From Candidatus Latescibacterota bacterium (GTDB lineage: Bacteria > Latescibacterota > UBA2968): a stretch of 64,000 nt of DNA. Under the pieces are notes generated by a model, which was not told the DNA's origin, did not search any database, and was given only the letters and a program-made list of their open reading frames with translations. Where the stretch lies: assembly GCA_965204375.1 (NCBI GenBank), contig OZ241986.1, positions 1,728,001 to 1,792,000 of the forward strand. Reading direction: 5' to 3'. The position numbers and the translations under genes were made by a program. Shown piece by piece: positions 1-64,000 of this stretch (within the stretch, counting starts at the first letter, position 1; each line of letters starts with the position of its first letter).

Positions 1-413
1 TTGGGTTCCTGCTGCACTGGCGTCTGACTGACATCTTCTACGACAACAGTCGGATAATCAGTTCGGCGTCTTCTGCGACGAGGACGCTGCCTGCTTTCGC
101 TACCGGTCTCGGTTTTTTTATCCGACTGAACCGAACGGGTCCGGCTCACGCGAGGTTTTTGCTCGCGAATCTCGCGTTCTTTTTTCTCATCATCTTTGCG
201 TCTGAGTTTTCGTCGCGTCGCCTGACGTTCTGAATCAAACTTCTTTTGTACCGCCTCGACCATTTCAGTCGTACAGATCGCCATGTGATTTTTGACTTCA
301 AAACCAAGGCTTCTAATCTGCTCAACCATGGCAACGCTCGACAAATTGAACTCGCGCGCAATCTCGTAAACTCGTTTTTTCTTAACTGTTGTTTTGCCTG
401 TTGTCTTCGTCAA
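1..413 (-). CDS. infB: Translation initiation factor IF-2, N-terminal part (runs off the window)
   Basis: Not in the ORF track. TTG at 413 with GGAGGT RBS (421-426); reads MTKTTGKTTVKKKRVYEIAREFNLSSVAMVEQIRSLGFEVKNHM (IF2_N motif), open to base 1; directly downstream of nusA. Confidence 0.93.
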   Translation of the reverse strand, partial: MTKTTGKTTVKKKRVYEIAREFNLSSVAMVEQIRSLGFEVKNHMAICTTEMVEAVQKKFDSERQATRRKLRRKDDEKKEREIREQKPRVSRTRSVQSDKKTETGSESRQRPRRRRRRTDYPTVVVEDVSQTPVQQEP

Positions 414-428
414 TAGGCTCACCTCCGA

Positions 429-1784
429 TCATGCGTCATTTTCAGATGTGTCTTCAGTGGATTTTGCTGCCTCTGCTTGTAAAAGCGCTTGTTCTTCGCG
501 GTAAGCAGATACTTTTGCATTGACCATTCCCTGCGCGGTCTCTCGCAATTTTTCAGCCGTCGTTTCGCCGATGCCAGGCACATTGAGCAACGTATTTAAG
601 GATACGCGGACGAGGTCATTGGCAGACATAATACCCGCGGCCTCAAGGCGGTCGCGCGTCACTTGGCCAGTGCCGGCTACTTCGGCCAATGGCACTGTTG
701 TAGCCTGGCGTTCGGCTTGTATTTCGTCATAGCGAGTTTCCGTCATGATATCGACATGCCAACCAGTCAACTGCGATGCCAAACGCGCATTCTGACCCTC
801 TTTACCAATAGCCAGTGAAAGCTGATCATCATCGACTATAGCCGACATGCGTTTTTCACGCCGGTCAATCACCACGCGGCGAACTGTGGCAGGATTCAAA
901 GCACGCGACAAAAAGATCGCTTCATCGTCACTCCAGGGCACAATATCTATGCGTTCGCTGCTCAATTCACGCACCACAGCCTGTACGCGCGAGCCTTTCA
1001 TACCCACGCAAGCCCCCACGGGATCAATACGCGCATCATTGGAGTAAACAGCTATTTTGGCCCGTACACCCGGTTCGCGAGAAACGGCTTTTATTTCAAT
1101 AACACCTTCATAAATTTCAGGAACTTCAAGTTGGAAGAGCCTTTCGAGAAATGCGGGATGTGTACGGCTCAATACCACCTGGGGACCTTTGGCTGTACGC
1201 AAAACATCGTGCAAGTAGGCGCGAATCGGATCCCCCTGCCGATAGCGTTCTTTTCTGATTTGCTCTTTAAGCGGAATAACAGCTTCTGTCCGCCCCAGGT
1301 TGACGAGAATATCCCCCCGACTGATCTGCTGCACGGTTCCCGAAATAATTTCTCCAATGCGCCCCTGATAATCTTCGTAGATTTTCTCGCGCTCGGCTTC
1401 TCTGACTCTTTGGACGAGTACCTGCCTTGTCGTTTGAATCGCATTGCGCCCAAAATCGGCAAAGTTGAGACGAAGTCTCATTTCCCCACCGACCTTTGCA
1501 CCGGTGTCTGCTTTGCGCGCTTGTGTCACGCCAATTTGGATTCCCGGATCTTCGACCGAATCATCGGCGACGATTTCTTTGACCGCCTCAACGATGATCT
1601 CTCCAGAGTTGTTGTCGAAGTTGACTTCGACATTATCCCCGGTTCCAAACCGCTTTTTTGCCGCAGAAATTAGCCCCATTTCAAGGGTTTCGACAACCAG
1701 ATCGCGGTTGACATTTTTTTCCTGGGCAATTTGCCTTAACGCTTCGAGAACTTCGTAATTCAAGTGAGGCTCCTCCTCGACCAA
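429..1784 (-). CDS. nusA: Transcription termination/antitermination factor NusA
   Basis: FGRNAIQ, S1 and KH domains, DPVGACVGMKGSRV, SLAIGKEGQNARLA, C-terminal HhH repeats. Confidence 0.98.
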   Translation of the reverse strand: MVEEEPHLNYEVLEALRQIAQEKNVNRDLVVETLEMGLISAAKKRFGTGDNVEVNFDNNSGEIIVEAVKEIVADDSVEDPGIQIGVTQARKADTGAKVGGEMRLRLNFADFGRNAIQTTRQVLVQRVREAEREKIYEDYQGRIGEIISGTVQQISRGDILVNLGRTEAVIPLKEQIRKERYRQGDPIRAYLHDVLRTAKGPQVVLSRTHPAFLERLFQLEVPEIYEGVIEIKAVSREPGVRAKIAVYSNDARIDPVGACVGMKGSRVQAVVRELSSERIDIVPWSDDEAIFLSRALNPATVRRVVIDRREKRMSAIVDDDQLSLAIGKEGQNARLASQLTGWHVDIMTETRYDEIQAERQATTVPLAEVAGTGQVTRDRLEAAGIMSANDLVRVSLNTLLNVPGIGETTAEKLRETAQGMVNAKVSAYREEQALLQAEAAKSTEDTSENDA

Positions 1785-2237
1785 TTACAACTCAAAATGC
1801 ACAGTGGCTTTCTGAATTTTTGCGCGTTCAATAGTGGTTCGTTTACCATGTAACTCGACATCGAGGTGATCGGCTCTGACCTGCAAGAGCGTTCCAACCG
1901 AAACACCGAGGCCATCTACAACAAGCCGCAGAGCTTTGCCAACCACCCGTTCAAAATCGCGGTCCGTCTTTAAGGGGCGCGTCAAGCCCGGAGATGAAAC
2001 TTCGAGCAGGTATGTACCATCAATCGGATCTCGCGTATCCAATATATCTGCAATATCCCGACTGAGTGCAGCACATTCGCCAACTGTAATCCCATCGGGA
2101 CGATCGACGAAGATGCGTACGATTTTTCGTCTATGATCGCCAGAGACAGCCAACTCAACCAACTCGACATCCCGACGATTGAGAAACGGAAGAATCAGAT
2201 GGGCCAGGGTGTCTTCGATAAGCATTGAATAACTCAA
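1785..2237 (-). CDS. rimP: Ribosome maturation factor RimP
   Basis: YLLEVSSPGLTRPL motif; rimP-nusA-infB order; start uncertain by a few codons. Confidence 0.96.
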   Translation of the reverse strand: MSYSMLIEDTLAHLILPFLNRRDVELVELAVSGDHRRKIVRIFVDRPDGITVGECAALSRDIADILDTRDPIDGTYLLEVSSPGLTRPLKTDRDFERVVGKALRLVVDGLGVSVGTLLQVRADHLDVELHGKRTTIERAKIQKATVHFEL

Positions 2238-2340
2238 AACTGCCGCTTTACCGCGCGTTGTGGAGTATCGCTAGATATGCTGCACATGTAGCTGTTGCCT
2301 TACATCGGGGCTGATAGTTCTAACTATACCCCATATACCC

Positions 2341-2365
2341 AAAAGAGTGGGCAGAAGCCCACTCT
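2341..2365 (-). promoter_or_regulatory. rimP-leader attenuator-type hairpin
   Basis: Minus strand AGAGTGGGC-TTCT-GCCCACTCT-TTT with the GGGC...GCCC core typical of rimP leaders, between the promoter and rimP. Confidence 0.7.
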
Positions 2366-2379
2366 ATAATCAGAATTCA

Positions 2380-2408
2380 AATATAAGAAACTATATAGCA
2401 TAACGCAA
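2380..2408 (-). promoter_or_regulatory. Sigma70-type promoter of the rimP operon
   Basis: TTGCGT (2408-2403), 17-nt spacer, TATATT (2385-2380). Confidence 0.55.
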
Positions 2409-2411
2409 GTT

Positions 2412-2798
2412 TTATTTCCCGGCATCCGATGCCTCTCCCCCCTCTATAAGTTGCTTGAGTTCGAGCAACATGCGCCGTAATTCAACCAGTGGATTTTCAA
2501 CATTAGACGTCGCGTCTTCAATACGCTGATTTTCCCATAAACTGCGATCTATCTTCAGCCTTTCAACCGCCCCTTGAATCGTGTATTTCTGAGCGTAGAG
2601 CAAGTCCTTAATAGCCAAAATGACCTTGATATTTCGCTCTGTGTACGCGCGATTGCCCGACCGGCCACGTCTGGGATTTAGTTGAGAAAATTCTTTCTCC
2701 CAAAATCTTAGAACATGGGATTCTATGCCGGTGAGTTCCGAGACCTCGCGGATCGAATAATAGAGCTTTTTTATGCCACCTGGACGCATAGATATCAC
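2412..2798 (-). CDS. MerR-family transcriptional regulator
   Basis: LYYSIREVSELTGIESHVLRFWEKEF...GNRAY MerR HTH. Confidence 0.92.
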   Translation of the reverse strand: MISMRPGGIKKLYYSIREVSELTGIESHVLRFWEKEFSQLNPRRGRSGNRAYTERNIKVILAIKDLLYAQKYTIQGAVERLKIDRSLWENQRIEDATSNVENPLVELRRMLLELKQLIEGGEASDAGK

Positions 2799-4099
2799 TT
2801 CTTTTTAAATAAGATGCGGATGGGGGTGCCGTAAAAATCAAATGCCTGCCTGAGCCTGCGCTCTAAAAACCGACGATAGTGTGTGGGAACATCCTTGGGC
2901 CGCCTGGTAAAAAAGAGAATGGTTGGCGGTGCACTGCGCGGCATAACACAAAAAGACATGCGAAAGACTCGTCCATTTTTTGTTGGCGGAGCCGTCGTTG
3001 CATTGAGATGCGTCAAAAAGTCGTTCAAATCGCCCGTTGAAATGCGAAGGCGACGTTTCAGCGCTACATCCAGAGCCAGATCAATAATACGCCACGCGCG
3101 TTGCCCCGTAAGTGCCGATAAAAAAACAATGGGATAGTTTTCGAGATGTACAAAGCGCGAGCGAATTTGCTGGGCTATTTTGTCGGCTGTATGGCCATCT
3201 TTTTCAATCAGATCCCATTTGTTGATGCCCACGATCAGCCCTTTGCCCAGTTCGACAGCGCGTTCTGAGATTTTGACATCCTGTACTGTACACCCTTCTA
3301 CAGCATCGACCAGCACAATCGCCACATCGCATCGCTCAAGGCTTTCCACGGTACGCAGCGAACTGTAAAAATCGACTTGCTCTTTAATGCGTGTCCGCCG
3401 TCTCAAACCTGCCGTGTCAACCAGTATAAATGGCTGTCCATTGCGCTCCATCGAAAGATCAATCGCGTCGCGCGTCGTACCTGGAATCTCGCTTACCACC
3501 ACCCGTTCCCGCCCCAGCAGGCGGTTCACAAAGGTAGATTTGCCCATATTTGGGCGGCCCAATACCGCAATTCGAGGGGGAAATTCATCTTCTGAATCGC
3601 CATCTTCTTCAGGAAGACCTGTAAGGATTTCATCCAGCAAGTCGCCCGATTGCCGACCATTGATAGCAGAAACGCATAGTGGATCGCCCAAGGCAAGACC
3701 GTAAAAGGCCGTGCCATCGGCCTCGTTCTCATCTCTATCGACTTTGTTGACAATCAACCGATAGGATGCACCCGAATCGCGGATCTTGCGCGCCATAATT
3801 GCGTCGTAATCTGTAGGTCCAGTCTGTGCATCAACCACAAAGAGCAACAGGTCCGCTTCCCCCAAAGCAAGCTCGACCTGTCGAGAAACCAGACCGGCGA
3901 TTATTTCGTCAGAATTGGGTACATATCCACCCGTATCGACCAGCGTGAAGGTTCTGCCATTCCAGGTACACTGTGCATAGTTGCGATCGCGCGTGACACC
4001 GGGAAAGTCATCCACTACAGCTTTGCGCTCGCCAATCAGCCGATTAAAGAGCGTTGACTTGCCGACATTTGGCCGCCCCACAATCGCCACGACGCCCAT
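2795..4099 (-). CDS. der: Ribosome biogenesis GTPase Der (EngA)
   Basis: Two G domains (GRPNVGKS, GRPNMGKS; DTGG/DTAG; NKVD/NKWD) and a KH-like C-terminus ending GTPIRI. Confidence 0.98.
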   Translation of the reverse strand: MGVVAIVGRPNVGKSTLFNRLIGERKAVVDDFPGVTRDRNYAQCTWNGRTFTLVDTGGYVPNSDEIIAGLVSRQVELALGEADLLLFVVDAQTGPTDYDAIMARKIRDSGASYRLIVNKVDRDENEADGTAFYGLALGDPLCVSAINGRQSGDLLDEILTGLPEEDGDSEDEFPPRIAVLGRPNMGKSTFVNRLLGRERVVVSEIPGTTRDAIDLSMERNGQPFILVDTAGLRRRTRIKEQVDFYSSLRTVESLERCDVAIVLVDAVEGCTVQDVKISERAVELGKGLIVGINKWDLIEKDGHTADKIAQQIRSRFVHLENYPIVFLSALTGQRAWRIIDLALDVALKRRLRISTGDLNDFLTHLNATTAPPTKNGRVFRMSFCVMPRSAPPTILFFTRRPKDVPTHYRRFLERRLRQAFDFYGTPIRILFKKK

Positions 4100-4102
4100 T
4101 GC

Positions 4103-5527
4103 CTAATTCTCCATCTGATGTGACGAAATATACGGGTGCGCCACAATCTCGCTGCCTGCACCCACAAAAGCAGACACACCCCCGACGGCATTTTGAATGG
4201 TCTCCACCAGATCGTAAGTGCCCACAACAGCCCGACCCCCCACCTCTTGCTCCAGGTCTTTGAGCAAGAGATCGTCTAAAAATACCCCATTGTGATTCAG
4301 GCAGTTGGGAGGCAAAAGAACAGTCTCATCGTTTCTGATACGAGCATCTATGAGTGCGCGACCAATATCGTTGCCCGACAGCAATCCAGAAACCGTTATC
4401 CCTTCGCCAAGAAAGTGATTGACCACAGGTACAACACGGGCATCAATCCACGAAATACGGTTCAGGCGTTTGACCATTGCATCCAAAAAATGCGTGCCCA
4501 ACATACCCGTTACGAGTACAAAACGCTGCGGCGGCAATGCCAAATTTTCGAGTTCCTCAATCCGATTCTCAAATCCGTCGATAAAACGACGAACCATGCC
4601 GATTCCGTTTTCGACAAGCGGAAACCCGTCGTATTCAGATCGTAGCGGCACAGATTGGCCCGTCATCAAATACATTTCATCGCCCAAATACACAAAGCGC
4701 GTGCCCAGGCGTTTCTCTAACATCCCCTGCCACGCTGTTATTTCGCGAATTGCCAGGACAGCGTCGGCACGCGTCACGGGGTTCAATCTGGGAAGATTTT
4801 TGCGAAATTTGGTCAATCCCAGCGGCACAACGCCCAGGGATTCAATGCGCGGATGACGCGCTGCAAGATCAAAAACCGTCTGTTTGAGTGCCTGACCATC
4901 ATTGATACCCGGGCACAAGACCACTTGCGCGTGCATCTGGATCCCATGTTTGGCTAAGATATCAATCCGATCCAAAACAGGTGTTGCCCGCCTGCGACCG
5001 AGCAACTCTGCTCGCAATTTGGGATCCGTGGCGTGAACCGAGATGTACATTGGACTCAATTTCTGGTCAATAATGCGCTGAAATTCATCCTCAGACAGAT
5101 TTGTCAGTGTGACATAAGCCCCGTGTAGAAAAGATAAGCGATAGTCGTCATCCTGGTAATACAGGGTCTTGCGCAGACCTTTGGGCATCTGATGCAAAAA
5201 GCAAAAAACACACTTGTTATCACATTTGAGAATGGGCATATCTTCAAAATCCACGCCCAAATCGTCTTCAATATCTTTTTCTATTTCAAATAAAAATCGA
5301 TCTTCGCCTCGCCGCACTAAGGCCGACACATCTTCTTCGCCCATGTAAAAACGGTAATCAATGGGATCGCGCACAGGGTGTCCATTGATGGTTTCTACGA
5401 CATCGCCGCGCTGCAACCCAATTGCATCTCCAATCCCATCGGGATGTACCAAACGAATTTGCAAACCGGTATCAACGCGTTCAACACTGCGCCGCCCCTC
5501 GACCTGTGCCCCTCTTATAACATCCAT
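4103..5527 (-). CDS. PDZ-containing radical SAM protein (DUF512 type)
   Basis: N-terminal PDZ-like region, CDNKCVFC, DDDYRLSFLHG; commonly found beside der. Confidence 0.9.
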   Translation of the reverse strand: MDVIRGAQVEGRRSVERVDTGLQIRLVHPDGIGDAIGLQRGDVVETINGHPVRDPIDYRFYMGEEDVSALVRRGEDRFLFEIEKDIEDDLGVDFEDMPILKCDNKCVFCFLHQMPKGLRKTLYYQDDDYRLSFLHGAYVTLTNLSEDEFQRIIDQKLSPMYISVHATDPKLRAELLGRRRATPVLDRIDILAKHGIQMHAQVVLCPGINDGQALKQTVFDLAARHPRIESLGVVPLGLTKFRKNLPRLNPVTRADAVLAIREITAWQGMLEKRLGTRFVYLGDEMYLMTGQSVPLRSEYDGFPLVENGIGMVRRFIDGFENRIEELENLALPPQRFVLVTGMLGTHFLDAMVKRLNRISWIDARVVPVVNHFLGEGITVSGLLSGNDIGRALIDARIRNDETVLLPPNCLNHNGVFLDDLLLKDLEQEVGGRAVVGTYDLVETIQNAVGGVSAFVGAGSEIVAHPYISSHQMEN

Positions 5528-5742
5528 TTCGATTCCAGTAATTGATTGTTAGACAATGCAATATTTCAATAACTTATAAGTATTCCTAAACCATAAAAAC
5601 TTACGATAAAGCCAAAATAAGGTCAAGGAAAAAGCCGACTTCCCGCGATATTAATATCTGACAAGTTCAGAATATCTCTTTATCTTGGATACTGTCAAAA
5701 TACGAAAAAATATTCTCCAGTCAACATGGGAGGACACACCTT

Positions 5743-6435
5743 ATGCCCGCTCCCCCACGCATCTCGGTTATTATTCCGGTTTTTAACGAGCAAGATGCTA
5801 TAGAAAAAGTAATTGGTGACATTCCCAGTCATTTATCCACCGAAATCATCGTCGTCGATAATGGGTCAACCGACCAAACTGCAAAATTAGCCGCCGCAAT
5901 GGGCGCACGCATTGTTCGAGAAAATCGCCGTGGATACGGTTCTGCCTGCCTCGCTGGCATAGCAGCAACCAATAATCCGGACATCGTCGTCTTTCTCGAT
6001 GGCGACTACAGCGATCACCCCAACGAAATGCCAGACCTGATTGCGCCTATCCTGGAAAACCGTGCTGATCTCGTGATTGGCTCGCGCGTTTTAGGCAACA
6101 GTGAACCCGGTGCGCTGATGATTCAGGCGCGTTTTGGCAACCGTTTGGCCACCAGCCTCATCAAAATCCTCTTTGGTGTATCCTATACAGACCTGGGACC
6201 ATTTCGGGCGATTCGCTATCGGGCACTCAGGGACTTAAATATGCGGGATAAAACTTTTGGATGGACAGTAGAGATGCAGGTCAAAGCAGCAAAACAGGCG
6301 ATAAAAATACAAGAAGTGCCAGTAAGCTATAGAAAACGCATCGGCGTTTCCAAAATTACTGGCACACTAAAAGGCACCCTTAAGGCAGGGTGGAAAATTT
6401 TATTTACAATTTTTAAGTATTGGTTTAAGAGGTGA
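5743..6435 (+). CDS. GT2 glycosyltransferase (DPM-synthase-like)
   Basis: VIIPVFNE, VDNGSTD, FLDGD, DLGPFRAI, GWTVEMQVKA. Confidence 0.92.
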   Translation: MPAPPRISVIIPVFNEQDAIEKVIGDIPSHLSTEIIVVDNGSTDQTAKLAAAMGARIVRENRRGYGSACLAGIAATNNPDIVVFLDGDYSDHPNEMPDLIAPILENRADLVIGSRVLGNSEPGALMIQARFGNRLATSLIKILFGVSYTDLGPFRAIRYRALRDLNMRDKTFGWTVEMQVKAAKQAIKIQEVPVSYRKRIGVSKITGTLKGTLKAGWKILFTIFKYWFKR

Positions 6436-6454
6436 GATATGAGAGGGGTCCCTC

Positions 6455-6751
6455 TCATTTTTTTGTGCTATCTATATGCTGCTCCAAACGCCTGAGAGCT
6501 TCATCTATGCGCCTGCGGTCTTCTCGGCGCAGAGTGCGTTGACGCACAATTTGATTGGCAATATCAAATGCAGCCATCAGTGCAATCCGAGCGGTATCAC
6601 CGGTATTTTCGACAGCGGCAATCAGGTTCATTTTTTGATCGACAAAATTTGAAATTTTAAAGGTATATTCCTCCGACTCCTCACTGCTGAGTACATATTC
6701 AGAGCCAAAGATCCTCACCTTGGTCTTATGTAAATCATCAGAATGGGACAT
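6455..6751 (-). CDS. zapA: Cell division protein ZapA
   Basis: VRIFGSEYVL...FVDQKM...RIALMAAFDIA plus C-terminal coiled coil. Confidence 0.85.
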   Translation of the reverse strand: MSHSDDLHKTKVRIFGSEYVLSSEESEEYTFKISNFVDQKMNLIAAVENTGDTARIALMAAFDIANQIVRQRTLRREDRRRIDEALRRLEQHIDSTKK

Positions 6752-6809
6752 AATATAATCAGCTTTCAGCAGTCAGCAAAACAAGCGGTTAGCTGATTGC
6801 TCATAATTA

Positions 6810-7061
6810 TCACGGCTTTGCCACAAGGTCCATGCGAACCACACCATCGGTAGCAGGCACCTCCAATTCCACGACCCACCCTTTGACGACCTCACCTCTT
6901 ACAACAATTTCTTTGGCTTCTTTTGATAGGATTTTGGCATCTTCTGATACACGCGCCAGCGCGTGACACTTGTCATCATCCACACAGAAATAACGCTGAA
7001 TCCGCGCTTCGGGCATTCCCCCAAGCCTGGGATATTCGGCTTCGTGTTTTTCGTTGTTCAT
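6810..7061 (-). CDS. Hypothetical protein
   Basis: Fills the nadD-zapA gap on the operon strand; start uncertain (7061 or 7076). Confidence 0.55.
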   Translation of the reverse strand: MNNEKHEAEYPRLGGMPEARIQRYFCVDDDKCHALARVSEDAKILSKEAKEIVVRGEVVKGWVVELEVPATDGVVRMDLVAKP

Positions 7062-7097
7062 GACAAAACCCGTCAAAAGTTGTGATTCCCTATTTCT

Positions 7098-7685
7098 CTA
7101 CTCCTGAAGATATAACCCGTGGGTTCTAATATAATCTGCAACAGCATCGGGAACATAAAAAGAAATCGGTCTTCCGGTGCGTACGCGTTCTCTAATCGTT
7201 GTTGACGATATATCCAGCTGAGGTGTTTCAACAAACTGCATCCTGGATTTGAAAGCGGGATCAACGCGCTCTCGCTCAAAACCCGGGCGTTCAGCCACGA
7301 GTACGTGCGCCATATCCAACACGCCTTCGGGATCAAACCAGTCGCCCATTTCAACGGCATTATCGGCACCAATAATCAAGAATATCTCTGTGTCTTCGTC
7401 CATATTCCTGCGCAAATGACGCAAGGTATCAATCGTATAAGATTTCCCTGAGCGCGACAACTCGAACCGACTCAGTACAAATCCCGGATAATCGCGCACG
7501 GCCAGACTGACCATCATGGCGCGATCTTCAGCCGAAGTCATAGTGTATTTGAGCGGCGGATCGCCCGAAGGCATAAACACAACCCGATCGAGCGCGCATT
7601 GGAGCATAATTTCCTGCCCGATAATTAAATGCCCGATGTGAATGGGATCAAATGTCCCTCCGAAAATGCCAACGCGCTTTGTCAT
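7098..7685 (-). CDS. nadD: Nicotinate-nucleotide adenylyltransferase
   Basis: GGTFDPIHIGH, SYTIDTL, IIGAD, ISSTTIR. Confidence 0.97.
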   Translation of the reverse strand: MTKRVGIFGGTFDPIHIGHLIIGQEIMLQCALDRVVFMPSGDPPLKYTMTSAEDRAMMVSLAVRDYPGFVLSRFELSRSGKSYTIDTLRHLRRNMDEDTEIFLIIGADNAVEMGDWFDPEGVLDMAHVLVAERPGFERERVDPAFKSRMQFVETPQLDISSTTIRERVRTGRPISFYVPDAVADYIRTHGLYLQE

Positions 7686-7686
7686 C

Positions 7687-8460
7687 CTAAGGTTTTTCAG
7701 CGCGCAATTTAGACTGCGCTTTTTTTACTTTTTCCATCTCTTCAATGACTTTTTCCTTCAACTTCTCGGGCAAATCCCGCCCTATCAACAATGTAAGCTC
7801 GTTGAGTGCCTCGTCGAGTGCCCCAGTCTTAAAATTGACCTGTGCAATGATAAAACGCGCCTCCAAAGCAGACTCTGTGTCGGGATATTCCTTCAACACG
7901 CCTTCAGCGTAGAGTTTGGCCGAGGAATAATATTTCCACAGGATATAATCGTATGCAATCATGACTTCCTTACGGGCCAGTTGATTGCGCAACGCGTTAA
8001 TTCTATTCTCTGCCTGAGAGACGAGATCGCTTTGTGGATAGTCTTCGATAAACCGCGCAAATTCTCGAATTGCCTTGTGCGTTTCATCCTGGTCGTGGTG
8101 AATATCGCGCGCATCCTGATAATAACACTCGCCAATCTGGAACCGGGCTTCGGCGGCATAAGGACTCACGGGATATTCGTTGAGCAGGCGTTCGTATTCA
8201 AAAATAGACGTCACATAATCTTTTTGACACTGAAAAGCTTTGCCCAACCCAAATTGCGCCTCATCTGATAAATGAGATCCTGGAAAATCCGATAGCATAT
8301 TTCTAAACAATAACTCGGCGTCGTAGCACTTCTTATTTTTCAGTGCATCTTGTGCGTCTTTGTAATAAACCTCTGGACTCAATCGCTTGTATTTTTTTTG
8401 TGCACACCCCACACTCAACGCGATCAAACACGCACAACAGATATGTAAAAATCGTCTCAT
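7687..8460 (-). CDS. bamD: Outer membrane protein assembly lipoprotein BamD
   Basis: Lipobox LSVGC, TPR repeats, DQDETHKAIREF...YPQS. Confidence 0.9.
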   Translation of the reverse strand: MRRFLHICCACLIALSVGCAQKKYKRLSPEVYYKDAQDALKNKKCYDAELLFRNMLSDFPGSHLSDEAQFGLGKAFQCQKDYVTSIFEYERLLNEYPVSPYAAEARFQIGECYYQDARDIHHDQDETHKAIREFARFIEDYPQSDLVSQAENRINALRNQLARKEVMIAYDYILWKYYSSAKLYAEGVLKEYPDTESALEARFIIAQVNFKTGALDEALNELTLLIGRDLPEKLKEKVIEEMEKVKKAQSKLRAEKP

Positions 8461-8738
8461 AATTCGCCAATCTGCATGACCCTAAAGAATTATTAACATA
8501 CCATCCTGTCTGATAAACGATGCAGATTCTGTAATGTTCCCCAGTTTCTAAAACAAAAAAGGGCGCGTTTTTTCCGCGCTTGATTTCAAACTCCCAAAAA
8601 GTAGTAAGACTTTCAGAAAATAAGCAAACCCACCTGTCAAGTCAAGAATACCAGCTTGGGAATCATGACCTCTTGACTTGCACAAGAGATTATCGCATGA
8701 ATATTTAAGTACGTAAACAAAAATCTGAGAGGTCCTCC

Positions 8739-9653
8739 ATGTCCCGCGTCATCGTCATCGGGAGTTCCAATACCGATCTGGTTATTCGCGCCAATAAATT
8801 GCCATCGCCAGGTGAAACAGTGCTCGGCGGCGCGTTTTTTACCGCTGCGGGTGGCAAAGGCGCCAACCAGGCCGTTGCTGCAGCCCGCGCAGGGGCACAG
8901 GTCACATTTATAGCGCGCATGGGTTGTGACGATTTTGGCGCGCAAGCTCTATCGGCCTTTCAACGCGAAGGGATCGACACACGATGGAATGTATCCGATC
9001 CCCATTTACCATCAGGTATTGCATTTATCCTCGTGGATGATCGTGGCGAAAACAGCATTGTAGTCGCTTCAGGCGCAAATGCAGCCCTATCCCCCGATCA
9101 AATCCAGGATCAGGTCTATGAAGACGCAGAAATATGCTTGCTTCAACTCGAAATCCCGATTGAAACCGTCGTCCATGCCGCAGATCTATCGACAAAAAAC
9201 AAGACCCGCGTCGTACTCAATCCAGCGCCAGCAGCAGACCTGCCAGAAGAAATCTGGCCTCACCTGTTTCTCATTACGCCCAATCAAACCGAAACCGAAC
9301 ACCTCACGGGCATTCCTCCCAACAGCCCCCAAAATATCGCAAAGGCAGCCGACAAACTCCTCCAAAAAGGCGCTCAAAACGCCATCATCACCCTGGGAGC
9401 ACAGGGCGCGTTTTTGGCGACACCAGATCAAACTTTACACATACCAGCTTTTAAAGCTACTTCAATAGATACCACCGGTGCCGGCGATGCCTTCAATGGC
9501 GCGCTGTCCTGTGCTTTAAGCGAAAACCAACCCCTTGAAACCGCCATTCGCTTTGCGTGCGCCGCAGGCGCTCTAACCGTTGGCAAAGCCGGTGCCCAAC
9601 CCGCGATTCCCACCAGAGATCAAATCGACGCGCTGTTGGCGAATCCCCCTTGA
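8739..9653 (+). CDS. rbsK: Ribokinase (PfkB family)
   Basis: GSSNTD, GGKGANQAVAAAR, NPAPA, DTTGAGDAFNG. Confidence 0.95.
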   Translation: MSRVIVIGSSNTDLVIRANKLPSPGETVLGGAFFTAAGGKGANQAVAAARAGAQVTFIARMGCDDFGAQALSAFQREGIDTRWNVSDPHLPSGIAFILVDDRGENSIVVASGANAALSPDQIQDQVYEDAEICLLQLEIPIETVVHAADLSTKNKTRVVLNPAPAADLPEEIWPHLFLITPNQTETEHLTGIPPNSPQNIAKAADKLLQKGAQNAIITLGAQGAFLATPDQTLHIPAFKATSIDTTGAGDAFNGALSCALSENQPLETAIRFACAAGALTVGKAGAQPAIPTRDQIDALLANPP

Positions 9654-9678
9654 CGACAGCCCCGGCTTGTCCTATATT
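9650..9678 (+). promoter_or_regulatory. Sigma70-type promoter for the small ORF at 9747
   Basis: TTGACG, 17-nt spacer, TATATT. Confidence 0.6.
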
Positions 9679-9746
9679 CCTATTCCCTTTCCCAGACTCC
9701 CTCCCCCTCTCTCCCTGATGCCATCCCGTATCAGAAAGGAAATCTA

Positions 9747-9923
9747 ATGGGTTTGAGGAAGGCAAACGCAATCAGGCTCGATTTCGATGACCTCGTCAAA
9801 GAACTCGACGATTTCGAGCAAGACATTAAAACCCTTCAGGAACGCATAGACCAACTCATCACCAACGCGCGAGAAAAATCAGTCGAAGCCGTTGCAAGAG
9901 AAGGCGATATGGGCACAACCTGA
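9747..9923 (+). CDS. Small coiled-coil protein, 58 aa (not in the ORF track)
   Basis: AAAGGA RBS; MGLRKANAIRLDFDDLVKELDDFEQDIKTLQERIDQLITNAREKSVEAVAREGDMGTT; has its own promoter and terminator. Confidence 0.75.
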   Translation: MGLRKANAIRLDFDDLVKELDDFEQDIKTLQERIDQLITNAREKSVEAVAREGDMGTT

Positions 9924-9934
9924 ACACACAACCA

Positions 9935-9970
9935 AACAGGCGGGTATTCTTCCCGCCTGTTGTTTTTTTT
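9935..9970 (+). terminator. Rho-independent terminator
   Basis: AACAGGCGGG-tattctt-CCCGCCTGTT followed by a T run. Confidence 0.85.
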
Positions 9971-9972
9971 AG

Positions 9973-10060
9973 TAGTCAGTTATCAGTTGTCAGTCCCAAC
10001 CTCCCAACCCCGGTGGGATGGTGCGGGGTAACTGACCACTGGCTACTGGCTACTGGCTTC
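9973..10060. repeat. Heptamer tandem-repeat element (TCAGTTR / ACTGGCT units)
   Basis: tcagttgtcagtcccaacctcccaacc recurs as a reverse complement with one mismatch at about 44032-44058. Confidence 0.75.
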
Positions 10061-10062
10061 CC

Positions 10063-10263
10063 ATGTTCTACACCACCATATTTGCCATCGTCCTCATCAT
10101 TGTCATACTGGCCAAATATCTCTACAAACCCGTTGAACGCTGTCCTGAATGCAACACTCCGCGCGAGTCCGATCATCCGATATGCCCGTGCGGATATGTC
10201 TTTGAATTTCCCGATGATGACGATCCCCTCGAATACGGCGATCCAGAAGAAAAGCTCGAATAG
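10063..10263 (+). CDS. Small membrane-anchored zinc-ribbon protein
   Basis: N-terminal TM helix, CPEC...CPCG, acidic tail. Confidence 0.7.
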   Translation: MFYTTIFAIVLIIVILAKYLYKPVERCPECNTPRESDHPICPCGYVFEFPDDDDPLEYGDPEEKLE

Positions 10264-10369
10264 ACGAATAGACGAACCCCGCCCTACTACCCAACTACTA
10301 TCGCTGATGAACTGGACTGGAAGGCGGCCAGTTGTACCCCGCTCCGTTGATTCGCTGAAAGGAATCCCC

Positions 10370-11728
10370 ATGACCCTCACCGCACTCTCTCCCCTCGACA
10401 ATCGCTACACGAGCCGCTTGACAGATCTCGTTCCCTGTCTCTCGCATTTTGCGTTGATAGCCTACCGCGTACAGATCGAAATCGAATGGTTGCGTTTTCA
10501 ATCAGAGCATCCCGCACTCACACATGTCCGCACATTCACCGATGCAGAACATCAGATGTTGGAATCGTGGATAGACACGTTCGATGAACAACAGGCTCAG
10601 CGCATTGTTGCAATTGAAAGGGTCACCAATCACGATGTCAAATCCGTCGAATACTACGTCAGAGAACGCCTTGAGGAAACATCGCTTGCCGACGTATGTG
10701 AAGCTGTGCATTTTTGTTGCACCTCTGAGGACATCAGCAATCTCGCTCACGCGCTCATGCTCAAGTCCGCTATAAAAGATGTATTTCTTCCTCTGGCACA
10801 GGAAGTTACCCAAATTACTTCACAACTCGCCCAAGACACTAAAAACCTTCCTATACTCGCGCGCACGCACGGCCAACCCGCCACTCCTACCACAATGGGC
10901 AAAGAACTCGCCGTATTTGCCTATCGCTGGCAGCGGCAAATCAAACAGGCGACAAAACTCGAATATCTCGGCAAATTCAATGGCGCCACCGGCAATTACA
11001 ACGCGCATGTCGCGGCCTATCCCGAAGTGTGCTGGCACGACCTCGCCCGCGATTTCGTCCAGCGTCTCGGTCTCACATTCAATCCCCTCACCACGCAGAT
11101 TGAATCGCACGATTATATGGCCGAAATTTTTCACCTGATCATCCGCTTCAACACCATCTCGCTCGACTTTGCCCGCGACATGTGGACCTATATATCTCTG
11201 TCCTATTTTCGCCAAAAAACAGTTGATTCAGAAGTCGGATCTTCCACCATGCCCCACAAAGTCAATCCCATCGACTTTGAAAATGCCGAAGCCAATCTGG
11301 GCATCAGCACGGTCCTGCTCGAACACCTATCGACCAAATTACCCGTCTCGCGCCTTCAGCGCGACTTGTCTGACTCTTCAGCCAGTCGCAATATTGGTCC
11401 AGCTATCGGCCATGCGTGTCTCGCCCTGAAATCCATTCTGAATGGTATGGGCAAGGTCGCTATTGACAAACAGGCCATTGCCAGCGACCTCGAAAACGCT
11501 TGGGAAATCCTCGGCGAAGCCGTGCAAACCGTCATGCGAAAAACCGGATATGAAAATGCCTACGAACTCATGAAAGATCTCACCCGAGGTACAGACATTA
11601 CAAAGGATGATCTCGACAACTTTCTCAACTCTCTCGACCTCCCCCAGGCAGACCTCAAAAATCTGAAAAATCTAACGCCTCAATCCTATATAGGGCTTGC
11701 CCCGCAGCTTGTGGATGATATCTTTTAA
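10370..11728 (+). CDS. purB: Adenylosuccinate lyase
   Basis: LTALSPLDNRY, TNHDVKSVEY, GSSTMPHKVNPIDFEN; ATG 10370 follows an AAGGA RBS, so the longer ORF start is spurious. Confidence 0.97.
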   Translation: MTLTALSPLDNRYTSRLTDLVPCLSHFALIAYRVQIEIEWLRFQSEHPALTHVRTFTDAEHQMLESWIDTFDEQQAQRIVAIERVTNHDVKSVEYYVRERLEETSLADVCEAVHFCCTSEDISNLAHALMLKSAIKDVFLPLAQEVTQITSQLAQDTKNLPILARTHGQPATPTTMGKELAVFAYRWQRQIKQATKLEYLGKFNGATGNYNAHVAAYPEVCWHDLARDFVQRLGLTFNPLTTQIESHDYMAEIFHLIIRFNTISLDFARDMWTYISLSYFRQKTVDSEVGSSTMPHKVNPIDFENAEANLGISTVLLEHLSTKLPVSRLQRDLSDSSASRNIGPAIGHACLALKSILNGMGKVAIDKQAIASDLENAWEILGEAVQTVMRKTGYENAYELMKDLTRGTDITKDDLDNFLNSLDLPQADLKNLKNLTPQSYIGLAPQLVDDIF

Positions 11729-11796
11729 AGACGAGGGGCTGGAGACAAGCCCTGGTGTTCATCGCAATCATCCTCTCATCCTCTCATCCTGATCCT

Positions 11797-12351
11797 ATGC
11801 CCTTTGAATTTGAGCACCTCGACATCCCCGGCGTCATCCTCGTTCGCGCAAAGCGATTTTCCGATGATCGCGGTTTTTTTGTTGAAACGTACAAACGAGA
11901 CGATTTTGAATCCAACGGCATTTCAGAAACGTTCGTTCAGGATAACCACTCTCGCTCTACCCGCGGCGTGCTACGCGGATTGCACTACCAAAAAGACCCG
12001 CGCGCACAGGGCAAACTCATCCAGGTGCTCAAAGGCGAAATATACGATGTTGCCGTCGATATTCGTCGGGGATCCCCCACTTATGGTCAGTGGACCGGCA
12101 TTCATCTTTCCGAAGCGCGATCCGAACTCCTGTATGTTCCCCCTGGCTTTGCACACGGATTCTGCGTTCTCAGCGAAGTGGCGGATTTCACATACAAATG
12201 CACGGATATTTATGCGCCAGAGACCTATCGCGGTATTTCCTGGAATGATCCTGACTTAGACATTTCCTGGCCCATTAAAAATCCAATCCTTTCCAGGCGC
12301 GATCAAAATCTCCCTCCGCTCAAAGACGCAGACAACAATTTTATTTACTGA
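11797..12351 (+). CDS. rmlC: dTDP-4-dehydrorhamnose 3,5-epimerase
   Basis: DDRGFF, QDNHSRS, RGLHYQ, VPPGFAHGF. Confidence 0.96.
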   Translation: MPFEFEHLDIPGVILVRAKRFSDDRGFFVETYKRDDFESNGISETFVQDNHSRSTRGVLRGLHYQKDPRAQGKLIQVLKGEIYDVAVDIRRGSPTYGQWTGIHLSEARSELLYVPPGFAHGFCVLSEVADFTYKCTDIYAPETYRGISWNDPDLDISWPIKNPILSRRDQNLPPLKDADNNFIY

Positions 12352-12358
12352 GGACCCC

Positions 12359-15300
12359 ATGAGCCTGAAGCATTTCTTCCGCACATCCCCCACGCAACAA
12401 CACCCCCTGCTCCAATTGTCACAGCAACGCGTCTCTGCACACATTCAAAATATTGAAACCGAATACTGTTTCAACGTACAAATGGACAGTCCGCTTTCCG
12501 CAGACGAGCAAAACCGGCTCACCTATCTTTTATCTGAAACCTTTGAGGCAAATCGGTTTTCAGAGCAGTCCTTTCTCACAGGACCTGGCACGATCCTCGA
12601 AGTGGGACCGCGCATGAATTTTTCCACAGCCTGGTCCACAAATGCCACGGCAATATGCCACGCCTGCGGGATCACGCAAATTTCGCGCATTGAACGATCG
12701 CGGCGTTACCTTATCAAACCCGCCCTGAGCCTGGATCAGCAAAATATCTTTTTGTCCCTCGTACACGACCGCATGACCGAATGCCTGTATCCCCACCCCC
12801 TCACCTCCTTTGACTCCGATGCCAAACCGGAACCCGTATCCGAGATTCCTCTCATAGAGGGAGGCCGCCGCGCCCTCGAAAAAATCAATCGCACCATGGG
12901 CCTGGCATTTGACGAATGGGACCTCAATTATTACACTGATTTATTTCTCGACCAGATCGGCCGTAACCCCACCAACGTCGAATGCTTTGACATTGCCCAA
13001 TCCAATAGCGAACATTGCAGACACTGGTTTTTCAAAGGTCGCCTTATCATCGACGGCGAAGAGATGCCCGATCACCTCATCGCCATGATCCAATCGACGC
13101 TAAAAGCCAACCCCAACAACAGTACCATCGCCTTCAAAGACAATTCCAGCGCCATCCGGGGGTATCCGATACGCACGATTGTGCCCACCACTATTGGTAG
13201 TCCCTCTCCATTTGCATTTTTAGACCGCACCTGCGACATCATCTTCACCGCGGAAACTCACAACTTCCCATCGGGTGTTGCCCCTTTTCCCGGCGCAGAA
13301 ACAGGTACCGGCGGACGCATCCGAGATGTACAGGCCACGGGTCGAGGCGCGCTCGTCATAGCGGGTACAGCGGCGTATTGCGTAGGCAATTTGTATATTC
13401 CCGGATACGATCTGCCCTGGGAAAATCCCGAATTTAAATATCCCGATAACCTCGCCACCCCCTTGCAAATCGCAATTGAAGCCAGCAATGGGGCCTCGGA
13501 TTACGGCAACAAATTCGGCGAACCTCTCATACAGGGCTACACGCGATCCTATGGTATGCGCCTGCCCAATGGAGAACGCAGAGAATGGATCAAACCCATT
13601 ATGTTCAGCGGCGGGATCGGTCAAATGGACGCGCGTCATACAAATAAAGAAAAGCCCGAACCCCAAATGCTCGTTACCAAAATCGGTGGGCCGGCTTATC
13701 GCATTGGCATGGGGGGCGGCGCCGCTTCGAGCATGGTGCAGGGCGAAAACGAAGCCGAACTCGATTTCAATGCCGTGCAGCGCGGCGACGCAGAAATGGA
13801 ACAAAAACTCAATCGCGTGATCCGCGCCTGTGTTGAACTCGGCGATCAAAACCCCGTTGTCAGCATCCACGACCAGGGCGCGGGTGGCAACTGTAATGTA
13901 CTCAAAGAAATCGTTGAGCCTGCGGGTGCCCGCATCGATATTCGCGCCGTGCCCGTTGGAGATGAAACCCTATCTGTACTCGAAATCTGGGGCGCTGAAT
14001 ATCAGGAAAACAATGCTCTGCTCATCCGTCCCGAACACGCCCATCTCTTTGACGCCCTCTGCAAACGCGAAAAGGTCATTTACGCTTTTGTCGGCGAAGT
14101 AACCGGCGATGGGAGGGTGATAGTCTTCGACAGCAAAGACAACACCACGCCCGTTGATCTCGATCTGGAAAAAGTCCTTGGCGATATGCCGCAAAAGCCC
14201 TTCAAACTCGACCGCTTTCCCACCCGCACAGAACCGCTCACCCTCCCCGAGAATCTGACCGTTAAAAAAGCGCTCAACCGCGTGCTTCGCCTCGTCTCCG
14301 TAGGTTCCAAACGATTTCTCACCAACAAAGTTGACCGCTGTGTAACTGGGCTTGTCGCACAACAGCAATGCGTGGGACCTCTCCAGCTAACCGCAGCAGA
14401 CGTCGCTGTCATTGCACAAAGCCATTTTGGCACGACTGGCGCCGCCACCGCCATTGGCGAACAACCCATCAAAGGTCTCATCGATCCTGCGGCGATGGGA
14501 CGCCTGTGCGTGGGCGAAATGCTCACCAATATCGCCTGGGCACGCCTGAGCACCATCGAAGACATCAAGTGCTCTGGCAACTGGATGTGGGCGGCCAAAT
14601 TGCCCGGAGAAGGCGCAGCACTTTACGATGCGGCCCGCGCCCTTACGGATATTCTGCTCGAATTGGGCATTGCTATAGACGGCGGCAAAGACAGCCTCTC
14701 GATGGCTGCAATCGCGCCGGGAGAGGATGGCGACGAAACCGTTAAAACACCCGGCACACTCGTAATATCGGGCTATGTCACCTGTCCCGACATCACGCAG
14801 ACCGTCACGCCCGACTTAAAACATCCCGATGAGGGCATCATACTTTACGTCGATCTCGGCGCAGACAAACATCGCCTCGGCGGGTCTTCTCTCGCCCATG
14901 TGTACGAGCAACTCGGCAACGAGTCACCAGATGTCGATGATCCCGCCCTGCTCAAACGCGCAATTGGCGCACTCCAATCTTGCATCGCAAAAAACTATAT
15001 TGCCTCGGGACACGACCGCAGTGATGGCGGTCTCATCACCGCGCTTTTGGAAATGGCTTTTGCAGGCAACTGTGGTATTCAGATCAATCTTCAAACCCGC
15101 GCCAATGCGATTCCCGCGCTCTTTTCCGAAGAACTCGGCCTCGTCTTTGAAGTGCATCCCAAAAATCTGGCGATCGTACGAGAAATTTTTAAAAAAGTAC
15201 CCATCCAAACCATTGGAAAAGTAACTTCCAATCCCGCTATCCAAATTTCTGTCAACAACCAGCGCGTTCTCAAAAGTTCCATGCCCGAATTGCGCGACTT

Positions 15301-16249
15301 ATGGGAATCTACGAGTTTCCAACTCGAACGCCGGCAAACCAATCCGTCCTGCGTCGCACAAGAAGAGACTTCCCTACACGCACGCACAGGTCCCAAATTT
15401 ATCGTACCCTTCGGGCCAACACCTACGCCACCCGCCATCCTCAATGCCAGTCGCAAGCCCGCGGTCGCCATCGTGCGCGAAGAGGGCAGCAATGGAGATC
15501 GCGAAATGACCTCTGCATTTTTTGCAGCGGGCTTTGAACCCTGGGATATAACCACCAGCGATCTCTTATCTGGCACCATCGCACTTGACCATCGGTTCAG
15601 AGGGGTCGTATTTGTCGGCGGATTCAGCTATGCCGATGTGCTCGACTCGGCCAAAGGCTGGGCTGGCGTGATTCGCTTCAACGACGGTCTTCGCGCTCAG
15701 TTCGATGCCTTCTACAACCGTCCCGATACTTTCAGCCTCGGCGTGTGCAATGGCTGTCAACTCATGGCCCTGCTCGGCTGGGTTCCGTTCCCCGGCCTTG
15801 CCAACGCGGCACAACCCCGATTTATTCGCAACGAATCCGCGCGTTTTGAATCCCGTTTTTCCACTGTGCAAATTCAAGACAGTCCAGCGATTATGTTTAA
15901 AAACATGGCCGGTGCATCCCTCGGTGTGTGGGTCGCGCACGGAGAAGGCCGCGCATTTTTTCCCCGCGCAGACATACTCGACCGCGTCATAGGCGAAAAT
16001 CTCTCCCCCGTGCGCTACGTCGATGATAACAATACCGCGACCGAAGCCTATCCCTTTAACCCAAATGGTTCCCCGCACGGTATTGCCGGTCTTTGCTCCC
16101 CCGATGGTCGCCACCTCGCCATGATGCCCCACCCCGAACGCACCTTTCTCAAGTGGCAATGGGGCTATATGCCAAACCACTGGAAACGCGATCTTCAAGC
16201 CTCTCCGTGGCTTCAAATATTCCAGAACGCCCGCGAGTGGTGTGAATAA
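12359..16249 (+). CDS. purL: Phosphoribosylformylglycinamidine synthase, large fused type
   Basis: QSNSEHCRH, ETHNFP, GGKDSLSM, GVCNGCQL, MMPHPER; 1296 aa. Confidence 0.98.
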   Translation: MSLKHFFRTSPTQQHPLLQLSQQRVSAHIQNIETEYCFNVQMDSPLSADEQNRLTYLLSETFEANRFSEQSFLTGPGTILEVGPRMNFSTAWSTNATAICHACGITQISRIERSRRYLIKPALSLDQQNIFLSLVHDRMTECLYPHPLTSFDSDAKPEPVSEIPLIEGGRRALEKINRTMGLAFDEWDLNYYTDLFLDQIGRNPTNVECFDIAQSNSEHCRHWFFKGRLIIDGEEMPDHLIAMIQSTLKANPNNSTIAFKDNSSAIRGYPIRTIVPTTIGSPSPFAFLDRTCDIIFTAETHNFPSGVAPFPGAETGTGGRIRDVQATGRGALVIAGTAAYCVGNLYIPGYDLPWENPEFKYPDNLATPLQIAIEASNGASDYGNKFGEPLIQGYTRSYGMRLPNGERREWIKPIMFSGGIGQMDARHTNKEKPEPQMLVTKIGGPAYRIGMGGGAASSMVQGENEAELDFNAVQRGDAEMEQKLNRVIRACVELGDQNPVVSIHDQGAGGNCNVLKEIVEPAGARIDIRAVPVGDETLSVLEIWGAEYQENNALLIRPEHAHLFDALCKREKVIYAFVGEVTGDGRVIVFDSKDNTTPVDLDLEKVLGDMPQKPFKLDRFPTRTEPLTLPENLTVKKALNRVLRLVSVGSKRFLTNKVDRCVTGLVAQQQCVGPLQLTAADVAVIAQSHFGTTGAATAIGEQPIKGLIDPAAMGRLCVGEMLTNIAWARLSTIEDIKCSGNWMWAAKLPGEGAALYDAARALTDILLELGIAIDGGKDSLSMAAIAPGEDGDETVKTPGTLVISGYVTCPDITQTVTPDLKHPDEGIILYVDLGADKHRLGGSSLAHVYEQLGNESPDVDDPALLKRAIGALQSCIAKNYIASGHDRSDGGLITALLEMAFAGNCGIQINLQTRANAIPALFSEELGLVFEVHPKNLAIVREIFKKVPIQTIGKVTSNPAIQISVNNQRVLKSSMPELRDLWESTSFQLERRQTNPSCVAQEETSLHARTGPKFIVPFGPTPTPPAILNASRKPAVAIVREEGSNGDREMTSAFFAAGFEPWDITTSDLLSGTIALDHRFRGVVFVGGFSYADVLDSAKGWAGVIRFNDGLRAQFDAFYNRPDTFSLGVCNGCQLMALLGWVPFPGLANAAQPRFIRNESARFESRFSTVQIQDSPAIMFKNMAGASLGVWVAHGEGRAFFPRADILDRVIGENLSPVRYVDDNNTATEAYPFNPNGSPHGIAGLCSPDGRHLAMMPHPERTFLKWQWGYMPNHWKRDLQASPWLQIFQNAREWCE

Positions 16250-16276
16250 TCTCTATCTCTGCTGTTGGAGGTTTTT

Positions 16277-17953
16277 ATGCAGACCAACTACGACGTCAAC
16301 ATGCAATTAGACGTAAAAATGCCCATGCGAGACGGCATCAATCTCTCTGCCGATATCTACCTGCCTCGAGCACGCGGCAAATTCCCCACCGTGCTCATGC
16401 GAACGCCTTATGACAACAATGCTGACAACATGGTTGAAAAAGCTCGGCGGCTTGCCAACAACGGCTATGCTTGTATTATTCAGGACTGTCGCGGACGGTG
16501 GGACTCAGAAGGGGAATATTACGCCTTTCGGGAAGGCGAAGATGGGTATGACACTCAGGAATGGATTGGCAAACAAGAATGGTGCAATGGCAACATCGGC
16601 ATGGCCGGCAGTTCCTATGGCGGCACGGTCCAGTGGCGCAGCGCGCCGTATCGCAGCCAGTACCTCAAATGCATTACACCCCGCGTTATATGCACGGACT
16701 ATTACTCAGGCCTGGTCCACCCCGGCGGAGCTTTCCAGCTCAACGTCATGATGACCTGGGGCATGCGCACCAACGCCCGCACCGCACAAACCATTGAATT
16801 TCACAACTGGACCGAAGCCTTCCGCGCACTACCCCTCATAGAAATGGACGAACAGGCGGGCCGCAACCTGAATTTCTGGAAGGACTGGGTCGAACACGCC
16901 GCGTACGACGACTATTGGGAACAATTCAACGACGAAACCAAATGGGGTGAAATCGCTGTTCCCGCGTTCAACATGGGCGGTTGGTACGATCTGTACGCGG
17001 CACAGACCTTCACCAACTTCAACGGCCTGCGCCTGCACGGTCGCACCGAAGAAGCAAAAAAGAGCAAACTCATCATCGGCCCATGGCCACATTCTCTCAG
17101 CCTATCGCCCAAAACTGGCGATATTGACTTCGGCGCACCATCAATGGTCGATTTGGAAAGTCTTGAACAGCGCTGGTTCGACCACTGGCTCAAGGGTATC
17201 GACAACGGCATCGCGGATGAACCGCCTTTGCGCCTCTTCATCATGGGCATCAACCAGTGGCGCGACGAACGCGAATGGCCACTTGCGAGAACCCAATGGC
17301 AAAAATGGCACCTGCACTCGAGCGGCAGTGCCAACACACTACTCGGCAATGGCACGCTCGCCACAGCATCGCCGGAGGACGAATCACCCGACCACTACAC
17401 TTACGACCCGCGCTACCCCACCCCGACAATGGGCGGCAACAACTGTTGCTCACCGCACATCGTACCGTGGGGTCCCTATGACCAGCGTCCCGTAGAGATG
17501 CGAAGCGACGTACTCTGTTACACCAGCGATCCCCTCGAAACAGCTCTGGAAGTCACGGGTCCCATCAAAGCCGTCATCTACGCCGCTACTGACTGTACAG
17601 ACACGGACTGGACCGCCAAACTCGTCGATGTATCGCCCACCGGGTATGCGATGAACCTCTGTGACGGCATTTTGCGTGCGCGTTTTCGGGAAAGCCTCAC
17701 CACCCCCACCTTGCTCAAACCCGGTAGCGTCTATGCCTACGAAATTGACCTCGGCGTGACCGGAAACGTCTTCAAAAAGGGCCATCGCATTCTCCTCGAA
17801 ATATCTTCTTCCAATTTCCCCCGATTCGATCGCAATCTCAATACCGGTGGTTCGCTGGGACGTGAGACCGAGATGCGCCAGGCCCATCAAACCGTCTATC
17901 ATTCAAAAGCATACCCATCCCACATCACGCTACCCGTCATTCCCTCGGCATAG
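16277..17953 (+). CDS. CocE/NonD family hydrolase
   Basis: MRDGINLSADIY, RTPY, GSSYGG nucleophile elbow, GGWYD, GPWPH, SSSNFPRFDRN. Confidence 0.93.
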   Translation: MQTNYDVNMQLDVKMPMRDGINLSADIYLPRARGKFPTVLMRTPYDNNADNMVEKARRLANNGYACIIQDCRGRWDSEGEYYAFREGEDGYDTQEWIGKQEWCNGNIGMAGSSYGGTVQWRSAPYRSQYLKCITPRVICTDYYSGLVHPGGAFQLNVMMTWGMRTNARTAQTIEFHNWTEAFRALPLIEMDEQAGRNLNFWKDWVEHAAYDDYWEQFNDETKWGEIAVPAFNMGGWYDLYAAQTFTNFNGLRLHGRTEEAKKSKLIIGPWPHSLSLSPKTGDIDFGAPSMVDLESLEQRWFDHWLKGIDNGIADEPPLRLFIMGINQWRDEREWPLARTQWQKWHLHSSGSANTLLGNGTLATASPEDESPDHYTYDPRYPTPTMGGNNCCSPHIVPWGPYDQRPVEMRSDVLCYTSDPLETALEVTGPIKAVIYAATDCTDTDWTAKLVDVSPTGYAMNLCDGILRARFRESLTTPTLLKPGSVYAYEIDLGVTGNVFKKGHRILLEISSSNFPRFDRNLNTGGSLGRETEMRQAHQTVYHSKAYPSHITLPVIPSA

Positions 17954-17967
17954 CAGCGGAGAATAAT

Positions 17968-19407
17968 ATGTCAGATTATCGACCCAATATCCTGCTCATC
18001 ATGACCGACCAGCAACGCGGCGACTGCATAGGTCTCGACCCGTGTAGTCCATCGTGTCTGCAAACACCCAACCTGGACTGGATTGCCCGCACAGGTACGC
18101 ACTTTCACCGCGGATACTCCGAATGTCCCAGTTGCATACCCGCTCGCCGCTGCCTGATGACCGGCACAGCACCCGCAGCAAATGGCGTTGTCGGATTCAA
18201 AAGTGCTCAATGGAATCCGCCTCACACCCTCGCCGGCGAACTATCCCGGGCAGGGTACCAAACCGAGATGATCGGCAAACTCCACCTGAACCCCAAACGC
18301 AAGCGCTATGGTTTCGACCACATGCAACTCGCCGACGCCACACGGGGCGACCACAACGACTATGTCGAATGGCTACAGCAATACCACAAACGCAACGAAG
18401 AGCATCCCGGCATGGCCCACGGTATTTCATCCAATGGATGGATTGGTCGCCCACATCACTTGCCCGAAGAACAGATGCACACCTTCTGGTGTATCGACAG
18501 AGCAATGGACTTTCTCCAAAAACGCGATCCCACGGTCCCGTTTTTTCTCAACATATCCCTTATAGACCCCCATCCCCCGCTTACCCCCCCGGCTCTCTAT
18601 TACGACCGCTATATCCAGCGGAACTTGCCCGATCCCGTCATAGGAGACTGGGCGCCCGAATTTGACGGTCCTCAAAAAGGTCTCGACCCCAATGCCTGGC
18701 AAATTTGCCTTGACGAACACGACATGCAATGTTCTCGTGCGGCTTATTACGGCATGATCAACTTTATTGACGACCAGATCGGCCGCCTCATCCAATATAC
18801 CGGTGGTCTCAACAACTGTCTGACCATCTTCACTTCCGACCACGGCGAAATGCTGGGCGACCACAACCTCTTTCGCAAAACCTGGCCCTATGAAGCTTCT
18901 GCCCGAATTCCATTTCTCATACGCGCCCCTAAAAAATGGGGATATCCCGAAGAAATAACTTGCAAAAGCTCCGTCGGCATCCAGGACATCATGCCCACTA
19001 TCCTCGATGCAGCAGGCATCGATATCCCCGATACCTGCACGGGCAAAAGCCTCCTGCCCATCATGCAAGGCGATACCGATCGCGTCCGCGAATTTCTACA
19101 CGGAGAACACGCAGGCTGTTATGCCTACGACCACGGCAACCACTATGTCACGGATGGCCACCACAAATACATCTGGTATTCTCAAACGGGTGAAGAACAT
19201 CTTTTCAACCTGGACGAAGACCCCAATGAAATGCGCGACATTACGCGCTATCCCAACTCTGAAATACAACCCTGGCGAAATCGTCTCATCGAATTCCTCA
19301 AAAACCGCCCAGAAGGTTTTACCGATGGCACGCGTTTAATCCCTGGCCAGCCCCACGAAGAACTCCTGCCGGACTACGAACCGGAAGCGACCTACCCGTA
19401 TTTGTGA
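17968..19407 (+). CDS. Cys-type sulfatase
   Basis: PNILLIMTDQQR, CIPAR (CxPxR), GKLH, FTSDHGEMLG. Confidence 0.95.
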   Translation: MSDYRPNILLIMTDQQRGDCIGLDPCSPSCLQTPNLDWIARTGTHFHRGYSECPSCIPARRCLMTGTAPAANGVVGFKSAQWNPPHTLAGELSRAGYQTEMIGKLHLNPKRKRYGFDHMQLADATRGDHNDYVEWLQQYHKRNEEHPGMAHGISSNGWIGRPHHLPEEQMHTFWCIDRAMDFLQKRDPTVPFFLNISLIDPHPPLTPPALYYDRYIQRNLPDPVIGDWAPEFDGPQKGLDPNAWQICLDEHDMQCSRAAYYGMINFIDDQIGRLIQYTGGLNNCLTIFTSDHGEMLGDHNLFRKTWPYEASARIPFLIRAPKKWGYPEEITCKSSVGIQDIMPTILDAAGIDIPDTCTGKSLLPIMQGDTDRVREFLHGEHAGCYAYDHGNHYVTDGHHKYIWYSQTGEEHLFNLDEDPNEMRDITRYPNSEIQPWRNRLIEFLKNRPEGFTDGTRLIPGQPHEELLPDYEPEATYPYL

Positions 19408-19429
19408 GGAATCACCGACCTTTCATCCC

Positions 19430-19458
19430 AACCGCCCGACACAACGGGCGGTTTTTTT
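19430..19458 (+). terminator. Rho-independent terminator
   Basis: AACCGCCCG-acacaa-CGGGCGGTT-TTTTT. Confidence 0.85.
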
Positions 19459-19499
19459 GTGTCTTTTAAAGCAACTTCTGTGCATCTTAACGGTTGAAA

Positions 19500-19591
19500 A
19501 AGAAGTAAGAAGTGAGAAGTCCACCCAACACTACCCCAAAGGCTGGTACTTCATCATACTTCATCCTTTACACTTCATCCTTCACACTTCC
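19500..19591. repeat. Heptamer tandem-repeat element (GAAGT.. / ..ACTTCA inverted arms)
   Basis: gaagtaagaagtgagaagt ... tacttcatcatacttcatcctttacacttcatccttcacacttc; related tract at 45186-45220. Confidence 0.7.
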
Positions 19592-19606
19592 TACCGGAGA
19601 CGCCAA

Positions 19607-21700
19607 ATGATATTGCGAATGCTATTAATTCTCATAATCGTCTCACCAACAGATGTCGTATCGGCAAATATCGATTCTTTGCTCATTGCAGCCTCAGATA
19701 CGACGCGTGCATTTGATGAACGCGAGTCGCTGTTAAAAGAGGCTACAAAAAGCGACCCAGCGGGACGTGCTGCCCACGCGCTGGGTGAATTGTATATGTT
19801 GCAGGGCAAAAGTCATGTACACAGTGCCGAGCGATGGTTGAAAAGGGCGATGCAAAAACAACCCAACAATGGGAATATCTTGACCTCGCTGGCCGAGTAT
19901 TACTGGCGCATCGGGCGGCGAACAACCGCAATCGTATATGCCAAACGGGGGATTGAACGCGATCCCGACAATGTGGGGCCATTGTATTGGGCGGCGCGCT
20001 TTGAGATGTGGAACATGACCCGGTATCTCGATGGCGAGCGCAGAATTGTGAATTATGGTTCGGATTTCAATAGATACAGGAGAACCGTCAGAACATTGAG
20101 TTTGGAAAATTACGGCATTGAAGCGCGCGATGCGGCTATTGGATATTTAACGCTTGCAATTGACAAAGATCCCGACCACTGGCCCTCACACCACTTATTG
20201 GGGCTGGTCTATTACGAAGGTCGAATGGCTCGTGAATTGATTCCCCTATTTGAAAATTATGTGCAACGGCATCCCGACAATGCCCATGCACATTTTTTTG
20301 TTGGATTGGGTTATCAAGCTGAGGATCGATTGCAGGATGCGTATGCATCTTATACCACGGGACTTTCGCGCATGGCAGAAGAAGAACAACGCTTTATGAT
20401 GGGTGTGTTCGTACTCGCCGATCCCGACTCAACTACGCCAGATTACGCGGCCATTCGCAAATTCTGGACGGGACGCGATCCATTGTACTTGACCGAATAC
20501 AACGAGCGATTGCTCGAACACTGTCGGCGCGTGGCTTATGCCAATTTGCGATTTGGCGACCCCCTCAAAGGCATTCCCGGATGGACAACAGATAAAGGCC
20601 AGGTTTATATCCGCTATGGGCATCCAGTATCTCTGGTAGCGAGACCTGCGGAGTTTCACACAGGTGTGGATTTGCCAGGGTATATGCAGGATTATCTGGC
20701 CTGGCGGGCGCGATGGCAGATGATGTCACACAATTACGAGCATCGGAAGGAATTGTGGCGATACGAAGGCTTTACCATCATTTTTGAAAATACGGACACG
20801 CGCGATCACTGGAATTTCCGCCTGGGCTGGTTGGATTCTGAAATGAATCCCCTGGGCTTTAAGATGTTTGTCGAGCGCAACCCAGACCATTTTCGAGACC
20901 CGTACTGGCGCGAGCGGTACAACGCGCCACATCAGATCGCGCAGTTTCGCGGAGAAAACGACAAAGCGCGTATTGAGGTGTATTATGCCCTCGACGCCGA
21001 TGAGGTCGAAACAAAAGACCTCCGCCCCGGAATAAAAAGCGTCAACTTGCGCCAGGGCCTGTTCCTCTTTGATGCGCAATGGGATACGTTGCGTCGGGAT
21101 ATAGGTCGGGTGCAGCGCATGCCCATCGTGAAGTACGACGCACTCGGCCTGGGCTATTTGCTGGCGGGAGATCGGCTCAACTTGAAAGCTGGGCGTTATT
21201 ATCTATCGGCAGAAGTTGAGGATCGAGAAAAAAAATCTGTGGGCACATTTCGAGATACGCTCGATGTAAGACAATTTTCAAAAGAACAACTGGACGTCAG
21301 CGATTTGTTGATCGCACGGCGTATAGTTGAGCGCGAAGACCGCCCCTTTGGTCGCAATCGCTTTCTCATATTGTCAAATCCCTTGCGGCAATATGAGCAC
21401 AACGGTCAAGCCGTGGTGTATTTTGAAATTTACAACTTACAGCGCGATAATTTTGGCGCGACCCATTACAAGCTCACCTTTCAAGTGCGGGCGCTGAGCG
21501 ATGCCGGCGATGTAGAGCAGGCGGATTGGGTAACTGCCGTGTCTTATGAGCAACGCGGCAACAGAGACTGGGAGCCGTTGTTTTTAGCGCTGGCACTGGA
21601 CAAAACCATGCCTGGTCCCAAAGCACTGCGCGTGGTGGTCGAAGATTTTCAAACTCTGGAAACAGCGCGTTCTACAACGCAGTTTCGCGTGATGTGGTAG
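19607..21700 (+). CDS. Secreted TPR + GWxTD-domain protein
   Basis: Signal peptide MILRMLLILIIVS, TPR repeats, FWTGRDP...NE...H..RVAYAN, GWTTDKGQVYIRYG. Confidence 0.88.
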   Translation: MILRMLLILIIVSPTDVVSANIDSLLIAASDTTRAFDERESLLKEATKSDPAGRAAHALGELYMLQGKSHVHSAERWLKRAMQKQPNNGNILTSLAEYYWRIGRRTTAIVYAKRGIERDPDNVGPLYWAARFEMWNMTRYLDGERRIVNYGSDFNRYRRTVRTLSLENYGIEARDAAIGYLTLAIDKDPDHWPSHHLLGLVYYEGRMARELIPLFENYVQRHPDNAHAHFFVGLGYQAEDRLQDAYASYTTGLSRMAEEEQRFMMGVFVLADPDSTTPDYAAIRKFWTGRDPLYLTEYNERLLEHCRRVAYANLRFGDPLKGIPGWTTDKGQVYIRYGHPVSLVARPAEFHTGVDLPGYMQDYLAWRARWQMMSHNYEHRKELWRYEGFTIIFENTDTRDHWNFRLGWLDSEMNPLGFKMFVERNPDHFRDPYWRERYNAPHQIAQFRGENDKARIEVYYALDADEVETKDLRPGIKSVNLRQGLFLFDAQWDTLRRDIGRVQRMPIVKYDALGLGYLLAGDRLNLKAGRYYLSAEVEDREKKSVGTFRDTLDVRQFSKEQLDVSDLLIARRIVEREDRPFGRNRFLILSNPLRQYEHNGQAVVYFEIYNLQRDNFGATHYKLTFQVRALSDAGDVEQADWVTAVSYEQRGNRDWEPLFLALALDKTMPGPKALRVVVEDFQTLETARSTTQFRVMW

Positions 21701-21720
21701 CCAAAACAAGGAGACACAAT

Positions 21721-22683
21721 ATGGGCAAAGCTACGGGTATTCTTTTGGCGTTAGTCGTTTCTGTTGGCGCGGCGGAAAAGCCACAGATGTTGCGTGCCTG
21801 GGCAGAGGATCATTGGGCTGTGGTGACGGTGCGAGAAGTGACCGGAACTATTGTGGTCATCAGCTCGGCCGTGGGGCGAGAAATTGATTTTGATGAGGGC
21901 AATCAATTGGGCGTTTTTCAGGGCGTGACAGAATATACAAAGCACCACAACATACCCACGCTGACACGGCTGGTACCGGGATTTCAGTCTGCTGTATTTC
22001 TCAAATTGGCAGATGATCAATACGGCATCTGTGTCACCTTTCGCGACGAGGCCGGCACGCGCTGTCGGTTGCTACACATCCGAGATACAGAGGAACTGAA
22101 TCGCATTCGAGATTATATCCATCGGATGGCCGTTGTGCATGACGCGCCAAATTATCCATTGGTGACAGATAAAAAAGTGACTTATGAAGTAATATCACCT
22201 GTTTATCGCGCCTATGAACGGTTACAAGTGAAAATGGCACTGGCAAATGGCGAGGAAATAAAAGGTGAACTCTTACCAATGGTGGAATATGGGCAAATGC
22301 TCATCAACACGCCCCTGGGATTTCGACGGATCAAAATAGATGCAATTAATCAGATTCGCATTGCACCGCGCGGAGGCAAAAGGGTCGTAACCAGAACAAT
22401 TCGGAACGGCCTGAAGTACGGCATTTTGGGGGGGCTTACGGGATTACTCGCGGGTTGGTCTTTCGAAGGCTTATCGGCCAAAGACGACATGATTTTTGGC
22501 GCTCTATTGGGCGGAACGGTTGGGGCTTCCGTCGGATTTTTAGATGGATTGCTGTCAATTGAACGCGCCCGAACATTTCGATTTGAACGTGGTGATATCA
22601 ATAACGAGCCGAAGATCCGACTTTTGCCGCAGCAATTAAAGATACCCAAGTCAATGTTTTTTATTCTTTCTTTTTCCATTTGA
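21721..22683 (+). CDS. Exported/membrane hypothetical protein
   Basis: AGGAG RBS, signal peptide, C-terminal glycine-zipper-like helices. Confidence 0.75.
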   Translation: MGKATGILLALVVSVGAAEKPQMLRAWAEDHWAVVTVREVTGTIVVISSAVGREIDFDEGNQLGVFQGVTEYTKHHNIPTLTRLVPGFQSAVFLKLADDQYGICVTFRDEAGTRCRLLHIRDTEELNRIRDYIHRMAVVHDAPNYPLVTDKKVTYEVISPVYRAYERLQVKMALANGEEIKGELLPMVEYGQMLINTPLGFRRIKIDAINQIRIAPRGGKRVVTRTIRNGLKYGILGGLTGLLAGWSFEGLSAKDDMIFGALLGGTVGASVGFLDGLLSIERARTFRFERGDINNEPKIRLLPQQLKIPKSMFFILSFSI

Positions 22684-22782
22684 TTGTAACCCAATCTTCA
22701 CTCGCGCTTAATACGGAAGAAACAATGATACCTTATTTTTTAGCATCATTATTCCGTGTCCCGTTCAGCAAGGAGTTGGGTT

Positions 22783-23631
22783 ATGGTCAACGCCTCATCT
22801 AAACAATCAGATACCAGCCTGGAACACTATCTCAAAGAACTCTCCCATTCTCACCCCATCTCTGCAGCAGAAGAATTTGAACTCGCCGTCAAAATGAAGC
22901 GAGGTGACCTCAAAGCGCGCAATCGCCTGATCAAAGCCAACTTGCGTTTTGTAGTCAATGTAGCCCTGAAATACCGCAATCAAGGCGTAGCCCTGGCCGA
23001 CCTGATCAGCGCCGGCAATATGGGTCTTATCACAGCCACCGAACGCTTTGATGAAACGCGCGGTTTCAAATTTATCTCTTATGCCGTCTGGTGGATTCGC
23101 CAATCTATTCTACAAACGCTCGCCGAACAGGGACGTATGATCCGTTTGCCCATCAACCGTTTGGATCTGCTGCGTCGGATTAAAAATTTCAGCGACCAGT
23201 ATCAATGCAATAAAGGCCACATGCCCACAGAGGCAGAAATCGCCAATGAATTTCAAATCACCGAAGATCAGGTCAGTGATATACTGTCTCACAGCCCGAT
23301 CGTATTTTCTCTGGACAAACCGATTCACGACGAAGATGTAACCCTTATTGATTTGATGCCCGACGAAGGCCAGGTCTCGCCAGATGACGCAATGTTTCAC
23401 AATGCCCTGCGAGATGAAGTCAACGATCTGCTCCATACCCTGGATAATCGCGAAGCCGACGTTATCCGTCTCTATTTCGGCCTCGAAGGCTCCAGTTGGA
23501 CACTTCAGGCCATAGCCAACAAATATAACCTCACGCGCGAGCGCGTGCGCCAAATCAAAGAAAAAGCCCTGCGCAAATTGCGTCACCCTTCTCGGGGGCG
23601 CAAACTCATCACGTATGCAGAAGCGGGATAA
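22783..23631 (+). CDS. RpoD/SigA-family sigma70 factor lacking region 1.1
   Basis: ANLRFVVNVA, DLISAGNMGL, FISYAVWWIRQSI, TRERVRQIKEKAL. Confidence 0.95.
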   Translation: MVNASSKQSDTSLEHYLKELSHSHPISAAEEFELAVKMKRGDLKARNRLIKANLRFVVNVALKYRNQGVALADLISAGNMGLITATERFDETRGFKFISYAVWWIRQSILQTLAEQGRMIRLPINRLDLLRRIKNFSDQYQCNKGHMPTEAEIANEFQITEDQVSDILSHSPIVFSLDKPIHDEDVTLIDLMPDEGQVSPDDAMFHNALRDEVNDLLHTLDNREADVIRLYFGLEGSSWTLQAIANKYNLTRERVRQIKEKALRKLRHPSRGRKLITYAEAG

Positions 23632-23655
23632 TCCTGCTATATCCCATTAAAAATG

Positions 23656-23693
23656 AAAAGCCTCTGAAGACACGCGCTTCAGAGGCTTTTTTA
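23656..23693 (+). terminator. Rho-independent terminator
   Basis: AAAAGCCTCTGAAG-acacgcg-CTTCAGAGGCTTTT-TT. Confidence 0.88.
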
Positions 23694-23782
23694 TTTCACG
23701 CCAAAACTTGATTTGTCTGAAGTTGTTATATACATTGATGTACGTAATCTAAAAGGCAAACCGACACCTCAGGAGGAAAGCA

Positions 23783-24352
23783 ATGGACGTTTTGGAAGCT
23801 ATTCACACACGGCGCACAATTTTTAAGTTTAAACCGGGCGGTGTACCCAAAGATGTGATTGAAAAAATTTATGAAGCCGGTCTTTGGGCGCCCAATCACC
23901 ATTTGACAGAACCGTGGCGATTTGTAGTTCTGGGAGAAGAAACCAAAGAAATACTGGCACAACGCTACAGCGAAATTCAGGAGGATAAAGCGGCTGAAGG
24001 TGCGAGTGATGAGGCCAGGCGAATCTTAAAAGAAGCCGGTTATGCCAAGTTCATGTCAAAGCCCACAATTATTGCAGTGGCGTGTTTGCAAGATGGCGAT
24101 GAAATCAAGAACCGAGAAGATTATGCAGCCGCGTGTTGCGCCATGCAAAATGTACAATTGGCTGCCTGGGCAGAAGGGGTCGGCATGCAGTGGAGCACAG
24201 GGCCGATTACACTGGAAGAAAACACCTATAAATTGTTGGGTGTAGATACCGACGGTGAATACATCATCGGATTTTTCTATACCGGATATCCCGATGAAAT
24301 TCCAGAACCAAGGCGAAAACCCCTCGAAGAAGTGCTGAGCTGGACGGATTGA
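23783..24352 (+). CDS. Nitroreductase family protein (YdjA-like)
   Basis: IHTRRTI, APNHHLTEPWRF, QNVQLAAWAEGVG. Confidence 0.92.
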   Translation: MDVLEAIHTRRTIFKFKPGGVPKDVIEKIYEAGLWAPNHHLTEPWRFVVLGEETKEILAQRYSEIQEDKAAEGASDEARRILKEAGYAKFMSKPTIIAVACLQDGDEIKNREDYAAACCAMQNVQLAAWAEGVGMQWSTGPITLEENTYKLLGVDTDGEYIIGFFYTGYPDEIPEPRRKPLEEVLSWTD

Positions 24353-25167
24353 TTCCACTAACCATGAATGGTTTTGAATTTTTTGTCCTGTATCGCCTCC
24401 CCTATCTCGCATTGCCTTTCTATTTCATCATGTTGGGCGTGCGAATATGGGTGTGGATGCGGTTTTACAATCCAGCACTCAAGCTATTGCCACGAGCCAG
24501 AGGATCTGTATATGGCGTGTGGAAGCAGCAGTACCGCCCAACCATTCATATTTTTCCCGGACCGCGCTCACAAAGTACAGAATGGAAGCGCGCGATCAAA
24601 GGCTTTGTTTTTTTTACCGGTCTCTATAAGCGCGATAAAGTGCTGTGGCTGGGGTCCTGGTCGCTCCATTTGGGGCTGCTCCTGATAATTGTTGCCCATG
24701 TTCGCGTGATTTTGCCGCTCGACCTGGGCCCAATCTGTTTGCACATCGCATTGATTGGCAGTGGATTGATGACTGTGTCGGGTACTTATTTGTTGCTGCG
24801 CAGGATAATCGTTCAGCGCGTGCGAGAGATTACGGACTTTCGGGACTATCTGGCGGAGTTCATCCTCCTGTCTTTTTCTGCGACAGCAATTCTCGTCGTG
24901 TTAGACGGTGGCGTGTCATCCGAAGCCTTGCGCCACTATGTGTCTGGCCTATTGACGGGCACAGCAGCAGTTATTGAAGTACCACACATTTTTGTGTGGC
25001 ACATGCTCGCTGTACAGCTCTTGTTGATTGTGATCCCATTTTCCCATCTATTGCATCTGGGCGGGATTTTTTTGAGCCGCGAATTTCTGGGCACATCCGA
25101 TACATTTGCGGGGGAATTTGGATCAGGATTTTCAGGATTAAAGGATGAACAGGATAAAAAACCATAG
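24349..25167 (+). CDS. NarI/DsrM-like membrane b-type cytochrome
   Basis: Multiple TM helices; His pairs SLHLG...AHVR and WHML...PFSHLLH; LLRRI...VREIT...DY. Confidence 0.8.
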   Translation: MIPLTMNGFEFFVLYRLPYLALPFYFIMLGVRIWVWMRFYNPALKLLPRARGSVYGVWKQQYRPTIHIFPGPRSQSTEWKRAIKGFVFFTGLYKRDKVLWLGSWSLHLGLLLIIVAHVRVILPLDLGPICLHIALIGSGLMTVSGTYLLLRRIIVQRVREITDFRDYLAEFILLSFSATAILVVLDGGVSSEALRHYVSGLLTGTAAVIEVPHIFVWHMLAVQLLLIVIPFSHLLHLGGIFLSREFLGTSDTFAGEFGSGFSGLKDEQDKKP

Positions 25168-25225
25168 AACCAGGATGGAAGGATTAAAGGATGAACAGGA
25201 TAAAAACCACTAACCACTAACCGCT
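25118..25225. repeat. Nonamer-type repeat element with a 27-bp direct repeat
   Basis: aggattaaaggatgaacaggataaaaa at 25134-25160 and 25180-25206; related element in reverse orientation at 46441-46506. Confidence 0.8.
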
Positions 25226-26592
25226 TGAGAATCAGAAAATTGGAAAAGCCAGATAAAACAGAACGAGAAAAAAAATACATTCCATCGGGCCTGGCGGGCA
25301 CATATATGCGACGCATTGCCGAATCGGATCCGTTTGTTCGCGAGATCCAGGATGAACCGTCGGCATTGCGTTTGTACATGGATACGTGTACCAAATGCGG
25401 GGTATGCGCGCAGGAATGTCCGGTGTATTACGGGCAGCCCGATAAGCGTATGCATCCGGTGGAACGCTCTCGGCAAGTGATTCGTTTATACAAAAAGTAC
25501 ACGACATTTTGGGGACGATTTTGGAATGCCATTTTTCCAAAGCCCGATTTTGAAAATAACGATGCCGAGCTATTTGCCGAGCGTATGTACGAGTGTTTGA
25601 CGTGTCGGCGGTGTGCGGCATTTTGTCCTGTGGGAATCGATCATTCGGTGATCTCGCGCGTTGGACGTTCGCTTGTCGATTTAATGGGTTTGACGCCCCC
25701 ATCCCTTGCGCAGGGTACGCACAATTCATTTGAAACGGGCAATTTGGAAGGCGCGTCAGCCGAGGCATTTTTGGATGCGATTCAATTTATCGAAGAAGAA
25801 CTCAAAGAAGAAACAGGACGGGATATTTCAATTCCCTTAGACCGCGAAGGCGCGGAAATTTTCTTTTTACCACCATCGGGTGATGTGCTGGTATATGCTG
25901 AAAATTTAATGGGCATGGCGAAAATTTTTCACGCCATCGGCGCCGATTGGACGATGAGTTCGCGGGCATTTGACGGATCGAATTTCGGATTTACGACCGG
26001 CAATAATTTCTCAATGAAGTACGAGAACAAGCACTATATCGACGCATGCGAAAAATTGGGATGTAAACTCATGGTAATGGGTGAATGCGGGCATGCGTAT
26101 CGGGTGATGAAGTTTATGGCCAGCGAAGGACGCTGGTGGGGTGCATTGCCCTTTGAGATTACCAGTGGGTTTGAATATACGGCACAACTTATTCGCACGG
26201 GCAAACTAAAATTGGACCCCGGCAAAAACCCAGATGTCGTAACCTATCACGACGCCTGCCAATTTGCTGCCGGATGTGGGATTGTTGAAGAACCCAGAGA
26301 AATTTTGAAAGCGGCCTGTGCCGATTACCGCGAAATGCCCGATGGCGGGTACACGCAGTGGTGTTGCGGTGGTGGCGGCGGGTTGTCGGCACTGCGCTCG
26401 GTGCGCGCGTTTCGGATGGAGGTCTCGGGCAAAAAGAAAGCAGAGCAAATGCGCGAGACCGATGCGAAGATCGTATCAACTTCGTGTTTGCAGTGCCGCA
26501 CACAACTCAAAGAAATTGCGCGCCATCACAAAATGCCACTAAAAATTACCGGTGTACACGAAATGATAAACAATGCGATTATACTGGAATAA
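25225..26592 (+). CDS. DsrK/HdrD-like Fe-S CCG-domain oxidoreductase
   Basis: CTKCGVCAQECP, CLTCRRCAAFCP, GECGH, YHDAC...CCGGGGG...SCLQC; start uncertain. Confidence 0.88.
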   Translation: MRIRKLEKPDKTEREKKYIPSGLAGTYMRRIAESDPFVREIQDEPSALRLYMDTCTKCGVCAQECPVYYGQPDKRMHPVERSRQVIRLYKKYTTFWGRFWNAIFPKPDFENNDAELFAERMYECLTCRRCAAFCPVGIDHSVISRVGRSLVDLMGLTPPSLAQGTHNSFETGNLEGASAEAFLDAIQFIEEELKEETGRDISIPLDREGAEIFFLPPSGDVLVYAENLMGMAKIFHAIGADWTMSSRAFDGSNFGFTTGNNFSMKYENKHYIDACEKLGCKLMVMGECGHAYRVMKFMASEGRWWGALPFEITSGFEYTAQLIRTGKLKLDPGKNPDVVTYHDACQFAAGCGIVEEPREILKAACADYREMPDGGYTQWCCGGGGGLSALRSVRAFRMEVSGKKKAEQMRETDAKIVSTSCLQCRTQLKEIARHHKMPLKITGVHEMINNAIILE

Positions 26593-26648
26593 AGGAGAGA
26601 CGTGTAAGGGCCATCCAATCCCCAGCCCCAGTCTCCAGCCCCTTTTTT

Positions 26649-27827
26649 ATGTCTGATTTAATTTATATGGACAACGCGGCGACTACGTTTCCAAAGCCCC
26701 CTGATGTGCTGGAAGACGCGCTGGCATTTTATCGCAAATACGGGGTAAATCCCGGGCGCAGTGGCACAGATCTGGCGCAAGAAGCTGAAGCCATGGTAGC
26801 AGAGACGCGTGCATCGCTCGCGTCGTTTTTTGGTGCTATGGGCACTCCCGACCAGCTTGTGTTTACACACAATGCCTCGGATGCATTGAATATTGCGATT
26901 CAGGGCACGTTGAAATCCGGCGATCACGTAATTACAACGCTTCTGGATCACAATTCGGTTTTGCGCCCGATTTACCATCTCTCAAAATATGAAGGAATTG
27001 AAGCGACTTATGTGAGCTTTGGAACAGATGGCTTTATCGCCCCCGAGGATATTGATAGGGCGATCAGACCAAACACAAAACTTGTCGTGATGACCCATGC
27101 ATCCAATGTACTGGGCACTGTGCAACCCGTAGCAGCGGTGGGCGCAATTTGCCGCGCACGCGGTGTAATTTTCTGTGTTGATGTGGCGCAAACAGCGGGC
27201 ATGTTGCCTATTGATATGGAGGCGATGCGAGCCGATATTCTGTGTTTTACTGGACACAAGTCACTCATGGGACCAACGGGTACTGGTGGGATGTACGTGC
27301 GCGAAGGCGTGACAATTGCACCGTTGCGATACGGTGGGACGGGTGTGCGGTCAGAGTATCCCGATCACCTGAGCGAGTATCCCTGGCGGTTGGAGTGTGG
27401 CACGGGCAATCTGATGGGCATTGCAGGCCTGTTGTACGCGCAGAAATGGATGCAACGCGAAGGCGTGGAAAATATTCATGCACGCGAGATGGCGTTGTTC
27501 AAACAACTCGTCAATGGCCTGCGCGAAGTCGATGGGACCATTTTGTACTGCGCTGAAAATCACGATCAACACGTACCGGTATTGTCGGTTAATATCAAAG
27601 GGATGACGGCAAACAATGTGGGTACATTGCTGGATGTGAAGTTCAATGTGGCAACGCGCACGGGATTGCAATGCGCGCCAAAGGTACATGAAACCCTGGG
27701 CACGAAAGCGATGAAGGGCACTGTGCGACTTTCGCTGGGTCCCTTCAATACCGAAGCGCATATTGAAACTGTGATCGAAGGCCTGAGCGATATATCCAAA
27801 CGACATGGGCGAAGCGGTGATTGCTAA
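26649..27827 (+). CDS. Cysteine desulfurase family protein (class V PLP enzyme)
   Basis: IYMDNAATTFPKP, HNSVLRP, FTGHKSLMGP (PLP Lys), RTGLQCAP (catalytic Cys). Confidence 0.92.
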   Translation: MSDLIYMDNAATTFPKPPDVLEDALAFYRKYGVNPGRSGTDLAQEAEAMVAETRASLASFFGAMGTPDQLVFTHNASDALNIAIQGTLKSGDHVITTLLDHNSVLRPIYHLSKYEGIEATYVSFGTDGFIAPEDIDRAIRPNTKLVVMTHASNVLGTVQPVAAVGAICRARGVIFCVDVAQTAGMLPIDMEAMRADILCFTGHKSLMGPTGTGGMYVREGVTIAPLRYGGTGVRSEYPDHLSEYPWRLECGTGNLMGIAGLLYAQKWMQREGVENIHAREMALFKQLVNGLREVDGTILYCAENHDQHVPVLSVNIKGMTANNVGTLLDVKFNVATRTGLQCAPKVHETLGTKAMKGTVRLSLGPFNTEAHIETVIEGLSDISKRHGRSGDC

Positions 27828-27842
27828 AAGGTCAGGTGCGGA

Positions 27843-28166
27843 ATGGCGTATGAGATTGTGACGCTGGGTGGCAAAGAAATTGAGGTGGATGAAGATGGAT
27901 TTATCCAGCAACCCGAGCTTTGGGACGAAGATGTAGCGCGCGATCTGGCCCAACAAGATGGCATTGAGGAGATGACCGCAGATCACTGGCAGGTAGTATA
28001 TTACATCCGCAATTACTGGTTGAAATTTGAAATCGCCCCATTGATCCGTCGTTTATGCAAAGAGACAGAGAAAGATATCGATACAATTTACGATCTGTTT
28101 ACGGCAGGTCCCGCAGATGGCGCGTGTAAAATCGCGGGCTTGCCAACGCCTACGGGGTGTACGTGA
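27843..28166 (+). CDS. DsrC/TusE-family sulfur carrier with both C-terminal cysteines
   Basis: VDEDGF...W, HWQVVYYIR, LFTAGP, ACKIAGLPTPTGCT (CX10C). Confidence 0.93.
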   Translation: MAYEIVTLGGKEIEVDEDGFIQQPELWDEDVARDLAQQDGIEEMTADHWQVVYYIRNYWLKFEIAPLIRRLCKETEKDIDTIYDLFTAGPADGACKIAGLPTPTGCT

Positions 28167-28172
28167 CCAACT

Positions 28173-29069
28173 CTACCCCGTACGCGCTTGAATATTCGAC
28201 ATATCTTCGATAACCGTGAGCAAACCCGAATGGTCAAGCTCTCCGCGGCCTTTGACCATTGCGGTCTTGAAAAGCTCAAAGACCTCGCTGGTAACGGGCA
28301 ATGGCACACCAAAATCATTGCTCGTTTTCTGGATAATATTGAGATCTTTGTAGTGCAGGCGAATGCGAAAGCCGGGATCAAAATCGCCGTTGACCATGCG
28401 CTCGCCCCTGTTCTCAAGAACCCCACAGCGGGCGAGGCCCCCGCTGAGCACCTGAACGATTTTGATTGGATCAACGCCCGCTTTGGTGCCCATTGTGAGG
28501 GCTTCTGATACGCCGGCAATGGTGACAGCAACGAGAATCTGGTTGCACGCTTTCACGGTTTGCCCCGCACCGAGAGGTCCACACAAAATCGCACTTTGGC
28601 CCATAACGTCAAAGAGCGGTTTGACCGTGTTGAACGTATCTTCATCGCCGCCAACCATAATGGAAAGAGTGGCGTTTTGAGCACCTATGTCACCGCCGCT
28701 GACAGGTGCATCCAGGCTTTTAACGCCTTTTTCCGCAAGCACCTCCCCCACCTGCGTGGTGACACTGGGCGCAATCGTACTCATATCGACGAATGTCAGC
28801 CCCTCATGCGCACCTTCAATAATGCCGCCCTCGCCCAAAGCAACACTTTCAACATCGGGCGAATCGGGCAACATAGTGATAACAATATCGCTTTGTTCCG
28901 CCACCTCTTTGCCAGAGTACGCTTCTATAGCCCCTTTGCCCACGAGTTCATCAACCGCATCTCGATTGCGATTGTGTACGACGAGTTCATATCCAGCATC
29001 TATCAAATGACCGGCCATCGGCTTGCCCATGATCCCGAGACCGATAAACCCAATTTTTGGCTTCGACAT
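28173..29069 (-). CDS. 2-hydroxy-3-oxopropionate reductase / beta-hydroxyacid dehydrogenase
   Basis: GFIGLGIMGKPMA, DAPVSGG, KACNQ, PGFRIRLHYKDL. Confidence 0.93.
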   Translation of the reverse strand: MSKPKIGFIGLGIMGKPMAGHLIDAGYELVVHNRNRDAVDELVGKGAIEAYSGKEVAEQSDIVITMLPDSPDVESVALGEGGIIEGAHEGLTFVDMSTIAPSVTTQVGEVLAEKGVKSLDAPVSGGDIGAQNATLSIMVGGDEDTFNTVKPLFDVMGQSAILCGPLGAGQTVKACNQILVAVTIAGVSEALTMGTKAGVDPIKIVQVLSGGLARCGVLENRGERMVNGDFDPGFRIRLHYKDLNIIQKTSNDFGVPLPVTSEVFELFKTAMVKGRGELDHSGLLTVIEDMSNIQARTG

Positions 29070-29145
29070 ATATTAAATCCCTTTCAATAGATAGTTTGCT
29101 CTTATCCTGCGGTCTGCGATAAATATAATCGCTTTTAAAGATATT

Positions 29146-30069
29146 CTACAACTTCCTCAACTCTGCAAGTGATGGAAAGGCATGGCGCTCCCACACCCGC
29201 ACGATCACCCCATCCACGATATAAGCCAGTCGCGGATAGCCATGCCCCCGGGTCAACCGCTTGAAATCGGCAATAGAAATGGCGGCGATGGCAAAGCGCG
29301 GTTGGAACTGAATTTTGAACTGCATAGTATCGGGATGGTCTTTGGGATATTGGCTCAAAGCAATCAATTTGGGCACCTCTGGATCGGCAGCCCATGCATT
29401 GAGCTTGGGCACGGCGACCTGGCAATAGTGGCAACCTGGACTGAACAACTCAATCAGATAGTCTCCCCGCGTCAAATCGATATCCGCATCCAACAGAGAG
29501 ACACCTTTCAGATAATCACCCACCTGCAGGTCTGAATCGGCTATGCGATCACGCTCGGGCAAATAGCGAAAACCCAGCACCGTTAGAGAAACCAATCCAC
29601 CGACCAGAACCACCCATCGCCCCCATGCCCATAGCGCAACAGACCGCCGGCGCAGACCCCAATAAGAAAAGACCAGCAACCCCAGCATGAGAAAATTTTC
29701 CGCCATCGCCTCACCCGGCGAGCGTTCGACCAGCGTGCCAAAACACCCGCAACTCTCCCCCATCCCCTGTTTCCATGCCTGAGCGGTAATCACAAGAAAA
29801 AAAACCATCATTACCGCACCGATGGGCAAAAAGAGACGCGGCTTCCAATCGACCAGAAGCGCGAGACCCACCAGGCATTCCAGCGGCCCGAGCAACAGAG
29901 CGAACCTGGCGACCGTTTCCACTGTCTCGCGCCCGACAAAAATTTGGGCGGGCGTCACAGCCTCCCAAAAAAAGAGCACGGGATCCCATATCTTAGTTAG
30001 ACCAGCCACCAGAAAAACCACACCCATAATCCGCTGGCTTACCCACAGGCTCTTTTCTAATCCACTCAT
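29146..30069 (-). CDS. DoxX/MauE membrane protein fused to a thioredoxin-like domain
   Basis: FLVAGLTKIWDP, CGCFG, C-terminal CHYC. Confidence 0.82.
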   Translation of the reverse strand: MSGLEKSLWVSQRIMGVVFLVAGLTKIWDPVLFFWEAVTPAQIFVGRETVETVARFALLLGPLECLVGLALLVDWKPRLFLPIGAVMMVFFLVITAQAWKQGMGESCGCFGTLVERSPGEAMAENFLMLGLLVFSYWGLRRRSVALWAWGRWVVLVGGLVSLTVLGFRYLPERDRIADSDLQVGDYLKGVSLLDADIDLTRGDYLIELFSPGCHYCQVAVPKLNAWAADPEVPKLIALSQYPKDHPDTMQFKIQFQPRFAIAAISIADFKRLTRGHGYPRLAYIVDGVIVRVWERHAFPSLAELRKL

Positions 30070-30083
30070 AGATGTTTCCTCTT

Positions 30084-30914
30084 TCAGTTAATAAATAACG
30101 GCTGATCGGATCGCGGTACAATACCCGCTTCTTCCGCACGCGCAAAAAGATCGACCAGTGCAGCCTCACCATCTGCGCCATAATCCAACGTGTAGTCATT
30201 GACGTAGAGATCGATGTGTTGCTGTATCACGGCTTCGTCTATCTCCTGTGCGTGCTGGCGAATGTAATTTTTAACTGCACCAAGATTAGAATGTGCATAC
30301 TCCACACTGGCGCAAAGAGATACATCAATCTGTTGAATTTTTTCTACACCGAGATCGCGTCGGGCGAGAATACCGCCGAGCGGAATGGGATGTCCCGTAG
30401 ATCCCTCCCACCATTCGCCCAGGTCAATGACTTTGTGCAGACCATAATCGGGATAGGTAAATCGCGATTCGTGGATAATCACGCCGGCATCAATATCACC
30501 TTTTTGCGTGGCCTCCATAATCTCGTGAAAAGGCATTGCGACGAGGTTGTCAAGCGCGGGATTAAAGAGACGCAGCAAGAGCGCAGCCGTGGTGAGCTCG
30601 CCTGGAATAGCGATGCGTTTTCCCAACAAATCGCGTGGATCAAGGGAGTCGGACGCGATAACGAGCGGGCCACACCCGCGCCCCAATGCCCCCCCTGAAT
30701 GCAACAGGCAATACCGGTCTCGCATAAATGCAAGCGCGTGGAATGATATTTTGGTCATATCCAATTTACCTGCCATAGCCATGCGATTCAAGGTCTCAAT
30801 ATCTTCGAGAATCTCGCGGCATCTGGGCGCGCCGTCAATTTTCCCGTGAACCAGACCGTAAAAAATATACGTGTCATTGGGACAAGGAGAATAACCGAGA
30901 GAAATGCGAGACAT
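30084..30914 (-). CDS. mqnD: 1,4-dihydroxy-6-naphthoate synthase (futalosine pathway)
   Basis: YSPCPNDTYIF, DIETLN, GRGCGP, IIHESRFTY, HIDLYVN. Confidence 0.94.
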   Translation of the reverse strand: MSRISLGYSPCPNDTYIFYGLVHGKIDGAPRCREILEDIETLNRMAMAGKLDMTKISFHALAFMRDRYCLLHSGGALGRGCGPLVIASDSLDPRDLLGKRIAIPGELTTAALLLRLFNPALDNLVAMPFHEIMEATQKGDIDAGVIIHESRFTYPDYGLHKVIDLGEWWEGSTGHPIPLGGILARRDLGVEKIQQIDVSLCASVEYAHSNLGAVKNYIRQHAQEIDEAVIQQHIDLYVNDYTLDYGADGEAALVDLFARAEEAGIVPRSDQPLFIN

Positions 30915-30927
30915 GGTGAACCTCGTG

Positions 30928-31647
30928 TCATAGGGCCTCAATGAATTTTCGCGCTGCGATTTGCACCCTCTGGACAGCGCGAGGAATATCCCAGGCGTCA
31001 TTGTTGCGATCTTCTACAAGATTACTAATAGCGCGCAATTCGAGAAATGGAACGGCATAAAGCGTGCAGACATGCGCTGCAGCCGCGCCCTCCATGTTTT
31101 CACATATCGCATTGAAACGCGCTGCCAGTTCATTGCCAATATCCACGCGCCCCGTACATTGTTGCACCGAAACAAAAGGACCCTGCACAACGCGTTCACC
31201 CGATTGTTCGAGTATGTGTTGCGCTCTGGCGACAAGCGCGGGATCAATAGGATACACATTGTAATAATCGCGGTTGGTCGATAGGACGGGAATGCCGATC
31301 TCATCGGCAGGCAACCAGCCAGCAGGTGTGATAACACCTAAATCGCCATAATTTTCCTCGGTTGCAAGTGCGAGATCGCCCTTGTCCAGGCCACTGCCGA
31401 GATAAGCACCACCAATGCCGATTTGCAAGACGAGTTCAGGATCGATTTTTTGCAGTGCAACAGTCAGAGCCTGCGCCGTATTGACCGCGCCAATACCCGT
31501 TTCAACCAAAACAACGGGCCTGATGCCAATCATACCGCGAACCCAGGCGCGATGTCCCCTGCGCTGTGTTGTCACCTCTTGAAGGCTATCGCGCAAACGC
31601 TGTTGCTCATAAGCCGTCGCTGTCAGGATGAGCAGAGGATCGGGCAT
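30928..31647 (-). CDS. mqnB: Futalosine hydrolase
   Basis: PNP/MTAN fold, GIGAVN, GIGGAY, ENMEGAAAA, RAISNLVEDR; adjacent to mqnD. Confidence 0.9.
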   Translation of the reverse strand: MPDPLLILTATAYEQQRLRDSLQEVTTQRRGHRAWVRGMIGIRPVVLVETGIGAVNTAQALTVALQKIDPELVLQIGIGGAYLGSGLDKGDLALATEENYGDLGVITPAGWLPADEIGIPVLSTNRDYYNVYPIDPALVARAQHILEQSGERVVQGPFVSVQQCTGRVDIGNELAARFNAICENMEGAAAAHVCTLYAVPFLELRAISNLVEDRNNDAWDIPRAVQRVQIAARKFIEAL

Positions 31648-31657
31648 GGTCGAGCAC

Positions 31658-32677
31658 CTAAAAAGAAAAGGGCATCTTCAGAGGCACGGTTCGCCGTGCA
31701 GATTCATACCATCCCTGAGGTGCGAAATGGTCGGAATGCAAATAGCATTTTACATCTACCTGATCACACCCCTCGGTAAAGGTCAAAACGCGACTCATCG
31801 GCACGTTCTTTTGCCCGTGAAATTTTGAAATCGCAGCGACGTTAATAAATGTCGCGCCCCACTTCTGTTCCACATGCGAACGTCCGCCGGTCGTATCTTC
31901 GGGATTTGTATGCGTGTGTCCACCCAGCCAGATATCACAAACACCGGGATTATCCGCCAGAACGCCTTCAAATTGTCCGCTATCTGGTTTGCCACCCACC
32001 CAGTAGAGATACGAAGCCCCGATAGGCGCGCCATCGTCAAAACGACCGTGATAGCCTTCATCTACCCCCACCCAATCGAGCGAAGCAACCGTCGTCTCTT
32101 TTAACATATGGTGATGCGCGGAAATGATAATTCTATCCCGATTGGAAAGCACCATATCGCGCCACCATTCAAATGTCTCCTGCGTGACTGCACCTGCGGG
32201 ATAACCGCCCCTTTTCCCCCGTCCCACAGGTGGCCCACCGTCATTGCGATCACCCATGCACAAAAACAGGATATTGCCCACCTGAAAAGAATACCGATCC
32301 CACTGCCCGGTTACGGAAAACGGTCGCTGGGCGGCATAAACTCCCGAATATTCGGAGTTCACACCCATCGGATCCACCCACTTTTGAAACCACCACTGAG
32401 TCTCTTCATCGGGACCACTCGCATCGTGATTGCCCACGATATTGTAAAAATGCGATCGCGGATGCTTGGTCGATACACTGTATTGTCGAATCACCTCCTC
32501 GCCTTCTTCATCATCGGGCGGTTCCTGCGCGCCGGATAGATCGCCAATATCGAGCATCACATCCCATTCAAAATCCCGCTCTGCCTGCAAAATGGCTGTT
32601 TCTAAACTCTTTCGCCCCCGCCGCAAATCCGTTCCCACATGTGCATCTCCACCGGCCCAGAGTGTAAATGCGTTCAT
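31658..32677 (-). CDS. Calcineurin-like metallophosphoesterase
   Basis: GDAH, GDL, GNHD, HH, GHTH motifs. Confidence 0.85.
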   Translation of the reverse strand: MNAFTLWAGGDAHVGTDLRRGRKSLETAILQAERDFEWDVMLDIGDLSGAQEPPDDEEGEEVIRQYSVSTKHPRSHFYNIVGNHDASGPDEETQWWFQKWVDPMGVNSEYSGVYAAQRPFSVTGQWDRYSFQVGNILFLCMGDRNDGGPPVGRGKRGGYPAGAVTQETFEWWRDMVLSNRDRIIISAHHHMLKETTVASLDWVGVDEGYHGRFDDGAPIGASYLYWVGGKPDSGQFEGVLADNPGVCDIWLGGHTHTNPEDTTGGRSHVEQKWGATFINVAAISKFHGQKNVPMSRVLTFTEGCDQVDVKCYLHSDHFAPQGWYESARRTVPLKMPFSF

Positions 32678-33549
32678 TGCGCCCCCCGCCAACCGATATC
32701 AATACTCGTGTACCCATCGGTATATCGCTTCAAATGGTCCGGTATATTTTTCAAAAACCACTGGCCTGATTCCGGTATCTCCCACGGAATATCGATCCTG
32801 TGATTGCGATCTCTAAACCCAATCGCGCACGAAAGGCGCGTATCCTTCAACCGGTTGGGAAATGCCCCGTGGTACGTGCGGTGGGCAAACACAATCATAT
32901 CTCCCCCATTTGTGAACAGAGGCACCAACCCCGGAATATCAAACCCCGCGTAGCGATGTTCTTCCTCACCTTCGGGATAAAACGAGCGTCGATCTGTCGT
33001 CAGCTTAAATCCTTCGGGACCATCCCATCCCTCCACATGGGAATCTTCGATCACGCACAGACCGCCGTGAACCGGGCGCGATCCCGTCAGATAAAACCAC
33101 TTGCCCGACGGCCAGAGTCCGCGATTCAACACATCGCCCGAGTTCAAAATTTTATCGGAATAGCCACACCAATCGGTATGCCACCCCACGGGCTGAGACC
33201 CCGACATGCGGATAATCGCAGCAGAGCGATGGACGGTCATATCATTTGTGCCAATCAAATGCCGGTGAATAGCCATGAATGGCTCGTATTCCAAAAGCTC
33301 CCATGCACCTGGTCCAGATTCGATCCACGCATGTCGCGTACGACTCTGCCCGCCCGCTAACGTCCCGTCTGGATCTGTGCCGTCAAACACTGCCTGCTTG
33401 AGCTTTTCGACAATCTCATCCGGTAACACATCTTTAATAATCGCAAACCCGTGCGCCTCCAGGCATTCGGACATTGCATCGAGTTCATCTGTAGCAAACT
33501 CATAGCAATAGCCCAAATCGGGCTTTTTAATATGTGAATAGTCTGACAT
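32674..33549 (-). CDS. PhyH-family Fe(II)/2OG dioxygenase
   Basis: WHTD, GGLCVIEDSH, HRTYHGAFPN...R. Confidence 0.87.
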   Translation of the reverse strand: MSDYSHIKKPDLGYCYEFATDELDAMSECLEAHGFAIIKDVLPDEIVEKLKQAVFDGTDPDGTLAGGQSRTRHAWIESGPGAWELLEYEPFMAIHRHLIGTNDMTVHRSAAIIRMSGSQPVGWHTDWCGYSDKILNSGDVLNRGLWPSGKWFYLTGSRPVHGGLCVIEDSHVEGWDGPEGFKLTTDRRSFYPEGEEEHRYAGFDIPGLVPLFTNGGDMIVFAHRTYHGAFPNRLKDTRLSCAIGFRDRNHRIDIPWEIPESGQWFLKNIPDHLKRYTDGYTSIDIGWRGAQ

Positions 33550-33566
33550 TTTTCCCTCCATTGATA

Positions 33567-33695
33567 ATCGCGGATGAAACGGATGGCGCGGATGACGCGG
33601 ATGATTCGGCGGTTTAGCGCGTATTTTGATACAGAACCGCGTTGAGTGAATTAAATTGCATTCATCTGCGTCTATCTGCGTCTATCTGCGGATCA
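33567..33695. repeat. Nonamer/decamer tandem-repeat element with inverted arms
   Basis: cgcggatgaaacggatggcgcggatgacgcggatga ... tctgcgtctatctgcgtctatctgcgga; overlaps the 3' end of the oxidoreductase gene. Confidence 0.7.
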
Positions 33696-34693
33696 GAAGA
33701 CAGAGCATTGCCATCTGTCACCTGGCATCCGGACAACAATACTTCTTGCACGGTCAAATCGTGTGTTTGAGAATAATCCGGTTCTTTCTCGCCATTCATA
33801 CACGCCCTCAACTCCCTCAACAGCGTTGGAAAACTATCGGGAGGTTCAATCTCCAATTCCTGCCAGCCGCTCTGATATCCTTCGGCTTCCACTTCCAAAC
33901 ACAAACTCAGATTATTGGAGCCTATGGGCGCGTGAATCGCGGTTCCCGCTGTCCCGTGAACCTCAATCCGCCGCGCCATACCCACCTGCATAGCGGCCAT
34001 GTCAATCGTGCCGAGACCGCGTTCAAAATCGTGTACCACAACCGCATTGTCAACGACAGTTCGTTTGCCGTAATGTTTTCGGAGAATGGGATGTACATCT
34101 GACGGGCGCCCCATCAGAGCCACCATAATATCTACGAGATGACCCGCCATTTCAAAATAAATCCCCCCGTGATAAATACCGTTCTCCTCTTCCAACTCCG
34201 TGCGCCAACTGTGGGGCTTTGGGATATGCCCGCGGTAAGCGTAAATATCACCCAATACACCCAACTTTGCCAATCGAATAATCTCGTGAACAGCCGGATT
34301 ATAACGCCACATATAGGCCAAATTGAGGACCAATTGTTTGTCCGATGCCAATTTCTGGATGCGCTTAAACTGGTCCAGACTAACACCCGCAGGTTTTTCC
34401 AGCAATACATGCTTGCCTGCGGTGAGTGCTTGTTCGGCATAATCCAGGTTCTGATAGACATGCCCTTCTACAATAACGGCATCAACCTCACTGTTTAACA
34501 CCGCGTCAACCGAACCAAAAACGGGAATATCCAGCCCCTCTTCTGCACTCTTTTCCCGCCTGATCGCAATCACTGAGGGATCGGGATCGTACATGCCAAT
34601 GAACGCAACCTCATCGGGCGATCGCGCAGCTTCGCGCAAGTGCATACCCGTATGACTGTGCCAACACCCCAAGAACGCAACTTTTAATGCCAT
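33662..34693 (-). CDS. Gfo/Idh/MocA oxidoreductase
   Basis: AGKHVLLEKP, FEMAGHLVD. Confidence 0.9.
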   Translation of the reverse strand: MALKVAFLGCWHSHTGMHLREAARSPDEVAFIGMYDPDPSVIAIRREKSAEEGLDIPVFGSVDAVLNSEVDAVIVEGHVYQNLDYAEQALTAGKHVLLEKPAGVSLDQFKRIQKLASDKQLVLNLAYMWRYNPAVHEIIRLAKLGVLGDIYAYRGHIPKPHSWRTELEEENGIYHGGIYFEMAGHLVDIMVALMGRPSDVHPILRKHYGKRTVVDNAVVVHDFERGLGTIDMAAMQVGMARRIEVHGTAGTAIHAPIGSNNLSLCLEVEAEGYQSGWQELEIEPPDSFPTLLRELRACMNGEKEPDYSQTHDLTVQEVLLSGCQVTDGNALSSDPQIDADRRR

Positions 34694-34707
34694 TGAAAAC
34701 TCCTTTA

Positions 34708-37401
34708 TTATTTCATCTCAAAATCCCCCGAACCAACCGCGTGTCGTTCTACACTCCCCTCTCGAATGGTCACAAACGCCGATGTCTGAATCTGCAATTG
34801 CACTGTGCCCTCAATCTCCCGAAGCGGAAAAAAGCAATGCGCCGCCCCCGTATTTGTAATGCGAAAACCGGGATCGTCTTCGAGAATGACCTGCCCACCC
34901 TCCATGCGTTGAACGCGCAACCCGCGCGTCGTGCCATCGCCAAATGTCACCACAGCAACAGCGCCATCTATGTCACCTATTTCAGGCGTAACATTCACGA
35001 CCAACGCATGATACGGCGCACCATCCTGTATTCGCAATACATCTGTAACCCGCCCCGTATAGATACCTCCACCTGTTAATCGCGCTGTTTTCCATTGCAC
35101 CTTCTCCCCACCCCATAAACCCATAACTCGCGCCTCACCATCCTGTTCGCGCACAAAACCGACTTCGCCTTGAAAAGAGAGATTGCCCCTGTGAAAGACT
35201 TCAGTTCCAGGTTGTATAACAATGTGATCCGTCCCCTCCCGATGGCGCACTTTCAGGTACACACCGCGCTCGCCAACATCCTCCGCCTCAACAGAATCGA
35301 CAAACGCTTTATCCCGAAACGGTTCGTGAACAGCCGTGAATCGACTCGACGATCGACCTTTTTCTCGAACCATCAACATGGGCATGCGAAAGTGATCGAG
35401 CAGCGGTTCATCTTCGTCTGCGCGCCGCACAGAAGGCGCGTCGCCCACAAAAAGTTCGCTGTTCCTCAACCCCATAAGATGAATACGCACGGCAACAGCA
35501 TCATTTCCCTGAAAGGTGACGCGCGCATCCTCTGCGCGATCGCTGTGTAACACATTCTGGAAAAATGCAAGCGCGACATTCCGCCCCTCTGCATCCCCCC
35601 GGTCGCGTTCGTATTCTGGGAACCGCACCTTCACACCCGGCAAAAGGTTTTCGCCATAGTGCTGCAAAGGCACACTGACCTCTGCCCGCATATCGCCATC
35701 CGCGCTTCCGTGCATCACCCAATCTCGCTGATCGCCGCCCCGAACGCGAAATACATCAACCACATAGTGATCCTCTTCCCCCGCATTTACAAGCATGACC
35801 AATCGTCGATATTCTTCGGCAAGCCCGGGATACACATCCTCTCCACTCGCTTCTACCCATTGCACCGCGTCATAAGCGGCTTCAAAAGCCAGTAGAGAAC
35901 CGTCTGTTATGTCCCTTCTATCGGTGTGCTGCTCTTTTTCATTGATCAATACGGTATTGTGACACAAGGTGCTCGCTGCCCAGCTTCGGTATCGGGTATG
36001 GGTATAGCCCACATCGGAGAGTAGTTCCTGCCCTCTGGCAAAAAGCATCAGATTCAAATTGTCCGCATGGGCATGCCCATAAGTCCCCGAAAAATGCAGA
36101 TGCACCTGTATTTGATGTTCGCCCATCCCCCTACCCAACCACGCATGCCCAACACCCGGCAGCAATGTAGAATGCGATTGTTCAAGCGGTTTGACATTGG
36201 GATCGACTCGTCGGCTATCCAACCGCGCCCAGGCATCGTGCATGGGAATCCATCGCCCATCTGGATATCTGCAAATATCCAGAAGCTGATTTGCCTTTTT
36301 TACGATGGCAATATCTCGCTCCAAATCGAGGTTGTCGTATCGCACGCCATCGTCCGATATATAACCCAATGGGTCGGAATACCCTTTCAGCGCGTCAAAA
36401 ACTCCCTGCATACCCGCCATTGTCATTCGGTGGTACCCCAAACTGCCTTCATGCCAGAATCCATCCGCATAAAATTGACGCTCAAACAGCCCAATACTGC
36501 GTCGAACCGCTTCATGTACCAGTTCTGGATCGTCCAAAACTCGGCCAATCACCGCATACCCGACATAAATTCGGGGGCTTGCATTGCCATAAGTAATCTC
36601 GTGAAAACCTTCCTGGCGAATAGCCCCGCGAAAAAAATTGTCCTCAATCCGCTGCTTAACATCGGTCCCAATCGCATCGGACAATCGCTCCAATTCACCA
36701 CTTGCATAAATCGCATCATAGGCCATAGCCAGATTAGTCGGCATTTCATCAGCGCGCCACCGCCCCCACTTTCCCCCAAAATTTGGATAGGGCGGTTCAA
36801 ATACAAATCCCTTCTGTTCGTGTGCCCGATCATAACTCACCAGAAAACCCGGATAATACCGCGCGAATGCGTCCAGAATCAGAGCCGCGCGTCGCGCATA
36901 CGTCGCATCTCCTGTTGCCTGGTACAACTGCCCCAAATCTTCCGCAATCGCCGCAAAATACACACGCGCTTCCCGCCATGCCTTTGCCTGAAAGTAATAC
37001 CGAAATCCCGTCTCATCTTCCCAAAATGGGTATGTCACCGTCTCACCCACCGGATTGACGACCATCAGTATCTGATCATCGGGATACACCTCATTGGGAA
37101 ACACCATCTCGCAATAGCGGCACTGCACGCGATGTGGATCTTTAATTGACCACCGCAACTGCCCTTCCTGAGCACCCGCATCACAATCGGGACATCCCAC
37201 AAAACGAAACCCCGTCTTATCGGGGATCAAAGCCACCATCTCCGCTTCAGAAAGCGTCACCACCGCTCGCACGCGCCGTTTCAAACGCGCGATTTCCTTT
37301 TCAGTTAAACTCACCTGATAAACCGGGCGTTCACTGGCTTGCATAGCCAACACTCCTGTGAGAATTTGGATTATGATTAAACAGAGAATGCGTATTGACA
37401 T
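34708..37401 (-). CDS. Secreted heparinase II/III-like protein
   Basis: Signal peptide, DGFWHEGSLGYH, HAHADNL, DVGY, HNTVLIN. Confidence 0.85.
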   Translation of the reverse strand: MSIRILCLIIIQILTGVLAMQASERPVYQVSLTEKEIARLKRRVRAVVTLSEAEMVALIPDKTGFRFVGCPDCDAGAQEGQLRWSIKDPHRVQCRYCEMVFPNEVYPDDQILMVVNPVGETVTYPFWEDETGFRYYFQAKAWREARVYFAAIAEDLGQLYQATGDATYARRAALILDAFARYYPGFLVSYDRAHEQKGFVFEPPYPNFGGKWGRWRADEMPTNLAMAYDAIYASGELERLSDAIGTDVKQRIEDNFFRGAIRQEGFHEITYGNASPRIYVGYAVIGRVLDDPELVHEAVRRSIGLFERQFYADGFWHEGSLGYHRMTMAGMQGVFDALKGYSDPLGYISDDGVRYDNLDLERDIAIVKKANQLLDICRYPDGRWIPMHDAWARLDSRRVDPNVKPLEQSHSTLLPGVGHAWLGRGMGEHQIQVHLHFSGTYGHAHADNLNLMLFARGQELLSDVGYTHTRYRSWAASTLCHNTVLINEKEQHTDRRDITDGSLLAFEAAYDAVQWVEASGEDVYPGLAEEYRRLVMLVNAGEEDHYVVDVFRVRGGDQRDWVMHGSADGDMRAEVSVPLQHYGENLLPGVKVRFPEYERDRGDAEGRNVALAFFQNVLHSDRAEDARVTFQGNDAVAVRIHLMGLRNSELFVGDAPSVRRADEDEPLLDHFRMPMLMVREKGRSSSRFTAVHEPFRDKAFVDSVEAEDVGERGVYLKVRHREGTDHIVIQPGTEVFHRGNLSFQGEVGFVREQDGEARVMGLWGGEKVQWKTARLTGGGIYTGRVTDVLRIQDGAPYHALVVNVTPEIGDIDGAVAVVTFGDGTTRGLRVQRMEGGQVILEDDPGFRITNTGAAHCFFPLREIEGTVQLQIQTSAFVTIREGSVERHAVGSGDFEMK

Positions 37402-37402
37402 T

Positions 37403-38695
37403 TTAATTTCCACTCTCATCCAAACGCGCGCGAAACCCGGGCAAAAGAGCTGTTACCAGTGCAGTTGTAACCAGGGCGACACTGGTGTGTAAACCGAGGG
37501 CGATAGGCGCGCCATAGACTTCGGTGAGTTTGCCAATTTGCAGGCTGCCAAGTGGTCCTGCGCCAATGGCGAGGACGAGTGTACCCATTGCGCGGTCTCT
37601 CATATCATCGCGGGCAGCGATAAGCATTATTGAGCTTTGCATCACTGTAAAAAATGCATGCCCCAGACCGGCAAGTATGAGGAGAAAGATCGCAAGTGGA
37701 AAGGCAACCGACGTGCCGAACAGGGTGAGCGCACCAACCCAGGACGTGCTAAAGGCGAAGACAAACAGCGAAAGAGACTGGAAAAGCGATCCAGCGGAAA
37801 ATATCCAGCCGCGACTGAGGCGCGAGCGCAATATATTGACCAAATAAAGGCCAAAAAATGCTCCAATACCATTGCACGCGCCCAGCACACCGTATTCAAG
37901 TGGACCCTTGTGAAGAATATCGTGTGTAAAAATGGGCAGGATGGTCTGGTAGGGAAACGCCAGAAAATTCATGATCACAGTAATGAGCAACGTACCCATA
38001 ATCGGCTGGCTGGTACGTATGTATTGCAAGCCTTCGCGCATCAGCGTCCACGGAGAGGTTTTGAGAATCGCGGGATGACGCGGCACCTTGACGCGCAGCA
38101 TGATCAGGAATGAGATAAGGGAGATAAAAAAAATAGTGATATAACAGTCCAGTACGCCAAATAAAGCGTAAATATATCCGCTCAAAAAAGGACCAATCAT
38201 GCGAGCGATATTTTGGGTAACGCTTTCGAGCATCATCGCTTCAACCGTGCGTTGCTTGCCTACCAGGTCGGGCACCAGAGCGCGGCGAGCAGTCCAGTTG
38301 AGAGACCACGAGAGGCCAAATAGCACTGCGGCGATCGCAAGATGCCAGAACGCCAGGCGATTGGTCCAGATCAGCATCCCAATCGTTGCGAGGACCAGTA
38401 CGCTGAGCCACTGCGAAAAAATCACGATGCGAACGCGCCCAACGCTATTGATCACTGGGCCAGCGATAAAACCGACGAGCAATAGGGGAAAAGATCGGTA
38501 AAATCCAATCAGTCCGACGGCAAACGCAGAGTGGGTAATCTCAAAAACGAGCCATCCCACGACAATCATCTCCATCCACATGGCCTGCCACCAGAGCATA
38601 TTACTCAGGATCAGGTAGCGAAAACCGCGGTTGCCCAGGGGGGCAAGGGACCCTCGAAAGGAGATGACAAATTTTCCCGTTCTTCTGATGCGCAT
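37403..38695 (-). CDS. MFS transporter
   Basis: About 12 TM helices, ARRALVPDLVG, MRDRAMG. Confidence 0.9.
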   Translation of the reverse strand: MRIRRTGKFVISFRGSLAPLGNRGFRYLILSNMLWWQAMWMEMIVVGWLVFEITHSAFAVGLIGFYRSFPLLLVGFIAGPVINSVGRVRIVIFSQWLSVLVLATIGMLIWTNRLAFWHLAIAAVLFGLSWSLNWTARRALVPDLVGKQRTVEAMMLESVTQNIARMIGPFLSGYIYALFGVLDCYITIFFISLISFLIMLRVKVPRHPAILKTSPWTLMREGLQYIRTSQPIMGTLLITVIMNFLAFPYQTILPIFTHDILHKGPLEYGVLGACNGIGAFFGLYLVNILRSRLSRGWIFSAGSLFQSLSLFVFAFSTSWVGALTLFGTSVAFPLAIFLLILAGLGHAFFTVMQSSIMLIAARDDMRDRAMGTLVLAIGAGPLGSLQIGKLTEVYGAPIALGLHTSVALVTTALVTALLPGFRARLDESGN

Positions 38696-38761
38696 GGCCG
38701 AGTTTCAAATCCACCCTTCAGAACATGGAGAATATAACCCGTTGCGATGACCTCTGCTCTT

Positions 38762-39334
38762 TTACCGCCCAATCTCAAAATTACGCGCCACGGCCCGTGC
38801 CATGGTCACGAGAACATCGCTGTCGATGCGCTCGCGATAATTGGGATTAATATATTGAAATTGGATCTTGCGATTGGGTGCTATCACAAAGACCGATGGC
38901 ACGGGTAAAGAGCGTCTTCTGTTATTCATAAACGCAACACCATAAGCCTTTGCCGCTTCAAATTCCACATCCGATAATAGCGCAAAATTGAGGCCCACTC
39001 GATCGCGCATCTCAGCCAATTTTTCAGGTGGGTCGGGCGCAATAGCAATAATTTCAAAACCCGCCTCCTCCAACTGTGACTTCAGTTCTTGCAGTTGTCC
39101 CAACTGCCGTCGGCAGTGCGGTCACCAGTATCCGCGATAAAAAACCAAAACCGTCGGCTTTTTGTGCGCACCCAGGTCAAAATTCCGTCCATTCGCATCG
39201 ACGAGCGTCAGCGCAGGAACTTCGTCGCCAACCATCAGGGGATGCACTTTATTGGGCGCATCGGGCAATTGCGCGTGCCCCCATCCAAAAGTACCAAACA
39301 CCATCAGCAACGCCATCCAGATTATTTTCTTCAT
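38762..39334 (-). CDS. Peroxiredoxin-like (AhpC/TSA) protein, probable selenoprotein (in-frame TGA at 39124-39122), 190 aa
   Basis: Two in-frame ORFs joined across TGA give VFYRGYW-U-PHCRRQLGQLQE; signal peptide; hairpin immediately 3' of the TGA. Confidence 0.85.
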
Positions 39335-39365
39335 AAAAATCTCCTCTGTATGTAAATAACGAATA

Positions 39366-40841
39366 TCACAATGAGAGAATCTTCCTGATCTTCCCCGGCT
39401 GCGCCCAGTTGCATTTCCCCTCTCCGTTGAGTTGTCTCAACAAAGTGGGAATACCCGGATGTTGAAGTGCAACGCAAATCCGCTTTGCATCGGCCTCGTT
39501 CCAACAGGGGATAAACGCCTGCATAGCTTGATTCGCCTGCCACACCTGTCCATCCACACTGTTTAAAATCACCGGATGAAAGTCGCTCTTGCCATAAGCC
39601 TCCCAAATAACCTTGTAGGGCGCAAAAGAATACGGTCCAACGCCAAGCAGCGACCACCAGACGCCTTTGCCAATAGCAGATCGGATCAAAGTGCCTTTCC
39701 GGCCTTCGAGTTTGCCTTTAACCTCAATGAGATATTGTCTCAGTTCGGCATATAGCTCAATGCGGTCCCATAAAAGCGGTCTTCCCGTATTTTTATCATA
39801 CGGAAGCAAAATCCATTTATGCGGAGCCAGGTCCCCATTCTTCCAGATCTCCTTTGTCGCAAGGGGAAAAATAAATTCCCCGGGCAAATACTTTGGCTTG
39901 TCCTCGAACATAAAAATCGCATTCGCTCCGCAAGTATTCACGCCCTGACGCGGTTTCTGGTCAGAAGACAGTTCGACTTTGATGGAGGTATCGAGATCGG
40001 CAGTATCCCCGCGTTGAAGAATGCGCCATTGATCGTCAGATGCCTTTAGAGGAATCGCCCGGTGTTCAATCCACTTCTCTCCTCGCTCTCTGAAATACCT
40101 GACGGGAAATTTATGAGACACATCCAGGCGAAACTTAGCGCAGCAGTAGGATGTACCAATCCCCTCAAACACCTTTGTCGCAGTAAATTCACGTACCTCA
40201 TCCACCGCAAATCTCCGACCACTGGCAACGTAGTCCCTGAATCCCCTGTGAGCATCACCTGAGAAGAGAGAAAGTGGTATATAGAAACACCCTATCCCAT
40301 TCTTGCGTAGCAAGTTGCCCAGTACGACTTTCAACACCAGTGCTGCGATATCGGTGCGCGAGGAACCGAGAAGAACCCGTTTTTTATCGGGAACCAGCCC
40401 TTCTGCCACAAAATGGGGCTTGAGTCTATCCTTATATGAATCGGACAAATCCGTGAAATTTGCCCACGGCGGGTTGCCAAACAGGATGTCGTGATTGGTA
40501 TTCGGAGGATCTGTAATCACATCTAAAGCGAGAAGCTGAGACGAGGGAAAATCAATCTCAAATTTTTGACGTACTTTACGTTGAAATGCCTGAAGATGTG
40601 ATGCGCGGACCTCAATCAAAGTCAGCCGGGAAAGAAGTTCCGGCGCAATCCGAATACCTCTCGACCTGGCGAGACGGAACAGTGCGAGTGCGAAAGCTCC
40701 CTGTCCCGCAGTCGGGTCACAAATAGAAGCCCCATTAATCCATGCATCGAAAATACTCCACCGCTCGATAAGCCATTCTGCCCACTTAATCGGAGTAAAA
40801 ATCTGCCCGATCTCAACACTGCGTGAATTGTTTACAGACAT
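39366..40841 (-). CDS. Amino (probably N6-adenine) DNA methyltransferase, no adjacent REase
   Basis: GQIFTP, DPTAGQGAF (motif I), GNPPW (motif IV); start uncertain (40841 or 40865). Confidence 0.87.
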   Translation of the reverse strand: MSVNNSRSVEIGQIFTPIKWAEWLIERWSIFDAWINGASICDPTAGQGAFALALFRLARSRGIRIAPELLSRLTLIEVRASHLQAFQRKVRQKFEIDFPSSQLLALDVITDPPNTNHDILFGNPPWANFTDLSDSYKDRLKPHFVAEGLVPDKKRVLLGSSRTDIAALVLKVVLGNLLRKNGIGCFYIPLSLFSGDAHRGFRDYVASGRRFAVDEVREFTATKVFEGIGTSYCCAKFRLDVSHKFPVRYFRERGEKWIEHRAIPLKASDDQWRILQRGDTADLDTSIKVELSSDQKPRQGVNTCGANAIFMFEDKPKYLPGEFIFPLATKEIWKNGDLAPHKWILLPYDKNTGRPLLWDRIELYAELRQYLIEVKGKLEGRKGTLIRSAIGKGVWWSLLGVGPYSFAPYKVIWEAYGKSDFHPVILNSVDGQVWQANQAMQAFIPCWNEADAKRICVALQHPGIPTLLRQLNGEGKCNWAQPGKIRKILSL

Positions 40842-41281
40842 CCTTTTCAACCCATTCCAGTGCAATCAGTTATGTCAATCATCTGATGAATTTTCTCCAA
40901 CGTAATCAGATACAGTTTTCGGATCTATTTCGCCTTTGAGTACACATATCGCTTCTATGCACACCTGTTCGCCTGAATTCAACTCTATTATACCCGCCTG
41001 AAAATACCTGTCAACCGATTTGTGTCAATGAGGCGGGGGAATATCCCATTTCAGATAGGAAAAGGTAGATCGCATTGAATATTAGGGCGACTTGCAAACA
41101 AAAAACTTGACAAGTTCCTTTTCACTTTTCACTTTGTTAGTTAACCATTCCTGCTCTATATTCCCCAACCACAATCTATCTTCTGAAAATTAAAAAGAAA
41201 CACTGCCGATCAAAAAATTGTCAGAGATCTTTCAGGAATTACTATTTTAAGGCGTAGAAATTACCCAAGAGGGGACGTAAC

Positions 41282-41638
41282 ATGAGTGCGCCAGAAGCTA
41301 TTGCCGATCCTATAGAGTCACCATTGGTGTCAAAAAGAGCAAAAATACAAGAGGTAGGAATCCCTCCTGAAGTTCAACAGTTTTGTGTCGAAAACAACCT
41401 TTCAGGAGCCTTGAACTTGGCACAGAAATTTGTTAAACGTTGCTTCTCTGGGATCCGAGCTCTCAAGTTGCGGCTCGTTGTAGATCCAGAGGACGATGAG
41501 AAATGGGTTGAAATAAATATTACAGTCCCGGATACTGTCGATTTTTTGACTGAGTATAACAACTACACTCGCCTATTGGTCGCCGAGATCCCCTGGCCCG
41601 AAAGAAACATGCTACGGTTCAATTTTAGTTTTGCCTAA
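41282..41638 (+). CDS. Hypothetical protein (antitoxin-like)
   Basis: GAGGGG RBS, upstream TTGTTA-17-TATATT; acidic DPEDDE motif. Confidence 0.65.
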   Translation: MSAPEAIADPIESPLVSKRAKIQEVGIPPEVQQFCVENNLSGALNLAQKFVKRCFSGIRALKLRLVVDPEDDEKWVEINITVPDTVDFLTEYNNYTRLLVAEIPWPERNMLRFNFSFA

Positions 41639-41692
41639 TACATGGAGGGAGACGCAGTTTAGCATAGAGCTTCCCATACCCACTCTTGGCAA

Positions 41693-41746
41693 AAATAGAA
41701 CCGCGCTCAGGTGTCCATAAATGACATCTAAGCGCGGTTTTTATTT
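41693..41746. terminator. Long-stem hairpin / terminator
   Basis: AACCGCGCTCAGGTGTC-cataaat-GACATCTAAGCGCGGTT flanked by A and T runs. Confidence 0.7.
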
Positions 41747-41853
41747 CTTAATGAAGTTTAGTTTGCACTTTGCATACCCCCTCAAAAGCGATACTTTAAG
41801 CAAGAAGCGCATGGTATGATCGAATTAACCGCTGACTACTGATTATTCACCAC

Positions 41854-42951
41854 ATGAACGACCTGGTAATCTATCTCACCACAAGCCTTTGCGCTGTGTA
41901 CATCTCACTGATCGCCATTTTTGTATTTGGCCTCTTTCGCAGATCGCGGCCCGTAAATTCCGGACGCCTATCTGTTTCCGTTGTCGTGCCCGCTCGCAAT
42001 GAAGCCGCCAACATCGATGCGTGTTTGCGGGCATTGGCTGCACAGACCTATCCCGACGACCATCTGGAAATTATCGTTGTGGATGATCGATCCACCGATG
42101 ATACCGCCGCTCGAATCGACAAATGGACGCGCTGTTTACCCCACTTGAGCCGCGTATCTGTCACACAGCAGGACTACGATTGTCCAAAAAAAAACGCCCT
42201 GTGGCAGGGCATCAAACACGCGCGTGGTGATATTATTTTTACAACAGACGCCGATTGTCAGCCCGGTTCCAATTGGATAGCGTCAACCCTCTCGTACTTT
42301 GCTCCCGAAGTCGGCATGGTCATCGGCCATGCTCCCCTGCTGGAAAACAAAAAAGCTCTATCGGGCCTGCTATCTCTCCAGGCACTCGTCGTCTCAACTC
42401 TCGCAGCGGGTAGCGCGGGCATTGGACTTCCGCTCACCTGTTCGGGGCGCAACATGGCCTATCGCAGAAAAGCCTTTGATGAGGTCAACGGCTTTAGCGA
42501 CATCGGCCGTATCATCGGCGGCGACGATGTGTTGCTCATGCGGCAGGTCACACAAAAAAGCGAGTGGAAAATTCGGTTCAACGCAGACGCCGATGCGTTC
42601 GTCCCTTCAGCGTCTCACCCGGACAATCTCATCAATCGACAGGTGCGCTACCAATCCAAAACCATTCACTACGGCATTCCCATCTTGATTCTGGCTCTTG
42701 CGGTATATATATTCCATGTCATTCTGGCGACATTGCCCGTTTTGTTCTGGACCAACGCAGAATTATTTTATGCAGTCGGCTCCTGCCTGGCGATAAAAAT
42801 AATCGCCGATGCCGTTTTTTTGCTCTTCGGCAGCATCCGGTTCAAAAGCCTGAAATTGCTCCTGTGGTTTCCTGTTCTCGAAATCCTGATCATACCCTAT
42901 ATTGTCATCATCTGCGCGCTCGGCACATTTTCACCGTTCAAATGGAAATAA
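41854..42951 (+). CDS. Membrane GT2 glycosyltransferase
   Basis: VPARNE, VDDRSTD, TDAD, GGDDVLL, QVRY; N- and C-terminal TM helices. Confidence 0.9.
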   Translation: MNDLVIYLTTSLCAVYISLIAIFVFGLFRRSRPVNSGRLSVSVVVPARNEAANIDACLRALAAQTYPDDHLEIIVVDDRSTDDTAARIDKWTRCLPHLSRVSVTQQDYDCPKKNALWQGIKHARGDIIFTTDADCQPGSNWIASTLSYFAPEVGMVIGHAPLLENKKALSGLLSLQALVVSTLAAGSAGIGLPLTCSGRNMAYRRKAFDEVNGFSDIGRIIGGDDVLLMRQVTQKSEWKIRFNADADAFVPSASHPDNLINRQVRYQSKTIHYGIPILILALAVYIFHVILATLPVLFWTNAELFYAVGSCLAIKIIADAVFLLFGSIRFKSLKLLLWFPVLEILIIPYIVIICALGTFSPFKWK

Positions 42952-42952
42952 T

Positions 42953-44011
42953 ATGTTATCAATCAAATTGCTGCCCGAAACCTTCATGCGATACCATCGC
43001 GCAATCACACCCCGGCGAATATGGAATGCCTCAAAAGTGGTCGCGTCCTATGCCCTCTCCAATCTGTTTCGGCGAGATATTCGCATGGGCAAACCCTTTG
43101 TACTCATGGTCGAACCCACCAATTTCTGCAACCTCAAATGCCCGCTCTGCCCCTCTGGCAATGGCGACATGACCCGCGAGCGCGGCATTATGCCATTCGA
43201 ACACTTCAAGCATGTCTTTGAGCAACAGGCCGATCACCTTTTGCTCCTCATGTTGTGGAATCAGGGCGAACCCTTTATCAACAAGCACCTCACCGACATG
43301 ATCCGACTGGCCTCCGCGCACAATGTCCCCACACTGACCAGCACCAATGTCCACTACATCAAAAATCGGGAAACCGCTCGAGACATTGTGGATTCCGGCC
43401 TTTCCGAACTCGTGGTCTCTCTGGACGGCGTCACACCCGAAAGCTATGTCAAATACCGCGTGGGAGGCAATTTTGACCGCGTGCTCGAGGGCATCCGCCT
43501 GCTCGTCCAGGCAAAACGCGATCTGCAAAGCAGCCATCCCCTGATCCACCTGCAATTTATCATCATGAAACACAACGAACACGAAATTGCAGCCGCGCGC
43601 AAATTCGCTCGGGAGTTAGGCGTGGATCGCCTCTCGCTCAAAACCGCCCAAGTTTATACCGAATCCGATGCAGAGACCTTCTTACCTTCTGACGAGAAAT
43701 TCAGCCGCTACGATTACACTGCCGACCACCTCTCGACCAAAAGCAAAATCAGCAACACCTGTCGCCACCTGTGGTACAGCACCGTCATCAATTGGGATGG
43801 CGCTGTATCGCCCTGCTGTTTTGACAAAGATGTTCACTACGGCCTCGGCGATGCCCTCAATGAGTCGGACTTCGACCAGATCTGGACCGGTCAAAAATAC
43901 AAGGACTTCCGCAATGCCATCCTCAAAGACCGCAAATCTGTACCAATATGCAATAACTGCTCAGAAGGCGTAAAAGGCATGTTTTACGATATAGAAAAAG
44001 TCGAGCAATGA
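42953..44011 (+). CDS. Radical SAM/SPASM-type protein
   Basis: CNLKCPLC; C-terminal CRHLW...PCCFD...CNNC. Confidence 0.92.
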   Translation: MLSIKLLPETFMRYHRAITPRRIWNASKVVASYALSNLFRRDIRMGKPFVLMVEPTNFCNLKCPLCPSGNGDMTRERGIMPFEHFKHVFEQQADHLLLLMLWNQGEPFINKHLTDMIRLASAHNVPTLTSTNVHYIKNRETARDIVDSGLSELVVSLDGVTPESYVKYRVGGNFDRVLEGIRLLVQAKRDLQSSHPLIHLQFIIMKHNEHEIAAARKFARELGVDRLSLKTAQVYTESDAETFLPSDEKFSRYDYTADHLSTKSKISNTCRHLWYSTVINWDGAVSPCCFDKDVHYGLGDALNESDFDQIWTGQKYKDFRNAILKDRKSVPICNNCSEGVKGMFYDIEKVEQ

Positions 44012-44029
44012 ATTAAAAATTAAGAATTG

Positions 44030-44072
44030 GTGGTTGGGTGGTTGGGACTGACAACTGACAACTGACAACTAA
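44030..44072. repeat. Heptamer repeat (ACTGACA x3) element
   Basis: ggttgggtggttgggactgacaactgacaactgacaact; inverted copy of part of the 9973 element. Confidence 0.75.
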
Positions 44073-45188
44073 ATGGATATCATCCTTCACTTATTGCTGC
44101 TCTTTACAATCCTCTACGCCCTCGTCGCACTGTGTTTTTTTTTCGGATTATTCCGCCTGAACAATCAGCCGCGCACTGATGAAACGCCATTTATATCCAT
44201 CGTTATTGCCGCGCGCAATGAAGCGGATTATATTGGCAAATGCCTCGATTCCCTGAAACAACAGACCTATCCATCCGACAGATTTGAAATCCTCATCGTT
44301 GACGACGACTCGACAGATAACACATCCCAAATAGTCGCCTCCACGCGCCTGGACAATCTCCGCCTTTTGTCTGTCAATAACAGCTTTCCAGAAATGGTGG
44401 CAAAAAAACGCCCGATGTCCGTTGGCATTCACCGCGCGCGGGGCGAATGGATCCTCACCACCGATGCCGACTGCACCGTGCCGACCACCTGGATCGCCAG
44501 CATGGCGTCTTATATGGCGGCTGATATTGGCGTTGTCATCGGATTTTCGCAACTTACATCGCGCTCATTTTTCGGTCAATTACAGGCTTATGATTTTCTC
44601 GCCCTTATGGCCGCGGCTGCTGGCGCTGTCGGGATGGGCATTCCCCTGGCTGCTTCGGGACAAAATTTTGCCTATCGCAAATGTCTTTTTAAAAAAGTCG
44701 GCGGTTTTCGCGACATAGCACACCGCCCGTCTGGCGACGATGTGCTATTGCTCCAATTGCTGCGACAGGCATGGGATGGACGCATTGCGTTTGCCGCTGA
44801 TCCTGGCGCTTATGCAACTACCCATCGCCCAGAAACCCCATCATCGCTGTGGCAGCAACGCAAGCGATGGGCATCTAACGCCGCGTATCAACTGCGTCTC
44901 AACCCCATTTTTTTTTCCTATATTGCAGTGGTCTTTTTCATCAACGTGCTCATCCCCGCTGCTTTTGTCATCTCAATAACAGATGGCACATATACACTAC
45001 CTCTGATCTGCTGGGGCGCGAAAATACTGGTAGATCTGCTTATAGCGGGAAAAGGCGTTTACACCTTCAAGCGTGCGGATCTACTCATCATGTTTCCATT
45101 CTGGGAGATCGTGCAAATCCCCTACACCATTCTCATCGGCCTCGCGGGAACTCTGCGCGGATTTACATGGAAAGGCCGAGAGCATTGA
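44073..45188 (+). CDS. Membrane GT2 glycosyltransferase (paralogue of 41854)
   Basis: IAARNE, TDAD, SGDDVLL, QRKRW, FTWKGR. Confidence 0.9.
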   Translation: MDIILHLLLLFTILYALVALCFFFGLFRLNNQPRTDETPFISIVIAARNEADYIGKCLDSLKQQTYPSDRFEILIVDDDSTDNTSQIVASTRLDNLRLLSVNNSFPEMVAKKRPMSVGIHRARGEWILTTDADCTVPTTWIASMASYMAADIGVVIGFSQLTSRSFFGQLQAYDFLALMAAAAGAVGMGIPLAASGQNFAYRKCLFKKVGGFRDIAHRPSGDDVLLLQLLRQAWDGRIAFAADPGAYATTHRPETPSSLWQQRKRWASNAAYQLRLNPIFFSYIAVVFFINVLIPAAFVISITDGTYTLPLICWGAKILVDLLIAGKGVYTFKRADLLIMFPFWEIVQIPYTILIGLAGTLRGFTWKGREH

Positions 45189-45270
45189 AGTGTGAAGGAA
45201 GAAGTGTGAAGTGTGAAACTGTGTATAACTGGTTGCTGCCCAAAGACTATTTTGCCCTATGAGGTACTCC

Positions 45271-46416
45271 ATGACCGCTAAAATCCTTTTCTGCCTCCTC
45301 AGTCTGCTGCTCGCCATACCGTCCCATGCACAACGCCCGCGCGCCCGGGATCTGGGCATTGAAATTGGCACATTGCCCACAGGTACATACAACGCTATCA
45401 CCGATGTCAAAGGCGTTCTCGTCGGTCACGTCACCTTAATTGAAGGGAGTGGCGAACTCGTCATAGGTAAAGGACCCGTACGAACGGGTGTCACGGCTGT
45501 CGTTCCACACAGCGAGGATATCTATCGAAATAATGTATTCGCCGCGGCCGAAGCCCTCAATGGCAACGGTGAAATGACGGGTATGGCATGGGTTAACGAA
45601 CGTGGACAACTCGAAGTGCCCCTTGTACTTACGAATACACTCTCTGTGGGCGAAGGCTACAGCGGTGTGGTCGCATACATGCTCAAACAGGGCACGGGGC
45701 GGGTTCCCCTACCCGTAGTCGCCGAATGTTACGACGGCGGTCTCAACGATATAGCCGGGCGACACGTCACAGTTGATCACGTTGTCGAAGCCATTGAAAT
45801 CGCCACAGGCGGCGCAGTGCCCGAAGGTTCGGTTGGCGCAGGCACGGGAATGCGTGCGTATGGATTCAAAGCAGGCATCGGCACGGCATCGCGCGTTGTA
45901 CCAGATGGACATACCATAGGCGTGCTCGTCAATGCCAACTGTGGACGCAGGGGGGAACTCCTCATTGCCGGCGTTCCCGTGGGACGCGAATTGCCCGTTC
46001 AGACTTCCCCAACGCGCGATGGCTCGATCATAGTGGTCATTGCCACCGACGCACCCCTGGTGCCACATCAATTGCGGCGCCTGTGCAAACGCGCCGCCAT
46101 AGGCATTGGTCGCACGGGCACTGTTTCTCGCACCAGCAGCGGGGATTTTTCTCTTGCCTTTTCAACCGCCTATCGCCTACCTCGCACCCGCGCTGACCGC
46201 GATACAATTACCACACTGCGCGATGGTCGGCTGACCGCTATTTTTCAAGCCACTATTGAAGCCACTGAAGAAGCCATTGTCAATGCCATGTGCGTAGCAG
46301 AACCCATGACAGGCCGAGACAACCGCACAATGCCCGCGTTACCGCATGACAAATTAATCGAGGTGATGCAAAAATACGGCCGGATGAATCAACACAACGA
46401 TGTGCAACAGCGGTAA
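45271..46416 (+). CDS. DmpA-like (P1 family) aminopeptidase, secreted
   Basis: NAITDVKGVLVGH, RTGVT, NGNGEMTG, GAGTGM, DGSII autocleavage motif. Confidence 0.92.
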   Translation: MTAKILFCLLSLLLAIPSHAQRPRARDLGIEIGTLPTGTYNAITDVKGVLVGHVTLIEGSGELVIGKGPVRTGVTAVVPHSEDIYRNNVFAAAEALNGNGEMTGMAWVNERGQLEVPLVLTNTLSVGEGYSGVVAYMLKQGTGRVPLPVVAECYDGGLNDIAGRHVTVDHVVEAIEIATGGAVPEGSVGAGTGMRAYGFKAGIGTASRVVPDGHTIGVLVNANCGRRGELLIAGVPVGRELPVQTSPTRDGSIIVVIATDAPLVPHQLRRLCKRAAIGIGRTGTVSRTSSGDFSLAFSTAYRLPRTRADRDTITTLRDGRLTAIFQATIEATEEAIVNAMCVAEPMTGRDNRTMPALPHDKLIEVMQKYGRMNQHNDVQQR

Positions 46417-46516
46417 TAGCTCATGCTGATACCTGACCGACCATCCTGAACATCCTTTCATCACTGGATAGAATCATTCCAGTGCAAGCTCTGAAAATCC
46501 TGATCCGAGGTGCTCT

Positions 46517-47992
46517 ATGTCTCAAATACCCATCATCACTGCCCTTTGTGCCTATGTTTTTATCACCCTATTGGTTGGCGTCTATGCTGGTAGGCGCGTT
46601 AAAGATTCCGCCGACTTTGTCGTTGCGGGGCGGCGTCTGGGCATCTTGCTGGCTACGGGCACGCTTTCCGCCACCTGGTTTGGTACAGGCACTGTGCTCG
46701 GCGCAGCGGGCGCGGCTTACAAAGGTGGCTTTTTAGCCATTATAGCCGATCCTTTTGGCGCAGCCCTGTGTCTGTTTCTCGCAGGCTTGTTTTACGTGCG
46801 AATGATGCGCCGCATGGGCGTTTCAACCATTGCCGAATTTTTTGAACGGAGATTTGGGAAAACAGCCGGTGTGGTCGCTGCTGCGTGTACGATTCCTGCC
46901 TATCTGGGCTGGGTTGCATCGCTAATGGTGGGATTTGGGAAAATTATTCACGCGCTCACGGGATTGGATGCGGTAGTAGGTACCTGCCTGGGCGCTGCTA
47001 TTGTACTGATCTATACAACAATAGGCGGCATGTGGGCGGTGACACTGACAGACTTCATTCAGGTGGCCGTCTTAACCCTGGGGCTAATTTTTATGACACC
47101 CGTTCTCCTGAGCGACATGGGGGGATGGGCCGCCATACGAGCGCAACTACCCGATGACCAATTTTATCTCTATCCCCGCGATGCAGACATGACCACATGG
47201 TTTAATTATGCGCGTGCCTGGCTGGTAATTGGCCTGGGCAATCTCGCCGGACAGGACCTTTTGCAACGCAGCCTATCCAGCCGAAACGAATCCGTCGCCC
47301 AAAACAGCGCGTATCTCTCCGGTATTATTTACCTGACCGTTGGTCTCTTGCCTGTATTCCTGGGTATTGCAGCCACCCTCACATTTCCCAATCTGGCCGA
47401 CCCCGAGCAAGTGATGATGAAACTCGCCGAAACATATCTCCCCCCACTCGGCATGGCCGTTTTTATCGGTGCTTTGATCTCCGCACTGATGAGCAGTGCA
47501 GACAGCGCCTTGCTCGCCCCTGCCAGCGTGATCGGCAACGATCTGATCCGCTACTTGCGCCCCGATATTGACGCGCGAACCCAACTGCGCCTGTGCCGCC
47601 TGAGCGTCCCCGTCCTCGGCATCATCGCGCTTTATCTCGCCCTTTCGCACGACACGGTTTACACGCTGATGGTCGATTCCTGGTCCATCTTGCTGGCAAC
47701 TCTCTTTGTGCCTCTCACTGCAGGTATCTGGTGGCGCAACGCCAATCGCTCTGGCGCGCTCTGGTCAATGATTTCAGGTGCTATCGCCTATCTCATCCTG
47801 CTTCAAATCGCACCCGACCAACCCGCCGACCTCCTCGCAGTACCCGTCGGCCTCCTCGCACTTGTCATCATAACCAAAGCGACCACAAAAACAGATCCAC
47901 CCTTGCCATTGAGCGATACGTCAGGAACACCTCTCCCCTATACAAACCGCCTGGGTGCTCTAAATCCACTTCGAGGTTTATCCGATAAATAA
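46517..47992 (+). CDS. Sodium:solute symporter family protein
   Basis: DFVVAGRRL, GGMWAVTLTD, SALMSSADS. Confidence 0.93.
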   Translation: MSQIPIITALCAYVFITLLVGVYAGRRVKDSADFVVAGRRLGILLATGTLSATWFGTGTVLGAAGAAYKGGFLAIIADPFGAALCLFLAGLFYVRMMRRMGVSTIAEFFERRFGKTAGVVAAACTIPAYLGWVASLMVGFGKIIHALTGLDAVVGTCLGAAIVLIYTTIGGMWAVTLTDFIQVAVLTLGLIFMTPVLLSDMGGWAAIRAQLPDDQFYLYPRDADMTTWFNYARAWLVIGLGNLAGQDLLQRSLSSRNESVAQNSAYLSGIIYLTVGLLPVFLGIAATLTFPNLADPEQVMMKLAETYLPPLGMAVFIGALISALMSSADSALLAPASVIGNDLIRYLRPDIDARTQLRLCRLSVPVLGIIALYLALSHDTVYTLMVDSWSILLATLFVPLTAGIWWRNANRSGALWSMISGAIAYLILLQIAPDQPADLLAVPVGLLALVIITKATTKTDPPLPLSDTSGTPLPYTNRLGALNPLRGLSDK

Positions 47993-48011
47993 ATTAAAAG
48001 GAGACGCAATC

Positions 48012-48230
48012 ATGACCCAACTTCTTGAAAAAGCACTCCAGGAAGTGTCTAAACTTCCCCCTGAAAAGCAGGAGGCTATCGCAAGTATAATCATTGAAGA
48101 ACTCGAAGATGAACGCCAATGGGATGAAGCGTTTGCCGCATCACAAGATAAACTCGCCAAACTCGCCCAAAAAGTCCGGGACGATATCAAGGCAGGTCGT
48201 TTCAAAAAAATGGGGTTTGACGAGCTATGA
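48012..48230 (+). CDS. Antitoxin of a type II TA pair
   Basis: MTQLLEKAL...LPPEKQEAIA...WDEAF; overlaps the toxin start (ATGA). Confidence 0.8.
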   Translation: MTQLLEKALQEVSKLPPEKQEAIASIIIEELEDERQWDEAFAASQDKLAKLAQKVRDDIKAGRFKKMGFDEL

Positions 48231-48496
48231 ACTCGTATCTGATGGACGATTTCATAGCCCATTTTCGGAGATTACCGGCGAGCGTGCAAGAGAAAGCTCG
48301 CAAAAACTATCGTCTTTGGCGGCAAAACCGTAACCATCCGAGTTTGCAATTCAAGCGGATACAGGCTGCCGAACTAATTTACTCAGTACGAGTGGGAACC
48401 CGCTGGCGCGCTTTGGGCTTGCGGGAAAATAATGCGATCTACTGGTTTTGGATTGGCTCTCATGCAGAGTATGATAAACTGCTTGATCAATTATAG
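48227..48496 (+). CDS. RelE/ParE-like toxin
   Basis: HPSLQFKRI, YSVRVG..WRALG, WFWIGSHAEYD. Confidence 0.82.
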   Translation: MNSYLMDDFIAHFRRLPASVQEKARKNYRLWRQNRNHPSLQFKRIQAAELIYSVRVGTRWRALGLRENNAIYWFWIGSHAEYDKLLDQL

Positions 48497-48648
48497 TATC
48501 CCACCCTTGCCACTGAAGAATTCCATTCACTTATGAAAATCGCCTGGGGGTTCTAACACAATCCACCTGATCCATATCCAGCACAAGTAGTGAAATGAGA
48601 GAAAAAAAGAAATCATGCGTTAGAGTACATAAACCGAAAGGATATATT

Positions 48649-50769
48649 ATGATAGCCATTTTCAGGAGACTTTTTAAAAAAAGAGATGAATTGCAGTATG
48701 CCCTTGCCAAATGCCCTCGCGCAGCCCGCGAAGGATACCGGATTGCAAAGGGCAATCTTGACGGAATCAAAGTCGCCATAGACGCGATTTCGGAGGATTT
48801 GAAACAATATCTGACAAGTCTGAACGATGGAAATGTCCAAACCTCCGACATTGAAAATCAGACTCAAAAGCAGCTACAACAAGTGGCGTCGGAATTCTAT
48901 TCTTTGCACGAAGAACAGGTGCGCCTTCTGGAAGAGAAACGCGCACAGTTAGACAAGTTCTCAATTGCCCTCTTTGGTCGCACGATGACTGGCAAGTCAA
49001 CGTTGATGGAGATTTTGACTAACGGCGATGGTTTATCCATCGGCAAGGGAGGCCAACGCAAGACCCGAGATGTGCGTAGTTATGACTGGCAAGGACTCAA
49101 AATTACCGATGTGCCCGGCATAGCCGCGTTTGAAGGCCGTGAGGACGAAGAAAAGGCATTTGAGGCCGCCGTGCAGTCGGATCTGGTGCTTTTCCTTATC
49201 ACCGATGATGCACCACAGAACAAAGAAGCACAGTGCTTTGCACGGGTTCGGGCACTCGGCAAACCGATTCTGGGTATCTGCAATTTTAAATATGCTCTCA
49301 ACAATGCGGACAATATGAGCCTTTTTTTGCGAAGGAATTGGTTTTACCACAAACGAAAGGATCTCAATGCTATCGTCCAACAATTTCACGAGTTTGCGGA
49401 AAAATACAGTCCGGGTAGGCGCATTTTCTTCGCATATACCCACTTACAATCAAAATTCCTATCTCAACAGCCCAATTACAAACCGCAACAGAGCGAGTTA
49501 GAACACGCGAGCCGCTTCAACTACGTCGAAAAGCAAATTATCTCGGAGGTGATTGACTGCGGGAGATTCCTGCGATGGAAGAATTTCATTGATGGTGCTG
49601 TTGTTCCAATGCTTGAGTTTAGCGATAAGTTGTTGGACTTTAGTGCTCAACACTCGTTGAGTGGTAGGGTTCTTATCGATAAGCATCGCCAAGTCAAGTC
49701 ATGGTCTGATGGATTTCGCAAAAGTGGCAAAGAACGCATTGATACATTCATCCAAAGGGAAATGAACTCACTTCGCGCTGAAATTCCGGGGTTTGCTGAA
49801 GACTACTATGATCGGTCTGATGCTGGCGAGCACTGGCATCGATTAGTCGAGAATAAAAGTATAAAGCTAAAAGCAGAGAAACTTGCCGAGCAAATCCAGA
49901 ATGAATGTAAAGACGAACAGTCAGAGATCGAACGGCAACTTAAATCCGAACTGAATTTCGTCGATAAAGTTGCTGGCGACCGCAGGATTAGCATGGATTC
50001 TATATTCGATACAAAACGCGCTTGGAACTGGACGACCACCATTGTTTCTGGTGGACTTGCTATCGCTGCTCTTTTAGCTAGCGGTCCTTCTGGCTGGGCT
50101 GCAGCAGGAGTTAAATTGGTGGGGTGGTTCCTTTCTTTATTTTTTGGGGATAGAGAGGAGAAGGCGAGAAAGCAACGCAAGGAACTCGAAAGCAAGCTCA
50201 AACATGATGTCAGCAAGATAGAAAGTAACCTCCAAAAGGAACTTGGTGATTGGTTCTACCAAGACCTTCTCAAAAAGCGAGTCAATGCCTTTCTCAGAGA
50301 ATTTCAGCCGGTCATTTCGGGAACCTTCGAACTAGCAGACAGGCAGAGACATTTGGCATGGAGGATCAACAAGCAACATAAAGAATTGCACCGTGCTCTG
50401 ATCAATAAAGCATTTGATCAGCTTGGATATAGAGACAGTAGAGATCTCATATTGGATATAGCGCGAGTCCCTGGGCTGGCGATCATGTTGCTTATTGAGC
50501 CTGATACTACATTCCCAGAGGATGTGCGTAGGAATTTGGGGAAACTACTTGGAGAAAATGTCTGGTTCGTAGTCAACACTCGTAACAAGAGATCAATTCT
50601 ATCCCAAGCCATTGGGCGCGACTGTGATCCGAGCAAAATCCGTATTGAATCAAAAATTCAAGTCGCACATGTGCCTGTAGGACAACTCGATGCGGTTGGC
50701 GTCGCTCGGATCAAGTTGGCGCAACAGTTGACTGAACTCCATGTGATGAACTCGGAAAGGAACCATTAA
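48649..50769 (+). CDS. Dynamin-like GTPase, LeoBC-like
   Basis: AAAGGA RBS; GRTMTGKS, DVPG, helical stalk, hydrophobic paddle (GGLAIAALLASGP). Confidence 0.78.
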   Translation: MIAIFRRLFKKRDELQYALAKCPRAAREGYRIAKGNLDGIKVAIDAISEDLKQYLTSLNDGNVQTSDIENQTQKQLQQVASEFYSLHEEQVRLLEEKRAQLDKFSIALFGRTMTGKSTLMEILTNGDGLSIGKGGQRKTRDVRSYDWQGLKITDVPGIAAFEGREDEEKAFEAAVQSDLVLFLITDDAPQNKEAQCFARVRALGKPILGICNFKYALNNADNMSLFLRRNWFYHKRKDLNAIVQQFHEFAEKYSPGRRIFFAYTHLQSKFLSQQPNYKPQQSELEHASRFNYVEKQIISEVIDCGRFLRWKNFIDGAVVPMLEFSDKLLDFSAQHSLSGRVLIDKHRQVKSWSDGFRKSGKERIDTFIQREMNSLRAEIPGFAEDYYDRSDAGEHWHRLVENKSIKLKAEKLAEQIQNECKDEQSEIERQLKSELNFVDKVAGDRRISMDSIFDTKRAWNWTTTIVSGGLAIAALLASGPSGWAAAGVKLVGWFLSLFFGDREEKARKQRKELESKLKHDVSKIESNLQKELGDWFYQDLLKKRVNAFLREFQPVISGTFELADRQRHLAWRINKQHKELHRALINKAFDQLGYRDSRDLILDIARVPGLAIMLLIEPDTTFPEDVRRNLGKLLGENVWFVVNTRNKRSILSQAIGRDCDPSKIRIESKIQVAHVPVGQLDAVGVARIKLAQQLTELHVMNSERNH

Positions 50770-52503
50770 ATGAAAACAGTACATATTCAATCATGTTTAG
50801 AACGAGGAGAGGTCCTACTCAAAAAGGCAGAAAGAGTTCTCAGAGATGCGCCTTTTGACAAGGTACGAGAGCTTGCCCAGCGGGTTCCGGGAGAAGTTGC
50901 ACCGCCTGATAAAGCTGTTCATGTAGTCTTTGCCGGCCAATACAGTGCAGGTAAGTCTTCGATCCTCAAAGTTATGACGGAACGAGAAGACATAGACATT
51001 GGGGCTGGAATCACGACCCAACAGGTGCAACGGCTCGACTGGAACGGCATCAAGGTCATAGACACACTTGGCGTCCATACGGAGATACGGCCCGATCACG
51101 ACGCAATAACGTACGAGGCAATCAGCAAAGCTGACCTCTTGGTCTTTGTCGTCACCAACGAGCTATTTGACGCCCATATCGCAGAGCATTTCAGGAAACT
51201 CGCTATTGAACGGGAAAAAGCCCACGAAATGTTGCTGGTCATAAATAAGATGCAACGACATGCCGAGGGGAATACACCAGCGGCGCAGGATGTGATCCGG
51301 GAAGATCTCCGAAAAGTCCTCGTGCCGTTTACCCCGGAACAACTTCGCCTTTCTTTTTTGGATGCTGAGGCTGCACTTGAGGCCCGCACAGAGGAGGACG
51401 AAGAGTTCCGAAGAATTTTTCACAAACGGAGTGGTTTTGACGCCTTTGTCGATAACTTCAATGCGTTCGTAAAAGAAAAAGGCTTGACCGCACGTTATAC
51501 AACATCGCTATATATCCTTGAACAGGTGCTTCAAGAGGCCCTCGCAGCCGAATCAAGCGACGATGGCGATGTGGACGACTTGCAAGAGTTGTTTCTTCAA
51601 CAACGAAATGCATTAGTGAGTGGTAAAGCACAGGTTTCTCAATCAGTGGAAAATAAGGTCCAACAGACGACAAACAAGATTCGGGAGGAAGGGCGCAAGG
51701 TCGCTGACCTAATTCGTGGAGATGCGGATAATGAGGCTGTTAATCGGGAATTAACGGCTGCTCAAGAGCGTATTGAAAAACAGGCAGGTGAGTTGTCGGA
51801 TTTCATCCAAAAAACTATGGAAGAGGGCATCAACGATCTCGCGGAGAGGGTGGGTCAAATCGCGGAGAGCGAATTCGCCAAAGAGTTGTTATCGAGGCTT
51901 AAAGAAAGAGTCCAAGATCTCGATATTGATCCAGAGATGTCGTCTAATATGAAACAAGTTGGAGATGTGACCCATCGGCTTGGGCAGTTCCTCGTAAAAA
52001 ATTCGTTTACTCCCAAAACCTCGACCTTCTCCGGTCTGTTCAAACTCAACCAGTATTCGGGTACAGAAACCCACAGCATGGTTAAAGATATAGGGCACTT
52101 TTTTGGAAAGTCCTTTAAACCGTGGGAGGCAGTAAAATGGACGCGTACAATCGCAAACGCGGGACGAGTTTTGCAAGTAGGAGGTTTTTTTTTGAGTGTT
52201 GTTATGCAGATCAAAGAAGACGCCGATGCAGCTAAGCTGGAACAGGATTTGCGCGAAGGCCGGGTGGCTGTGCGGGCGGGATTTAGTGATGCTGCCAATG
52301 CTATTGAACTCCATTTCGATGAAACGACCAACACTTATGTAGATCAAACCATCGGCAAGCGCATTGTGGAGATCGATGAGGAGCTTGAAGAACTCAGAGA
52401 TATGAAGCAATCTCGCAGCGATCTTTTTCAAGAACTCAATGCTCTGTTAGAAGATACACGGGAGCTTATTTCAGAGATGCATGTTGATAGCCATTCTGAA
52501 TGA
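50770..52503 (+). CDS. Dynamin-like GTPase, LeoA/HP0731-like
   Basis: FAGQYSAGKS, GAGITT, DTLG, INKM, KDIGHFFGKSFKPWEAVK. Confidence 0.82.
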   Translation: MKTVHIQSCLERGEVLLKKAERVLRDAPFDKVRELAQRVPGEVAPPDKAVHVVFAGQYSAGKSSILKVMTEREDIDIGAGITTQQVQRLDWNGIKVIDTLGVHTEIRPDHDAITYEAISKADLLVFVVTNELFDAHIAEHFRKLAIEREKAHEMLLVINKMQRHAEGNTPAAQDVIREDLRKVLVPFTPEQLRLSFLDAEAALEARTEEDEEFRRIFHKRSGFDAFVDNFNAFVKEKGLTARYTTSLYILEQVLQEALAAESSDDGDVDDLQELFLQQRNALVSGKAQVSQSVENKVQQTTNKIREEGRKVADLIRGDADNEAVNRELTAAQERIEKQAGELSDFIQKTMEEGINDLAERVGQIAESEFAKELLSRLKERVQDLDIDPEMSSNMKQVGDVTHRLGQFLVKNSFTPKTSTFSGLFKLNQYSGTETHSMVKDIGHFFGKSFKPWEAVKWTRTIANAGRVLQVGGFFLSVVMQIKEDADAAKLEQDLREGRVAVRAGFSDAANAIELHFDETTNTYVDQTIGKRIVEIDEELEELRDMKQSRSDLFQELNALLEDTRELISEMHVDSHSE

Positions 52504-52877
52504 CCTGAGATTGTACGAAGCTAGAAACGAAGGGATTTTTTATTTTGTTTTTTGAACTGCAAAGTGAATTTTCAAAAAAATCTTGACAGAACAATTAAGT
52601 TGCCCTTTTTATTTAGCCATGGCTGAGAAATGCCACCCAGATCTTTTTGTTCACAGAGGCTACAAAAACGGAATAACGCCATCAAAAAGGCACAGCTCCT
52701 CATTGACAGTGGCGGCTTAGCCTTTGAGCTTATTGAGTATGCAGCATTGGCGAGAATATCCAACAATAACCGCCTTACTGATTACTTGTATAATCTATCA
52801 CAGGAGGTTGTGTTAAAATGACTGATGTATCCAATGGTAGCGGATCAGGGGAGGGAGCCAGTGAACTTTGTTATCTC

Positions 52878-53327
52878 CTAAAAATCGTAGGGGCGCATTC
52901 CAAAAAGAGCTCTGTATTCTTCTGAGTCTTTCCCGTAGTCATCAATGATTTTTTCTTGCATAGCTTCCAGTATTGCTTCAAAATTGGGATTAGTTGGGTC
53001 ATACCCATTGGCATCAAAAATTTGTTTTCGAGCCTGACATAAAAGCTCTACTATGGGATACTGCTCCTTTTCTGGTGCAGATTCTCGTGCCTGATTCAGT
53101 TGCACTATATTTGCCAATATATGAGGATCTATGGTTATCTGCATGGAAAGCCTCCTTTCAATTGCATTGTTGTAGCTTTCCTCAACGTTATCAAATTTCC
53201 CTCGCTCTGTCAACTCCATCCATGCCTTTTGATGTTCTGACCCATATCTTAGAGTAACCACTCTTACGGTGCTTTTCGCGGCACTTTCGTATATAATTGA
53301 GGGGTGTGCATAAAATGAGATTGACAT
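52878..53327 (-). CDS. Hypothetical protein, possibly 5'-truncated
   Basis: Low-GC ORF with a plausible helical C-terminal region; its N-terminus runs through a junction motif and a possible IS end. Confidence 0.5.
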   Translation of the reverse strand: MSISFYAHPSIIYESAAKSTVRVVTLRYGSEHQKAWMELTERGKFDNVEESYNNAIERRLSMQITIDPHILANIVQLNQARESAPEKEQYPIVELLCQARKQIFDANGYDPTNPNFEAILEAMQEKIIDDYGKDSEEYRALFGMRPYDF

Positions 53328-53514
53328 AGTCGGTAAAAAGTCGCCACTTGTAGAAGCAACCAACTTCACAAGGAGGCGACCGATGGCAAAACCAAAATTC
53401 ACCGACTATGTCGAACTGATACATACACTTTTTGACAAGTTTGCACAAGCCCAAACACCCAAGCCCAAACGGGTCAAGTCCACACTTGTATATAATCCCT
53501 ACTCTAAAACCTAA
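53323..53514 (+). mobile_element. Possible IS left-end remnant with a truncated transposase-like N-terminus (53383-53514)
   Basis: GACATAGTCGGT (53323-34) pairs with ACCGACTATGTC (53401-12) and the fold-back sequesters the GGAGG RBS; 43-aa ORF MAKPKFTDYVELIHTLFDKF...PKR; the transposase identity is from recollection only. Confidence 0.5.
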
Positions 53515-53532
53515 CCCAATACACACCCCTTC

Positions 53533-53570
53533 AAAAATGACTCACTGATACATCCAGTGGGTCATTTTTT
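53533..53570. terminator. Bidirectional terminator-like hairpin
   Basis: AAAAATGACTCACTG...CAGTGGGTCATTTTT. Confidence 0.75.
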
Positions 53571-53650
53571 CGTTTTAACTGGTCATAGTTTCAACAATTT
53601 TATATATTCAACGGTCTCTCGAATAGAACGTCTTAACACTGGAGTCTAAA

Positions 53651-53932
53651 ATGTATTACAGCCCTGATAATCCCTCGATAGAACTACGCAAAGCTATCTT
53701 AAAGAAAGCATTCGAGTACAACGGCGGAGTTCCTAAAAACATAGCCATATCCGAACTAATATCCGAAAACGGAGTTTCACCCGAAAATCGAAATGTTTTT
53801 TGTCAGTGCATAGACAAAGAAATCGAAATACTTATCACCGAAAATCAATTAACCATTGATAACTCAAGAGGTCTAAATTTGCTTATGCTTACACCGTTAT
53901 CCGATCTTTCAGGAATAAAAAAATTTAAATGA
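53651..53932 (+). CDS. Hypothetical protein (possible winged helix), low GC
   Basis: GGAG RBS; followed by a terminator. Confidence 0.6.
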   Translation: MYYSPDNPSIELRKAILKKAFEYNGGVPKNIAISELISENGVSPENRNVFCQCIDKEIEILITENQLTIDNSRGLNLLMLTPLSDLSGIKKFK

Positions 53933-53967
53933 TGTAATCCATTACGATTGCAAAATCCAGTGACCAT

Positions 53968-53997
53968 ACCCCACCAACCCCGTTGGTGGGGTTTTTC
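53968..53997 (+). terminator. Rho-independent terminator
   Basis: ACCCCACCAAC-ccc-GTTGGTGGGGT-TTTT. Confidence 0.82.
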
Positions 53998-54142
53998 TTT
54001 CCAACACAAAAACATGCTGCTCAACACAACCTTTTACATTATATTTTCTGTATATCCAAATAAGCGGTACGAGGCGATCTGCCAATCGCCCCGCATCATC
54101 CCAATCACCATGACTCCTACACAATGAAAGGGGATTTCTGCC

Positions 54143-54400
54143 ATGACTCCTTTTGAAAACGTTGAAATTGATGTACGTCTTAACACTCTTGCCATCACCG
54201 GAGAATACAAGAAAACAGGTGAAAAAATAGTAGTCCAACTTACAAAACCCGTACCGAAAATAATCAATAACAATATCTACGGAGATTACAGAATGTCGCA
54301 CCATCCGCTAAACCAAGAACTAATATCGTGCCTAAATGAATCTGACACCTTCACCATACATCATTTCTTATCCTTTTTTCCCATCACTTTTGATCACTGA
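54143..54400 (+). CDS. Hypothetical protein, low GC
   Basis: AAGGGG RBS, ATG start, 85 aa. Confidence 0.55.
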   Translation: MTPFENVEIDVRLNTLAITGEYKKTGEKIVVQLTKPVPKIINNNIYGDYRMSHHPLNQELISCLNESDTFTIHHFLSFFPITFDH

Positions 54401-54524
54401 ATCAAAAACGAAACACATAAACATTAAACCATAAATAACAAATACTTATACCCAATTTTTCACTTTTGTATATAATCCCCAAAAATTTGATGCGCGCTTC
54501 GCACATGCTTATGGCGTCTCAGAA

Positions 54525-55175
54525 GTGGCTCGCTATCTAAATATTCCGCCATCTACGCTCAGGTACTGGATATCAGGAGTTAGGTATCACTCTGCCCGAA
54601 GCAACTTTGAACCCGTTATTAGTGTACCTCCAGCGGAAATCGTGCAACTATCCTTTGTCAACTTAGTGGAAGCCCATGTCCTGGTGGCACTCCGCAGAGT
54701 CCACAAAGTGCGTTTGCAGGATATCCGGGTAGCACTGGACACGCTTGAAAAACAGTTTCCCAGACAACCTCATCCTCTGGCTTTTGAGACTTTCGCAATG
54801 GATGGAAAAGATCTGTTCTTAAAACATATCGGGCAGCTTATCAATCTCTCCAGGCGCGGACAACTGGAAATGGAAGAAGTTATCGACATGTATCTTCATC
54901 GTATTGAGTATGATACAAGTGGTCCTATTATCTTATACCCCTTTACACGAGACCCACTCCAGGAAGATGATCAACCGAAAGCCGTCTTGATAAATCCCTA
55001 CATTTCCTTTGGTCGTCCTGTGCTCGCGGGAAAAGGCGTGCCGACCGAATTGATCTTTGAGCGGTTTAACGCAGGTGAGTTAATAGATACACTGGCTAAA
55101 GATTATGGACGTGAGAGGTGGGAGATTGAAGAAACGATCCGGTATGAATCAGCCAGAGGCAGAAAAGCCGCTTGA
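54525..55175 (+). CDS. HTH + DUF433 antitoxin (VapB45-like), possibly 5'-truncated
   Basis: LSFVNLVEAHVL, INPYISFGRPVL...GVPT; family-like sequence (AYGVSEVARYL) continues upstream with no start codon. Confidence 0.85.
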   Translation: MARYLNIPPSTLRYWISGVRYHSARSNFEPVISVPPAEIVQLSFVNLVEAHVLVALRRVHKVRLQDIRVALDTLEKQFPRQPHPLAFETFAMDGKDLFLKHIGQLINLSRRGQLEMEEVIDMYLHRIEYDTSGPIILYPFTRDPLQEDDQPKAVLINPYISFGRPVLAGKGVPTELIFERFNAGELIDTLAKDYGRERWEIEETIRYESARGRKAA

Positions 55176-55267
55176 CCTTCCACTCGTTTTTGTGGAATAT
55201 ATCTCAATCAGTAAACTTGTGAGGAGTCATTGAAAGCGACTTCAATTGAGATGCGAATAAAGAGGTT

Positions 55268-55525
55268 TTGACGATGAAACCCCCACACTGGTCACAAGCT
55301 GATTCACGCGAAGCCAAACAGATCTGGGAGGAATACCAAAAGCAGCATAATCTCTCGGATCGGATTGGACAAACAGCGGGTATTGATCCAAAAAGTAAGC
55401 GCATTTGGTTTGGTTCTTCAATTAGAGATATTGTCCTCCAAAGAAATACTGAAGGATTGAATTCTCCTCTTTTTTTTCAACGAGTCGGTTCTGAAACCTA
55501 TTTCCGTAAAAGAGTTCGTCGGTGA
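55268..55525 (+). CDS. Small hypothetical protein (antitoxin-like)
   Basis: GAGG RBS; GQTAGIDP...IWFG...FFQRVG. Confidence 0.7.
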   Translation: MTMKPPHWSQADSREAKQIWEEYQKQHNLSDRIGQTAGIDPKSKRIWFGSSIRDIVLQRNTEGLNSPLFFQRVGSETYFRKRVRR

Positions 55526-55526
55526 T

Positions 55527-55760
55527 TCACGGAACCGCTTTAGCTGATGAATACGATTCTGTCAGTGTATAAGACGTTTCTTCATCTTCCATACCACGCA
55601 TCGCCGATTTAAGAGATAAGTCGGTCCACATCGTATCTTCTTCACGAGCTTTCGGTATTTTGTGCCGCGATTTAAGAAATTCGACAAAATCGAGAACTTC
55701 CCGCAGTACAGGCTCTGGTAAAGTTTGCAAATGTTGAGAAATCTGATCTGCTGTTGTCAT
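55527..55760 (-). CDS. DUF2281-like antitoxin
   Basis: LQTLPEPVLREVLDFVEFLKSR, AMRGMEDE; GAGG RBS. Confidence 0.78.
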   Translation of the reverse strand: MTTADQISQHLQTLPEPVLREVLDFVEFLKSRHKIPKAREEDTMWTDLSLKSAMRGMEDEETSYTLTESYSSAKAVP

Positions 55761-55809
55761 AGCAAAATCCTCATAAAAAACGAGCGTACACAGGTTCGTT
55801 CCTCCATAA

Positions 55810-56568
55810 TCACCCCACCCGAATCCGGTTGATCTTGCTCGCTGCGACACCCGCGCCAAATCCATTATCGATATTGACCACAGTCACGCCCGACGCACAA
55901 CTGTTCAACATCCCCAGCAACGCTGCCAACCCCTTGAAACTCGCCCCATATCCCACGCTGGTCGGCACGGCAATAAGCGGCACATCGACCAAACCACCAA
56001 CCACACTGGGCAGTGCCCCTTCCATACCGGCCACCACGATAATCACACTTGCATCCGATAGACGCTCCCTGCATGCCAGCAAACGGTGAATCCCGGCAAC
56101 CCCCACATCGTAAAGTGTTTCGACATCATTGCCCATCACCCGCGCGGTTTCCACGGCTTCTTCTGCCACGGGCAAATCGGATGTGCCCGCAGATACGACC
56201 AGAATTTTACCAACTGTTTCCGCAGCGGGAATCTCTCCTGCGACAACTACTGTGCGAGCGAGTGAGTTGACATTTGCACCGGGATATTTTGCGACCAGAG
56301 CATCCCGCATCTCTGCATTTGTGCGCGTCGCCAGCAGTGTCGCCCCCGATGACACAATGCGATCTGCTATAGCGACCACCTGCTCAACCGTCTTTCCCTC
56401 GCAAAAAATAACCTCGGGAAACCCCTGCCTCAGCGTGCGGTGGTGGTCAATCCGCGCAAAACCAAGCTCTTCAAAAGGCAAGTGTGCGAGGTGTGCAAAC
56501 GCCTCATCCACATCTGTTTGCCCCTGTGCAACAGCCTCTAACAACGCGCGTATGCGTTCTGGTGTCAC
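55810..56568 (-). CDS. larB: Nickel-pincer cofactor biosynthesis protein LarB
   Basis: FARIDHHR...[50 protein letters not shown]. Confidence 0.95.
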
Positions 56569-57548
56569 GCTGCCCCCCCCGCTTTGATCTGTCCCAGCAA
56601 ATCCATGAGATGATTCGGATCGTCTTCTGTCATCAACGTGCGGCGATAACGCGCCGCGCTGGACACCCCCTTGATATATGCCGCGAGATGCCGGCGCATT
56701 TCCAGGACGCCATAGCGCAGTCCCTTAAACGCGATGGACGCCTTGAGATGGTGAACAGCCATTTCCAGACGGTCATCCTCCGTTGGTCCGGGCAATAATT
56801 CTCCTGTATTCAGAAAGACTTCCATGCGCTTAAAAAGCCATGGATTGCCAATAGCCCATCGCCCCACCATCACCAGATCGCAACCCGTTTTCTGCATCAT
56901 CTCCTTTGCAGCCTCTGGCCCACGCACATCGCCATTGCCAATTACGGGAATCGAAACCGCGTTTTTGACTTCTGCGATAATATCCCAGTCTGCTCTGCCC
57001 GCAAATTTTGCCTCGCGCGTGCGCCCATGCACGGCAATTGCCGCTGCACCAGAATCTTCAGCAATCCGCGCAACTTCCACTGCCTGATTGGCTTGCGACC
57101 ATCCACTTCTAATTTTTAGAGTCACGGGAATATCAACCGTGCGTACCATTGCTGCAATGATCTGTCCCAGTCGATCAGGTGTATTGAGCAGAGCCGCACC
57201 CGCGTTTTTTGTCACGATTTTTTTAACCGGGCACCCGCAATTGATGTCGATAATATCCGGATTGCGCTCTGCCACAACCCGAGCACCTTCGGCCATGACC
57301 TCGGGTTCTGAGCCGAACAACTGCGCGGAAATCGGAAACTCATCGGGTTCAAAATCGAGATATTGATTCGACCTTTCACTGCCCTCGGCCAATCCCTTGG
57401 CACTGACCATCTCCGTGACCGCAAAACTCGCGCCCTGTTGCCTGCACAGCATGCGAAACGACCGGTCTGTAATACCAGCCAATGGCGCCAACGCTGTCCG
57501 CCCGGGAATATTTACATTGCCGATTTGTACGCCCATATCATCACTCAT
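56565..57548 (-). CDS. dusB: tRNA-dihydrouridine synthase
   Basis: [25 protein letters not shown]. Confidence 0.93.
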
Positions 57549-58393
57549 CCCGATGTTTCTCGCGCCTCTAACAACACTTTTGACAATTGTTCGGCAAATT
57601 TCACCTGACTATTGTCCTCGGGTTCATAGCCGATTTTCTTTCGCGCATTGGAGATCGTCCAGAAATTGTGCGAATTGCCACTAATACCGTAAAATATCTG
57701 AAATGGAATCCCATATTCATTTTCGATATTTTCAGCCTCGATGCTCTTCACAATCAACTGCACCTGATCCCGGATGCTCAAATACGCCCCCAACCCCCGA
57801 TGCATGCTTTTCAAATTCGTGGATTTTGCGCGATCCATATCCGTCTCGCGCGGGCCACCTATCCGAATCTGCACATTTTCCAATTTCTTGCCATCATTCA
57901 TCAATCCCGTTGCAAAGGTAAAGCCCAACAACTCGTATTGCGCCTTTGCCCAGCCGTAATAATTATCGGAAAGCGGATACATCTCTGGCGTTACAAATTC
58001 CTGCTTGCCCGCCCAGATCAGATTTTCGTAATAATCTGCCGCGTGATTTGAACTGATGATCACGGCGCGCCGAACATTTTCCTCCACACACGTCTGATAC
58101 ACATTGTGCGCCATATCGATATTCGTCATCTCTGCCCAAAAGCGATCCGCATCGTCTTTTGTCCGCACAAATCCGCAGTGGATAATCGCATCCTGCCCTC
58201 TGAAATACTCCCGATACGCATCCCGATCTCGGTTCGTCAAATCCGCAATCACCACATCACTTACTTCCTCGCCTTCGCGATTGGTCGTCTTCACGTCTAA
58301 GACCGTCAGGTCATACCGCTCGCGCAATACAGGCAACATCCGACCAGCCACATAACCCGTCCCCCCCGTAATGAGTACTTTTCTCTTTGACAT
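57545..58393 (-). CDS. NAD-dependent epimerase/dehydratase (uronate-dehydrogenase-like)
   Basis: ITGGTGYV, SSNHA, YGWAK, YGISGN. Confidence 0.85.
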   Translation of the reverse strand: MSKRKVLITGGTGYVAGRMLPVLRERYDLTVLDVKTTNREGEEVSDVVIADLTNRDRDAYREYFRGQDAIIHCGFVRTKDDADRFWAEMTNIDMAHNVYQTCVEENVRRAVIISSNHAADYYENLIWAGKQEFVTPEMYPLSDNYYGWAKAQYELLGFTFATGLMNDGKKLENVQIRIGGPRETDMDRAKSTNLKSMHRGLGAYLSIRDQVQLIVKSIEAENIENEYGIPFQIFYGISGNSHNFWTISNARKKIGYEPEDNSQVKFAEQLSKVLLEARETSG

Positions 58394-58414
58394 ATCTGCT
58401 CCTCAAATCAACCA

Positions 58415-59173
58415 TCACGACAATGGAAACGGCATCCCGACCTTTGGAAAATGTCCAAATTGATCTTCGCCGCGCAATACAATAGGTTCCCATGACTGCT
58501 TGTGTGAATTGAGCGTGGTCTGTTTGACATGTGGAGGAATGAACCGAACCGTCAGCCCGCACCGCCGTCGATTTGACCGATTGGGATTGCTCGCGTGGAA
58601 TAATTGCCCGTCGTGAACCGACATCTGCCCGGCTTTCAACACAATATCGATCGCCGTGCTATCATCGACATATTCATCCGGAATCTCCTGATTAATACTC
58701 AACAAATTGCCTTCCCGCGCGGATTTGTCGTGTACTGCAATCCCATTTTTGTGCGACCCCGGTATGAAGCGCATACACCCATTCTCCACATCCGCATCGT
58801 CAATAGCGATCCATGCCGTGTGTGCAATAGGCGGTTTCAGGCCCCAGTACGTAATATCTTGATGCCAAGCCACGAATATCTTTGCCTCTGGATCGGGATA
58901 TTTGCAAAAAAAGTGGGTGGATAACAGCATCACATTGTCGCCCATCACAGCCTGCATTATGTCTAAGATCCGCTTATCCGTTGCCAGTTGCCAGATAAAT
59001 GCCTCGTCAAAATGCCGCCCCTGCAAACCGATCTGGCACTTCTCCTTGCCTTCACGCGCTTCCAAATCGTCAAATAATGCGCGAAATTGACCGATCTCGC
59101 GTACTGAAAACACATCGACTTCTGTCAAAAATCCCTGCGTCTCGTAAGTTTCGACCATAGAATCCAAAGGCAT
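58415..59173 (-). CDS. PhyH-family Fe(II)/2OG dioxygenase
   Basis: WHQDITYW, NGCMRFIPGSH, HASNPN...RRCG. Confidence 0.9.
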   Translation of the reverse strand: MPLDSMVETYETQGFLTEVDVFSVREIGQFRALFDDLEAREGKEKCQIGLQGRHFDEAFIWQLATDKRILDIMQAVMGDNVMLLSTHFFCKYPDPEAKIFVAWHQDITYWGLKPPIAHTAWIAIDDADVENGCMRFIPGSHKNGIAVHDKSAREGNLLSINQEIPDEYVDDSTAIDIVLKAGQMSVHDGQLFHASNPNRSNRRRCGLTVRFIPPHVKQTTLNSHKQSWEPIVLRGEDQFGHFPKVGMPFPLS

Positions 59174-59258
59174 GGTGCGTTCCTTTCGTGAGCAATGGTG
59201 AGTTGTATATAAATTATGAGGAATATCTCACACGCGCAACCCGTTTTCCAAATTGCCT

Positions 59259-59318
59259 AAAAAAAGAACCGGTTCAAAAGCGATACAATGCATAGTGCTC
59301 GCTATCAAACCGGCTTTT
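59259..59318 (-). terminator. Imperfect hairpin / terminator after dapF
   Basis: CCGGTT...AGCGA / TCGCT...AACCGG arms with a minus-strand T run. Confidence 0.5.
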
Positions 59319-59337
59319 AACCGTTCTATCACCTGTA

Positions 59338-60210
59338 TCAGACACCTATCTCGCGCAAAAAAGACGGACTCAGCGTACCGCGCGCCACCTCTGCCACAGG
59401 TCCCGCCATTGTCAGATTAAATTCTTCATCCACATCGATCATCAACGTGCCTCCGGGAGCTTCTACCGTCACAGGTGATGCCACCAGTCCCAAACGCACC
59501 GCAGCACTTGCCGCAGCACATGACGAAGACCCCGACGCCTGCGTTTCGCCTGCGCCGCGTTCCCAGATCAAAATGAAAATTTTATGGTCGCCTGTGGGCA
59601 CGACCAACTGCACATTGGTTCGCCTCGGAAAAATCTCGTGGTTCTCCAACTCAGGTCCCAGCCGCAACAAATCATCGCGCGACCACGCATCGCCCCTGAG
59701 CTTAAACACCACACAATGGGGATTGCCTACGCTCACACCCGTAAAAACCATATCCTCGCCAGCAGCGGTAATCGGCTGTTCGATCAGTTCTTTCACCTCG
59801 AGTGAACACGGCAATGCCTCTGGTTCAAACGTCGCCTCCCCCATCTCCACAGTCGCCGCACTCGCATCGCCCCATTCGTCGATATGCAAATCAATATGAA
59901 CCAGTCCCCCCGGTGTATCGACCGAGAATGATGTCTTGTCTAATTTACCAGTGGCATGCAAATACCGCGCAAAAATCCTCAGCCCATTGCCCGATTTCTC
60001 CGCCTCGCTGCCATCTGGATTCCATATCCGCAACCCAAAATCCGCGCGATCAGACGCTTCCAATGTCAAAATACCATCACTCCCCACCCCCCAGTTGCGA
60101 TCACAGATTTTCTCAATATGCTCTGGCGTCAATTCAAATGTCAGTTCTTTTGGATCCATCACCAGATAATCATTGCCCAATCCATGACCCTTAAAAAATC
60201 CGTTCTCCAT
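59338..60210 (-). CDS. dapF: Diaminopimelate epimerase family protein
   Basis: KGHGLGNDY, NPDGSEAEKSGNG, GNPH, WERGAGETQASGS (Ser in place of the usual Cys). Confidence 0.9.
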   Translation of the reverse strand: MENGFFKGHGLGNDYLVMDPKELTFELTPEHIEKICDRNWGVGSDGILTLEASDRADFGLRIWNPDGSEAEKSGNGLRIFARYLHATGKLDKTSFSVDTPGGLVHIDLHIDEWGDASAATVEMGEATFEPEALPCSLEVKELIEQPITAAGEDMVFTGVSVGNPHCVVFKLRGDAWSRDDLLRLGPELENHEIFPRRTNVQLVVPTGDHKIFILIWERGAGETQASGSSSCAAASAAVRLGLVASPVTVEAPGGTLMIDVDEEFNLTMAGPVAEVARGTLSPSFLREIGV

Positions 60211-60243
60211 AATTACTCCTGTTTTTGTAGTAGTCTGAACACG

Positions 60244-61539
60244 CTAACCAACAATCACCGCGACCCGATGCATCGAATTGTTGAGGTACCCCTTAGGATT
60301 CCATACAATAGCGTGTGGTTGGCTTATCCCTTGCGAATCGGTCGCCCTTGCCCAGATCTCGTAATATCCCGCTTTGGGAAATGCGATCTTCGCCCGCCAG
60401 TTCTGCCATGCATACGCATTCACTGGCTCATCGAGCTTCGTATCAATCCATGTTGCGCCGAAGTCAATGGACAGACGAACAGAATCGACTTTCCGGTCTC
60501 CCGCCCAGGCGTGCCCGCGCACTTCCAGAGTCCTCCCAGCCATCTTGTGACCGGTAGCGGGATTGGTAATTAACGACTTAACCTTCATAGCGTGGATAAT
60601 CTCGAAGTCCTTCTCATCTACCTTTTCTCCGGGCGCTATCATCCGACTGGGTACCCGATAATCCATTCCCGTCATCTTCGGACCATCGTGAACCCGATCT
60701 CGCAACCAGATGCGGGTCAGCCATTTCTGTGAGCATGACCCCGACCAACCGGGAATAATCAGGCGCAACGGCGCACCGTTCATGGGATGGATCGCTTTGC
60801 CATTCTGGCCGAAAGCAATGAGATTGTGCTCGTCCATCGCCTTCTCAATCGGCACCCCTCGCGAAATGGGAAGCCGTCCTTCCTCACCAGAAACGTGAGT
60901 ATCAGCCCCCACATGCGCGGTATAAACCACATTGTCTTTCACCCCAGCAGACTTGAGAACATCGGATAGGCGAACGCCGGTCCACTCCGAGCACGCCACA
61001 GCACCATAGGTCCATTGGCTACCATCCGCAGGAGGCTCAAAGAAAGCACGTCCATTGCCGCCACATTCCAGTGTCAGTGCTCTGGTAACGACTTCAAATC
61101 GCTGTCTGAGATCGTCAATACTGAGCGTCATGGAATTATCCACCAGACCATCAATCGTCAACTTCCAATCCACCGCATCCGTATTCTCCGGCGGAATGCC
61201 ATTGTTGCGGATAAAGTGTCTCTCTGTCGGAGTAATCGCATCATCGAGCAAATGCGGCGGCGTTTCCGCATTCAATGGCCGATCATTGAGCACGGTCAAG
61301 CCATCCTTGCCCTGAATCATATCCTCTGCAGCGAGGGCGACAGGAATAAAATGAGCCGGGATATTTCGATGAAACGGAATCGCTGCCCCGACCATTGCCC
61401 CCATCATCGCCAACCCTGCCTTCTTCAAAAATCCCCGCCTGTCGGGATGCGTCTCGCGGCCCAACAATAAGTAGTCGGCCTCATCGGAATTTTTCTGATA
61501 GAGTTCGAATAGACCTTGTTCTGTCATGTTTTTGTTCAT
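60244..61539 (-). CDS. Tat-exported sulfite oxidase-family molybdoenzyme (SorA/SoxC-like)
   Basis: RRGFLK Tat motif, FIRNNG, ECGGNGR (Mo Cys), NGAPLRL, WNPKGYLNN. Confidence 0.92.
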   Translation of the reverse strand: MNKNMTEQGLFELYQKNSDEADYLLLGRETHPDRRGFLKKAGLAMMGAMVGAAIPFHRNIPAHFIPVALAAEDMIQGKDGLTVLNDRPLNAETPPHLLDDAITPTERHFIRNNGIPPENTDAVDWKLTIDGLVDNSMTLSIDDLRQRFEVVTRALTLECGGNGRAFFEPPADGSQWTYGAVACSEWTGVRLSDVLKSAGVKDNVVYTAHVGADTHVSGEEGRLPISRGVPIEKAMDEHNLIAFGQNGKAIHPMNGAPLRLIIPGWSGSCSQKWLTRIWLRDRVHDGPKMTGMDYRVPSRMIAPGEKVDEKDFEIIHAMKVKSLITNPATGHKMAGRTLEVRGHAWAGDRKVDSVRLSIDFGATWIDTKLDEPVNAYAWQNWRAKIAFPKAGYYEIWARATDSQGISQPHAIVWNPKGYLNNSMHRVAVIVG

Positions 61540-61544
61540 CGTTG

Positions 61545-61769
61545 CTACCTCTTTTCCGCTGTCAGCATCAGCCGCTCGCCCTTGGGTTCCGGTATGGGAT
61601 CGCCAAACTCTTTTGCAGTATCAATCCAGAGAGCTATCGCTTGATTGACGTTCTTGAGAGTAGCTTCTTGTGTGTCGCCATGAGCCATACATCCGGGCAG
61701 TTCAGGCACTTCAGCCACAAAAGCATCGTCCTCATTACTCCAATAGAGAATGATCTCATATTTGTACAT
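61545..61769 (-). CDS. hicB: HicB-family antitoxin
   Basis: FVAEVPELPGCMAHGDTQE...GDPIPEP. Confidence 0.9.
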   Translation of the reverse strand: MYKYEIILYWSNEDDAFVAEVPELPGCMAHGDTQEATLKNVNQAIALWIDTAKEFGDPIPEPKGERLMLTAEKR

Positions 61770-61834
61770 AATTCATTCTTCTCCAGTATCCACTATCATT
61801 CGCATCAACTCAGTTTAATATTCACTGCCGCGGT

Positions 61835-62455
61835 TCAATCTTTACGCCCCAGAGACTCTAAGCGCGTCAGCCAGTCGCTAAACCGAGGGCATTCAGCGCG
61901 AATAGCGTCCAAACCTATCTCCATCGCTATAAGGGGACCATCAACGACCTTCTCATACTGACGTATAATCTTCAAAATCCGTTTGCTCGGGGCTGTTTCA
62001 CTGTTGTCATTAATATCCTCGGGAGTCGAAAACTTTACGCGGATACTCCGCAATTTCTCAATAGACTCTTCCGATGCATCAATCGCATTTGCAAAGGCAT
62101 CCACATTTGAGAATAACAGCCCCTCAAACTCATATTGTTGGACATAGGAAATAACACGCGATTGATCCCAAGGACGATTTATCTTGCTGTCAACCCTTTC
62201 GAATATGCGCTGTTCTAACTGTTCAGGAGTTGCAGTATTTTTGTCACGAAACCCGTAAAAATCAACCAACGAAGTTACGCGTTTGAAGCTCCAAATCAGC
62301 CTTGCTATATCCGAGGCCAACCGCTCTACCGTTACGTTGCCATTGAGTAATATAGGCTGTGGTTCCACGCCTTTTGACCGCAGATGGTCTGCAAGCACAT
62401 TTTTTACGAACTCCTCTTCGGTTGGCCCCTCCACTGATATGGCGAGTCGTATCAC
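61835..62455 (-). CDS. DUF4276-like (TOPRIM-like) protein
   Basis: SVEGPTEEEF, DFYG, YEFEGLLFS, PEDIND...APSKR, CPRFSDWL; GTG overlaps the ATPase stop. Confidence 0.85.
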   Translation of the reverse strand: MIRLAISVEGPTEEEFVKNVLADHLRSKGVEPQPILLNGNVTVERLASDIARLIWSFKRVTSLVDFYGFRDKNTATPEQLEQRIFERVDSKINRPWDQSRVISYVQQYEFEGLLFSNVDAFANAIDASEESIEKLRSIRVKFSTPEDINDNSETAPSKRILKIIRQYEKVVDGPLIAMEIGLDAIRAECPRFSDWLTRLESLGRKD

Positions 62456-63600
62456 GGGCGTCCTCCGAGCAGGTTCTTCTGCCAAAGCTCACCCGAGGTG
62501 AAGTTTTCGTCGAGCCATACGCGATAGTCCTCCGGTGCCAATTTGCGAAACTTAGTGCGTCTATCCTCCATATCCAACACAAAGATATCGTCGAGATCAA
62601 ACGCATCAACAAGCAAAGGAGATTGCGTTGCTACAATGACCTGTCTTTCCCTGGCAAGGGCCTTTATCATACCTCCAATCAAGGCGATGGCTGCCGGATG
62701 CAGGCCCAGTTCTGGCTCATCTAACAGAAGAACATCGGGTAACATCTCTGGAGGAAGATTGAGGAGTGTCACCAAGGCAAAGAACCGCAGTGAGCCATCG
62801 GATGTGAGATGTGCGCCAAAGGTTTTATCCATTCCTCTGGCCTTCCATCTCAGCAATACTTTTCCATAGCTCTCCTCAATCATAAAACGATCAAAGTCCG
62901 GCAAGATCCGACCGATGTGTTGACAGATTCGTTCAAATCGCTTGATGTCTTCTCGCTCCAATCGGTACAATATAGCTGCGAGGTTACCCCCGTGACTGAG
63001 AAGCTGATTGTTGTCCTCCACATCCCATTTCGTTTTGAAGTTCGAGCCATCGGAAGTATCGTGAAACTGATATACCGAACACCTCCGCAACAGGCTGACG
63101 ATGAACTGGGTGGTAAAGCGATGGTTCGCCAAAGGCGCGTGGGGGGGTATCTCCTCCACTATCTTTGCTTCTGTGTGATCGCTTCCGAGATATTGCCAGT
63201 CTTCGTTCTTGGGGCCGCGAAATGCCTCTTCCGTGAATATAAGACGGTCAGGCTGAGCATAAGCAAGTGAAATCCGATAATCGTACCGAACTGATGAGGT
63301 TTGCATAGTTACCGACTCGATAGCTGTGGTTTGCATAGTTACCGTGGCACTCATTTTCGGACTACGCCTTCTGCCGCCAAATAATTGATCATCGGCCCCT
63401 CCTTGCATCGCGACAAATTCACCGAGTCTGCGAGGCCCGAGCATCCAGCTCAACATTTCAAAAAAGCGAATAAAATTGGATTTGCCCGACCCATTGGCAC
63501 CAATTAAGACCGCCGCTTTGGGAATCTCCGAAAGCTCGACATCAGCTAATGACCGGAACCCCTGAATACGGACCTGATCTATGAAGGTTGTTTTATTCAT
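62452..63600 (-). CDS. ABC/SMC-like ATPase (AAA_21 type)
   Basis: GANGSGKSN, SDGSLRF, LLLDEPELGLHP, ATQSP. Confidence 0.92.
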   Translation of the reverse strand: MNKTTFIDQVRIQGFRSLADVELSEIPKAAVLIGANGSGKSNFIRFFEMLSWMLGPRRLGEFVAMQGGADDQLFGGRRRSPKMSATVTMQTTAIESVTMQTSSVRYDYRISLAYAQPDRLIFTEEAFRGPKNEDWQYLGSDHTEAKIVEEIPPHAPLANHRFTTQFIVSLLRRCSVYQFHDTSDGSNFKTKWDVEDNNQLLSHGGNLAAILYRLEREDIKRFERICQHIGRILPDFDRFMIEESYGKVLLRWKARGMDKTFGAHLTSDGSLRFFALVTLLNLPPEMLPDVLLLDEPELGLHPAAIALIGGMIKALARERQVIVATQSPLLVDAFDLDDIFVLDMEDRRTKFRKLAPEDYRVWLDENFTSGELWQKNLLGGRP

Positions 63601-63666
63601 CGCATATTCTCCCTATGCGGTAGCCTGCATATCGGTCAATGAGAAATCCCATTGCTCATCACTTTA

Positions 63667-63963
63667 TCAAATCGTCGGCTGTAGTTCATAGCGCTTGACC
63701 TTAATCTGGTCTTCTCTCTTACGCGCTTGCACTAAATTATAAGCGGTCTGGCGGCGCAACCAAAATTCGGCATTAGACCATCCGGCCTTCTCCAACCGAA
63801 TAGCCATCTCTGGAGAAATAGCCGCATGACCATTCAATACGCGTGAAAGCGTGTGACGGGCTACGCCCAACACCTTCGCAGCCTCAGTAACATTTAGACC
63901 CAGAGGTTCCAGACAGTTCTCTTTGATGCTGAAGCCGGGATGTGGTGGATTCTTCATAGCCAT
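63667..63963 (-). CDS. higA: HigA-family antitoxin (Xre HTH)
   Basis: PPHPG...[18 protein letters not shown]...ISPEMAIRL...FWLRRQ. Confidence 0.92.
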
Positions 63964-64000
63964 GGTGTAGTCCTTCACTTCATCACCCCGAACAGTGCGA

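Follow-up and report, generated by a model that had tools for sequence, protein, structure and literature searches.

The window analyzed here, a stretch of 64,000 nucleotides from the genome of a Candidatus Latescibacterota bacterium, contains a conserved unit of four genes that encode a DsrM-like protein, a DsrK-like protein, a TIGR01977 desulfurase and a DsrC protein with two cysteines. The composition of the unit suggests a route linking cysteine sulfur to the quinone pool. We give an even chance to the reading that DsrC is loaded by the desulfurase and cycled back by the DsrMK-like module with menaquinone as redox partner, in which case the unit would run a DsrC redox cycle independent of DsrAB. 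Full-text searches of the literature revealed no description of such a four-gene unit.

An ORF check of the window confirmed five genes at the positions originally assigned, all on the forward strand. They encode a nitroreductase-family flavoprotein of 189 aa (23783..24352; PF00881, 96.8 bits), a DsrM-like dihaem cytochrome b with NarI fold of 272 aa (24349..25167; PF02665, 43.8 bits), a DsrK-like iron-sulfur protein of 455 aa carrying a CCG domain and two [4Fe-4S] ferredoxin motifs (25225..26592; PF02754, 40.6 bits), a TIGR01977 (EF2568-type) class-V PLP enzyme of 392 aa (26649..27827; TIGR01977, 421.8 bits) and DsrC with 107 aa (27843..28166; PF04358, 114.5 bits). The ORF of the PLP enzyme extends from 26358 to 27827, and the ATG at 26649 is the start that matches the homologs. 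The genes are separated by -4, 57, 56 and 15 nt, respectively, with the end of the nitroreductase gene overlapping the start of the dsrM-like gene by 4 nt. A G+C-rich hairpin with a 14-pair stem and T runs, detected by a terminator scan downstream of a sigma-70 gene (23656..23690), marks the predicted upstream boundary of the transcription unit. The depth of RNA-library contigs was near zero over positions 23571-23741 in all four runs compared; the genes of the unit are covered by such contigs, a coverage that alone is not proof of transcription. The contig depth spikes at 25120..25212 (forward strand), where a dispersed repeat roughly 40 nt long occurs together with a partial second copy. The repeat has 66 blastn hits in the genome and here makes up the last dsrM-like codons and the dsrM-dsrK spacer. 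In relatives, positions 25130-25261 are replaced by 26 different letters.

The order dsrM-like, dsrK-like, desulfurase and dsrC, with all genes adjacent, was present in every related Latescibacterota-type locus long enough to show it, and the adjacency is therefore not due to chance. This set includes the genome loci L008-L027 and L029, the loci L146-L148 of g5, which is the most distant genus, those of g3 and g4 (L149 and L150) as well as the metagenome locus L065, and two truncated loci (L064 and L082) contain three of the four genes in the same order. A phyletic survey covered 168 Latescibacterota genomes, of which 31 belong to family f1 (the genome studied here and 30 others) and 137 lie elsewhere in the phylum. 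The DsrK-like protein, the desulfurase ortholog and the two-cysteine DsrC co-occur solely in family f1. An ortholog of the DsrK-like protein was found in 28 of the 30 other f1 genomes, with just two matches of 28-30% identity outside the family; the desulfurase ortholog (E<=1e-90) was detected in 27 of the 30 and in none of the 137 genomes elsewhere, and PF04358 matches are present in 27 of the 30, with five matches in the rest of the phylum. Four of these five proteins were inspected and turned out to be single-cysteine proteins encoded by isolated genes, which we take to be of the TusE type. Genus g6, represented by two genomes with 95 and 100% completeness, lacks the DsrK-like protein, the desulfurase ortholog and PF04358 altogether, the best desulfurase matches being merely 30-33% identical. 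The desulfurase ortholog has been gained or lost together with the DsrK-like protein and DsrC, these phyletic counts referring to one clade and hence to one gain or loss event rather than to independent events. The linkage of the desulfurase, on whose conservation the original prediction depended, extends to every genus carrying the unit.

The nitroreductase gene, which had been regarded as part of a five-gene operon, is a local neighbour that is not conserved as part of the unit. It adjoins the unit in genus g1, lies 1.2-3.1 kb upstream with intervening PhyH or MCP genes in L023, L149 and L150, is located on other contigs in g5 and is kept in g6 (70-71% identity), although g6 lacks the unit. 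The futalosine-pathway genes encoding MqnD (30084-31001, identified by profile scan) and MqnB (30928-31647; TIGR03664, 221.8 bits, cut-off 124.7) are indeed located near the unit, and the significance attached to their position was not upheld, as their adjacency is lost in g5; their presence as such agrees with menaquinone as the quinone of the proposed cycle.

The small protein of the unit has the sequence features of a two-cysteine DsrC proper, as opposed to TusE or RspA. Its C-terminus, ACKIAGLPTPTGCT, shows the C-x10-C arrangement with the second cysteine in penultimate position (Cys95 and Cys106), and this pair is kept in 28 of 28 DsrC orthologs. The protein is the sole PF04358 copy of the genome and scored 110 bits with TIGR03342, above the cut-off of 53.5. 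The best solved relatives are DsrC proteins of sulfite reducers, namely 1ji8 (110.2 bits), 1sau, 2xsj_C and 2v4j_C, and the lowest-scoring structure match was 7syb, deposited as 'Sulfurtransferase' (35.6 bits). Outside the phylum, the nearest two-cysteine DsrC proteins of 105 aa are 59-68% identical. Judged from these sequence features, DsrC is of the canonical reductive type. The passage on DsrC in the DiSCo paper (PMC8477390) defines the arm motif AGLPKPTG..C, allowing at most one difference; the Latescibacterota arm shows this motif with one difference, K to T in AGLPKPTG, and the motif is present in 28 of 28 orthologs. The two lysines of the canonical arm (PAKGAC...LPKPTGCV) are represented by D and T in the Latescibacterota protein. 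According to a passage in PMC3397948, the second cysteine of DsrC is 'almost always' replaced where DsrAB is missing, and the two-cysteine DsrC described here joins the few exceptions listed there.

The PLP enzyme is predicted to be a type-II-like cysteine desulfurase. It scored 297.9 bits with PF00266 and exceeded the TIGR01977 cut-off of 377, and it did not reach the SclA exception model (331.5 versus 525). The best solved relative is 5b7s, to which the GHK motif of the PLP lysine aligns and in which RSGHHCAL is aligned to RTGLQCAP. All 29 desulfurase orthologs retain GHK as well as the catalytic cysteine loop RTGL[QL]CAP. Since the genome holds four other class-V enzymes, the best of which scored 506.9 bits and is encoded at 6.10 Mb, we propose that the fifth, that of the unit, is a dedicated enzyme acting as sulfur donor to DsrC. 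A complex model of the desulfurase dimer with DsrC supports a contact between the two proteins, with a value of 0.63 versus 0.00 for the best of three controls. Of 157 solved complexes, 116 attained this mark, as did 2 of 215 mismatched pairs, the present job being unlike this calibration set in that it used self-made alignments and a dimer. The runs agreed in at least 72% of contacts, with a partner pLDDT of at least 85, and the modelled interface joins desulfurase residues 320-331 and 385-386, directly ahead of the C342 loop, to DsrC residues 67-92 at the base of the C-terminal arm; the confident contacts exclude both Cys106 of DsrC and C342 of the desulfurase. As described in a section of PMC3397948, DsrC of A. 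vinosum was persulfurated in vitro at the penultimate cysteine by E. coli IscS and cysteine.

A contact of this kind would also suit a biosynthetic sulfur relay, in which DsrC acts as a SufE/CsdE/TusE-like carrier to an acceptor, for instance in tRNA or cofactor thiolation, and the DsrMK-like module does no more than re-reduce a collapsed Cys95-Cys106 disulfide. Type-II desulfurases require a dedicated acceptor, the desulfurase of the unit has a SufS-like loop and a modelled DsrC contact, true relay proteins exist in the TusE/DsrC family, and the genome encodes MnmA without a second PF04358 protein or TusBCD. As only one DsrE-family gene is present in the genome, TusBCD/DsrEFH is absent, and TusA is not linked to the unit. 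Nevertheless, we consider such a relay unlikely. DsrC reached 76.5 bits with the TusE equivalog NF008562 (cut-off 191) and, with its two cysteines, has kept CysB in all 28 orthologs; mnmA lies 1.3 Mb from the unit and no acceptor gene is linked to it; and a quinone-dependent membrane module would be a costly repair device. Moreover, 135 of the 168 Latescibacterota genomes lack any PF04358 (TusE/DsrC) match, so that the phylum has no need of such a protein.

The genome is a single complete contig of 6.34 Mb, in which no dsrA or dsrB gene exceeded its cut-off, the best scores being 32.2 bits for dsrA (cut-off 392.85) and 37.1 bits for dsrB (cut-off 341.5). Likewise, dsrA was above the cut-off in none of the 31 f1 genomes, a set that includes 14 single-contig assemblies. 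The profile scan of 16 ORFs between 17968 and 34693 yielded no match to the dsrAB, dsrEFH and tusBCD families, in line with what had been claimed for the neighbourhood, nor to the NrfD-type (DsrP) family. The proposal of a DsrAB-independent unit therefore stands against the objection that dsrAB might be located elsewhere. That DsrC and DsrMK are the remnant of an ordinary Dsr pathway serving a DsrAB encoded elsewhere has next to no probability, although the closest DsrC relatives and some of the DsrK-like relatives do occur in dsrAB clusters (L078, L123 and L124). DsrA, DsrN, DsrD and DsrP of L078 and L123 gave no tblastn match in the genome, and the only sulfite-reductase-like gene specifies an assimilatory-type protein of 742 aa whose distribution does not follow the unit, as g5 lacks it and one g6 genome has it. 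As far as sequence data can tell, the remnant explanation is refuted. The unit also differs from a DsrMKJOP system in its neighbours, which are the nitroreductase, the desulfurase and dsrC, with no tblastn match to DsrP of L078.

Electrons run downhill from a thiol or persulfide to menaquinone, which favours the oxidative direction, in which the DsrMK-like module would convert a DsrC persulfide to the trisulfide, deliver the electrons to menaquinone and pass the sulfur on to an oxidising enzyme. A passage of the DiSCo paper (PMC8477390) likewise has DsrMK(JOP) oxidising persulfurated DsrC in oxidisers. We rate this direction as very improbable here, since the genome encodes neither rDsrAB nor DsrEFH nor a dsr-type DsrL or DsrN, DsrC is nearest to the reductive-type DsrC of 105 aa, and no downstream enzyme is linked to the unit.

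The membrane and iron-sulfur subunits were originally identified as DsrMK, an assignment that cannot be maintained in the strict sense since both scored below the equivalog cut-offs and the DsrK-like protein falls into a paralog clade. The DsrM-like protein reached 55.3 bits with NF038037 (cut-off 300; canonical DsrM of L123, 458.3 bits), and the DsrK-like protein 313.3 bits with NF045796 (cut-off 400), compared with 735 bits for the canonical DsrK of L123 and 458 bits for the archaeal DsrK of L032 and L033. Four histidines of the DsrM-like protein, H107, H117, H218 and H236, are invariant in an alignment of nine sequences including canonical DsrM; they are the predicted haem ligands of a NarI-type fold, and we propose that the protein serves as quinone-interacting membrane anchor. 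The DsrK-like protein, matched by PF13183 and PF02754 and containing one full CCG domain, has as invariant cysteines in an alignment of 20 sequences those of two CxxCxxCxxxCP motifs as well as C288 (in ECGH), C345, C380-C381, C421 and C424, and is 74-99% identical across family f1. It is proposed to be the catalytic subunit acting on DsrC. Regarding the claim that the desulfurase replaces DsrAB as sulfur donor to DsrC, the absence of dsrAB, the conserved linkage and the modelled contact speak in its favour, whereas the DsrMK assignment proper and the five-gene operon did not stand.

In the DsrK tree, the Latescibacterota clade (support 100/100) is nested in a group of DsrMK-like paralogs with a support of 92/85. 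The nearest DsrK-like relatives are 43-54% identical and located on metagenome contigs, and the DsrK-like proteins of the paralog family reached 351-365 bits with NF045796, likewise below the cut-off. The DsrK-like protein of L078 is at zero distance from an NCBI protein named as originating from a Gemmatimonadales MAG; other source names within the family are KSB1, Deltaproteobacteria, Pseudomonadota and Elusimicrobia. The paralog clusters encode HTH_17 regulators, a DsrC-like protein that has Tyr at the CysB position and one additional cysteine in FPCG, DsrM-like and DsrK-like proteins and a fused double DsrC. HTH_17 regulators were found in 35 of 76 metagenome loci, fusions to response regulators were also seen, and the function of the family may perhaps be regulatory. 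Genes for dsrA/B/L/N accompany the paralog clusters in 6 of the 76 loci, and at least one contig (L123) also carries canonical DsrMK and DsrP. Linkage to a desulfurase is weak outside the Latescibacterota type: such a gene is located nearby in only three of the 76 loci (L073, L108 and L131), with identities of 39-56% that do not exceed the 55-58% of the general TIGR01977 background. Our literature search found no paper on these clusters.

This kinship raises the alternative of a quinone-linked thiol/disulfide switch, in which the DsrMK-like module adjusts the redox state of DsrC to that of the quinone pool, for regulation or to reduce other cytoplasmic targets, and the linkage of the desulfurase has a different cause, such as Fe-S supply to DsrK. 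The regulators, the response-regulator fusions, the aberrant DsrC-like proteins and the 73 of 76 loci without desulfurase point in this direction. On the other hand, the Latescibacterota unit comprises a canonical DsrC and always a desulfurase, the genes are missing together in g6, the modelled desulfurase-DsrC contact is specific with respect to the three controls, and a tblastn search with HTH17 found no match in the genome, leaving the unit without HTH gene. A mere switch thus appears quite improbable.

In the preferred reading, with desulfurase-loaded DsrC recycled against menaquinone, the PLP enzyme would draw the sulfur of L-cysteine as a persulfide onto loop cysteine C342 and pass it to the penultimate Cys106 of DsrC, comparable to the transfers from SufS to SufE and from CsdA to CsdE. 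Cys95 could then resolve the Cys106 persulfide to give sulfide and a Cys95-Cys106 disulfide; alternatively, a trisulfide might form on DsrC if two electrons were withdrawn. Oxidised DsrC may then be the substrate of the DsrK-like protein in the cytoplasm, which, by analogy to DsrMK and HdrDE, would act through its CCG-domain cluster and use the dihaem DsrM-like anchor to exchange the electrons with menaquinone. Run reductively, the cycle would amount to cysteine + menaquinol -> alanine + H2S + menaquinone, and its physiological use could be an electron sink, a controlled sulfide supply or a sulfur relay. With respect to the original prediction, we infer that quinol-driven H2S release might serve as an electron sink and that trisulfide chemistry might take place. 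A point against the preferred reading is that menaquinol (about -75 mV) has little reducing power towards persulfide and disulfide couples, a difficulty shared by DsrMK itself. The stronger version, a cysteine-sulfur respiration in which sulfane sulfur on desulfurase-loaded DsrC is reduced by the DsrMK-like complex with menaquinol across the membrane, seems to us rather doubtful. If this version is true, cysteine sulfur would serve as terminal electron acceptor, or as an energy-coupled source of sulfide, in bacteria that lack a sulfite reductase, and the part of dissimilatory sulfite reduction formed by DsrC and DsrMK would be a free-standing module for which donors other than DsrAB are possible.

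In sulfite and sulfate reducers, the DsrC trisulfide made by DsrAB is reduced by a membrane complex. The unit shares with their DsrC-DsrMK(JOP) systems a reductive-type two-cysteine DsrC and the side-by-side genes for a NarI-fold dihaem subunit and a cytoplasmic subunit that combines a pair of ferredoxin motifs with a CCG domain. It differs from them in lacking DsrAB and having a cysteine desulfurase in the operon instead, in subunit scores below the equivalog cut-offs and in a DsrK-like clade separate from canonical and archaeal DsrK. HdrDE and HmeCD are quinol- or methanophenazine-linked heterodisulfide reductases composed of a b-type cytochrome and a CCG subunit. As generally described, they resemble the unit in combining such a cytochrome anchor with a CCG iron-sulfur subunit acting on a disulfide, and their substrate is CoM-S-S-CoB, whereas that of the unit is presumably the protein DsrC. 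Similarity to the SufS-SufE/SufU and CsdA-CsdE pairs is seen in the SufS-like fold with a short catalytic cysteine loop, in the small partner with a flexible-arm cysteine encoded 15 nt downstream and in the modelled docking site beside the catalytic loop; unlike these pairs, the unit has an acceptor with DsrC fold and a quinone-linked redox module, with no Fe-S scaffold genes linked. The paralog clusters are distinguished by their aberrant DsrC-like proteins, the regulators and the rarity of desulfurases, as opposed to the canonical DsrC of the unit. In the IscS-TusA-TusBCD-TusE-MnmA relay, as outlined in a passage of PMC3397948, the penultimate cysteine of a TusE/DsrC-family protein takes cysteine-derived persulfide sulfur. 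The unit would be alike in using a protein of this family as persulfide acceptor; it is unlike the relay in that TusBCD is missing, TusA is unlinked, DsrC has both cysteines and a membrane module belongs to the unit.

DsrC and DsrMK are usually taken as markers and obligate partners of DsrAB, and the action of DsrMK on DsrC is debated. If the proposed cycle is real, cysteine and one soluble enzyme would suffice to load DsrC, making the chemistry of the membrane module testable in vitro, and matches to dsrC and dsrMK in metagenomes should be read with caution as evidence of sulfite or sulfate respiration. The cycle would also make marine Latescibacterota a sulfide source or sink that has so far escaped notice. 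The family carrying the unit consists of uncultured marine Latescibacterota, and near-identical sequences are present in libraries labelled as coral and sponge metagenomes.

The window, bases 1728001-1792000 within a single-contig genome of 6.34 Mb, contains five plus-strand ORFs separated by intergenic gaps of -4, 57, 56 and 15 nt. The deduced proteins are a nitroreductase (PF00881; 23783-24352), a DsrM-like, NarI-fold cytochrome b (PF02665; 24349-25167), a DsrK-like protein (25225-26592), a class-V PLP enzyme, the desulfurase (26649-27827, with an ATG start backed by homology), which scored 421.8 bits with the TIGR01977 model (cut-off 377), and DsrC (PF04358, 114.5 bits; 27843-28166). A strong hairpin at 23656-23690, located 3' of the preceding sigma-factor gene, marks the start boundary of the unit. 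The motifs named in the original prediction are present: the two CxxCxxCxxxCP motifs, the ECGH motif and the CCG cysteines of the DsrK-like protein were invariant in a 20-sequence alignment, and DsrC ends with ACKIAGLPTPTGCT. Additionally, four invariant histidines of the DsrM-like protein are shared with a canonical DsrM, and the desulfurase could be aligned from end to end with SufS-type structures, with GHK at the PLP-lysine and RTGLQCAP at the catalytic-cysteine position. A search of solved-structure sequences with the DsrK-like protein yielded the CCG part of 9ojn as the sole match.

The last codons of the dsrM-like gene are supplied by a copy of a roughly 40-nt dispersed repeat (25120-25160), followed by a partial second copy at 25180-25206; relatives carry 26 other letters in place of 25130-25261. 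Across the genome, blastn recorded 66 matches to the repeat, some of them in short arrays with a spacing of about 106-112 nt, such as those around 5.333 Mb and 4.2355 Mb. Further upstream, the region 17968-21700 encodes a TPR/GWxTD protein and an arylsulfatase that exceeds the NF010322 cut-off with 496.5 bits.

The order dsrM-like, dsrK-like, desulfurase and dsrC was kept in every Latescibacterota-type locus from genomes and metagenomes with enough contig. Within the family of the window genome (f1), the window belongs to genus g1; the most distant genus with the same four-gene order is g5, the DsrK-like protein of which is 74-75% identical. The nitroreductase gene adjoins the unit in g1 only; it lies 1.2-3.1 kb upstream in g3 and g4, with PhyH, MCP or enolase-type genes intervening. 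It was rejected as a member of the unit, since its ortholog is located on other contigs in g5 and occurs at 70-71% identity in g6, which is devoid of the unit. The neighbouring mqnB/mqnD and tartronate-semialdehyde-reductase genes were likewise rejected, as they are lost in g5. As none of these linkages is conserved, the unit consists of four genes; the five-gene operon originally proposed is thus sustained for four genes conserved in order but not for the nitroreductase. In two g5 loci (L146:12718-14774 and L147:4387-6470), dsrC is followed by genes for a TlpA/AhpC-TSA-type redoxin with a signal peptide and a WCKPC motif and for a DUF6029 protein, and a DUF3179 gene lies upstream of the dsrM-like gene. 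The periplasmic redoxin was rejected as unrelated because of its signal peptide and its position with DUF6029, and all three neighbours probably represent unrelated periplasmic functions.

The distribution of the unit was surveyed in 168 Latescibacterota genomes, namely the window's own, 30 others of f1 and 137 in 13 other families. Orthologs of the DsrK-like protein were detected in 28 of the 30 f1 genomes and, apart from two matches of 28-30% identity, in none of the 137; the respective numbers for the desulfurase (E<=1e-90) were 27 and 0, and for PF04358 27 and 5, so that a PF04358 gene is absent from most genomes of the phylum. Genus g6 lacks the DsrK-like protein, the desulfurase ortholog and PF04358, its best desulfurase matches being housekeeping paralogs of 30-33% identity, and in the sole g2 genome (82% complete) the DsrK-like gene is cut at a contig end. 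The joint distribution is confined to one clade and hence represents one evolutionary event. Even counted as such, it shows that the desulfurase travels with the DsrK-like protein and DsrC; the desulfurase of the original prediction is a true, conserved partner.

The PF04358 genes outside f1 were rejected as relatives of the unit. Four of the five were read (genomes G003, G011, G014 and G022; G013 was not among them), and these are stand-alone genes for single-Cys proteins of 38-40% identity, with no DsrMK-like gene or desulfurase nearby. These TusE/DsrC-family proteins of families f10 and f5 (L159:9973-10260, L160:9825-10142, L161:8454-8744 and L162:6616-6909), one of which ends with KKATYIAGLPKPKSCI, are presumably of the TusE type.

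With respect to the DsrC protein of the window, which is encoded in single copy in the genome, database matches comprised orthologs of 70-98% identity followed by 105-aa DsrC proteins of 59-68% identity ending with GACKVAGLPKPTGCV. Both cysteines (Cys95 and the penultimate Cys106 in the window protein) have a counterpart in 118 of the best 120 matches, and solved DsrCs of sulfite reducers scored 77-110 bits, the lowest-scoring match being 7syb (35.6 bits), which was deposited as 'Sulfurtransferase'. On these grounds of sequence, the protein is assigned to the canonical reductive-type DsrCs. Its C-terminal arm reads PADGACKIAGLPTPTGCT, that of the nearest DsrCs outside the phylum PAKGACKVAGLPKPTGCV; throughout the Latescibacterota orthologs, D and T stand in place of the two arm lysines and the terminal residue is T instead of V. 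The altered arm may reflect a changed partner.

The identification of the membrane module as DsrMK proper was not borne out, and the two proteins are referred to as DsrMK-like. The DsrM-like protein scored 55.3 bits with the DsrM model (cut-off 300), and the DsrK-like protein 313.3 bits with the DsrK model (cut-off 400), 220.6 with TmcB and 201.7 with HmcF. Beyond the orthologs, the identity of which reaches down to 74%, the next matches of the DsrK-like protein stand at 50-54% and belong to a very large family titled only '(Fe-S)-binding protein'. Paralogous DsrK-like proteins reached 351-365 bits with the NCBIfam model and their DsrM-like partner 98.8, whereas the canonical DsrM/DsrK pair on metagenome locus L123, which is accompanied by an NrfD-type gene, scored 458 and 735 bits and archaeal DsrK 458. 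In a carefully built tree of 41 sequences, the Latescibacterota proteins formed a clade with a support of 100/100 and a long stem (1.14), placed inside the paralog group (92/85), where its exact position is unresolved, and apart from canonical and archaeal DsrK (100/99); the partial sequence L131 formed a long branch of unsure place.

Among 76 metagenome loci sampled from the paralog family, a DsrM-like gene lies directly upstream in 57, preceded by a DsrC-like gene in 42 (37 among the 53 loci of sufficient length). A desulfurase was detected in 3 loci, a fused double DsrC without terminal Cys in 27, an HTH_17 gene in 35, a second DsrK-like gene, accompanied by genes of the macro-domain and HmcE-like types, in 17, and dsrA, dsrB, dsrL or dsrN in 6. 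The widespread cluster (L078:218-8335, L112, L123:5808-10600, L124:6166-9251 and about 70 further loci within L067-L143) is ordered HTH_17 regulator, DsrC-like, DsrM-like, DsrK-like and double DsrC, the DsrC-like protein ending FPCG..GAYRLAGLPRPxGC, with Tyr in place of CysB and a new Cys in FPCG. Frequent companions of the cluster are a macro-domain gene, a gene for an HmcE-like membrane protein and the second DsrK-like protein, which is fused to a response-regulator receiver. The cluster occurs beside dsrAB-dsrL-dsrN in the 6 loci and beside canonical DsrMK with DsrP on L123; no paper on it was found in the literature searched. A basal clade with DsrMK only, to which 7 bacterial assemblies lacking DsrAB belong, is mentioned but not analysed further in passages of PMC10504309.

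The desulfurase matched orthologs of 65-94% identity; its next matches, at 55-58%, were members of the broad TIGR01977 family from Planctomycetes, Sphingobacteriales, Ignavibacteriae and other groups. Given the separate relationships of DsrC, the DsrK-like protein and the desulfurase, the unit looks like a mosaic in which a canonical DsrC is combined with a DsrMK-like paralog and a desulfurase of the TIGR01977 family. Since four other class-V enzymes are encoded in the genome, the desulfurase of the unit is an extra one.

The dsrA and dsrB models applied to the genome matched solely a 742-aa assimilatory-type sulfite/nitrite reductase with 32-37 bits. A tblastn search of the genome with DsrA, DsrN, DsrD and DsrP from dsr clusters yielded no match, and DsrB gave one weak match (25% identity) on the same reductase. 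Furthermore, dsrA exceeded the cut-off in none of the 31 f1 genomes, 14 of which are single contigs; dsrAB elsewhere in the genome is excluded within the limits of sequence evidence, as the original prediction had supposed. The two-repeat reductase (G000:C1:70772-73000 in the window genome, where a glutamate-synthase-small-subunit-like gene is located at 64-65 kb) was rejected as a partner, as its distribution does not track the unit. According to passages of PMC3397948, the second Cys of DsrC occurs only alongside DsrAB, with Methylococcaceae, Marinobacter and Lawsonia as exceptions.

As the genome contains a single DsrE-family gene, it encodes neither TusBCD nor DsrEFH; mnmA occurs in the genome but is unlinked to the unit. 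The DsrE-family gene (120 aa) stands 2.1 Mb away in a row with TusA (84 aa) and a 501-aa fusion protein, in which an N-terminus with weak likeness to TusA is joined to a cobalamin-independent methionine-synthase-like domain, beside a sulfatase (G000:C1:3857627-3859768; L145:232-2373, minus strand). This row at 3.86 Mb, linked to the MetE-like fusion and not to the unit, was rejected as a partner; it may represent a sulfur-relay-dependent homocysteine or methionine step.

The reading rated highest connects the desulfurase via DsrC to the DsrMK-like pair and menaquinone. The desulfurase persulfide would be transferred to Cys106 of DsrC, Cys95 would resolve the DsrC persulfide, and the DsrMK-like pair would couple the recycling of DsrC to menaquinone. 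Only four lines support this reading directly: residues, linkage with joint distribution, in vitro precedent and a complex model. The conserved residues are kept in 28/28 DsrC proteins and 29/29 desulfurases, and A. vinosum DsrC was persulfurated at its penultimate Cys by IscS and cysteine in vitro, according to passages of PMC3397948. The complex model of the desulfurase dimer with DsrC scored 0.63 versus 0.00 for the best of three controls, a mark reached by 116/157 solved complexes and 2/215 mismatches in a calibration from which this job differed. The runs agreed in at least 72% of contacts, with a partner pLDDT of at least 85. In the modelled interface, residues 320-331 of the desulfurase, which immediately precede its catalytic loop, face the base of the arm of DsrC (residues 67-92); the reactive cysteines themselves lie outside the confident contacts.

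Against this reading stands that the membrane module is not a DsrMK equivalog, that menaquinol is a weak reductant for persulfide- or disulfide-type couples, and that relatives of the module work with other DsrC-like proteins, possibly for a regulatory purpose. As rivals, the unit might constitute a biosynthetic sulfur relay or a quinone-linked thiol switch, or run in the oxidative direction. Electron-sink chemistry is put forward as a hypothesis; the initial interpretation stands as to the lack of DsrAB and the conserved desulfurase, but not as to five genes, and the membrane module is DsrMK-like rather than DsrMK. No DsrC/DsrMK unit linked to a desulfurase was described in the full-text literature searched, including passages of PMC10504309, PMC8477390, PMC3397948, PMC7509429 and PMC4846661, and such a DsrMK-like system is undescribed within the searchable literature, subscription reviews on DsrC being beyond reach.

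Contigs of four RNA-library runs covered all five genes with 90-99% likeness; short contigs of X1 spanned the nitroreductase/dsrM-like and dsrK-like/desulfurase junctions, and those of X3 and X4 were 12-13 kb long. As these contigs are assembled, may originate from DNA and reach such lengths in X3 and X4, neither transcription nor an operon can be deduced from them. Near-identical sequence (90-99% over 23400-28500) was present in RNA-seq libraries of several studies labelled coral metagenome and sponge metagenome, which suggests that members of f1 live with marine invertebrates.
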